This document shows positions 1-35,416 of a stretch of DNA of 35,416 bases, piece by piece. The position numbers and the translations under genes were made by a program. A model generated the notes under the pieces. It searched no databases and had not been told where the DNA came from. It saw nothing but the letters and a program-made list of their open reading frames with translations. Within the stretch, counting starts at the first letter, position 1. Every line of letters starts with the position of its first letter. Source of the DNA: an uncultured Candidatus Saccharibacteria bacterium (GTDB taxonomy: Bacteria; Patescibacteriota; Dojkabacteria; SC72); NCBI GenBank assembly GCA_964539195.1, contig CAZIIC010000005.1:1-35416 (forward strand), written 5' to 3'.

Positions 1-425
1 ATATCTTGAACTGTATACATTGGTTCACGATTTGAATATAGAGACCCATCTGACGAAGCTTTTTGATTTACCCCTTCATTTCTAGGTTTGCTTTTCCATC
101 TTTTAAATTCTTCTTCTTGAAGTCTTGCTGCATCCATTAATACAACTTCAGCCAATTCTCTTGTAGGTTGAGTACTAATAATTCTTCCTTTAAAACCTTG
201 TTTGATTAGTTTAGGTAATCTTCCACAATGGTCAAAGTGAGCGTGAGTTAAGAATACGAAATCAAGAGAGGCAGGATCAAAAGGAAAAGGTTCAAAGTTT
301 AGTTTCTCTGTTTCCCACTCTCCTTGGAATGCACCACAGTCAACTAAGAACTTTACATTCCCAGTATCAACAAAGTGACATGATCCAGTAACAGTTTTAG
401 TAGCTCCGCAAAATTGTATTTTCAT
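1..425 (-). CDS. MBL-fold beta-CASP ribonuclease/hydrolase (RNase J / CPSF-like), N-terminal part; the 3' end lies outside the window
   Basis: Not in the ORF track because it runs off the left edge. Manual translation from the ATG at 425..423 gives MKIQFCGATKTVTGSCHFVDTGNVKFLVDCGAFQGEWE...DFVFLTHAHFDHCGRLPKLIKQGF. It contains the HxHxDH zinc motif (THAHFDHCG) typical of beta-CASP MBL proteins. Confidence 0.7.
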   Translation of the reverse strand, partial: MKIQFCGATKTVTGSCHFVDTGNVKFLVDCGAFQGEWETEKLNFEPFPFDPASLDFVFLTHAHFDHCGRLPKLIKQGFKGRIISTQPTRELAEVVLMDAARLQEEEFKRWKSKPRNEGVNQKASSDGSLYSNREPMYTVQD

Positions 426-477
426 TAGGCAGTATAAAAATGAATATATGTAATATTACAGAATATCAATATATGGG

Positions 478-486
478 TGGTATAAT
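478..486 (+). promoter_or_regulatory. Extended -10 promoter element TGGTATAAT upstream of the 523 gene
   Basis: Exact TGnTATAAT match in the divergent spacer, 36 nt upstream of the ATG at 523. Confidence 0.45.
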
Positions 487-522
487 CAAGAGAAGATAAT
501 ATTATTTACACTAGAAGTAAAA

Positions 523-912
523 ATGACAGAGGTTCCAATTACAATGTGTAGTTCAAAGTCAGAAGTTAATGAGTCGTTGAACTTAGGCATATCAAGAGAA
601 GAGCTTGAACAATCAGATGTAAGTAATGCTGTATTACAAGGCACAGCGCTAGGGATTTATTACAAGAATGGTTTATTTTTATCAATATCATTTACTTCTA
701 CAGAAGGAAAGATAACTGGGATCCAATCCTATGACGCAGCACCACTGGGAATTTCTCACTTCCATGCATTTCTTGACGGAACAGTAATGCTCGGAAAAGG
801 AAAAATGAGAGTATCTTACGATGATGCAGATAAAGAGTTAAACGATGGAGATAACATTCATATATCTCAATTAGTTAAGGAGCTTTTATTATATAAGGAA
901 ATTATTGAATAA
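523..912 (+). CDS. Hypothetical small acidic protein (129 aa), paralogue of the next gene
   Basis: Intact ORF with no signal peptide. It shares ESLNLGI(S/T)..(E/D)L near the N-terminus and D..IHIS.L(V/I)K.L near the C-terminus with 951..1343. Confidence 0.7.
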   Translation: MTEVPITMCSSKSEVNESLNLGISREELEQSDVSNAVLQGTALGIYYKNGLFLSISFTSTEGKITGIQSYDAAPLGISHFHAFLDGTVMLGKGKMRVSYDDADKELNDGDNIHISQLVKELLLYKEIIE

Positions 913-950
913 TTGTTACCAATTTACTTACTTTTTAACTTAAAATATCG

Positions 951-1343
951 ATGACAAACCTAAATGAAAACAATTTAAATTCTCCTCTTGAAATAAGCGA
1001 AAGCTTAAACCTAGGTATTACTGAAAAAGATTTGTTAGAGGGGGAAACACTTAAAGCAACACTAATTGAGAACACATTGGAGATAGAATACGTTGATATG
1101 TATATACTTTCTTTAGTTTTCAAACTTGATGAAAATAGAAAGATAGTTGGTATAAATTCTTGTGAGGGCAAAGGTGTTGGTATTCCACATATATATTTAA
1201 GACCCGATCAAAGCATTCTTCTTGGACGTAGACAACTAAAAGTGCTATACGGTGATGATGAACTTGAAGTAGACAATGATACTTCAATTCATATATCTAA
1301 ACTAATAAAGTACTTAATTTTAAACCGTCATGGTTCTTACTAG
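951..1343 (+). CDS. Hypothetical small acidic protein (130 aa), paralogue of the previous gene
   Basis: Intact ORF 38 nt after its paralogue. Shared motifs are ISESLNLGITEKDL, KIVGINS (compare KITGIQS) and SIHISKLIKYL. Confidence 0.7.
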   Translation: MTNLNENNLNSPLEISESLNLGITEKDLLEGETLKATLIENTLEIEYVDMYILSLVFKLDENRKIVGINSCEGKGVGIPHIYLRPDQSILLGRRQLKVLYGDDELEVDNDTSIHISKLIKYLILNRHGSY

Positions 1344-2741
1344 TTCTCCTAACTTCTCTTTAGTATTTAACATCGGATCATCTATTACCATTTCAAGAAG
1401 TTTGTTTAATATTTCACCTACTCTTGGACCTTTAGGAATCCCCATTTCTACAAGGTCATTACCATTAATCTTTAAATCTGAAAGCTTAATTGCCATGTCT
1501 TTAGCCCTAACTTCAGAAATCCTTAATTGAAGTTGAGTTATTTCATCAGGTTTAAACGCTGTCATAGGATTTGCTGTTGCGTCGGCAATACGAAGAGCAA
1601 AGAGATCTTCTAAATTCTCCTCTCCAACACGAGCTATAAATCGCCTAACAGCAGCATCTCCCCACTCCTTTTCTTTAATCTTTTCTCTTTCTTCTGGTGT
1701 AGTATCTTCAGTTATATATGGGAAATAGAACATATGATTTTTAACAAGGTTTGAAACTCTTCTAATCTCAGATTTTGAAAATCTCATCCTGCTCATTACT
1801 TCTTCTGTAATTTTTGCTCCTTCAATATCATGGCCATAGAAGTGACCATTATGCATATCTTTTCGTGGTTTCCCAATATCATGAAATAGAGCGGCCAACT
1901 TAATACTATCTGGAGCCAAATCCATAGTGTTTAAGCTATGATGATACACATCATCTGCGTGAAATAGTTTTTGCTCAACACCGTACCCCTCAAGCAGTTC
2001 TGGGATAAATAATTCGAGTAGTCCTGTTTTCCTCATAAGTTCGATTCCAACGGAAGGCTTTGGTGAGTTTAGAAGCATTTTCATAAATTCATCACGAACT
2101 CGTTCCATAGAAACTTGTGATGCAACAGGCAAAGCATTTCTAATTGCATCAAAAGTCTCTGTTTCAATATCAAATTGAAGCTGGGATGCCATTCTACACG
2201 CTTTAAAGGCTCTAAGTCCATCTTCTTTAAATCTCTCAATTGGTGTTCCAACAGCTCTCACAACTTTTAGACCTAAGTCAGTCAATCCTCCAAATGGATC
2301 ATATATCTCCCACTCTTTTTCTTGGTTAGCCCCATCTAGATTACCAGCGCTCAAATCAAGTGCCATCGCATTAAAGGTAAAATCTCTTCTACCTAAGTCC
2401 CTATCGATATCTTTAATAAAGGTAACTTTTGTAGGCCATCTACCGTCTACATAATCTTCTTCGCTTCTGAATGTAGTTACTTGTACCTCATGTATTTCAC
2501 CTTTAGTATCAGCAACCATCGCACTGACCATACCAAATCTTGCACCAGTCGAAACAGATTTTGGAAATATTTTTAGCATTTCATCAGGAGTTGCGTCAGT
2601 AGCAAGATCGTAATCATCAGGCTCAATATCAAGTACTACATCTCTTAACGCACCACCAACTAAGTAGCAAACAAAGCCCTCCTTTGTTAACATTCTAGCT
2701 ACTTTTTGTACATAATCAGGAATCTCAAATTTCACATTCAT
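1320..2741 (-). CDS. cca: CCA-adding tRNA nucleotidyltransferase with HD domain
   Basis: Pol-beta head motifs (YLVGGALRD, DYDLATD) followed by an HD domain (FHDIGKP, GHD). Start reassigned to the ATG at 2741 (MNVKFEIPDYVQKVA). The upstream 56 codons of the track ORF are low-complexity and overlap the divergent gene. Confidence 0.85.
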   Translation of the reverse strand: MNVKFEIPDYVQKVARMLTKEGFVCYLVGGALRDVVLDIEPDDYDLATDATPDEMLKIFPKSVSTGARFGMVSAMVADTKGEIHEVQVTTFRSEEDYVDGRWPTKVTFIKDIDRDLGRRDFTFNAMALDLSAGNLDGANQEKEWEIYDPFGGLTDLGLKVVRAVGTPIERFKEDGLRAFKACRMASQLQFDIETETFDAIRNALPVASQVSMERVRDEFMKMLLNSPKPSVGIELMRKTGLLELFIPELLEGYGVEQKLFHADDVYHHSLNTMDLAPDSIKLAALFHDIGKPRKDMHNGHFYGHDIEGAKITEEVMSRMRFSKSEIRRVSNLVKNHMFYFPYITEDTTPEEREKIKEKEWGDAAVRRFIARVGEENLEDLFALRIADATANPMTAFKPDEITQLQLRISEVRAKDMAIKLSDLKINGNDLVEMGIPKGPRVGEILNKLLEMVIDDPMLNTKEKLGELVRTMTV

Positions 2742-2766
2742 AATTACATTGTATATACTAAAAAGT

Positions 2767-3807
2767 ATGAAAGCAATTTTAAATATACTCAGTTTAATCG
2801 TTACTATTCTTGTTGGTTTATTATTTGCGATAACAATATCTATTTCACCAATACTTCTTGCTACAAGTACAATAGTTACAAACCGAACAAGCGTGAAATC
2901 AATTATCAACGATTCAGACCTATCCCAAGTAATATCTGACCAAATTGTTCAACAAGCTTTAACTCAGTTAACAGAGAGTGGTGTTCCAAATAAGACGGTT
3001 AACTCATTAAAACCCAATATAGATAAGCTCATTACCCCTGACTATATACAAAAGAATGTAAATTCAATTATAGATGGAACATATGATTGGCTAGAAAATA
3101 AAAGCGAGACAATTAAGGTTGACACAACAAGTCTTGATTTAAATAGCAAACTGTCAAAGTTAATTCCTAAAGAATATTTGAAAAACGAAGGTATAATTAA
3201 AGGACTAGAAGCTCTTAAGCCATGTACTCTTGAGCAAGCAAAGAAACTTGAGAAAGCTACAAAACTAGAAAGTTTAAAAGGCCTATGTTTACCTCCAAGC
3301 CTTGATATCACAAAACTAATTGGTAGTGGGTATAATGAAAATATCGACCAGAAGGAGATACAAATTAACTCGCTTTTTGCTGTACCAAATACAACAACTG
3401 AGTATGCAAACTTAATTAAAACAGCGTTTACCCTACTCTCATATTTGTATTTAATTCTATTATCAATTTCACTATTACTTGCCTCTATCTTTGTCTTCCT
3501 TCCACCTTGGCAACTGGCCAAAGCCTATACCCTTACTATATTTACAACACTTGTTGGAGGGATTAGTTATATTATATTTAAGAGTACAGATATTATTTCT
3601 AAGATTATCAACTTTCTAATTTCGCAAGGCGATATCAAATCAAATGATATACCCCTAGAGGTTATACAAAACATTGTAAACACACTTCTACTTAAGATCT
3701 GGGAGCAATCTGCATTATACTCACTCTATATATTTTACATCGGAATATTTCTAACTATTGTAACGGTAATTATCAACCTTGTTATAGTTAAAAGAAAACC
3801 TACTTAA
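2767..3807 (+). CDS. Hypothetical integral membrane protein: N-terminal TM, ~200-aa external domain, C-terminal TM bundle
   Basis: Long ORF. The ATG at 2767 gives MKAILNILSLIVTILVGLLFAI, and several hydrophobic helices lie in the last ~130 aa. No recognisable catalytic motif. Confidence 0.7.
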   Translation: MKAILNILSLIVTILVGLLFAITISISPILLATSTIVTNRTSVKSIINDSDLSQVISDQIVQQALTQLTESGVPNKTVNSLKPNIDKLITPDYIQKNVNSIIDGTYDWLENKSETIKVDTTSLDLNSKLSKLIPKEYLKNEGIIKGLEALKPCTLEQAKKLEKATKLESLKGLCLPPSLDITKLIGSGYNENIDQKEIQINSLFAVPNTTTEYANLIKTAFTLLSYLYLILLSISLLLASIFVFLPPWQLAKAYTLTIFTTLVGGISYIIFKSTDIISKIINFLISQGDIKSNDIPLEVIQNIVNTLLLKIWEQSALYSLYIFYIGIFLTIVTVIINLVIVKRKPT

Positions 3808-4930
3808 TCATCTTTAATACCCAAATAATCATACCGCTATTCCATGCAAAAGGAGCTTCAGATTTATACACTCTTCTGTTTGTAGGTACCCAAGATGAAT
3901 CATAGTTTTCAGATACCACATTATCTCTAGATATAATTCTAGATATCTTTTCCATCTCTACCCTAGCTTTCTTTTTCATTTGAAATTTAGCTAATACAGC
4001 AATATATACAATCCAAGGTTGGAGCCAAAAAAGTCCATTATGATAATCTCTTAGACCCAATATATAGTTTTGAATTGGAATCAAATACCATGGATACTTT
4101 GGATAGTTTGAAGCAACACCTACATCTTTCACATTATACTTTTGGACTTGTTTCAAAATACTCTTGCTCTGTTTTTCATCTGAAATTCCAAAGATTATGG
4201 CAAGGAGGTTAGGAAATGCAGCTAAATAATCATGACGCTTGGAGTTAAAGAAATCAGAATAATATTTTCCATTCCATAACTTAAGATCTAACTCATTCTT
4301 AAGTTTAATATAATGTGGCTTTAAATCTCTTAAATTAATCTCTTTAAAGATTTCAGGATACTTTTTAACTACCTCTAAAAGTTTTTTGATAGCTGAAAGA
4401 TATATCACATTAGTATAGAGGACATTTCCACTCTTTAAGACTTGATCAGCCCACTCAGACTGAAAGCCTTCACTAATTAAGCCATCACCAAACTTTGCAC
4501 GATAGAATAAGTATGATTTTGATATAGATTTAGAAAATAGATTAATCTCATCAATATTTCCATTTTCTAAGATTCTAAGTGAAAAGATTAAGATATATAA
4601 TACTCCACCATCATATACAGTTCTTCCTGATTGAAAAGATCGAAAATCAGCAATTGGAGTTTTAAGCATTAAAGGTTTACCGAAGTACTTTAAAAGATTG
4701 ACTGAACTCCTCCTCACTCTATACGGAATTAATCCATCATCTCTCTGAAAGTTTTTAAAGGTACTCAATGTCTTTAAACATCCATCACCACACAGATTTC
4801 CCAAAGATGCAAATAGCCCATCTCTTGCCCAAATATCTACAAAATGATGTTTACCAGCGCTATATCCCAGGGGTGTTAAACACGAGTTAAGAGAATCTTG
4901 AGCTACATCATGCAAGGTATTGAAATTCAT
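3800..4930 (-). CDS. (alpha/alpha)6-barrel glycoside hydrolase-like protein (glycogen-debranching GDE_C / GH63 / GH100-like)
   Basis: 376-aa ORF with VDIWARDG near the N-terminus, SEWADQ, and a C-terminal PFAWNSGM. These resemble six-hairpin glycosidase families. The exact family is not resolvable by eye. Confidence 0.5.
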   Translation of the reverse strand: MNFNTLHDVAQDSLNSCLTPLGYSAGKHHFVDIWARDGLFASLGNLCGDGCLKTLSTFKNFQRDDGLIPYRVRRSSVNLLKYFGKPLMLKTPIADFRSFQSGRTVYDGGVLYILIFSLRILENGNIDEINLFSKSISKSYLFYRAKFGDGLISEGFQSEWADQVLKSGNVLYTNVIYLSAIKKLLEVVKKYPEIFKEINLRDLKPHYIKLKNELDLKLWNGKYYSDFFNSKRHDYLAAFPNLLAIIFGISDEKQSKSILKQVQKYNVKDVGVASNYPKYPWYLIPIQNYILGLRDYHNGLFWLQPWIVYIAVLAKFQMKKKARVEMEKISRIISRDNVVSENYDSSWVPTNRRVYKSEAPFAWNSGMIIWVLKMIK

Positions 4931-4959
4931 TCGTTGAACAAATCTTCAGTATATTTATA

Positions 4960-5049
4960 TGGCGGAGAGACAGGGATTCGAACCCTGGATAGCGTTGCCG
5001 CTATGACGGTTTTCAAGACCGTTCCATTCGACCACTCTGGCATCTCTCC
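4960..5049 (-). tRNA. tRNA-Ser (anticodon UGA), CCA encoded
   Basis: The reverse complement folds as a cloverleaf: acceptor GGAGAGA/TCTCTCC, anticodon arm ACGGT-CTTGAAA-ACCGT, long variable arm, T-loop GGTTCGAATCC, discriminator G plus CCA. Confidence 0.93.
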
Positions 5050-5114
5050 ACGACTGGCTATTTTACTACATATATAACCATCTTTCTACCTGCTTAAGAT
5101 GGGGGTGAAATTTA

Positions 5115-6092
5115 CTATTCTTTAGCAAATATCTCTCTAACTACTCCCTCCAAGTTCATTTCATCTATATCAAGGTCTTCAATTGGAAAACTTTTAAGTA
5201 GTTTTGATGAGGCATTTGCCACATCATTCCTATCAACTTGTATTACGCCAGAAGTATCGTTTAAAGATATTACATCACCTATCTTTTCTAAATCTTCTCT
5301 TTCAATCTTTTTATTAAAAACAAAAGAAATTGTTTTATATTTAACATGTTGGTTTATTAGACTTTTAATACTACCATCGTACATAATTCGACCATCATCA
5401 ATTATTATGACCCGCTTACAAAGCTCTTTTACATCATCCATATTATGACTTGTAAGAATTACGGTTGTACCGTATTGCTCATTATATTCTTTAAAGAATG
5501 ATCTAAGTCGCTTTTGCATAACTACATCAAGACCAATTGTAGGCTCATCAAGAAATACAACCTCTGGTGAATGCAAGAGTGCTGCAACAAGTTCACATTT
5601 CATTTTTTGACCTAGCGATAACTTTCTAACAGGTATATTTACTATTTTACCTAGGCTAAGAAGATCAATTAGATTATTTACTTTCTTTTTAAACTCAACT
5701 TCATCTATCTCATATATCTCTTTATTAAGCATAAAAGAGTCGTAAGCTGGCAGATCCATCCAAAGTTGATTCTTCTGCCCCATTACAAGAGAGATTTTCT
5801 TTAAAAACTCTCTATTTCTCTCCCAAGGTGTATAACCTAAGACTTCAACTTTACCTGAAGTTGGATATAGAAGACCTGATAGACACTTCAAAGTGGTGGT
5901 CTTCCCTGCTCCGTTGGTACCAATAAAACCAACAAACTCACCTTCAGAGATGTCAAAAGAGATACCATCAACAGCATCAACTGTACTATATTGCCTATTA
6001 AACAAACTCTTAACAGATCCTATTAATCCCGGTTCTTTCTTATATACTTTGAACTGCTTTACTAGATTTTCAACTGTTATCACTTTACTCAT
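5115..6092 (-). CDS. ABC transporter ATP-binding protein (COG4586-like, ABC-2 type)
   Basis: Walker A GTNGAGKTT, signature LSLGQKMK, Walker B VVFLDEPT, H-loop TSH. An extra ~90-aa C-terminal domain is present. The motif QLWMDLPAYDSF is typical of this subfamily. Confidence 0.9.
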   Translation of the reverse strand: MSKVITVENLVKQFKVYKKEPGLIGSVKSLFNRQYSTVDAVDGISFDISEGEFVGFIGTNGAGKTTTLKCLSGLLYPTSGKVEVLGYTPWERNREFLKKISLVMGQKNQLWMDLPAYDSFMLNKEIYEIDEVEFKKKVNNLIDLLSLGKIVNIPVRKLSLGQKMKCELVAALLHSPEVVFLDEPTIGLDVVMQKRLRSFFKEYNEQYGTTVILTSHNMDDVKELCKRVIIIDDGRIMYDGSIKSLINQHVKYKTISFVFNKKIEREDLEKIGDVISLNDTSGVIQVDRNDVANASSKLLKSFPIEDLDIDEMNLEGVVREIFAKE

Positions 6093-6098
6093 TATTAA

Positions 6099-6107
6099 AT
6101 AATATCA
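6099..6107 (-). promoter_or_regulatory. Extended -10 element TGATATTAT, 6 nt upstream of the ABC ATPase ATG (leaderless-type)
   Basis: The reverse complement of ataatatca is TGATATTAT. Only 6 nt separate the hexamer from the ATG at 6092, and no SD is present. Confidence 0.4.
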
Positions 6108-6134
6108 TAAATATAATTGACTGTATTATTAATA

Positions 6135-7364
6135 ATGAATAATATGAAATATATGAGAAAACTTTTTACCTCACTTCTTATCATTTTAACCCTTTCAAAT
6201 ACTTCATTAGTATTTGCTGAGACGCTTGAATCAGGAAATTACAAAATCGATGGTGCAAATCTTACAAATGGAGGACAGCCTAAAACATCGGGAACAGGGA
6301 ACTTTAGTTTACTTGAAACAATTGGAGATTTTTCAGGGGATCCAAGAGCATCAAGTACCAACTACCAAACAAAACTTGGAACAGTAGATGTATTTACGGC
6401 AAATGTACCTAAAATATCTTGTTTTGAAACTTCAAGTAGTGGTTCTTCAAACTGTACAACAGGACCAACATACCTAAATAGTAATGGAATGATTACTGTT
6501 TGTGGCCCAAGTGGTTGTTATGACAGAGCCAGAGTTGAAATAGATGCACAGAATAATCCAGACGACACATTATACTCAATTCAAATATCTACAGATAATT
6601 TCGCTTCAGATATTAAATATATAGACGGTGTAACTAAAAAGCCTACACTAATTGCAAACATTACAATTGCTGATTTCTTAACAAAGAGTAGTTGGGAATC
6701 ATCAGCAACAAATATTTTAGGACTTGAGGCAAATACTACTTATTCTGTAAGAGCAACAGCACTACATGGCGACTTTACTCAAAGCCCTGCTGGACCTTCA
6801 ATGAATGCTACCACTGCATTACCAACTATGACTTACGATATAGATATTGCATCAACTACTGGATCAACAACAGAATCAGGCGCACCTTACACGGTTACAT
6901 TTAGTAATAATAGTAAACTAATTCAAACAGGACCAACTCAAACTTCGGATGATTTAATTTGGCTTGATGCTAATACAAATGCACAAGGTGGAGTCGCCAT
7001 ACTTATGAAAGGTTTAAATGGAGGGCTAGAGTCTACAACTGCTTCATATACTATTGATTCAGCTACAGTTGATTTAGATGGAACTTCAGAAGGGTTTGGC
7101 CTACAAAACTATCAAGTATCTCAGTTATATAATTTAGGTAGTGGTAACGGCTCATTATCGACACTAATTCCAAATGCAATTTATACCGGAACTGGAAATA
7201 GTGTTGGACTAATTGATACTCTTTTTACAAAAGTTTACGAGTCAGATGGACCAATACACTCTGGTAGAACATCAGTCTTTCTTAAAGCTCGAGCTTCCGC
7301 TAGCGCAAGTGAAGCATCAGACTATACTGAGACCATTACTATAGTGTTTGTACCTAGATATTAG
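6135..7364 (+). CDS. Secreted surface protein A: signal peptide, SxNY/F repeat head, FN3-like middle, C-terminal module shared with protein B
   Basis: Signal peptide MNNMKYMRKLFTSLLIILTLSNTSLVFA|ETL. Three S/T-x-N-Y/F motifs are present (SGNYKI, TGNFSL, STNYQT). The C-terminal module carries DLDGTSEGFGLQ and the terminal SDYTETITIVFVPRY. Start chosen at the first ATG; the TTG at 6117 was rejected, and 6144 or 6153 remain possible. Confidence 0.8.
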   Translation: MNNMKYMRKLFTSLLIILTLSNTSLVFAETLESGNYKIDGANLTNGGQPKTSGTGNFSLLETIGDFSGDPRASSTNYQTKLGTVDVFTANVPKISCFETSSSGSSNCTTGPTYLNSNGMITVCGPSGCYDRARVEIDAQNNPDDTLYSIQISTDNFASDIKYIDGVTKKPTLIANITIADFLTKSSWESSATNILGLEANTTYSVRATALHGDFTQSPAGPSMNATTALPTMTYDIDIASTTGSTTESGAPYTVTFSNNSKLIQTGPTQTSDDLIWLDANTNAQGGVAILMKGLNGGLESTTASYTIDSATVDLDGTSEGFGLQNYQVSQLYNLGSGNGSLSTLIPNAIYTGTGNSVGLIDTLFTKVYESDGPIHSGRTSVFLKARASASASEASDYTETITIVFVPRY

Positions 7365-7367
7365 TAA

Positions 7368-7396
7368 TTGACAGTAACAGTTAAAAAGAATATTCT
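7368..7396 (+). promoter_or_regulatory. Sigma70-type promoter in front of protein B (TTGACA - 17 bp - TATTCT)
   Basis: Perfect -35 TTGACA at 7368..7373, exact 17-bp spacer, and -10 TATTCT at 7391..7396, all in the 60-nt gap between A and B. Confidence 0.4.
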
Positions 7397-7424
7397 GAAA
7401 TGTAACGATTCAACTTCTAAACCT

Positions 7425-8582
7425 ATGCTTATTGATAATTTAAAAAAGTTCACAAGAATAAAGAAAACATTGCTCCCTACTCTACTTGTTATACTCCTAG
7501 TGGGTATAATTTCGCCGTTATTCCTTTTTAAATCAAACGCAAACTCATTAACTGCTGTATATTTCTTCTTAAGTAGAATGGCAACAAATATTAACGGAAG
7601 TAGTGGTACAGTTGTTTATACATTAGCAGTTGCTCCAAACCAAAGTATGTCTTCTGGGGGTACAGTAACATTAACTTTCCCTGATGCAGATGACTCGAAC
7701 TGGTGCAGAACAACAGGAAGCTTAACAATTACCGCATTAGCATCTTCAATTGCTGACTTATCTTCAACAAACTGGCAGATCGATTCTGCACTTCCAGATA
7801 GTGGATCAGCACTAACTGCAACATGTACTCAAGGGTCTGGCTCAAACTCTGCAGATACTATTACTGTTTCAAATGTTGGTGCATTAACAGGAGGAACAAC
7901 ATACGGATTTTCAATTGCAAACGGTAGTGCTGCAGGTGTTGTAGGAACAGATGATACATCAGGAACACATACCGTTACAGTTAAGGTACAAAGTGGAGCG
8001 ACGATTGACTCCTCTACTTTTGACTTGTATCTAGTATCAACAGACACAGTAACAGTTTCGGCAACAGTTCAAGCTGTACCAACAGTTAACTGCTCAATTA
8101 GTTCAACCACAGTAAACTTAGGTACGCTATTTCCTGGTGGTGCGTTTGCCTCAACAACTAACACTATTACAACATCAACCTCTTCAACAACTGCAGGCTA
8201 CTACTGGTCAGCTTACGGTACTGGGGATGGAAGTACTGACGCAGGATTATACAAATCAACAGCGACAACATACTTAATCGGTTCAACTGGAAGCGGTACA
8301 ATTAACCTAAATGGACTAGGTACCGAAGGATTTGGTATTACAGTTTCAGATCCAGATGCAGGAGGAGCAGCCGTAGTACCATCAGACTTTAGCGATTCAT
8401 CAAGTGGAGTATTTGGAGCTCTTGATAGATCAAGTGCAAACGCACAATTAATTCTATACCAGAATGGAGCACAAACAAGCCCGGATAATGCCACTATAAC
8501 CTATGGGGGTAAGGCAGGATCATCTGCTGAAGCTGGAAGCTATACTGAAACAGTATATTTTGTATGTGGTGGATACTATTAA
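7425..8582 (+). CDS. Secreted or anchored Ser/Thr/Gly/Ala-rich surface protein B (candidate fibre subunit)
   Basis: The ATG at 7425 gives MLIDNLKKFTRIKKTLLPTLLVILLVGIISPLFLF (basic n-region plus hydrophobic core). The composition is very S/T/G/A-rich. The C-terminal module carries NLNGLGTEGFGITV and the terminal GSYTETVYFVCGGYY, homologous to protein A. Confidence 0.8.
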   Translation: MLIDNLKKFTRIKKTLLPTLLVILLVGIISPLFLFKSNANSLTAVYFFLSRMATNINGSSGTVVYTLAVAPNQSMSSGGTVTLTFPDADDSNWCRTTGSLTITALASSIADLSSTNWQIDSALPDSGSALTATCTQGSGSNSADTITVSNVGALTGGTTYGFSIANGSAAGVVGTDDTSGTHTVTVKVQSGATIDSSTFDLYLVSTDTVTVSATVQAVPTVNCSISSTTVNLGTLFPGGAFASTTNTITTSTSSTTAGYYWSAYGTGDGSTDAGLYKSTATTYLIGSTGSGTINLNGLGTEGFGITVSDPDAGGAAVVPSDFSDSSSGVFGALDRSSANAQLILYQNGAQTSPDNATITYGGKAGSSAEAGSYTETVYFVCGGYY

Positions 8583-8593
8583 TACGAAATGAC

Positions 8594-9610
8594 ATGAAAT
8601 TATCAATAACAATAAGCAGTTTAATATTTCTACTTTCATTGTTATTTCCCTTTAAGTCACTAGCACAAACTCTTAATAATAATAGTATCTCTTTGGGATT
8701 TGCACCAACAGCTCAGTACCTACAATTAAAACCGGGATCTAAATTTACAGGAGAGATTACAGTTTGGAATCTTTCCCCTCAAACAAGATCTTTTAACATC
8801 ACAATACGAGGATTTGAACAGATAGAAAACCTACCAGGTACAGCTAGAGTCAATACAGAATCAGAGGAACTTAGAGATCCTTTCTCAGCAGGTTCTTGGA
8901 TTAAAGTACCATATAAAAAGATATTTTTAATACCTAATCAATATACAAAAGTCCCATTTGAAATTAACGTACCTACTGACGCAGCTTCTGGAGAATTTAA
9001 CGCTATGATTTTCATAGTTTCAGAAACACCCAATGTAGACCTCGGCCCAAATTCAACATCTAATTCAAACTTAGGATCAGGACCAGTACTACTTGTAAAA
9101 GTCGGAGACAAAATTGAAGAAAAAGCAGAAATCGAATATTTCAGAAGTGAAAACGATTTCTACGAACTTCCACCTGTAAACTTTTTAACAAGGTATGTAA
9201 ACAAGAGTAATACACACATTAAACCAGCTGGAGAAATAATCATTGAGAACTTCTTAGGACAAGAGATTGCAACAGTACCATTTAACAGCAATAATCAAAG
9301 TCTATTAAGAGGTGCTTCTGGAAATTATACAGACGAATGGAATCACAAAGGAATCTTTACAGTCAACGGTAAGCTATCAATCGGCCCTCTTAAAGCAAGA
9401 TTGATTACTACATACCGGTCACAAAACCCTGGATACGCACCATTAAATTCAACATATACTTTCTGGGTTCTACCATACAAACACATACTAGTAATTCTTC
9501 TAGTTGTCGGTATAATATATAAAGTTATTTCAAACCTCACACGTAAAAATGAGAAAAAGCCATCTAATAAAAGGGATTCTTCTGATTTTAATTACCCTAT
9601 TTACTCTTAG
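8594..9610 (+). CDS. Membrane-tethered two-domain beta-rich surface protein C (DUF916/DUF3324-like architecture)
   Basis: Signal peptide MKLSITISSLIFLLSLLFPFKSLA|QT, followed by two beta-rich domains with motifs VPFEINVPTDAASGEFNAMIFIV and HIKPAGEIIIENFLGQEI. A C-terminal TM (HILVILLVVGIIYKVI) and basic tail follow. Paralogue of D. Confidence 0.8.
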   Translation: MKLSITISSLIFLLSLLFPFKSLAQTLNNNSISLGFAPTAQYLQLKPGSKFTGEITVWNLSPQTRSFNITIRGFEQIENLPGTARVNTESEELRDPFSAGSWIKVPYKKIFLIPNQYTKVPFEINVPTDAASGEFNAMIFIVSETPNVDLGPNSTSNSNLGSGPVLLVKVGDKIEEKAEIEYFRSENDFYELPPVNFLTRYVNKSNTHIKPAGEIIIENFLGQEIATVPFNSNNQSLLRGASGNYTDEWNHKGIFTVNGKLSIGPLKARLITTYRSQNPGYAPLNSTYTFWVLPYKHILVILLVVGIIYKVISNLTRKNEKKPSNKRDSSDFNYPIYS

Positions 9611-10484
9611 TACTTCATACACAAAAGTTGGCGCTACAACTATCTCCCCAACTGTAAAAAACTATATCGTCGAGAAAGACGATATTATTTTTGAAGAGAT
9701 TAAATATAAAAACGATAGCAATAAAACAGAGAGTATCACTCTTTCTATTTCATCATATGACACCAAAAAAGAGGTTAACCTTACAGACAAGCCGTTTATT
9801 ACTGTAAAAAGCACTAAGTTTACGGTAAAGCCAAAAACTGAAATATCTATACCATATATTGTTTCAATACCATCAGATATCCCTGCAGGTACATACTTTA
9901 ATGTCGTATACATAGAGAAAAAAGAAAAAGACACCAAGAGTGGTAATGTCACCGTTATACAATCAAACGGAATACTCTTCTCATTTCATGTTCAGGACAG
10001 CACAACATCTTTAAACCAAATTTTCTATAATCAGAGTGATATTAAGCTAGTAATTAAGAACAAAGGGCTTCCATACTACATACCTACACAATTCGAATAT
10101 GTGTATACAAACAACTCAAACTTTGTATTTAAACCTCAAGGTGAAATTAGAATTATTGATTCCAAAGGTAATCAAGTGATGGAAAGATTTGAAATAAATA
10201 AAGATATTAAAACTGTATATCCCGGAGAAACAATTTCACAAACATTCGAAGTAAATATTTGGAAAGATTTAAGCAGCATACTTGAGAGTAAGACGATTGT
10301 AAGTAAAACATATAGCGATATTGATCAAACTCCAGTACTTAACAAAGTAGATGTATCTATCCTTTATCAAATTGGAGTAATCGTTGGAGTTGTAGCAATA
10401 ATTGTTATTGCCATTCTAACAATTTCCGTTATTTCAATAATAAAGTGGGTAAAATCTAAAAAGAAGAAAGAATCTGAGAAGTAG
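9549..10484 (+). CDS. Membrane-tethered two-domain beta-rich surface protein D (paralogue of C)
   Basis: Signal peptide MRKSHLIKGILLILITLFTLSTSYTKVGA|TT. Motifs are IPYIVSIPSDIPAGTYFNVVYIE and VFKPQGEIRIIDSKGNQV. A long C-terminal TM (IGVIVGVVAIIVIAILTISVISII) and a KSKKKKESEK tail follow. Confidence 0.8.
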   Translation: MRKSHLIKGILLILITLFTLSTSYTKVGATTISPTVKNYIVEKDDIIFEEIKYKNDSNKTESITLSISSYDTKKEVNLTDKPFITVKSTKFTVKPKTEISIPYIVSIPSDIPAGTYFNVVYIEKKEKDTKSGNVTVIQSNGILFSFHVQDSTTSLNQIFYNQSDIKLVIKNKGLPYYIPTQFEYVYTNNSNFVFKPQGEIRIIDSKGNQVMERFEINKDIKTVYPGETISQTFEVNIWKDLSSILESKTIVSKTYSDIDQTPVLNKVDVSILYQIGVIVGVVAIIVIAILTISVISIIKWVKSKKKKESEK

Positions 10485-11313
10485 TTCTAAATGATACTTT
10501 CGCTACATTATAAAGTTCCTGTTCGCCATATCTTTTTACAAATTCCTTACCGAAATTAATAACCTCTGTAGCGCCTTTTGGGAAATCAAGAGAATACTTT
10601 TCATTCATCTTCCCCCACTCTTTCAAAAAAATTGCACGGGCAAATACAGAAGCAAGAGCAACAGCAATATCACTCTCTCCTTTATGAAACTGTACTAGCT
10701 TAACATCTACATCTTCAAAAGCTTTAGCGAGTCTCCCCTTATCTAAAGAGAATTGATCAACAACACATTCATACATATTTCCATCTAATCTTTCAAGTAA
10801 CGATTTTGCACACTTTGCATGAATACTTGCAAGTAAATAAGAAACATTCTTAAACCTTCTAATCTCCTCGTTATACCTTTCAGGTAGCAGTATTTCACAA
10901 TGATACAATACTGATTCGCTTAAAGACTCAAAAATAGTAATAATTTTACTATCTGAAATCTTCTTTGAATCTGCAACACCCAATTCAATAGCTTTTGCAC
11001 GACTTTTTTCATCCACAAAAACAGAGCACACAACCAAAGGGCCATAATAGTCACCTTTTCCGACTTCGTCGTTACCAAGATGTGGCTTAAAATCAGTTGC
11101 AGAATCATTAGTAAGCAGAGAAGTAATATCAAACTCACCTTGAGAAACCAGTGATCCAGAGGAATAATACATAACATTAGTGTTAAGACCTTCTAGTCTC
11201 CACATAACATATGGATTTGGTATCTTACCCTCTCTAAAACCCTTGCTTATTAACTCTGAGTGTAGCTTTTCTGATTGGCTTTTATTCAATTTAATACTTT
11301 TTGTTATTTGCAT
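10456..11313 (-). CDS. rnhC: Ribonuclease HIII
   Basis: Catalytic core GNDEVGKGDYYGPLVV and ADSKKISD (the GKGDYFGP type is diagnostic of HIII rather than HII). It has an ~80-aa N-terminal TBP-like domain; total length 285 aa. Confidence 0.85.
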   Translation of the reverse strand: MQITKSIKLNKSQSEKLHSELISKGFREGKIPNPYVMWRLEGLNTNVMYYSSGSLVSQGEFDITSLLTNDSATDFKPHLGNDEVGKGDYYGPLVVCSVFVDEKSRAKAIELGVADSKKISDSKIITIFESLSESVLYHCEILLPERYNEEIRRFKNVSYLLASIHAKCAKSLLERLDGNMYECVVDQFSLDKGRLAKAFEDVDVKLVQFHKGESDIAVALASVFARAIFLKEWGKMNEKYSLDFPKGATEVINFGKEFVKRYGEQELYNVAKVSFRTTSQILSSF

Positions 11314-11314
11314 T

Positions 11315-12760
11315 CTATTTCCTTAAAATTTCAAATTTACCCTCTGGAAGGTCTTTAATTATATACCCCCTGGAGTATATATCATCTCTGATTTGATCAG
11401 CATTTGCGTAATCCCCTTTCATTTTTGCTTCTTGTCTTTGAGAGGCTAACTTTTCAATTACATCAGGAATCACAATACCTTCAACAGATTCTTTTAGGTT
11501 TAAGGCAAATACCTTGTCAAAATCGTATACCGTTGCCAACTTATCTTCAGCGCTACTTTCTGATTTAAGGACATCATTTAGGACTGAATATGCCACAGAG
11601 ACATTTAAATCGTTTTCTAGGGCGTCTATAAACTTCTGTTTAAATTCAGTGATAACAACACCAGGTTTGTTTGATTTACTACTATTTAAATTTCGTAACT
11701 TGTTTATCAACGAAATCCTAGTCTGTTTTGTATTCTCAAGGACATCAAGTGAGAATCTCAAAGGCACTCTGTAGTTGTTAATAGCAATTAACATTCTTAA
11801 ATCCATGGGATCAAATCCTTTTTCAATTAGTTCCTCAAGTGTAAATGCATTTCCCTTACTTTTAGCTAACTTATCTCCACTAATTGATTGAAGATGCTCA
11901 TTATGTACCCACATTTTAACTATCTCCTTATGAGACACACCATAGTTCTGAGCCCTTTCATTTGGGTGATGTACCCCTATATGCTCAATACCACCTGTGT
12001 GTATATCAATTTCGTATCCAAGTACTGCTGTACCCATTGCAGAACACTCAATATGCCAACCTGGGAATCCAACTCCCCAAGGAGATGGCCACTTCATAAC
12101 ATGGTTTTCATACTGACCAACAGCCTTCATCCAAAGCACAAAATCAGCAGGATGCTTTTTCTGACTATCAACCTTCACTTCGTCTCTAGCACCTATCACA
12201 TTCTCTTCTAAAACTTGACCTGAAAGTTTTGTATATTCAGGATACTTTGAAATATCAAAATATACAGCTTGTTCAGTTTCATATGTAAAGCCATCTTGTT
12301 CCATCTTCTTAATTAATTCAATCATCTCAGAAATGAAGTCTGTTGCTCTTGTCATATTTACAGAGCTTAATTTTGAAACATCAAAGTCCTTTACAACTTG
12401 ACTCCCATCTGGGAATTGAACATTTAGAAGTTCTAAGTCACTAAGAAATGCTTTTATATATTTATTTGCAATTTCAATTGGGGTTATACCCTCTTTTTTA
12501 GCACCGACCTCCATTTTATCCACTCCAAAATCCTCATCCTCAGTCATATGACCAACATCAGTTATATTCATTACTCTCTTAAGTGAATATCCGGAATATC
12601 TTAAGGCTCTAGCTAGCACATCCCATGTAATGAATGCTCTATGGTTACCTATATGTGGGTTCCAATATACTGTTGGACCACAATTATACATATGAATTGT
12701 ACCATCTTGTGATGTACTTACCTCTTCAAGTTTCCTACCTAATGTGTTGTATAGCTTCAT
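11315..12760 (-). CDS. cysS: Cysteine--tRNA ligase
   Basis: Class I motifs HIGN and KLAKSKGN (KMSKS-type). MYNCGPTVY near the N-terminus and WHIECS in the zinc/Cys site match the CysRS pattern. Confidence 0.93.
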   Translation of the reverse strand: MKLYNTLGRKLEEVSTSQDGTIHMYNCGPTVYWNPHIGNHRAFITWDVLARALRYSGYSLKRVMNITDVGHMTEDEDFGVDKMEVGAKKEGITPIEIANKYIKAFLSDLELLNVQFPDGSQVVKDFDVSKLSSVNMTRATDFISEMIELIKKMEQDGFTYETEQAVYFDISKYPEYTKLSGQVLEENVIGARDEVKVDSQKKHPADFVLWMKAVGQYENHVMKWPSPWGVGFPGWHIECSAMGTAVLGYEIDIHTGGIEHIGVHHPNERAQNYGVSHKEIVKMWVHNEHLQSISGDKLAKSKGNAFTLEELIEKGFDPMDLRMLIAINNYRVPLRFSLDVLENTKQTRISLINKLRNLNSSKSNKPGVVITEFKQKFIDALENDLNVSVAYSVLNDVLKSESSAEDKLATVYDFDKVFALNLKESVEGIVIPDVIEKLASQRQEAKMKGDYANADQIRDDIYSRGYIIKDLPEGKFEILRK

Positions 12761-12769
12761 AATATATTT

Positions 12770-12778
12770 AGTATATCA
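12770..12778 (-). promoter_or_regulatory. Extended -10 element TGATATACT, 9 nt upstream of the cysS ATG
   Basis: The reverse complement of agtatatca is TGATATACT. No SD lies between it and the ATG at 12760. Confidence 0.4.
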
Positions 12779-12909
12779 AATAAAATATAAACCAAGTATT
12801 AATTGGCTTAAGATTGTATTTTTCATTACGGGAAAACTGCAAAATAAGCCAACTAACAAATTGGATTACAACAAACTTTGCAGATAAATATTTTCATATG
12901 TGGAGTATA

Positions 12910-13521
12910 TTAGATTTTTCTTCTTCCCTCAAGTGCTCTTTTAAGTGTTAATTGGTCGGCATATTCTAAATCAGCACCAGTTGGCAGACCCATTGCAAGT
13001 CTTGTAATTGAGACTTTCTCTTCTTGAACTTCATTTTTAAATAGGTCATAAATATAGTTTGCCGTAGCCTCTCCTTCTAAACTTGGATTTGTAGCGACTA
13101 TTATTTCACACTCCCCTATTTCAGTTACTCTCTTTTTCAACTGGGAAAATCTAAGCTCTGTTGCCGTTATTCCTTCAGCAGGTGAAATCAAACCACCTAG
13201 AACAAAATATACACCATTAAATACTCCTGACTTTTCAAACGCTACGACATCTAAAGCTTCTTCAACAACACATATTTTAGTACCATCTCTATTTGTAGAG
13301 TCACAAATATTACATATTGTACTATCTGATACATTAAAACATTTAGTGCAGTACATTACCTTTTCATCCATCTCCAAAAGCATGTTTGCCAATTTTGTAG
13401 CTTCCTTATATGGAGATCTTAAAAAATGATATGCCATTCTTCCTGCACTTTTTGGCCCAACTCCAGGCAGTTTAGCAAACTCTTCTATTACCTTTTCAAC
13501 AGATTTTGGGAGAACGCTCAT
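12910..13521 (-). CDS. recR: Recombination protein RecR
   Basis: HhH N-terminus LPGVGPKSAGRMAYHFL, a C4 zinc finger (CTKC...CNIC) and a Toprim region. Sits in the conserved dnaX-ybaB-recR order. Confidence 0.93.
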   Translation of the reverse strand: MSVLPKSVEKVIEEFAKLPGVGPKSAGRMAYHFLRSPYKEATKLANMLLEMDEKVMYCTKCFNVSDSTICNICDSTNRDGTKICVVEEALDVVAFEKSGVFNGVYFVLGGLISPAEGITATELRFSQLKKRVTEIGECEIIVATNPSLEGEATANYIYDLFKNEVQEEKVSITRLAMGLPTGADLEYADQLTLKRALEGRRKI

Positions 13522-13811
13522 TAACCGAGAAGTTTCTTAATTTGGTCTAAATCAACATCTTTTACCATTTCCTTTTGAAGTTTCTTCTGGTAGTCCTTAA
13601 ACGCCTCTTTAATACCATTATTTATTATTCGAAGTGTCTGTTCATCAACAATACTTTCATCTACTACAAGCATTTCTAGCTCTTGTGCTGCATTCATTTG
13701 AAGTTTGATTCTATTATCTCTTGATTCTCCTAAAATCTTTCTTGATTGCATTTTCTTTTGCATTGCAACTGCTTCATTTCTCATTTGCATTAATTTTACG
13801 GGATTTACCAT
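13521..13811 (-). CDS. ybaB: YbaB/EbfC family nucleoid-associated protein
   Basis: 96 aa, with an MQ..AQ.MQKKMQ-type N-terminus. Located between dnaX and recR. Its stop overlaps the recR start by 1 nt. Confidence 0.85.
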   Translation of the reverse strand: MVNPVKLMQMRNEAVAMQKKMQSRKILGESRDNRIKLQMNAAQELEMLVVDESIVDEQTLRIINNGIKEAFKDYQKKLQKEMVKDVDLDQIKKLLG

Positions 13812-13871
13812 ACTATATATTTACTTATCTTAAACAGAAGAATAATACCAACTTTAAAGGGAAAAACCAAA

Positions 13872-15518
13872 CTACATACCTTCAAATATCTGCTCTACCT
13901 TTTTACTTATTTTCCTTGGAACATCAGAGGCTGGCTTATTATTGTTAGATTGAGCGGGAGCAGTTGTTGTAGCTTTAGGTGGTACATTTTGCATTACAAT
14001 ATCCGAAGAGGCCATTTTCTTTCTTTTAACTCCACCATTTACTTCACATGATATTTTAAAAGATGTACCAAATACCTTATTAAACACATTACTTATTACT
14101 TCCTTATTTGAACTATTCTCAATCTGTTCTTTATAGAATTCAAATGGTACTTCAAGCTTTAGACTATCTCCTCTAAGTTCTAGCAAACGAGCGTTTGCAA
14201 GGAATGCAAACAATCTACCTTTAGCAGGCTTTAGATTATCAACAATTTCTTTCCATTTTCCCTGAATCTGATCAAGTGTTAAATCCAATGTAGATACCTC
14301 AGCTTGAGAAATCCCATCTTCCTCTTCTTCTTCCTCTTCTTTAACTTCACTAGTTTTCTCACTCTCAGGTTCTTTGATTTCAACCTTTGGTAACTCTTTT
14401 TTTACTTCTTTTACTACAACTTTCTCCTTAATCTCATTTTTAATTAGATTTCCGCTTGATACTTGAACAATTAACATATCAAGTACTAATGATGGAATCG
14501 GTGCATTCTTTAGATTTTTATCTGCGTTGAGAAATATGCCAACAACTGAGGTGATTCTATTTGCGTCTACACTTTGGGCAAATACATACCTTTCATCAAG
14601 ACTTGAACCTGCAATTTTTGCAATTAATGACTCTTGTAATACACCTAAACAAGATTTAACAAACTGTGAAATATTAACTCCCCTACTCTCAATTTCATCA
14701 ATAATAGCAAGGGAGTTCGCTCCATCTCCTTCAAACAAATAGTTTAGAAATTTAAAGACTATCGAATTATCTGGAATTCCTAAAACTCTTCTAACTTCAT
14801 CAATATTTATACTCTCAGGTTTCTCACTTTGAAGTTGACCCGTTATAACAGCATCAAGTAGTGAAAGTGAATCACGATAACTACCTTTAGCACTCTCAAC
14901 AAGAAGGTTGAGTGCATCATCTGCAAAGGTAAATCCCTCTGACTTTGAAACATCAGAGATTACCTTCTTAATTTGCTCTGATGTACCTAATCTGAAGTCA
15001 TATCTCTGACATCTTGAAAGAATTGTAGGTGGTAATTTATGAACATCAGTTGTAGCAAGCATGAAAATTACATGAGCTGGAGGCTCTTCAAGTGTCTTCA
15101 AAAGAGCATTAAAAGCCTCTTTTGTTAACATATGAACCTCATCAACTATATATATCTTATACTTTCCTTTAACAGGGCTAAACTCTAATTTCTCTTTTAA
15201 CTCTCTTATTTGATCAATACCACGATTTGAAGCAGCATCAATTTCAATCAAATCCATAAACTTACCAGCAACTATATCGATACAATGCTCACACTCATTA
15301 CATGGATTACCATCAGGCTTAATATTTAAACAATTAAGCGCTTTAGAAAGAATCCTTGCTGTACTTGTTTTACCAGTTCCTCTTGATCCAACAAAAAGAT
15401 ATGAATGAGAAACTCTACCTGTCTTAACAGCGTTTTTAAGAATCTTTGTAATATGCTCCTGACCAATTAACTGGTCAAAATCCGAAGATCGGTATTTATT
15501 GTATAACACTTTAGGCAT
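13872..15518 (-). CDS. dnaX: DNA polymerase III subunit gamma/tau
   Basis: AAA+ clamp-loader motifs GSRGTGKTS, a zinc module CNECEHC, DEVHML and SRCQRYDF. An acidic run (EEEEEEED) lies in the linker. Confidence 0.93.
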   Translation of the reverse strand: MPKVLYNKYRSSDFDQLIGQEHITKILKNAVKTGRVSHSYLFVGSRGTGKTSTARILSKALNCLNIKPDGNPCNECEHCIDIVAGKFMDLIEIDAASNRGIDQIRELKEKLEFSPVKGKYKIYIVDEVHMLTKEAFNALLKTLEEPPAHVIFMLATTDVHKLPPTILSRCQRYDFRLGTSEQIKKVISDVSKSEGFTFADDALNLLVESAKGSYRDSLSLLDAVITGQLQSEKPESINIDEVRRVLGIPDNSIVFKFLNYLFEGDGANSLAIIDEIESRGVNISQFVKSCLGVLQESLIAKIAGSSLDERYVFAQSVDANRITSVVGIFLNADKNLKNAPIPSLVLDMLIVQVSSGNLIKNEIKEKVVVKEVKKELPKVEIKEPESEKTSEVKEEEEEEEDGISQAEVSTLDLTLDQIQGKWKEIVDNLKPAKGRLFAFLANARLLELRGDSLKLEVPFEFYKEQIENSSNKEVISNVFNKVFGTSFKISCEVNGGVKRKKMASSDIVMQNVPPKATTTAPAQSNNNKPASDVPRKISKKVEQIFEGM

Positions 15519-15617
15519 GCTATTAGGATATTAACTTTTAAGAGTATTTAACACTAACACCCAAGAGTCCTTATTCTCAAACATAATGTACAAGTACAGT
15601 CTGAGTATACTTACATT

Positions 15618-17948
15618 CTACTTATACTTCCCATCCTGTAGTTTCGAAACAGTTTCCTCAAGCATTTGTGAATACATTGCATACCCAACAGAATTAATTG
15701 CTCCAGACTGGGACTTTCCTAGGATATTACCCGCACCTCTAATCTCAAGATCTCTATTGGACAAAATGAATCCAGAGCCGATATTATTCGCCTCTGAAAG
15801 TGCATCCATTCTCAAAAGAGCATCTCCTTTGAGTAATGTATGGAAAAAGTATGCATAAGCTTGTCGAGATGACCTACCTACCCTACCTCTAATTTGATAA
15901 AGCGATGACAATCCGTATCTTTGAGAATCATCAACAATAATAGTATTTACATTTGGAATATCCAATCCGTTCTCAACAATACTTGAACATACTAAAACAT
16001 CAATTTCTCCTTTTGAAAACTTTTCCATTACTTCTGAAATCTTTCTCATTCCCATCTGTCCATGCGAAATCTCAACAGTAATATTTGGTCTTTGAGCCAG
16101 TATTTCTTCTTTAATATTGATTAATTCTGCCACCCTATTATGCAGGTAATAGACCTGTCCACCTCTTCTAACTTCAACATCAATTGCCTTTAGTGCTACA
16201 TCCCAATCAAATTCTCCAAAATGATTTTCAATTGGCTTTCGACCCATTGGGACAGAAGATAAAATACTCAGATCTCTAATTCCAGAAATCGCCATATTTA
16301 ATGTTCTAGGAATTGGAGTTGCAGTCATTGATAATGTATGAACATCAAGCTTCTTTTTCTTTAATTTCTCTTTTTGCACAACTCCAAACTTCTGTTCTTC
16401 GTCAATTACAAGTAAGCCTAGTTTTTTAAATTTAACCGCGTCTGAAAGTATTGAGTGAGTACCAATTAAGACATCGACTTTACCAGCTTCTAAATCATTT
16501 AAAACCTGATTTCTTTTTTCACTCCCTGCATATCTATTTAATACTTCAACTCTAAATGGATACTCAGAAAATCTTTGTGTAAGTACATGATAATGTTGCA
16601 TTGAAAGAATAGTTGTTGGAGCAAGCATTGCAACTTGATATCCAGCATTAACACATAAAAAGATTGCTCTTGCAGCTAGTTCTGTTTTACCAAAGCCTAC
16701 ATCACCTACAATTAACCTATCCATTGGACTCTCCTTTGAAAGATCTTTTAAAATCTCTTGGGTAATTACCATTTGATCCTCGGTATCAGCATACGCAAAA
16801 GCCTCTACAAACTTTCCCAACTCAACCTCATCATGATGATCACGTACCATTACAGAAGACTTAGAAATCTTTCTCATTGCGTAAATTCCAACCAGTTCCT
16901 TTGCCATTGCTTGAATATCCTCTAGAGCTTTTGCCTTTATCTTTCCCCATACAACGGAGTTTAAGCCTGTAAGTTTAGGTGTAGACCCTCCTGATGACAC
17001 ATATTTACTCAACTTATCACTAGCCGAAACGGGTACAAGCAATCTGTCTTTTCCTGCATATCGAATATCAAAGTACGTAATTTCATCTTGAATAATTAAG
17101 TCTTGATAGATTCCAATTCCATGATCTTGATGAACAATATAATCCCCTCTTACAATTTCATTGAAAAGATTCTCATTCTTAATTCTGGTACTTGCTTTGA
17201 AGAGTTCAATTCTACCTGATAGTTCAAAATCCGTAACAAGAGCGATTTTGGATTTTGATATTACAAATCCCAATGGGAACTCCCCATCAACTTTTTTACA
17301 TCCTTCAATTTCAAACTCATCATTATTTGTAGAAAGGTATACGCTAAAATCTAGAGAGAGATATGATTTAATAATCTTTTCAATTTGAGAAAACCTCCCA
17401 CCAGGAAATTCTCTTATACCAATATCAACACCTTCTTGAACTTTTTCATTCCGTAGAAAATTTAGATTGAGTATTTCACTGTATTGATAATCAGAACAGT
17501 ATCTTGCCAATATGTGTGTATCTTCTGTTAAAAAGTATGACTGAGTTTTTGAGATTAAAGACCTATCATCTTTATTCACAAGTGATATTTCTTCAACGAT
17601 ATTATCAAACATACTAATTCTAACGGCAAACTCCTCACCAACTCTTTGAAAAATAACTAAATCACCTAAAACAGAAAACTCTTTATCATTCCAAACTCTG
17701 GGTACTCTTGTATATCCAAACTCAGATAAAGTTTCGATGTTAAACTTCTCACCAACTTTAATTATTTGGTTAACTCCACTTACATTACTTTTCAGGTCAT
17801 ATACAGAAACCTCAACCCTCTTACCTACTTTGTGACTTAAAATATTAGCAACTAAGGGTAAGAGTCTTTCAGTAACATTTACTAAAAAGTCACCATCATT
17901 TATTTCAATATTTATCTTTTGGGATATCGCTTCATACAGGTTCTTCAT
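15618..17948 (-). CDS. mfd: Transcription-repair coupling factor Mfd, compact form (776 aa)
   Basis: CarD/TRCF RNAP-interaction motif GDYIVHQDHGIGIY. SF2 helicase motifs GDVGFGKTE, DEEQKFG, TATPIPRT and QIRGRVGRS. TRG region DLEIRGAGNILGKSQSG. The protein ends ~35 aa after the TRG region. Confidence 0.88.
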   Translation of the reverse strand: MKNLYEAISQKINIEINDGDFLVNVTERLLPLVANILSHKVGKRVEVSVYDLKSNVSGVNQIIKVGEKFNIETLSEFGYTRVPRVWNDKEFSVLGDLVIFQRVGEEFAVRISMFDNIVEEISLVNKDDRSLISKTQSYFLTEDTHILARYCSDYQYSEILNLNFLRNEKVQEGVDIGIREFPGGRFSQIEKIIKSYLSLDFSVYLSTNNDEFEIEGCKKVDGEFPLGFVISKSKIALVTDFELSGRIELFKASTRIKNENLFNEIVRGDYIVHQDHGIGIYQDLIIQDEITYFDIRYAGKDRLLVPVSASDKLSKYVSSGGSTPKLTGLNSVVWGKIKAKALEDIQAMAKELVGIYAMRKISKSSVMVRDHHDEVELGKFVEAFAYADTEDQMVITQEILKDLSKESPMDRLIVGDVGFGKTELAARAIFLCVNAGYQVAMLAPTTILSMQHYHVLTQRFSEYPFRVEVLNRYAGSEKRNQVLNDLEAGKVDVLIGTHSILSDAVKFKKLGLLVIDEEQKFGVVQKEKLKKKKLDVHTLSMTATPIPRTLNMAISGIRDLSILSSVPMGRKPIENHFGEFDWDVALKAIDVEVRRGGQVYYLHNRVAELINIKEEILAQRPNITVEISHGQMGMRKISEVMEKFSKGEIDVLVCSSIVENGLDIPNVNTIIVDDSQRYGLSSLYQIRGRVGRSSRQAYAYFFHTLLKGDALLRMDALSEANNIGSGFILSNRDLEIRGAGNILGKSQSGAINSVGYAMYSQMLEETVSKLQDGKYK

Positions 17949-17955
17949 AGCTCTG

Positions 17956-17964
17956 ATTTTATCA
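17956..17964 (-). promoter_or_regulatory. Extended -10 element TGATAAAAT, 7 nt upstream of the mfd ATG (leaderless-type)
   Basis: The reverse complement of attttatca is TGATAAAAT. 7 nt lie between the hexamer and the ATG at 17948. Confidence 0.4.
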
Positions 17965-17980
17965 ACAATATTAAAAACTG

Positions 17981-17986
17981 TATAAT
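17981..17986 (+). promoter_or_regulatory. -10 hexamer TATAAT, 5 nt upstream of the ATG at 17992 (leaderless-type)
   Basis: Consensus TATAAT preceded directly by TG. It lies in the 43-bp divergent spacer shared with mfd. Confidence 0.35.
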
Positions 17987-17991
17987 GAAAT

Positions 17992-19131
17992 ATGTTAATA
18001 GCTCATGGACCAATAGCAATCATTGCTACAAAACTTAGTAATGGAAGATTATTAAAAACTCTTAAGAAAAAAGAGCTTATTCTTCTATATATTTTCTCTT
18101 TCTTTCTAGGAATATTTCCAGACTTTGATATCTTTTATCTAGCTTCAGTTGGAAAACCACCATTTTTACATCATTCTCTTCTATCTCATACTCCAATTCT
18201 TTGGATTGGCATAACAATACTAGTTGCTATTGTACTTGAGTATCTTAAATGGCCAAAAACAAACACAAAGAGGAAAATAATATATATAACTATTCTGGCA
18301 AGTTCTATTTCCCATATGCTCGCAGACCTAATTGGGGGGCATATTATGTTTTTTACCCCATTCTACTCTCAATACTTAACAATATTAGGGAATATTTTTC
18401 CGGACAATTTATTTGCAGGATACTTTGCAAATCCACTCTTTGCACTTGAGATACTATTTATTTCCATCTGTCTTCTATACCTTCTATATGAATTCATTAA
18501 TCTCAAGCTATTTACCCTAATTGTTCTACCAATCGCATACTTAATATTTAACCTTTATACATATTCCTCTGTATATCAAGTTGATATTTTCAAAAAAGAG
18601 AATGGTAATCCAATATTTGATACAGATGAGGATAGACTAGCAGATTCATATGATTATGATGTCGATAATAACTTTGTTGATAATTTTAAACAGGTAACTA
18701 AAGATCAACTTATATTGGAATTTGAGAAAGTATACTCATCAACAACAATACTCCCAGCAAAGAACAGAACAATTGAGGAGCAGATTAAATATACATACGG
18801 TGGTCACACACTTTTAAGAGCAATTCTACAGGCATACGCACAAACTGGAAATTATCTAACCCCAGTTGTTTCCGATTATATGAATAGAAATAATATTGAG
18901 AGTTTCTCTAAAGCTCTATTTCCATATCTATTTTCTACTAACACTTTTAAAAAGTCTTCTGAAGTTAAAGATATTAAGCCAGGGGCTCTTGTAATTGTTA
19001 AATATTCAGATGAGGAATATTCGTTAGGTATTGTGCTAAAGAATTTGAAGCTTTTTATACAAAACGAAAATGGAGTTCCAGTTGAAATGGAAATGAAAGA
19101 TATTTCTCAAGAGTTATTTATACAAGAGTAA
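17992..19131 (+). CDS. Membrane-bound metal-dependent hydrolase (YdjM/DUF457-like) fused to an uncharacterised C-terminal soluble domain
   Basis: The N-terminal ~190 aa is polytopic, with HGP, FPDFD, HHS..SHTP and SH..AD..GGH motifs typical of DUF457. The C-terminal ~185 aa is hydrophilic and begins with an acidic D-rich segment (DTDEDRLADSYDYDVDNNFVDN). Confidence 0.6.
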   Translation: MLIAHGPIAIIATKLSNGRLLKTLKKKELILLYIFSFFLGIFPDFDIFYLASVGKPPFLHHSLLSHTPILWIGITILVAIVLEYLKWPKTNTKRKIIYITILASSISHMLADLIGGHIMFFTPFYSQYLTILGNIFPDNLFAGYFANPLFALEILFISICLLYLLYEFINLKLFTLIVLPIAYLIFNLYTYSSVYQVDIFKKENGNPIFDTDEDRLADSYDYDVDNNFVDNFKQVTKDQLILEFEKVYSSTTILPAKNRTIEEQIKYTYGGHTLLRAILQAYAQTGNYLTPVVSDYMNRNNIESFSKALFPYLFSTNTFKKSSEVKDIKPGALVIVKYSDEEYSLGIVLKNLKLFIQNENGVPVEMEMKDISQELFIQE

Positions 19132-19663
19132 TAAGTTCGGATACTGATGCTGAAATTACTTCATTCACAGTTTCTAGCTCAGCTTTACTCATTCTTTTAA
19201 TGACATAAATATCTCCAGGAATAGCGCTATTATCCACCCTATTCTCTACACCAATTCTAACTCTTAAATAGTTCTCGCTTCCTTTAATATTCTCTACACT
19301 TAATACACCATTATGTCCTTTTGGGCCTTTTCCTCTTTGTATTTTATACTCCCCCAACTTTATATCTAAATCATCATGAACAATTACCACTTCTTCAAAT
19401 TCATACTTTTCAGCAAGTTTGGATACTGCTTTTCCTGATACATTCATAAAGGTTGTTGGCTTAACAAGAAGAAAAGCTGTCTGACCATCTTTACGTATTT
19501 TACATATCTCACTAAAGAAACTATTTTCGTTCTTCCAAGCATCTACAGAGTATCCTTTTAGAATGAGTATTCTTCGTAGTTCATTTATGAATTCAAACCC
19601 CACATTATGTGGTGTATCTTTAAACTGTCTGCCAATATTTCCAAGTCCAACTATTAATTTCAT
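19118..19663 (-). CDS. pth: Peptidyl-tRNA hydrolase
   Basis: MKLIVGLGNIG..F..TPHNVGF N-terminus and GHNG motif; 181 aa. Confidence 0.93.
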   Translation of the reverse strand: MKLIVGLGNIGRQFKDTPHNVGFEFINELRRILILKGYSVDAWKNENSFFSEICKIRKDGQTAFLLVKPTTFMNVSGKAVSKLAEKYEFEEVVIVHDDLDIKLGEYKIQRGKGPKGHNGVLSVENIKGSENYLRVRIGVENRVDNSAIPGDIYVIKRMSKAELETVNEVISASVSELITLV

Positions 19664-20085
19664 ATCTTTTTCATTATATCTTTTAATATCTCTTCTTGTA
19701 ATAGGAACATGTCCTCTAAGTTCTTTTGATTAACATCTACGAATTCTGATTTATGATCATATCCATATAAATGTAATATCCCATGTACAATTAGTCTTGA
19801 AACTTCTTCTTTTAAATCTAATTCCGGTCTATTCTTCTGTATATACTCAATACACACGTATACCTCTCCTAAAAGGTCTTGAGTATTGTAATTAAAGGAA
19901 AGTACATCAGTTGGGCTATCAACATCCCTATACTCAATATTAAGCTTCAGTATGTCCTCTATACTAACAAAAACTACACTTATATTCTCAAGTTTGAATT
20001 TCTTTTCTACTGCTTTTTGGAGTATCTCAATATATTGTGACTTTTTAAGTCTAAATATTTTTGGGTATTGGTATATTTCTATCAT
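19660..20085 (-). CDS. ybeY: rRNA maturation endoribonuclease YbeY
   Basis: Zinc motif HGILHLYGYDH; 141 aa. Has an ATGA overlap with pth. Confidence 0.92.
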   Translation of the reverse strand: MIEIYQYPKIFRLKKSQYIEILQKAVEKKFKLENISVVFVSIEDILKLNIEYRDVDSPTDVLSFNYNTQDLLGEVYVCIEYIQKNRPELDLKEEVSRLIVHGILHLYGYDHKSEFVDVNQKNLEDMFLLQEEILKDIMKKI

Positions 20086-20534
20086 CAGTTAGATGATATC
20101 AATTTCTTAACTGCATTACTAACTTCACTACCATCTGCTTTTCCTTTTAACTGTCCCATCATCATTCCTATGATTTTCCCCATATCTCGAACGTTCACTT
20201 CTCCCATTTCATCTAACTGCTCTTTAACATACTTTTCAATTTCTTCTGTAGACATTAGCTGAGGAAGGAATGATTGTATAACTGAAAGCTGTAATTGTTC
20301 TTTTGATGCTAAATCTGTCCTACCATTTTCTTGGAATTGAGTGTATGCCTCTTTAAGTTTCTTTTCTTCTTTACGCAACAACATAACCAAATCTTCATCG
20401 GTTAAATCTCTTTGTACCTCAATCTTGAAATTACTAGCGGAAGCTATAGCCATCCCTAAAATATTTGCTTTATCAATTTCACCATTCTTTCTGGCTAAAA
20501 ACATCTCATTTCTAAGTGTCTCGAGTATTGGCAT
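20085..20534 (-). CDS. yqeY: GatB/YqeY domain-containing protein
   Basis: 149 aa. Pattern ...L..EM..A.K.....K...L..........E..RDLTDEDL..LL.KE.K...EA matches the YqeY family. Conserved position after rpsU. Confidence 0.8.
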   Translation of the reverse strand: MPILETLRNEMFLARKNGEIDKANILGMAIASASNFKIEVQRDLTDEDLVMLLRKEEKKLKEAYTQFQENGRTDLASKEQLQLSVIQSFLPQLMSTEEIEKYVKEQLDEMGEVNVRDMGKIIGMMMGQLKGKADGSEVSNAVKKLISSN

Positions 20535-20549
20535 TTTATTAGCGATTAA

Positions 20550-20759
20550 CTAATTTCTTGCTTTTCTTGAAGCTGATCGTCTTCGTCTCTTGGTTTTTGC
20601 CCAAGCTCTTCTCTTCTCAGATTCCAAGAATGAATCCTTGACTCTAAAGGCTTTTGACCTGTAGGTTTCAAGAATCTTTTCTCTTAGTACTTCTCTATGA
20701 AGTCTTTTAAGAGCACTATCTATGTTTTCACTTGCATGTACAATTACTGCCACAATCAA
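20550..20759 (-). CDS. rpsU: 30S ribosomal protein S21
   Basis: 69 aa. SENIDSALKRLHREV plus the basic tail KRRRRSASRKARN fit S21. The start is non-ATG (TTG at 20759; ATT or GTG just downstream are possible). An in-frame TAA 3 codons upstream limits the ORF. Confidence 0.85.
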   Translation of the reverse strand: MIVAVIVHASENIDSALKRLHREVLREKILETYRSKAFRVKDSFLESEKRRAWAKTKRRRRSASRKARN

Positions 20760-20778
20760 GTTTGATTAAGTAAATTAT

Positions 20779-20809
20779 TGCGTAGCGATTATAGCATATG
20801 GGCTACGCA
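20779..20809. repeat. GC-rich 8-bp inverted repeat (tgcgtagc / gctacgca) with a 15-nt loop, overlapping the stop codon of the upstream surface-protein gene
   Basis: 20779..20786 is perfectly complementary to 20802..20809. It is the most GC-rich stem seen in any intergenic region of the window. Confidence 0.6.
20788..20796 (-). promoter_or_regulatory. Extended -10 element TGCTATAAT for rpsU, located in the loop of the inverted repeat
   Basis: The reverse complement of attatagca is TGCTATAAT, an exact TGnTATAAT. It lies 28 nt upstream of the rpsU start. Confidence 0.45.
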
Positions 20810-22500
20810 CCTGCCACTCTATTTTCAAAATCTTCTTTTCTTTTCTTTTTTAGTCTTCCTGAAATATCAAGATCACTAAAAATCTTTCCCTCAGAGTATA
20901 GATAGATTGCGCTACCAGCAATCAAAATTATACCTAATACTACTTTTGAGGCTGTAGAATCAAACAATCCAGTTTGTGGTGCATCACAACCAACAATAGT
21001 TACTTCTGTTGTTTGAATAGCGTCCCCACTATCAGGTGTTCCTGTTACAGTATTAATATATGTTCCAAAGCTTGATTGAGGAACAACCATCGAGTATTTA
21101 AATGTTTTTGATTGACCAGGTGTGAATAATCCAAGAGCACCAGATACATCCCAGGTAAGGGTTCTTCCACTTACATCTGCGTCAGGAACAACTGTATTTT
21201 GCTGTATAAAACTACTTTTAACTTTTGCGTCTTGGGTATCAACTAAAGTAGATAATTGTCCTGCTAAATCACCTACATTCTTAATTGTAATTGTGTAATC
21301 AACTTGAGCTTTCTGAGCACCAGCTGTTTTATCAATACAAATCGAAGCGCCAGTTTTGCTAATCTCCCAATCTGGGTTTCCTTGAATATTTGATGTAATC
21401 ACTCTACTTCCCTGACACGAAGATCCAGTTATTCCTTTAGTATCTTCCCAAGTTGCGGCAAAGGTATGAGCGCCTGCAGTTGTAACTGTATATGAGTATG
21501 TCCAATCAACAACAGGCTTTCCAGCGGCGGCTACACATGCGGCATCAGTACTACCTGCAGGACATAACTTATCAGTGGCAGTTGCATTACCAACAACAAC
21601 TCCATCAACTTTAACGACAATCTTACTCTTATTAATTCCATCTGTATCATATGCATACCCACTAAACACAACAACTTCCCCTACTTCATAATCAGCACTG
21701 TTTGTTGGAGTTTTAACTCCACCACCATTACATACATTTACTCCTGGAGTCTCAGGTGTTTCAGGATTCTCTTCATTACATGGGATATACCAACTTGCAT
21801 ATCTAACGCCATCTACTCCAATAAAATCTGCCTGTACCCATCCACAATGCGAAGAAGGAAAGCTGTTTGAACATACACTACTACCATTAACTTGACTTCC
21901 GTTTTGTTGACATCCTTGGCTATTATTATTCTGAGGCATATCAGGACAATAATAGAGATTATATCCACTTGCCCCGCTAAGTGTGGCGCATCCATTAACT
22001 ATAGGTACGTTAGTATATGTAGGCTGTCCATTACCACTTTCTGGTTTGCATCCTTGAGGGTCGAAAGTATTGCACTGGTAAGCAGTAGTACAAGAATCAC
22101 CAGCGTTTGTAACATCAATACAATTACACAAATATCCAGTATTTCCATTATTATTTGTTTGACAGGTTGGCTTTGAGCCGAGTTTGCACACCGTACCCTG
22201 AGAATTATTACATCCAGTCTCACCACCCCCACCTCCACCATCACATCTATTACCACTTTCTCCACATCCACCATCCCTCCAGACACATTCATACCTAGAT
22301 CCATCGCCCTTTGCACCACCACAACCTCCACATTCCTTAGGTGATTCTGCAGCACTACAACCAGCAGCACTACTCTCTGTTGGAGCAATATTTACTTTCC
22401 CTGTTAAACTCCATAATCCAAATCCTAATCCGAAAGAAATAATTGAAAGTATTAGGAATAATAAAATCAATCCAACTGGTTTTATTCTAATCTGTGCCAT
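20803..22500 (-). CDS. Large cell-surface protein: N-terminal TM/signal, Cys/Gly-rich region, Ig-like/DUF11-like beta domains, C-terminal PQTG + TM + basic tail
   Basis: N-terminus is MAQIRIKPVGLILLFLILSIISFGLGFGLW, followed by about 20 Cys in the next ~210 aa. An ISKTG...YTITIKNVGD-type repeat domain is present. The C-terminus is GCDAPQTGLFDSTASK-VVLGIILIAGSAIYLY-...RLKKKRKED. Confidence 0.8.
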   Translation of the reverse strand: MAQIRIKPVGLILLFLILSIISFGLGFGLWSLTGKVNIAPTESSAAGCSAAESPKECGGCGGAKGDGSRYECVWRDGGCGESGNRCDGGGGGGETGCNNSQGTVCKLGSKPTCQTNNNGNTGYLCNCIDVTNAGDSCTTAYQCNTFDPQGCKPESGNGQPTYTNVPIVNGCATLSGASGYNLYYCPDMPQNNNSQGCQQNGSQVNGSSVCSNSFPSSHCGWVQADFIGVDGVRYASWYIPCNEENPETPETPGVNVCNGGGVKTPTNSADYEVGEVVVFSGYAYDTDGINKSKIVVKVDGVVVGNATATDKLCPAGSTDAACVAAAGKPVVDWTYSYTVTTAGAHTFAATWEDTKGITGSSCQGSRVITSNIQGNPDWEISKTGASICIDKTAGAQKAQVDYTITIKNVGDLAGQLSTLVDTQDAKVKSSFIQQNTVVPDADVSGRTLTWDVSGALGLFTPGQSKTFKYSMVVPQSSFGTYINTVTGTPDSGDAIQTTEVTIVGCDAPQTGLFDSTASKVVLGIILIAGSAIYLYSEGKIFSDLDISGRLKKKRKEDFENRVAGA

Positions 22501-22501
22501 A

Positions 22502-23095
22502 TTATTTTCTTACAACTGATTTCATAATTTCATCTAATCTCTCTAGGTCTGTGCTACTCATTGCTTTATAATAAAAACCATTTGAACTATCATATCTAAA
22601 TACACCTGCTTTATCTGCACTAACATTTTCTGCGATTACCCAATACTCACCTTCTGTTGAATTTGATTTACTTGTATCTAAATATCTTGCAAATCTAACT
22701 AAATCAGTAATATATTCACATTTTTTATTATTTCCTTTTGTACCCTGAGCATCACTTTCATCACATATTACCTGTGTACCACTTTTACTACTTCTCTCAA
22801 AACCAAAAACAGACCCTTCTTCGTTCACTAATCTGAAATAGCTAGTTGAATCTGAATCTTGTAATTTAGCTTCTATTACTTTGAAATCTCCTGGATATTT
22901 TAATTCAATATTAACATCTGAATTGGTATAAGTTTTTGTTTCTTTAGGATCTCCTTTTACTCTAACTACAGGTGCCTTTACTTTTTCTGCTTCCTGAATA
23001 TCTAAATACCTACCTAAGTAGTATCCACCAACACCCATACCTATTACTAGAAGAATTCCTAAAACGAGGAGAATTGTACTACCAGACTTTTCCAT
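22502..23095 (-). CDS. Hypothetical N-terminally membrane-anchored protein (197 aa)
   Basis: The TM is STILLVLGILLVIGMGVGGYYLG, followed by a soluble domain with no recognisable motif. Its stop is 1 nt from the start of the Cys-rich surface-protein gene. Confidence 0.7.
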   Translation of the reverse strand: MEKSGSTILLVLGILLVIGMGVGGYYLGRYLDIQEAEKVKAPVVRVKGDPKETKTYTNSDVNIELKYPGDFKVIEAKLQDSDSTSYFRLVNEEGSVFGFERSSKSGTQVICDESDAQGTKGNNKKCEYITDLVRFARYLDTSKSNSTEGEYWVIAENVSADKAGVFRYDSSNGFYYKAMSSTDLERLDEIMKSVVRK

Positions 23096-23159
23096 ATTTT
23101 CTGTATGTATTTATATATATACAGATTAATCAATTAACAGGAATATGTAAAGAGGTATA

Positions 23160-24299
23160 CTACTTAAATATCTCTTTCATAGATTCAAAGTACACTACAT
23201 CTTTAACCATTATTGCTACCATCAAAAGCATTAAGAGGATAAAGCTAACATTTATCAAAATATTTTCTAATTTGGGATTTATTGGTTTTCTAGTAATCAG
23301 CTCAGGAATTGTTAACAATATTCTACCTCCATCAAGCGCTGGAATTGGTAGAAGATTCATGAACGCTAATACTAAACTCAAATCAGCCATCAAACCTAGA
23401 ATAGATGTAAGTCCGAATTGTTTTACATAATCAATTGCAAGATATATCCCTACAGGACCAGAAACAGTATTAACAGCAGTAGAATAGTCACCACTCTGCT
23501 TTGCTTCAGAAAAAATATTACCAAGAGTACCAAACATAATTCTAATCATATTCACTCCATGTGAAAATCCACTCAATATTTTGTTATCAGCATAGGAAAC
23601 TGCATATATATAGTTTGAAACAAGCGAAATACCTATCTTTCCTTCACTACTAACCTGAACATTGTAATCTTTACACTCGGAATCGCATATATTCATTATA
23701 ACTTCCCTACCCTTATATTCACCTAGCTTCTTAGGAATTTCAAATGAATACTCTATATTACTATCCCCTATTTTCTTAATCTCTCCTTTTTCGGGAAGAC
23801 TTGCTTTCTTAGCATTCCCATCGGTTACCAATGCAGAATACTCAACTTTTTCATCTAATTTCTCCAAGATTACTTTTCCTCCAAGAGGTTTAAAATCTGA
23901 ATTTGCCTCTGGAAGGTAGAATTTGAATCCAGAAAGTGAAAATAGTGATATGTATAGAATCGAAGCAAGTAGAAAGTTCATAACTACACCAGCAATCATT
24001 ACAGCAATTCTTTGAAGTGGCGTTTTATTCTTTAAACTTCTAGGATCATTATCTCCTTCTTTTTCGTTCTCGCCTAAAATCTTTACATATCCACCAAGTG
24101 GTAAAAGATTTATTTTATACTCTGTCTCACCTATTTTCTTTCCCCATATCTTCCATCCAAGCCCTAATGCAAACTCTTCAACTTTAGCACCAACAAGTCT
24201 TGCTACAATATAGTGTCCTAATTCATGTATAAATACTAAAACGCCTAGTGTTAGTATAAATAATCCAAAAGTACTAATTGTAGATAATATTTCTTGCAT
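23160..24299 (-). CDS. rseP: RIP zinc metalloprotease RseP (site-2 protease, M50 with PDZ)
   Basis: HELGHYIVARLVG (HExxH), a central PDZ-like insert, and NLLPIPALDGGRIL. Conserved position after frr. Confidence 0.9.
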   Translation of the reverse strand: MQEILSTISTFGLFILTLGVLVFIHELGHYIVARLVGAKVEEFALGLGWKIWGKKIGETEYKINLLPLGGYVKILGENEKEGDNDPRSLKNKTPLQRIAVMIAGVVMNFLLASILYISLFSLSGFKFYLPEANSDFKPLGGKVILEKLDEKVEYSALVTDGNAKKASLPEKGEIKKIGDSNIEYSFEIPKKLGEYKGREVIMNICDSECKDYNVQVSSEGKIGISLVSNYIYAVSYADNKILSGFSHGVNMIRIMFGTLGNIFSEAKQSGDYSTAVNTVSGPVGIYLAIDYVKQFGLTSILGLMADLSLVLAFMNLLPIPALDGGRILLTIPELITRKPINPKLENILINVSFILLMLLMVAIMVKDVVYFESMKEIFK

Positions 24300-24314
24300 G
24301 GCAGTAGCTAAATT

Positions 24315-24860
24315 TTAAACAGTAAGTAGATCAGTTTCCTTATTCTTTCGGATCTCTTCAATCTTTTCATTTGTACTCTTTACATACTTCTCAACTTCTT
24401 CCTTTAATCTCTTTCCCTCATCTTCTGGAAGACCGTTTTTAACACTATCATCAATTTCTTTCATAGCCTCTTGTCTAACATTTCTAACAGAGATTCTTGA
24501 ATGCTCAACCTTTTCTTTCATAACTTTTACATATTGTTCTCTTCTCTCTTGAGTTAAGTCAGGAATTTTAATTCTAACCGAATCACCTTCAACTGAAGGT
24601 AAAAATCCAAGATTAGCAGCATTTACTGCCTTAACAATATTTTCTTTTAATCCTTTATCCCAAGGGGTAACGATAAGTGATTTTGAATCAGAAACAGAAA
24701 TTCCTGCCACATTTTTAAGTGGGTTGTCCATTCCATATGCCTCAACCTTGATACCCTCAACAAGCGCAGGATTTGCTCTACCCGTATGAATATTTGCTAG
24801 CTCTTCTATAAGAAAATTCACACAATTATCAACATTCTTTTTGAATGTATTTAAATCCAT
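24315..24860 (-). CDS. frr: Ribosome recycling factor
   Basis: 181 aa. GRANPALVEGIKVEAYG and PDLTQERREQYVK are typical RRF motifs. Confidence 0.93.
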   Translation of the reverse strand: MDLNTFKKNVDNCVNFLIEELANIHTGRANPALVEGIKVEAYGMDNPLKNVAGISVSDSKSLIVTPWDKGLKENIVKAVNAANLGFLPSVEGDSVRIKIPDLTQERREQYVKVMKEKVEHSRISVRNVRQEAMKEIDDSVKNGLPEDEGKRLKEEVEKYVKSTNEKIEEIRKNKETDLLTV

Positions 24861-24909
24861 ATTTATGAAAAATATAAAATTAATCTAAAGATATTGTACA
24901 GTATATTTA

Positions 24910-25623
24910 CTACTTGCCCAACTCCCAGTATGTAATTCTTCGAACAACCAATGGCTCACCCATCTTTGCTACGGCGTCATCAAATAGACTTCGGATTGTT
25001 TTAGATTCGTCTTTAAACCACTTCTGTTCCATTAAACAGTTCTCAGAATAGAACTTGTTAAGTTTTCCTTCAACAATCTTTTCTGCAATATTTGCAGGCT
25101 TACCTTCTTGTTCAACTTCTTTTAAGAAAAGAGCTTTCATCTCTTCAACCTTTTGAGCTGGCATATCTTCTTTTGAAACATAAGTAGGTTTTGAAGCAGC
25201 TACTTGAAGAGTTAACTCATGTACAAATGCTCTAAACTGATCATTTTTTGCTACAAAGTCAGTCTTTGTAATTACTTCAACAGCAGCAAATAGCTTTCTT
25301 TCACTTCCGTGTAGATATACATCAATAACACCTTCTTTTGAACCTTCATCTTCAGCACCAATTGGGCTATCCCAACCTCGTTCTTTAATTAACTCAACTG
25401 CTTTTTCAAAGTCATGAGCAGCATCTTCATACGCAATCTTACAAAGTCCAATTTTTGCTCCAGTTAAATCTCTTAATCGACTAACAACATCACTTCTTTG
25501 GTTAATATATTCAATTGCTTTAGACATATCACCATCTGAAGCTTCAAGTGCTTCTTTACAAAGTGCCATACCGGCAGATGTTTTTTCTCTTAATTGTTTA
25601 ATTGCGTCTAGTGATACTCCCAT
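24910..25623 (-). CDS. tsf: Elongation factor Ts (short form)
   Basis: UBA-like N-terminus IKQLREKTSAGMALCKEAL...GDMSKAIEY. Sits in the rpsB-tsf synteny. Confidence 0.9.
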   Translation of the reverse strand: MGVSLDAIKQLREKTSAGMALCKEALEASDGDMSKAIEYINQRSDVVSRLRDLTGAKIGLCKIAYEDAAHDFEKAVELIKERGWDSPIGAEDEGSKEGVIDVYLHGSERKLFAAVEVITKTDFVAKNDQFRAFVHELTLQVAASKPTYVSKEDMPAQKVEEMKALFLKEVEQEGKPANIAEKIVEGKLNKFYSENCLMEQKWFKDESKTIRSLFDDAVAKMGEPLVVRRITYWELGK

Positions 25624-25644
25624 GACTTTTACTTTCTTAAATTA

Positions 25645-26736
25645 TTACTTTAATAAATCCAATACTGCAGTTACGTTCTTGTCAGTAATTCCTTTAACTT
25701 TAAGAAGATCTGCTTCTGTTGCACCTCTTAAATCATCAATCTTTTCAAATCCTGCTGTTATTAAAGCTTTCTTTACTCTAACAGGAAGATCCGTACCTTC
25801 TATTGAAAGTGGGTCAACTGGTTTTTCAATTACTCTTACGACACTCTTTGCAACAGCGTCATCAATTTTACCCTGTCTTAAAGCTTTCAATCTTTCTTTT
25901 TCAGCTTCTTCCATAGCTTTAACTCTTTCAACTTCAGCTGAATAGTCTGAGCTCATTCTCTCAAGTGATGTTACGTGTGAAGTTCTAGTTGCAATTAATT
26001 GCTTAGAATATCTTGAGTTCTCAATGGCTTTTCCGAATAGTTCAACAAAAAGTGAAATACTCTTTAATGAGTCATCGTTAGCTGGTATTACATGAGTAAT
26101 TCCATCTGGATTACTATTTGAGTCAACAAGTGACACAACAGGAATACCACTGATAATACACTCTTTAATTGCATTCTTTTCAACTTTAGTATCAATTACA
26201 ACAACTAGGGCTGGCAACTTATCCATGAACTTGATTCCATCATAGATCTTGTTTAATCGCTCTACGTCTCTTTGCATTAATAACTGCTCTTTTTTAACCA
26301 TTCCTTTTGCACCACTAGCAATAGTGATTTCCATCTTTACAAGGTTGTCTACACTTCTTTTAACACCTCTAAAGTTTGTGAAAAGTCCACCTGGCCATCT
26401 CTTATTAATATAGAATGCACCTTTTTGTAATGCCATTTGCTGAACCATAGTAGCAGCTTGACCCTTTGTTCCAACAACCATGATATATCCAGTTTGAGCA
26501 GCCTTTTGAATAGCAGCTAAAGCTTGTTTAGTCTTGGTAAGTGTTTTTACAAGGTCAATGATATGAGCACCATTTCTTCCCTCATAAATGTATGGCTTCA
26601 TTTTAGGATTCCAAGCACTAGTTCTGTGTCCAAAGTGGGCACCTGCTTGTAGCAATTCTTCAAGTGAAGGTAATGTAACTTCAGGCATTTGTTTTACTTC
26701 TTCTACCTGTACAGAAGTTTTGATTTCCTTTTGCAT
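25645..26736 (-). CDS. rpsB: 30S ribosomal protein S2 with a ~120-aa C-terminal extension ending in an RpoA-alphaCTD-like HhH domain
   Basis: S2 core: LLQAGAHFGHRTSAWNPKMKPYIYEGRNGAHIIDL...VDSNSNPDGITHVIPANDDS. The extra C-terminus has a coiled segment EVERVKAMEEAEKERLKALRQ, then LPVRVKKALITAGFEKIDDLRGATEADLLKVKGITDKNVTAVLDLLK. Confidence 0.9.
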   Translation of the reverse strand: MQKEIKTSVQVEEVKQMPEVTLPSLEELLQAGAHFGHRTSAWNPKMKPYIYEGRNGAHIIDLVKTLTKTKQALAAIQKAAQTGYIMVVGTKGQAATMVQQMALQKGAFYINKRWPGGLFTNFRGVKRSVDNLVKMEITIASGAKGMVKKEQLLMQRDVERLNKIYDGIKFMDKLPALVVVIDTKVEKNAIKECIISGIPVVSLVDSNSNPDGITHVIPANDDSLKSISLFVELFGKAIENSRYSKQLIATRTSHVTSLERMSSDYSAEVERVKAMEEAEKERLKALRQGKIDDAVAKSVVRVIEKPVDPLSIEGTDLPVRVKKALITAGFEKIDDLRGATEADLLKVKGITDKNVTAVLDLLK

Positions 26737-26823
26737 TATAATAATTTCCTTTCTTCTACTACTCTTTTAGGATATCTCTATCCAAGGAAAAATAAAGAGT
26801 ATGAGAGATTAAATAAACAGCAG

Positions 26824-26832
26824 AGTTTATCA
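26824..26832 (-). promoter_or_regulatory. Extended -10-like element TGATAAACT upstream of rpsB; implies a ~80-nt leader
   Basis: The reverse complement of agtttatca is TGATAAACT, the same TGATA-type element seen before mfd, cysS, the ABC gene and the tRNA operon. The leader contains the hairpin GGATA-GAGA-TATCC (26770..26783) and an SD-like AAAGGAAA. Confidence 0.3.
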
Positions 26833-26899
26833 AAATCTTAATAGTTATGCAACAAAAGGACTTAAGCACTCATAAAAAGCCCCTAAATATCCATTTCAC

Positions 26900-27520
26900 C
26901 TATAGAATTTCTACTCTTGACCATCCACTATTTGAGATAATTAAATGATCTAACAACTCCATACCAACAAGCTCTAACGAATTTTTGATTCTTTTAGTTA
27001 CATCTATATCGCCCTGGCTTGCACTTAGGTTACCCGAAGGATGATTGTGAGCCATAATTACATAAAGTGCGTTAAACTTAAGCCCAGCAATAATAATATC
27101 CCTGGGTAAAACATGTACACCATCAACCGTTCCTATACCAACAGTCTTTCTGCAGACCTCTTCATATCTAGCGTTTAAGAAAATACATACAAAGTGTTCC
27201 TGCCTATACCTACCCATACCCCTTAGTGTTTCATAAGCCTGCGCACTAGTTCTAATCACTCTCCGAGATACTTTATCCACATAGTACCTCAAGCCCAATT
27301 CTACGCACACAGATAGTTTCATAGCCTTAACCTCACCTAAGCCATTAATTGATATGAAGTCTTGATATGCAACAGTACCCCGTTTAAATAATTTATCTAC
27401 TTCCGCGCTTATCTGGAATACATTTCTCTGTTTGTTACCTGAAGAAATTATTATGGAAATAAGGTCTTTTAAAGACATATTTGATACACCCCACTTTAGA
27501 AATTTTTCTCTTGGTAACAT
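26900..27520 (-). CDS. radC: RadC-family JAB/MPN domain protein
   Basis: JAMM motif MAHNHPSGNLSASQGD and an HhH-like N-terminal region; 206 aa. Confidence 0.88.
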   Translation of the reverse strand: MLPREKFLKWGVSNMSLKDLISIIISSGNKQRNVFQISAEVDKLFKRGTVAYQDFISINGLGEVKAMKLSVCVELGLRYYVDKVSRRVIRTSAQAYETLRGMGRYRQEHFVCIFLNARYEEVCRKTVGIGTVDGVHVLPRDIIIAGLKFNALYVIMAHNHPSGNLSASQGDIDVTKRIKNSLELVGMELLDHLIISNSGWSRVEIL

Positions 27521-27554
27521 GTATTAATATTACACAAGAGTTATGAACAAGTAC

Positions 27555-29654
27555 TTACTCCTCTTCTTCTTTTTTCTTCTTACTTTCCTTCTTTATATAT
27601 TTACAGTCTGGATATCCAGTACAACCTGTAAATGTTTTACCCCATCTACCTTTCTTCTCAGTTAGATTCTTTCCACATAATGGGCAAGTTTCTTTTAGCG
27701 CAAGTGGTTTTATATTCTTACACTCAGGGTATTTAGAACAACCCCAAAACTTTCCATATTTACTACTCTTTAAAATCATATCCGACCCACATTTCTCACA
27801 CTTTTCTAATTTCAAATACTTCTCTTCATCTAAAGGTTCGCTTTCTGCCAAGCTCTTAATCCCTTTACACTCAGGAAATCTTTCACAAGTTAGGAACTTA
27901 CCGTTCTTACCTATCTTAACTAGCATTGCTGCTCCACAGTCAGGACACTTTTCATCTGACTTACCTAAGATTACTAAGTCTTCTTTTTTAATACCATTTT
28001 CTGCACTATCAATATCCTTTTGAAGAGACCCATACTCTGATTCCATGAATGGTACATACTTAAGTTCTCCATTTGAGATATCGTCTAACCTATTCTCAAC
28101 ACCTGCTGTGTATTCATAATCAACCAGTCGTCCAAAGCTACTCTTTAAGAACTTACAAACTACCCTACCAATATCAGTTGGTGCTAATGCTTTTTCAATC
28201 TTTTCAACATATCCCCTATCAATAATAGTGCTAATGATTGTTGCGTATGTTGAAGGCCTTCCAATTCCAAGCGCTTCTAAAGTCTTTACTAGACCTGCTT
28301 CTGAGTATCTTGGCTTTGGTTTAGTATACTTCTGCAATAGCGATAATTCTATAAGACTTAGGATATCGCCCTTATTAATATGACCCAATATTGCAACCTC
28401 ATCATCCTCTTTATCCCCTTGTAACAACAATCTAAACCCATCAAATAGTACGTTCTCACCACTTGCGATGAATGTATAATCTTGTTGTGTGCCTTGTGGC
28501 TTGATCTCCAAACTCAACTGGTTTGAAATCTTTTCTGACATTTGACTTGCAACAGCTCTTTTCCATATTAATGTGTATAATTTTGCATCAGTTGGATCTA
28601 GCTTTTTAGCCGCTGCCTGTGGAGTAAAAGATACATCCGAAGGTCTAATTGCTTCGTGAGCTTCTTGGGCGTTCTTAGATTTAGTTTTATAGAAGTTTGG
28701 TTTTGCAGGTAGATATTTATCACCATACTCTTTAGCTACAAACTTTCTAATTGATTCGATTGCTTGAGAGCTTAAGTTTGTTGAGTCCGTTCTCATATAT
28801 GTTATATATCCAGATTGATATAACATTTGAGCTATTCCCATTGTTCTTTTTGCTGTAAATCCAAGAACTCTGTTTGCTGCTTGTTGTAATGTTGAAGTAG
28901 TAAATGGAGGAAATGCATGCTTTTTAACCTCTCTTGTTGTTACATTTGTAACTAAGAAATCTTTTTTAGCTATATCATCATTTATCTTGTTAGCCTCTAC
29001 ACCATTGTTTACATCTACTTTCTTTCCAGCAATTCTTGAAAGATATGCGCTAAATCTATTTGATTTATCCTTTTCTAATGTTGCATTAATATCCCAATAC
29101 TCTTCAGGGACAAAGGCTTCAATCTCCTCTTCTCTTTCAACTATTAATCTTAAAGCTGCAGACTGTACACGACCTGCAGAGAGTCCATACCAAATCTTTT
29201 TCCATAGAACTTGTGATACTTTATATCCAACTAATCTATCTAACATTCTTCTTGCAAACTGTGCGTCTACAAGATCTTGGTCAATTTTTCTTGGATTTTT
29301 AATAGCTGTATTCACAGCATCTTTAGTTATTTCATTGAATGTAATTCTATTTGCATTCTTAAGTTTCAAAGCAGAAGCTGTATGCCATGCAATTGCCTCA
29401 CCTTCACGGTCAGGGTCCATTGCAAGATATACTTTTCCATCTTTAGGTATATCTTTTTTAAGTTTTTTTACTAACTCTCCTTTTCCTTTAATCGTTACAA
29501 ATTCAGGTTTAAAATCGTTTTCGACATCTACACCTAATTTATTTTTAGGAAGATCGATAATATGACCAACAGTGGCCTTCACCTTATATTCCTTACCCAA
29601 ATACTTTTCAATTGTTTTAGCCTTTGCTGGAGACTCTACTAATACTAGATTCAT
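27555..29654 (-). CDS. topA: DNA topoisomerase I (type IA) with three C-terminal zinc ribbons
   Basis: Toprim MNLVLVESPAKAKTI...DPDREGEAIAWH and active-site region GYITYMRTDS. Three CxxC...C..C ribbons are present (CPDCG, CEKCG, CPLCG), followed by a K/E tail. Confidence 0.95.
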   Translation of the reverse strand: MNLVLVESPAKAKTIEKYLGKEYKVKATVGHIIDLPKNKLGVDVENDFKPEFVTIKGKGELVKKLKKDIPKDGKVYLAMDPDREGEAIAWHTASALKLKNANRITFNEITKDAVNTAIKNPRKIDQDLVDAQFARRMLDRLVGYKVSQVLWKKIWYGLSAGRVQSAALRLIVEREEEIEAFVPEEYWDINATLEKDKSNRFSAYLSRIAGKKVDVNNGVEANKINDDIAKKDFLVTNVTTREVKKHAFPPFTTSTLQQAANRVLGFTAKRTMGIAQMLYQSGYITYMRTDSTNLSSQAIESIRKFVAKEYGDKYLPAKPNFYKTKSKNAQEAHEAIRPSDVSFTPQAAAKKLDPTDAKLYTLIWKRAVASQMSEKISNQLSLEIKPQGTQQDYTFIASGENVLFDGFRLLLQGDKEDDEVAILGHINKGDILSLIELSLLQKYTKPKPRYSEAGLVKTLEALGIGRPSTYATIISTIIDRGYVEKIEKALAPTDIGRVVCKFLKSSFGRLVDYEYTAGVENRLDDISNGELKYVPFMESEYGSLQKDIDSAENGIKKEDLVILGKSDEKCPDCGAAMLVKIGKNGKFLTCERFPECKGIKSLAESEPLDEEKYLKLEKCEKCGSDMILKSSKYGKFWGCSKYPECKNIKPLALKETCPLCGKNLTEKKGRWGKTFTGCTGYPDCKYIKKESKKKKEEEE

Positions 29655-29660
29655 CGCTTT

Positions 29661-29689
29661 ACAGTATCAGGTATCAAAACTTATATCAA
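29661..29689 (-). promoter_or_regulatory. Candidate topA promoter TTGATA - 17 bp - TACTGT, with the -10 only 6 nt from the ATG
   Basis: -35 is the reverse complement of 29684..29689, and -10 is the reverse complement of 29661..29666. The spacer is exactly 17 bp. No SD is present. Confidence 0.35.
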
Positions 29690-29755
29690 TTTGGGCAAAA
29701 TACACCCATACCGTATTCATTGTCAAATACAGTATACATTATTAAGATGAAATAT

Positions 29756-31729
29756 TTATTTCCTATGAACGTTCCACCAGTCTATAAATTCACGAGCAAT
29801 TAATGCTGAATTATTACTTGCTCCACCATCTTCTAAAAACACAACAAAAGCATACTTTGGCTTATCATATGGGAAGAATCCTGTTACCCAAGCATGGGTA
29901 TTTTCATATCTCCCATTACTATCAACCCTACCAAATTCTGCCGTACCAGTTTTTGCAGCTATCTCAGGTTTTGCACCTGAAAGAGGAATAATTACTCTTC
30001 TAGCACCATTTACAGATGACCACATACCTTCCCTAACTATCTTTAAGGCATCTTCCCCAACGATCTTCTTTCTGATTGGTTTAGGTGCCAAGTTAACAAT
30101 TCGACCGTCAGGATACTCAAGTATTGTGCCAAGATGAGGAGTATTAAGTGTTCCACCGTTTGCAATTGCAGACACCCAGTTAACCATCTGAATTGGAGTA
30201 ACAGTTGTAATACCTTGTCCAATCACTGAGTTACAAGAATCACCCTCAGGATACCAAACATCGTCTAACCAAGGACTTGTTGTCTGAGCTAATTTAATCT
30301 TGTTCTCAGGCGAAGGCAGCCTTCCTGCTCCTTCTCCATCTAAATCAATACCTGTAACTGATCCAATGCCAAACTTTGATAGATATGGTACTAACTTATC
30401 CATATCCCAATTTCTAATTGTTTCGCAGAAAAATATATTTGAAGATACGGTTAATGCTGAGACCACATTTAATGGTCCGTATGAATTATTTCCATACTCA
30501 GGAAATGGTCGATCATCTGAAAAAGTATACCCTCTTCTACTTGTATATATTGTATTTACATCAATTGCTTTAGCATCAAGTGCAGAAGATGCAACAATCG
30601 TTTTAAATGTAGACCCAGGAGGAACTTGGGCAGCAATAGCACGATTAAGTAGTGGGTTTTTACCTGACTTTAATACTTTATTATACTCCCCAGTGCTTAT
30701 ACCTCCGACAAATAGATTGTTATTATATGAAGGATATGATGCCATTGAGATAATCTCACCGGTTTGAATATCTTGTAATATTGCAGCTCCACCATCAGCT
30801 CCAAATCTTTTAACACCTTTTTTTAATGCTTCATACATTACTTCTTGAGCATTAATATCTATTGATAGATTTAAAGTCGCGCCTGAGACGCTTGGTACTA
30901 TTTCTGAATCTAGCTGATTAACAATATTTCCAAACGAATCTCTCTCTCTTGAGATTCTCCCCTTTGTACCAAACAGTTGTTCATCATATTTTAATTCTAA
31001 TCCAGATTTCCCAATTACATCATTAAAGGAAACGTATTCAATATTTTGTAAATCTTCAAAATATACATTACCCGTGTATCCTAAAATATGCGCCATGGAT
31101 AGTCCGTACGGATAGCTTCTTTTACTTCCATTTTCAATTGTAACTCCTTTTAAATATGACTGTGCAGATCTAACTTTTACAGCCACATCATTACTCATTC
31201 CTGAAAGTACCTCTACTTTTTTGACCCACCCTTTATCCTCTAATGAATATTTTTCCCAAACTTTATTCACCCTCTCAACTATCTTTCCATTCTCTTTTAT
31301 ATCTTTTCCTAACACTTCTTCAATTTTACTGGCCACATTTTTCAGTTTTTCTTGATTGACTGTATAGTCATTATTTATAATTTCTGAAGTATCAATAAAC
31401 ACTGAAACAGCAGGAATATTTAGAGCCAACTTCTTTCCATTTCTATCAACAATTAGTCCCCTATTTGGTTTAACCTCTGCAATTTCAAACTGATTGTTTT
31501 GAGATTTCTCTTTATAGTATGAATGTGAAAAGATCTGAAGATTAATCAAAGTGTAGACGACAATAAAAAATATAGAGATGAATATTGGAAAAATTAATAG
31601 ATACTTATATGTAATTACTTTACTATCATCTATTTGAGCAGATGTTGTTTGAACGTTTAAAATATCAGAGCTCTTTAGACTCTGCTTTTTAAATTCCTTA
31701 TTTATTTGCTGTCCGAATTTTATCTTCAC
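29756..31729 (-). CDS. mrdA: Penicillin-binding protein 2 (elongasome transpeptidase)
   Basis: Motifs STFK (PPGSTFKTIV), SSN (TVSSNIFF) and KTG (AKTGTAE), with one N-terminal TM. GTG start overlaps the mreD stop (GTGA). Follows mreBCD. Confidence 0.9.
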   Translation of the reverse strand: MKIKFGQQINKEFKKQSLKSSDILNVQTTSAQIDDSKVITYKYLLIFPIFISIFFIVVYTLINLQIFSHSYYKEKSQNNQFEIAEVKPNRGLIVDRNGKKLALNIPAVSVFIDTSEIINNDYTVNQEKLKNVASKIEEVLGKDIKENGKIVERVNKVWEKYSLEDKGWVKKVEVLSGMSNDVAVKVRSAQSYLKGVTIENGSKRSYPYGLSMAHILGYTGNVYFEDLQNIEYVSFNDVIGKSGLELKYDEQLFGTKGRISRERDSFGNIVNQLDSEIVPSVSGATLNLSIDINAQEVMYEALKKGVKRFGADGGAAILQDIQTGEIISMASYPSYNNNLFVGGISTGEYNKVLKSGKNPLLNRAIAAQVPPGSTFKTIVASSALDAKAIDVNTIYTSRRGYTFSDDRPFPEYGNNSYGPLNVVSALTVSSNIFFCETIRNWDMDKLVPYLSKFGIGSVTGIDLDGEGAGRLPSPENKIKLAQTTSPWLDDVWYPEGDSCNSVIGQGITTVTPIQMVNWVSAIANGGTLNTPHLGTILEYPDGRIVNLAPKPIRKKIVGEDALKIVREGMWSSVNGARRVIIPLSGAKPEIAAKTGTAEFGRVDSNGRYENTHAWVTGFFPYDKPKYAFVVFLEDGGASNNSALIAREFIDWWNVHRK

Positions 31730-32196
31730 AGTTTTATCTTGGATAAATTACTATCACTATTAAAATTACTAAGTAGTGTCTCAACAATTATTACAACGGT
31801 ATATGTAATTATCGCAGGTAATATATTTTCAATTAATAATTGATTAGAAAATCCATTTGTATAAATCATATTAAGCAGAATTAATGAGAGATATATTGAA
31901 ACAACCCTTATTAATATAGATAGGATACTTCCAATTGAGGCAACTCTCTTACTTATCTCTGAGACTAATACTATTATTGAAAATACAACTAAGTATGAAC
32001 CAAGCATATTTTTAACAGTTAGATCAAGTAGAATTGATGCAATAATTAAAAATATAATACTTCCACTACTCAACGTTCTTGAATACAATAATATGGCAAT
32101 AATTAAAAATATAGAGATACCAAAGGGAAGGTATATTAACGGTTCTACAAATATTATTAAAACACTAAAAAGGACACTAAGTATTACTTGAATCAT
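31726..32196 (-). CDS. mreD: Rod shape-determining protein MreD
   Basis: 156-aa polytopic membrane protein between mreC and mrdA, with 4-nt overlaps on both sides. Assigned mainly by synteny. Confidence 0.65.
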   Translation of the reverse strand: MIQVILSVLFSVLIIFVEPLIYLPFGISIFLIIAILLYSRTLSSGSIIFLIIASILLDLTVKNMLGSYLVVFSIIVLVSEISKRVASIGSILSILIRVVSIYLSLILLNMIYTNGFSNQLLIENILPAIITYTVVIIVETLLSNFNSDSNLSKIKL

Positions 32197-32987
32197 TTCC
32201 TTACAAAAATATAATTATTATTAAAAATTTCAATATTAGGTTTAACTTTGGCTGTAAGTACAGAGGCAGCATTATCTTTTACAAGTTGTGTAACTCTTCC
32301 AAGAAGTAGTTTGCCTCCTATTCGTGTATCAGAAACAAAAACTAAGTCTCCATCTGAGATATTACTACTACCTGCAATATTCTCAATTAATATTTCAAAG
32401 TTTTTACCAACAGCGATTGCTTTTACGTTACTACTTTTCCCATCTTTAGAAATTAGTACTTCCAAGGTACTTTTCGAATTATCAGCTGTTAATACTTTAG
32501 AAGAAGTTTGACCAACCGATTCAATAATCCCCACATAACTATCTCCTAATACAACGACATCTCCACTTTTAACGCCATCTTTTGTTCCTAAATCAATAAT
32601 TATTTCCGAACCATCTGAAGGAGTATAAAAGGATGCTTGAAGATACTCAAAATCTTTATCAGAGCTCTTTGCATGTTTCTCAAGAGCTTCGAATTTCTTT
32701 TTTAGAACTTCAAATTCACCTGCCTTTATTTCTAATTGCTCAATCTTATTCTTAAGTAACTCAATACTCGAAAGATTCTTTTGGTAGTTTTGTAATCCCT
32801 CAATCTTCTCCTTACTTTCTCTACCTAAATCCATTCCTGTAAATGAGATTGGTTGTAAACTAATAGTTATAGCAGAAAACGCTTGCTCAATATCAGTAAA
32901 GTATCCAACGGCAAAAATCATTATTGATATAACTACAAGGTATAAAGGATTAAATTCCTTTTTTTGATTTGGTGTAACTACTTTCAT
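32193..32987 (-). CDS. mreC: Rod shape-determining protein MreC
   Basis: N-terminal TM, a coiled coil (LKNKIEQLEIKAGEFEVLKKKFEALE), then a beta domain GDVVVLGDSYVGIIESVGQTSSKVL. Sits in the mreB-mreC-mreD order. Confidence 0.8.
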   Translation of the reverse strand: MKVVTPNQKKEFNPLYLVVISIMIFAVGYFTDIEQAFSAITISLQPISFTGMDLGRESKEKIEGLQNYQKNLSSIELLKNKIEQLEIKAGEFEVLKKKFEALEKHAKSSDKDFEYLQASFYTPSDGSEIIIDLGTKDGVKSGDVVVLGDSYVGIIESVGQTSSKVLTADNSKSTLEVLISKDGKSSNVKAIAVGKNFEILIENIAGSSNISDGDLVFVSDTRIGGKLLLGRVTQLVKDNAASVLTAKVKPNIEIFNNNYIFVRK

Positions 32988-32996
32988 GTATATATT

Positions 32997-34052
32997 CTAC
33001 ACTAATTCGTCCCAAGATTTTTGAATTCTTTCAAGCAATTGGATGTGGTCTAACATTGAGGCTGTACCTCTAGCAACAGCAGATAGTGGTTCTTTTACAA
33101 CTTTAACTGGCACATTAAGCCTTTTTTCCCAGTATTGAGCAATACCAGGAAGAAGTGCACCACCACCCGCAAGATGAACTCCACCTGTGAGCAGATCTGT
33201 CACTAATTCTGGAGGAGTATCTTCAATAGCATCTTTTACAGCTTCAGTTATTTGATCAATTGAGTTCATGAGGGCTTCTCGGATCTCGACACTTGAAACT
33301 TCAATTGATTTTGGCAAACCTGTTAACAAATCCCTACCTTGTACATTCATACTAATCTCTTTTTCAAGAGGAGCCGCACTTCCAATACTAAGCTTTACCT
33401 CTTCAGCAGTTCTTTCTCCAATTAAAAGATTATATTTATCTCTCATATAATCAATTACATCTTGATCCATTTCGTCTCCAGCTATTTTTATCGTCCTATC
33501 AACAACAATATCACCAAGTGATATAACAGCAATATCTGTTGTACCTCCACCAATATCAACAATCATACTTCCTGATGCTTGTTCAACGGGAAGGTTTGCA
33601 CCGATTGCTGCTGCCATTGCCTCTTCAACGATAAAGACTTCACGAGCACCTGCGGTCTTTGAAGCATCAATTACTGCTTGTCTTTCAACTTCTGTAACAG
33701 AGGAAGGCACACCAACAATTACTCTTGGTCTTGGAATTTTATATGTATTTGCAAAATATTCGTGTGCCTTACTTATGAAATGATGAAGCATGGCTTGAGT
33801 TGTATCAAAGTCATTAATTACTCCATCTCTAAGTGGTCTAATTGCCACAACATTTGCTGGAGTTCTACCTATCATTTGTCGAGCTTCAGTCCCAACAGCC
33901 AAAACTCTATTTGTTTTCTTATCTATAGCAACAACGGATGGTTCAAATACAACAATACCAGTACCTCTTAGATACACTATGGTATTTGCAGTACCTAAAT
34001 CAATTCCAATATCATATGTGAATTTTTCCCAGATTGAATCTAAAAGTTTCAT
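32997..34052 (-). CDS. mreB: Rod shape-determining protein MreB (actin homologue)
   Basis: DIGIDLGTANT, VIVGVPS..TEVERQA, DIGGGTTD and GGGALLPG are canonical MreB/ASHKA motifs. Confidence 0.95.
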   Translation of the reverse strand: MKLLDSIWEKFTYDIGIDLGTANTIVYLRGTGIVVFEPSVVAIDKKTNRVLAVGTEARQMIGRTPANVVAIRPLRDGVINDFDTTQAMLHHFISKAHEYFANTYKIPRPRVIVGVPSSVTEVERQAVIDASKTAGAREVFIVEEAMAAAIGANLPVEQASGSMIVDIGGGTTDIAVISLGDIVVDRTIKIAGDEMDQDVIDYMRDKYNLLIGERTAEEVKLSIGSAAPLEKEISMNVQGRDLLTGLPKSIEVSSVEIREALMNSIDQITEAVKDAIEDTPPELVTDLLTGGVHLAGGGALLPGIAQYWEKRLNVPVKVVKEPLSAVARGTASMLDHIQLLERIQKSWDELV

Positions 34053-34127
34053 TAATGTATATACAAAAAATCAGTACTTGATTGTACCACAAAAACAAAA
34101 GCTGAATATTGAGAAATATTATTACAC

Positions 34128-34340
34128 TTAAGCCTCTTTTTTAAGCTTCTTGTAACACTTCATACAAACATTAGTTCTAACAACCTGATCTCCAAGTTCT
34201 AAATCAACTTGTCGAAGGTTAGGTCTAAATGTTCTAGCAGTCTTTGGTGCCTTATATCTCCATCCACCCTTTGCAGCGTGCTGAATGTTTCTTCCTGCCA
34301 TATTCTTTTTTGCACATAAAGCGCAAGTCTTGGTTGCCAT
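34128..34340 (-). CDS. rpmB: 50S ribosomal protein L28
   Basis: 70 aa. C.LC.K....G.N..H......R.F.PNL is the L28 pattern (CALCAKKNMAGRNIQHA...RTFRPNLRQ). Confidence 0.85.
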   Translation of the reverse strand: MATKTCALCAKKNMAGRNIQHAAKGGWRYKAPKTARTFRPNLRQVDLELGDQVVRTNVCMKCYKKLKKEA

Positions 34341-34373
34341 TTCTTTAAAATGTTTGATGATTAAAAATCAAGG

Positions 34374-34384
34374 TGATATTATCA
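34374..34384. promoter_or_regulatory. Near-palindromic TGATATTATCA: overlapping extended -10 elements for both divergent genes (M50 protease on +, rpmB on -)
   Basis: The plus strand reads TGATATTAT (34374..34382), with -35 TTGATG at 34354..34359 and a 17-bp spacer. The minus strand reads TGATAATAT (34384..34376), with TTGTCA 17 bp upstream. Confidence 0.45.
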
Positions 34385-34407
34385 AAAAGATTATACTTTG
34401 ACAATAT

Positions 34408-35007
34408 ATGAATATATTAAATAATTTAGAGTGGTATATTTTTGCAATACCTTCTTTAATAATTGCCTCTACAATACACGAATATGCGCATGCCTTAATG
34501 GCCACAAAACTTGGTGATTACACATCGAAAGCGGAAGGGCGACTGACTCTAAACCCATTAAGCCATATTGACCCAATTGGAGCTATCCTTATGATTTTAG
34601 TCGGGTTTGGTTGGAGCAAACCAGTGCCAATTAATGAGTATAACTTCACAAAACCTGTACTTCACACTGCTTTTACTGCAGCAGCTGGCCCAATTTCAAA
34701 CATAATAATTGTTTTAATATGTTCTTTAATATTTCAATTCTTCCCTTCATTACCACTTTTAATATTTATCATTGTTAATGTGTCACTTGCTGCATTTAAT
34801 CTTATCCCTATTCCACCACTTGACGGGCATAAAATTGTTAGAGCACTACTTCCTTTCAAACTTCAATACTATTGGGAGCAATTAGAGAAGTTTGTCCCTA
34901 TAATTTTCTTATTATTCCTACTTCCTTTCTCCCCCCTATCTACTTTTACCTCAACTCTAATTAAATGGGTGATAGAAAATTTACTATCAATACTAGGTAT
35001 TTATTAG
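34408..35007 (+). CDS. Site-2 protease family (M50B) integral membrane zinc metalloprotease
   Basis: HEYAHAL (HExxH) in TM1, and NLIPIPPLDGHKI as the third ligand motif. 199 aa, polytopic. Confidence 0.85.
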   Translation: MNILNNLEWYIFAIPSLIIASTIHEYAHALMATKLGDYTSKAEGRLTLNPLSHIDPIGAILMILVGFGWSKPVPINEYNFTKPVLHTAFTAAAGPISNIIIVLICSLIFQFFPSLPLLIFIIVNVSLAAFNLIPIPPLDGHKIVRALLPFKLQYYWEQLEKFVPIIFLLFLLPFSPLSTFTSTLIKWVIENLLSILGIY

Positions 35008-35010
35008 TAG

Positions 35011-35039
35011 TTGTACAGTAATAATTTTCGAGGTATTAT
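35011..35039 (+). promoter_or_regulatory. Candidate promoter TTGTAC - 17 bp - TATTAT for the downstream structured RNA
   Basis: -35 at 35011..35016, 17-bp spacer, -10 at 35034..35039. The predicted start near 35046 coincides with the first base pair of the RNA closing stem. Confidence 0.4.
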
Positions 35040-35044
35040 GAAGA

Positions 35045-35185
35045 GTTCTGATGGGTTATAGGGTGTAGCTTGTCCTGCGATCAGCCATGGGATTTCATAT
35101 AATCCAACTCCTTGGAGTTAGATTGAGAAAACCCACTTACATTGTAAGGGCATCAAAGCTCCACTCTCCATCAGGACATTTTTTT
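35045..35185 (+). ncRNA. Candidate structured small RNA (~135-140 nt) of unknown family; rod-like with paired 5'/3' ends, an internal bubble and a U-tract
   Basis: A 10-bp closing stem pairs 35045-35054 with 35168-35177. A second helix pairs 35061-35071 with 35156-35166, with 1 mismatch. The apical hairpin at 35101-35124 has a CUUG loop, and a small hairpin lies at 35136-35148. A U7 tract sits at 35179-35185. No ORF is present, and the region has its own promoter-like elements. Confidence 0.5.
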
Positions 35186-35211
35186 CCACACTTTATTGAC
35201 TTTCACATAGC

Positions 35212-35220
35212 TGATATAAT
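35212..35220 (+). promoter_or_regulatory. Extended -10 promoter TGATATAAT for the tRNA-Thr/tRNA-Tyr operon
   Basis: Exact TGnTATAAT match, 18 nt upstream of the mature 5' end of tRNA-Thr. Confidence 0.5.
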
Positions 35221-35238
35221 ATGCTTCGTAATTGGAAT

Positions 35239-35315
35239 GCCGAAGTAGCTCAGTTGGTCAGAGCTACGGTTTTGTAAACCGTGGGTCGAGAGTTCGAATC
35301 TCTCCTTCGGCTCCA
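35239..35315 (+). tRNA. tRNA-Thr (anticodon UGU), CCA encoded
   Basis: Cloverleaf: acceptor GCCGAAG/CTTCGGC, D arm GCTC-AGTTGGTCA-GAGC, anticodon arm ACGGT-TTTGTAA-ACCGT, T arm GAGAG-TTCGAAT-CTCTC, discriminator T plus CCA. Confidence 0.93.
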
Positions 35316-35318
35316 TAT

Positions 35319-35401
35319 GCAGAGGTGGCGGAGCGGTCAAACGCACTTGACTGTAAATCAAGCACCTTCGGGTTACACAGGTTCAAATCCTGTCCTCTGC
35401 A
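35319..35401 (+). tRNA. tRNA-Tyr (anticodon GUA), class II long variable arm, CCA not encoded
   Basis: Acceptor GCAGAGG/CCTCTGC, anticodon arm CTTGA-CTGTAAA-TCAAG, variable arm with a TTCG loop, T arm ACAGG-TTCAAAT-CCTGT, discriminator A followed by TAC. It starts 3 nt after tRNA-Thr. Confidence 0.9.
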
Positions 35402-35416
35402 TACAACAAACTCCCC

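What the first reader, a model, noticed from the sequence alone, without database searches (positions are those of the whole stretch)
6135..10484. Four-gene secreted/anchored surface-structure locus with WxL/Csc-like logic but none of the known signature motifs
Four consecutive same-strand genes, none with an enzymatic motif. Proteins A (6135-7364) and B (7425-8582) have signal peptides and are Ser/Thr/Gly/Ala-rich. They share a C-terminal module: A has DLDGTSEGFGLQ and ends SDYTETITIVFVPRY; B has NLNGLGTEGFGITV and ends GSYTETVYFVCGGYY. Proteins C (8594-9610) and D (9549-10484) are paralogues. Each has a signal peptide, two beta-rich domains with shared motifs, one C-terminal TM helix and a Lys-rich tail. 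The shared motifs are VPFEINVPTDAASGEFNAMIFIV / IPYIVSIPSDIPAGTYFNVVYIE and HIKPAGEIIIENFLGQEI / VFKPQGEIRIIDSKGNQV. Two secreted subunit-like proteins plus two membrane-tethered Ig-like proteins mirror Firmicute WxL/Csc loci (WxL-domain proteins plus DUF916/DUF3324 anchored proteins). The aromatic-terminated Y-T-E-T-hydrophobic last strand is also reminiscent of strand-complemented pilins. However, there is no WxL motif, LPXTG partner, sortase, usher or prepilin signal. In a streamlined, possibly episymbiotic organism this is a plausible undescribed surface fibre or attachment module.
Basis: partly seen in the sequence, partly recalled or inferred. Interest (0 to 1): 0.75.

Follow-up and report, generated by a model that had tools for sequence, protein, structure and literature searches.

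The report
WxLIP-like surface-anchor cluster in Dojkabacteria
Four neighbouring genes of an ultrasmall (CPR/Dojkabacteria) bacterium probably build a cell-surface complex: two membrane-anchored proteins distantly related to the 'WxL-interacting' anchors of lactic-acid bacteria and enterococci, and two secreted partners that share a previously undescribed docking domain in place of the WxL domain.

Summary
Four same-strand genes (A 6135-7364, B 7425-8582, C 8594-9610, D 9549-10484) encode two acidic secreted proteins and two basic proteins with a signal peptide, two beta-domains, one TM helix and a Lys-rich tail.

- **C and D:** The C-family profile hits the solved EfmWxLIP1 structure (E 2e-8). 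PF06030 (DUF916/WxLIP_PGBD) matches 76 of 110 family members. D is a divergent paralogue of C (hhalign 97%).
- **A and B:** they share a C-terminal ~180-residue beta-sandwich module (hhalign 92%, P 6e-7) that almost always ends in Tyr or Phe. It is not detectably a WxL domain (Pfam none; deep profile-profile P>0.08; no strong Foldseek hit).
- **Conservation:** the A-B-C-D block is fixed in order in about 46 complete Dojkabacteria loci. A, B and C diverge about as little as the CysRS and RNase HII genes beside the block. Other CPR lineages carry small client + large client + one anchor, the same count as the minimal Firmicute WxL cluster.

Best reading: a CPR variant of the WxL/WxLIP display system with a different client domain. 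Binding of A/B by C/D is inferred, not shown.

The parts
6135..7364 (+). Gene A: secreted acidic 409-aa 'large client'. It has a signal peptide (aa 1-28), a low-confidence N-terminal region with three [STG]xN[YF] repeats (aa 29-89), a Cys-containing FN3-like domain (aa ~90-225) and the C-terminal docking module (aa 226-409).
   Evidence: ORF. 170 homologues. AF2 model pLDDT 87.5, with residues 22-90 at low confidence. 45/93 homologues give weak fn3 hits. Repeats.
6810..7364 (+). A C-terminal module: a ~184-aa beta-sandwich shared with B. It ends in ...DYxExIxhhhhPR[YF]-COOH.
   Evidence: AF2 pLDDT 92.4. hhalign against the B module gives Prob 92.3%, P 5.6e-7. The last residue is Y or F in 117/120 homologues. 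No Pfam, PDB or WxL match.
7425..8582 (+). Gene B: secreted acidic 385-aa client. It has a signal peptide (aa 1-39), an N-terminal beta-rich domain (aa 40-214) and the C-terminal module (aa 215-385, nt 8067-8579) ending in ...AGSYxExVxFxCGGYY-COOH.
   Evidence: ORF. 57 orthologues from loci, all ending in Y. Alignment A7. No Pfam family. The module is homologous to 228-252-aa CPR proteins (Prob 96.5%).
8594..9610 (+). Gene C: basic 338-aa membrane anchor. It has a signal peptide (aa 1-24), a DUF916/WxLIP_PGBD-like Ig domain (aa 25-172, nt 8666-9109), a second beta domain (aa 173-291), a TM helix (aa ~297-315) and a Lys/Arg-rich tail.
   Evidence: PF06030 at E 0.0032 for C itself and in 76/110 relatives. 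The family profile hits PDB 9i25_C/9i1y_A EfmWxLIP1 at E 2.1e-8. hhalign against Firmicute references gives 87%, P 3.8e-6 on the trimmed domain. Hydropathy.
9549..10484 (+). Gene D: basic 311-aa divergent paralogue of C with the same architecture. It has a signal peptide (aa 1-29), domain 1 (aa 30-150), domain 2 (aa 151-270), a TM helix (aa ~273-298) and a KWVKSKKKKESEK tail. Its start overlaps the end of C by 62 nt.
   Evidence: BLASTP C vs D is collinear. hhalign C vs D 97%. Domain 1 vs domain 1 90%; D domain 1 vs DUF916 references 61%, P 8e-5. Only 1/36 D orthologues touches PF06030 or PF11797.

Best explanation
The locus encodes a Patescibacteria (CPR) version of the WxL/WxLIP-type surface-display complex of monoderm bacteria.

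C and D are Sec-exported type-I membrane proteins. Each has an N-terminal DUF916/PGBD-like Ig domain and a second Ig-like domain outside the cell, one TM helix and a short basic cytoplasmic tail. A and B are Sec-secreted acidic proteins. Each ends in the same ~180-residue beta-sandwich module with a near-invariant aromatic C-terminus.

I propose that this module plays the role the WxL domain plays in Firmicutes. It would dock non-covalently onto the basic, membrane-tethered C/D scaffold, probably by beta-strand insertion or edge-strand pairing. That would hold A and B at the cell surface with their N-terminal parts facing outwards (A: [STG]xN[YF] repeats plus an FN3-like domain; B: a beta-rich domain).

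- **Shown:** gene structure, export and anchor signals, homology of C/D domain 1 to WxLIP_PGBD, homology of the A and B modules to each other, strict co-conservation, and recurrence of the module + anchor pairing across CPR.
- **Inferred:** the physical A/B-C/D interaction, its strand-insertion mode, which client pairs with which anchor, and the biological role (envelope scaffold or attachment).
For: 1. **Anchor homology.** C hits PF06030, as do 76/110 family representatives, best E 8.5e-12. The family profile hits solved EfmWxLIP1 (9i25_C, 9i1y_A) at E 2.1e-8 over the PGBD. hhalign against 7 Firmicute WxLIP references gives 93-95% full length and 87% (P 3.8e-6) with signal peptide and TM removed. 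C vs D gives 97%.
2. **Same architecture and size as WxLIP** (320-380 aa; signal peptide, two Ig domains, TM; PMC10599100), and the same charge pattern: the small WxL clients are generally predicted acidic (PMC9772566) and the L. plantarum and L. monocytogenes anchors strongly basic (PMC10599100).
3. **A and B share one module** (Prob 92.3%). The module sits at the extreme C-terminus, as WxL does.
4. **Co-conservation.** A-B-C-D is kept in order in 46 complete loci. Genes abut or overlap (C/D by 62 nt).
5. **Different genomic contexts.** Four other CPR loci carry small module protein + large module protein + one C/D-like protein, without CysRS or RNase HII nearby. In one of them the anchor passes Pfam's PF06030 cut-off (L084, 30.0 bits; the strongest CPR match, L067 at 44.5 bits, lies in a differently arranged locus). 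This count equals the minimal WxL cluster (1 WxLIP + 2 WxL).
6. **Co-variation.** Pairwise-distance matrices of A, C and D correlate at r = 0.91-0.93. After regressing out neighbouring CysRS and RNase HII they still correlate at 0.65-0.74.
7. **Precedent.** WxLIP and WxL self-associate and bind each other in biosensor (biocore) assays (cited in PMC9772566), and AF2 predicts that a WxLIP hairpin strand inserts into WxL (PMC10599100). A solved entry holding both chains exists (9i25).
Against: - No interaction was tested or predicted here.
- A and B are not detectably WxL. Pfam gives nothing. hhalign against a 130-sequence WxL profile gives Prob <1%, P 0.08-0.38. The solved WxL chain 9i25_A is not among the top 50 Foldseek hits, although whether that entry is in the Foldseek library was not verified.
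- The second domain of C/D shows no DUF3324 signal.
- The conserved NQIDKxxxYFDLK motif of Firmicute PGBDs is absent.
- D's link to WxLIP is mostly indirect, through C.
- A, B and C evolve as slowly as the CysRS and RNase HII genes beside them (mean pairwise distance 0.45-0.48 vs 0.42-0.45). That fits a core envelope structure better than a host-specific adhesin.
- B co-varies less with C and D (r about 0.55).
- The mirror-tree control is crude and gives no probability.
Confidence: 0.55

Rival explanations
1. A and B are truly, but extremely, divergent WxL domains. The locus would then be a bona fide WxL cluster whose Trp-x-Leu motifs have drifted to Phe/Val-x-Ile and Ile/Phe-x-Phe.
For: - By eye, A has a strand-turn-strand LIWLD-ANTNAQGG-VAILMKG. 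This resembles WxL motif 1 (VQVTD-xRGTxAG-WxLxV).
- A's C-terminal ...KARA(x6-8)DYTETITIVFVP resembles ...VPG(x6-8)YxTTLTWTLxDAP.
- hhalign's best, non-significant, local alignment pairs exactly these C-terminal strands in that register.
- The A module has an N-terminal strand followed by about 34 irregular residues, as described for WxL.
- The module is C-terminal, acidic and clustered with a DUF916 protein.
Against: - Every statistical test failed. There is no PF13731 hit in 93 A or 40 B relatives.
- hhalign against a 130-sequence WxL profile gives Prob 0.2-0.7%, the same as negative controls.
- There is no PDB sequence hit to 9i25_A, and it is not in the Foldseek top 50.
- Both Trp residues and the Asp/Arg pair that define the motif are missing.
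Confidence: 0.15
2. A and/or B are subunits of a non-covalent surface fibre that polymerises by donor-strand exchange, like TasA or chaperone-usher pilins. C and D would act as the membrane-bound base or assembly chaperones.
For: - The top Foldseek hits of the A module are almost all donor-strand-complemented subunits: CfaB 4y2l_F (E 8.4e-3, TM 0.43), CS17, CS20, FimG, FimA, PapA and CsuE, plus the TasA fibre 8aur.
- A carries a disordered N-terminal segment with three short strand-like [STG]xN[YF] repeats that could act as donor strands.
- The same repeats precede the module in 228-232-aa CPR proteins.
- High sequence conservation suits a structural polymer.
Against: - No hit reaches E 1e-3, and TM scores are 0.3-0.45.
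- The module is predicted as a complete, confident sandwich (pLDDT 92.4) with no missing strand.
- There is no usher, periplasmic-type chaperone, SipW-type peptidase or sortase in the locus or the window.
- Generic Ig-like sandwiches often retrieve pilins.
Confidence: 0.18
3. The four genes are independent exported proteins. Their adjacency would reflect only the strongly conserved core-genome synteny of Dojkabacteria, not a functional unit.
For: - The block lies in a housekeeping region (ABC ATPase, tRNA-Ser, RNase HII, CysRS, RecR, DnaX, Mfd) whose order is itself conserved.
- There is no experimental evidence for a complex.
Against: - The upstream neighbours change (L003/L004) while the block does not.
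- The module + DUF916-like pairing recurs in other CPR classes in unrelated contexts.
- The genes abut or overlap.
- A, C and D co-vary beyond two neighbouring housekeeping genes.
- The homologous Firmicute proteins are known to work as a cluster.
Confidence: 0.1

Closest known systems
Firmicute WxL (Csc) gene clusters: small WxL + large WxL + WxLIP (DUF916-DUF3324-TM), with or without an LPXTG protein. Sources: Siezen 2006; Brinster 2007; Galloway-Pena 2015; Hassan & Williamson 2022/2023 (PMC9772566, PMC10599100).
   Same: - A signal-peptide-bearing, about 310-340-aa anchor with a DUF916-like first Ig domain, a second Ig-like domain, a TM helix and a basic tail.
- Acidic secreted partners whose shared domain sits at the extreme C-terminus.
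- One short and one multi-domain client in other CPR loci.
- Tight same-strand clustering.
- No covalent anchoring needed.
   Different: - The client domain is not WxL: no Trp-x-Leu motifs, no PF13731 hit and no profile similarity.
- The second anchor domain is not detectably DUF3324.
- The PGBD N-terminal NQIDKxxxYFDLK motif is absent.
- There are two anchors rather than one in Dojkabacteria.
- There is no LPXTG protein or sortase in the cluster.
- The host is a CPR bacterium, whereas more than 91% of WxL sequences are from Firmicutes.
- The genes are as conserved as the housekeeping genes next to them and sit in the core genome, not on variable loci or plasmids.
Solved EfmWxLIP1 (PDB 9i1y) and the entry 9i25, which holds EfmWxLIP1 together with a 'WxL domain surface protein' chain.
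   Same: The C-family profile aligns to EfmWxLIP1 residues 23-150 (PGBD) at E 2.1e-8. A weak collinear second match falls in the second domain.
   Different: - Only about 125 residues align significantly.
- The A-module profile does not hit chain A.
- Foldseek did not place 9i25_A in the top 50.
Donor-strand-complemented fibres: chaperone-usher pilins (CfaB, FimA/G, PapA, Csu) and TasA.
   Same: They are Ig-like beta-sandwich subunits. They are the best, though weak, structural neighbours of the A module. A has an N-terminal unstructured, strand-prone extension.
   Different: - There is no usher, chaperone or SipW.
- The module is predicted complete.
- Similarity is below conventional thresholds.
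- The organism is a monoderm without an outer membrane.

Membership tests
WxLIP (WxL-interacting protein; Pfam PF06030 + PF11797 + TM): proteins C and D | N-terminal signal peptide and a single C-terminal TM helix with a basic tail; length about 320-380 aa | tested here: met
   Sequence and hydropathy. C is 338 aa and D is 311 aa, slightly short. Definition from PMC10599100.
WxLIP (WxL-interacting protein; Pfam PF06030 + PF11797 + TM): proteins C and D | First domain homologous to DUF916 / WxLIP_PGBD (PF06030) | tested here: met
   C scores 17.9 bits, below the 27.3 cut-off. However, 76/110 relatives hit PF06030, and two CPR relatives exceed the cut-off. The family profile hits EfmWxLIP1 at E 2.1e-8. 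hhalign gives 87% on the trimmed domain. D is linked only through C (90-97%) and a 61% direct hit.
WxLIP (WxL-interacting protein; Pfam PF06030 + PF11797 + TM): proteins C and D | Second domain homologous to DUF3324 / WxLIP_HBD (PF11797) | tested here: not met
   PF11797 does not appear among the families matched by the 110 C-type relatives, and only 1/36 D orthologues gives a weak hit. hhalign domain 2 vs HBD gives P 0.26-0.62. A beta domain of the right size and position is present, so fold-level equivalence stays open.
WxLIP (WxL-interacting protein; Pfam PF06030 + PF11797 + TM): proteins C and D | Conserved NQIDKxxxYFDLK motif near the PGBD N-terminus | tested here: not met
   C has ...GFAPTAQYLQLKPG... 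at the equivalent place. Only a Y-hydrophobic-x-L remnant is left.
WxLIP (WxL-interacting protein; Pfam PF06030 + PF11797 + TM): proteins C and D | Encoded in a cluster with at least two WxL-domain proteins | tested here: not met
   The two neighbouring secreted proteins are not detectably WxL. They share a different module.
WxL domain (PF13731): proteins A and B | Two conserved Trp-x-Leu motifs with their flanking consensus (DxRGTxAGWxL; YxxTLTWxLxDAP) | tested here: not met
   No such motifs are present. Only a loosely similar pattern is seen by eye.
WxL domain (PF13731): proteins A and B | Sequence or profile homology to WxL | tested here: not met
   Pfam gives none for 93 A and 40 B relatives. 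hhalign against a 130-sequence WxL profile gives Prob <1%. There is no PDB sequence hit.
WxL domain (PF13731): proteins A and B | Fold like the solved WxL chain (9i25_A) | tested here: inconclusive
   9i25_A is not in the Foldseek top 50 for the A-module model. Only 50 of 690 matches are shown, the presence of 9i25 in the Foldseek library was not verified, and no direct superposition tool was available.
WxL domain (PF13731): proteins A and B | Domain at the extreme C-terminus of a secreted protein, clustered with a DUF916 protein | tested here: met
Donor-strand-exchange fibre subunits (chaperone-usher pilins / TasA) | Significant structural similarity to a pilin or TasA subunit | tested here: inconclusive
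   These are the best hits, but they are weak (E >= 8e-3, TM 0.3-0.45).
Donor-strand-exchange fibre subunits (chaperone-usher pilins / TasA) | Dedicated assembly genes (usher and chaperone, or a SipW-type peptidase) in the locus | tested here: not met
   None is present in the window or in syntenic loci.
Sortase-anchored LPXTG surface proteins / sortase pili | C-terminal LPXTG-type sorting signal and a sortase gene | tested here: not met
   A-D carry no LPXTG signal, and no TLxTC sortase signature occurs in the window.

The most novel reading that the evidence does not exclude
The A/B C-terminal module is a new, CPR-wide docking domain that evolved, or diverged beyond recognition, as the counterpart of WxL. 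Together with DUF916-like anchors it would form a core, housekeeping-grade envelope structure of Dojkabacteria and many other Patescibacteria. Candidates are a surface lattice or the attachment interface used for episymbiosis. If so, the WxLIP-based display system would be an ancient monoderm invention rather than a Firmicute speciality.
Probability: 0.3. Interest if true: 0.75.

Novelty: new variant of a known kind. Interest (0 to 1): 0.55.

Why it matters
Patescibacteria make up a large share of bacterial diversity and are thought to live attached to other cells. Apart from type IV pili, almost nothing is known about their surface proteins.

This locus gives a concrete, testable candidate: a four-protein surface complex. 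It is present in essentially every Dojkabacteria genome sampled here, it is as conserved as the housekeeping genes next to it, and it has simpler three-gene relatives in other CPR classes.

It also extends the WxLIP (DUF916) anchor far outside Firmicutes and shows that the anchor can be paired with a different client domain. That helps separate what is essential in WxL-type systems (the anchor and a C-terminal docking sandwich) from what is lineage-specific (the Trp-x-Leu motifs, DUF3324, LPXTG partners). I found no paper in the searchable library that links DUF916 or WxL to CPR bacteria.

Tried and rejected
- **Direct Pfam/NCBIfam scans of A-D.** Only a sub-threshold PF06030 hit for C.
- **BLASTP A vs B.** Not significant. 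Profile methods were needed.
- **Foldseek of full-length A against the PDB.** Generic Ig/FN3 hits only, confounded by the multi-domain query. Repeated with the isolated module and against the viral BFVD library: nothing at E<=1e-3.
- **The listing of cluster members for taxonomy of distant C relatives.** No names returned.
- **The search for related loci with the 110-sequence alignment.** Repeated with a 25-sequence alignment.
- **WxL hypothesis for A/B.**
  - Reference WxL loci were fetched through a tblastn search seeded with a consensus-like query that I wrote from memory. The query was only bait. All hits used are annotated WxL genes.
  - A shallow profile (11 sequences) and then a deep one (130 sequences) both gave no signal.
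- **DUF3324 for the second domain of C/D.** No signal.
- **D-family profile against the PDB.** No hit.
- **Promoter and terminator scans.** Fewer promoter-like sites than in shuffles, and nothing usable.
- **LPXTG and sortase regex over the window.** Negative for the locus.
- **Literature.** No paper was found linking WxL or DUF916 to CPR, and none describing PDB 9i25.

Full report
**What is there**

The window is a low-GC (about 34%) stretch of a Candidatus Dojkabacteria (WS6, CPR/Patescibacteria) genome, judged by the source names of the closest homologues. Four + strand ORFs lie at the stated coordinates: A 6135-7364 (409 aa), B 7425-8582 (385 aa), C 8594-9610 (338 aa) and D 9549-10484 (311 aa).

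- All four begin with a hydrophobic signal-peptide-like segment.
- Only C and D have a second hydrophobic segment near the C-terminus, followed by a Lys/Arg-rich tail.
- A and B are acidic (pI 4.5 and 4.2) and rich in Ser/Thr/Gly/Ala. C and D are basic (pI 9.1 and 9.2).
- B is followed by C after 11 nt. C and D overlap by 62 nt.

The neighbours are housekeeping genes: CCA-adding enzyme, a GDE_C-like glycosidase, an ABC ATPase, tRNA-Ser, RNase HII, CysRS, RecR, DnaX, Mfd, TopA, PBP2 and MreB. I found no sortase, usher, chaperone or prepilin peptidase.

**C and D are remote WxLIP (DUF916) homologues**

C alone gives a sub-threshold hit to PF06030 (WxLIP_PGBD, formerly DUF916). The hit is E 0.0032 and 17.9 bits against a 27.3-bit cut-off, but it covers positions 21-113 of the 121-position model.

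A profile of 14 C orthologues, searched against 1.84 billion cluster representatives, found 6226 relatives at E<=1e-3. Of 110 sampled members, 76 hit PF06030 (best E 8.5e-12) and none hit PF11797 (DUF3324). The same 110-sequence profile hits the solved Enterococcus faecium EfmWxLIP1 (PDB 9i25 chain C, 9i1y chain A) at E 2.1e-8 over the PGBD (profile 39-163, chain 23-150).

I fetched seven annotated Firmicute 'DUF916 and DUF3324 domain-containing' proteins with their WxL neighbours from plasmid records. hhalign comparisons against them gave:

| Comparison | Prob | P |
|---|---|---|
| C family, full length | 93.3% | 2.6e-7 |
| D family, full length | 95.3% | 2.2e-8 |
| C domain 1, signal peptide and TM removed | 87% | 3.8e-6 |
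| D domain 1, signal peptide and TM removed | 61% | 8.3e-5 |
| Second domains vs DUF3324 | none | 0.26-0.62 |
| C vs D, full length | 97% | 1.1e-10 |
| C domain 1 vs D domain 1 | 90% | 1.5e-6 |

BLASTP of C against D gives 22% identity over 287 collinear residues. The D family on its own is almost invisible to Pfam and the PDB.

So C, and D through C, belongs to the DUF916 superfamily and keeps the whole WxLIP architecture: signal peptide, two beta domains, a TM helix and a basic tail. The second domain and the Firmicute NQIDKxxxYFDLK motif are not recognisably conserved.

**A and B share a module that is not detectably WxL**

The AF2 model of A (93-sequence alignment, pLDDT 87.5) shows three regions:

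- A low-confidence N-terminal region (residues 22-90). It carries three [STG]xN[YF] repeats.
- A Cys-containing FN3-like domain. 45/93 homologues give weak fn3 hits.
- A C-terminal beta-sandwich.

Modelled alone, the C-terminal 184 residues reach pLDDT 92.4.

BLASTP sees no A/B similarity beyond the last 17 residues. Profile comparison of the C-terminal domains gives Prob 42% with Dojkabacteria sequences only. It rises to Prob 92.3%, P 5.6e-7 over 133 columns once more diverse CPR B-like sequences are added. Controls score P 0.1-0.8. The shared module is therefore real.

The module ends in ...GRxxhxhKAxA(x6-8)DYxExIxhhhhPR[YF] in A and in ...AGSYxExVxFxCGGYY in B. The last residue is Tyr or Phe in 117/120 A homologues and Tyr in 57/57 B orthologues.

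By eye, the module echoes the WxL consensus in two places: a strand-turn-strand around D-x-N...GG-[FV]-A-I, and a last strand Y-x-E-x-I-x-[FI]. hhalign's best local alignment pairs the last strands in that register. No test supports homology, however:

- PF13731 is absent from all 93 A and 40 B relatives.
- hhalign against an 11-sequence and then a 130-sequence WxL profile gives Prob <1%, P 0.08-0.38, like the negative controls.
- The module profile does not hit the solved WxL chain 9i25_A.
- Foldseek of the module finds nothing at E<=1e-3. Its top hits are chaperone-usher pilins (CfaB 4y2l_F, E 8.4e-3, TM 0.43; CS17/CS20; FimA/G; PapA; CsuE) and the TasA fibre. The viral library adds nothing.

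I therefore treat the module as a distinct family that is unannotated in Pfam. True but unrecognisable WxL ancestry remains a 15% rival.

**Conservation and distribution**

A genome scan with a C-family alignment returned 293 confirmed relatives, and 80 loci were kept. Classifying the ORFs with family HMMs shows A+ B+ C+ D+ followed by RNase HII and CysRS in 46 loci. The remaining Dojkabacteria-type loci are the same block cut by contig ends. Searches show the same block, with different upstream genes in L003/L004.

Over 43 non-redundant genomes, mean pairwise distances are A 0.45, B 0.46, C 0.48 and D 0.65. The CysRS and RNase HII genes beside the block score 0.42 and 0.45. A, B and C are thus about as conserved as these two housekeeping genes, which is unusual for adhesins. 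Distance matrices of A, C and D correlate at 0.91-0.93, and at 0.65-0.74 after regressing out the two housekeeping genes. B correlates less, at about 0.55. This is suggestive co-evolution, not a calibrated test.

Outside Dojkabacteria, C/D-like genes sit beside genes for module-bearing secreted proteins, in contexts that lack CysRS and RNase HII. These contigs are labelled Woykebacteria, Saccharibacteria, Pacebacteria and 'Patescibacteria group', plus some labelled Gammaproteobacteria or Nanoarchaeia; I did not verify those labels.

- Four loci (L073, L075, L082, L084) have a 228-232-aa protein ([STG]xN[YF] repeats + module), a 357-381-aa B-like protein and one anchor.
- Eight of ten such anchors hit PF06030. 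Two exceed the curated cut-off: L084 at 30.0 bits and L067 at 44.5 bits.
- Their secreted neighbours have no Pfam match.

One anchor plus one small and one large client is exactly the minimal Firmicute WxL cluster (1 WxLIP + small WxL + large WxL; PMC10599100 and PMC9772566).

**How it most likely works**

The literature on Firmicutes reports the following:

- WxLIP is a membrane-tethered pair of Ig domains.
- Its unstable DUF916 domain is proposed to bind and stabilise WxL on the wall.
- AF2 predicts that a WxLIP hairpin strand inserts into the WxL sandwich.
- DufA, SwpA and LwpA bind each other in biosensor (biocore) assays.
- An entry holding both chains is now in the PDB.

By homology of the anchor and analogy of everything else, I propose that C and D tether A and B at the cell surface. 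The features that match are position, size, the C-terminal location of the client domain and the acidic-client/basic-anchor charge pattern. C/D domain 1 would dock onto the A/B C-terminal module.

One candidate contact segment in C is the invariant GFxQIENxPGTA...W stretch (G73, F74, Q76, E78, P81, G82, T83, W102). It aligns with the long inter-strand excursion of EfmWxLIP1. This assignment is an inference.

The strictly terminal aromatic residue of A and B suggests that the free C-terminal strand is part of the interface or of the module's core. The high conservation argues for a core envelope scaffold or a conserved attachment device rather than a variable adhesin.

I put 0.55 on this model. 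The rivals are: a donor-strand fibre (0.18), truly divergent WxL (0.15; same mechanism, different ancestry) and mere synteny (0.10).

**Comparison with the known, and novelty**

- For C and D, membership of the DUF916 superfamily is met. Full WxLIP membership is not, because DUF3324, the N-terminal motif and WxL partners fail.
- For A and B, WxL membership is not met.

The system therefore works like a WxL cluster but is a new variant: a WxLIP-type anchor paired with a different client domain, in a different phylum, fixed in the core genome. No paper in the searchable library connects WxL or DUF916 with CPR bacteria.

**Limits**

- There was no multimer prediction, no structure for B, C or D, and no direct structural superposition.
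- hhalign was run without secondary-structure scoring.
- The Firmicute reference sets came from plasmids only.
- Whether 9i25 is included in the Foldseek PDB library was not verified.

Noticed in passing
window 20803-22500 (-): A 565-aa exported Cys/Gly-rich protein with a weak DUF11 repeat hit (E 2.9e-4). It ends in APQTG + hydrophobic stretch + KKKRK, which looks like a sortase-type sorting signal. No TLxTC sortase signature occurs anywhere in the window.
   Followed up: partly
window 25645-26736 (-): Ribosomal protein S2 (363 aa) carries a C-terminal extension that matches the RNA polymerase alpha C-terminal domain / helix-hairpin-helix families (PF03118, E 1.8e-6). This is an unusual fusion.
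   Followed up: no
window 17992-19131 (+): A 379-aa ORF with several hydrophobic segments in its N-terminal half and no Pfam match. It is the only + strand gene in a long run of - strand genes.
   Followed up: no
P0115, P0118, P0124-P0134; loci L026 111-1994, L027 3842-5740, L039 3695-5638, L058 1196-3046: Some A orthologues are 605-647 aa and carry an extra LamG/laminin-G-like domain (PF13385; some also PF00354). The outward-facing part of A is therefore modular while the C-terminal module stays fixed.
   Followed up: partly
window 6219-6401; L073 5157-5840, L075 4984-5670, L084 5150-5845: Three short [STG]xN[YF] repeats follow the signal peptide of A (SGNYKIDGAN, TGNFSLLETI, STNYQTKLGT). The same repeats head 228-232-aa module proteins in other CPR lineages. 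AF2 gives them low confidence. Their role (donor strands or a binding peptide?) is unexplained.
   Followed up: partly
window 9549-9610; L001 7971-8026: The end of C (cytoplasmic tail) and the start of D (signal peptide) overlap by 62 nt in different frames. The overlap is 56 nt in a relative, but only 4 nt or none in more distant Dojkabacteria.
   Followed up: partly
L067-L069, L074, L079 (labelled Gammaproteobacteria); L075, L084 (labelled Nanoarchaeia): Contigs carrying CPR-type anchor/module loci come from MAGs whose record titles name unrelated taxa. This points to mislabelled or contaminated bins, or to wider distribution or transfer of the system. It was not resolved.
   Followed up: no
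window 5115-6092 (-): An ABC-transporter ATPase gene lies divergently upstream of A here and in L001/L002, but not in L003/L004. It is probably unrelated to the locus, and no permease gene is adjacent.
   Followed up: partly
window 9664-9685: A perfect 8-bp inverted repeat with T-runs on both sides lies inside the 5' part of D, just downstream of the C stop. It matches the terminator pattern on both strands and could attenuate read-through from C into D.
   Followed up: no
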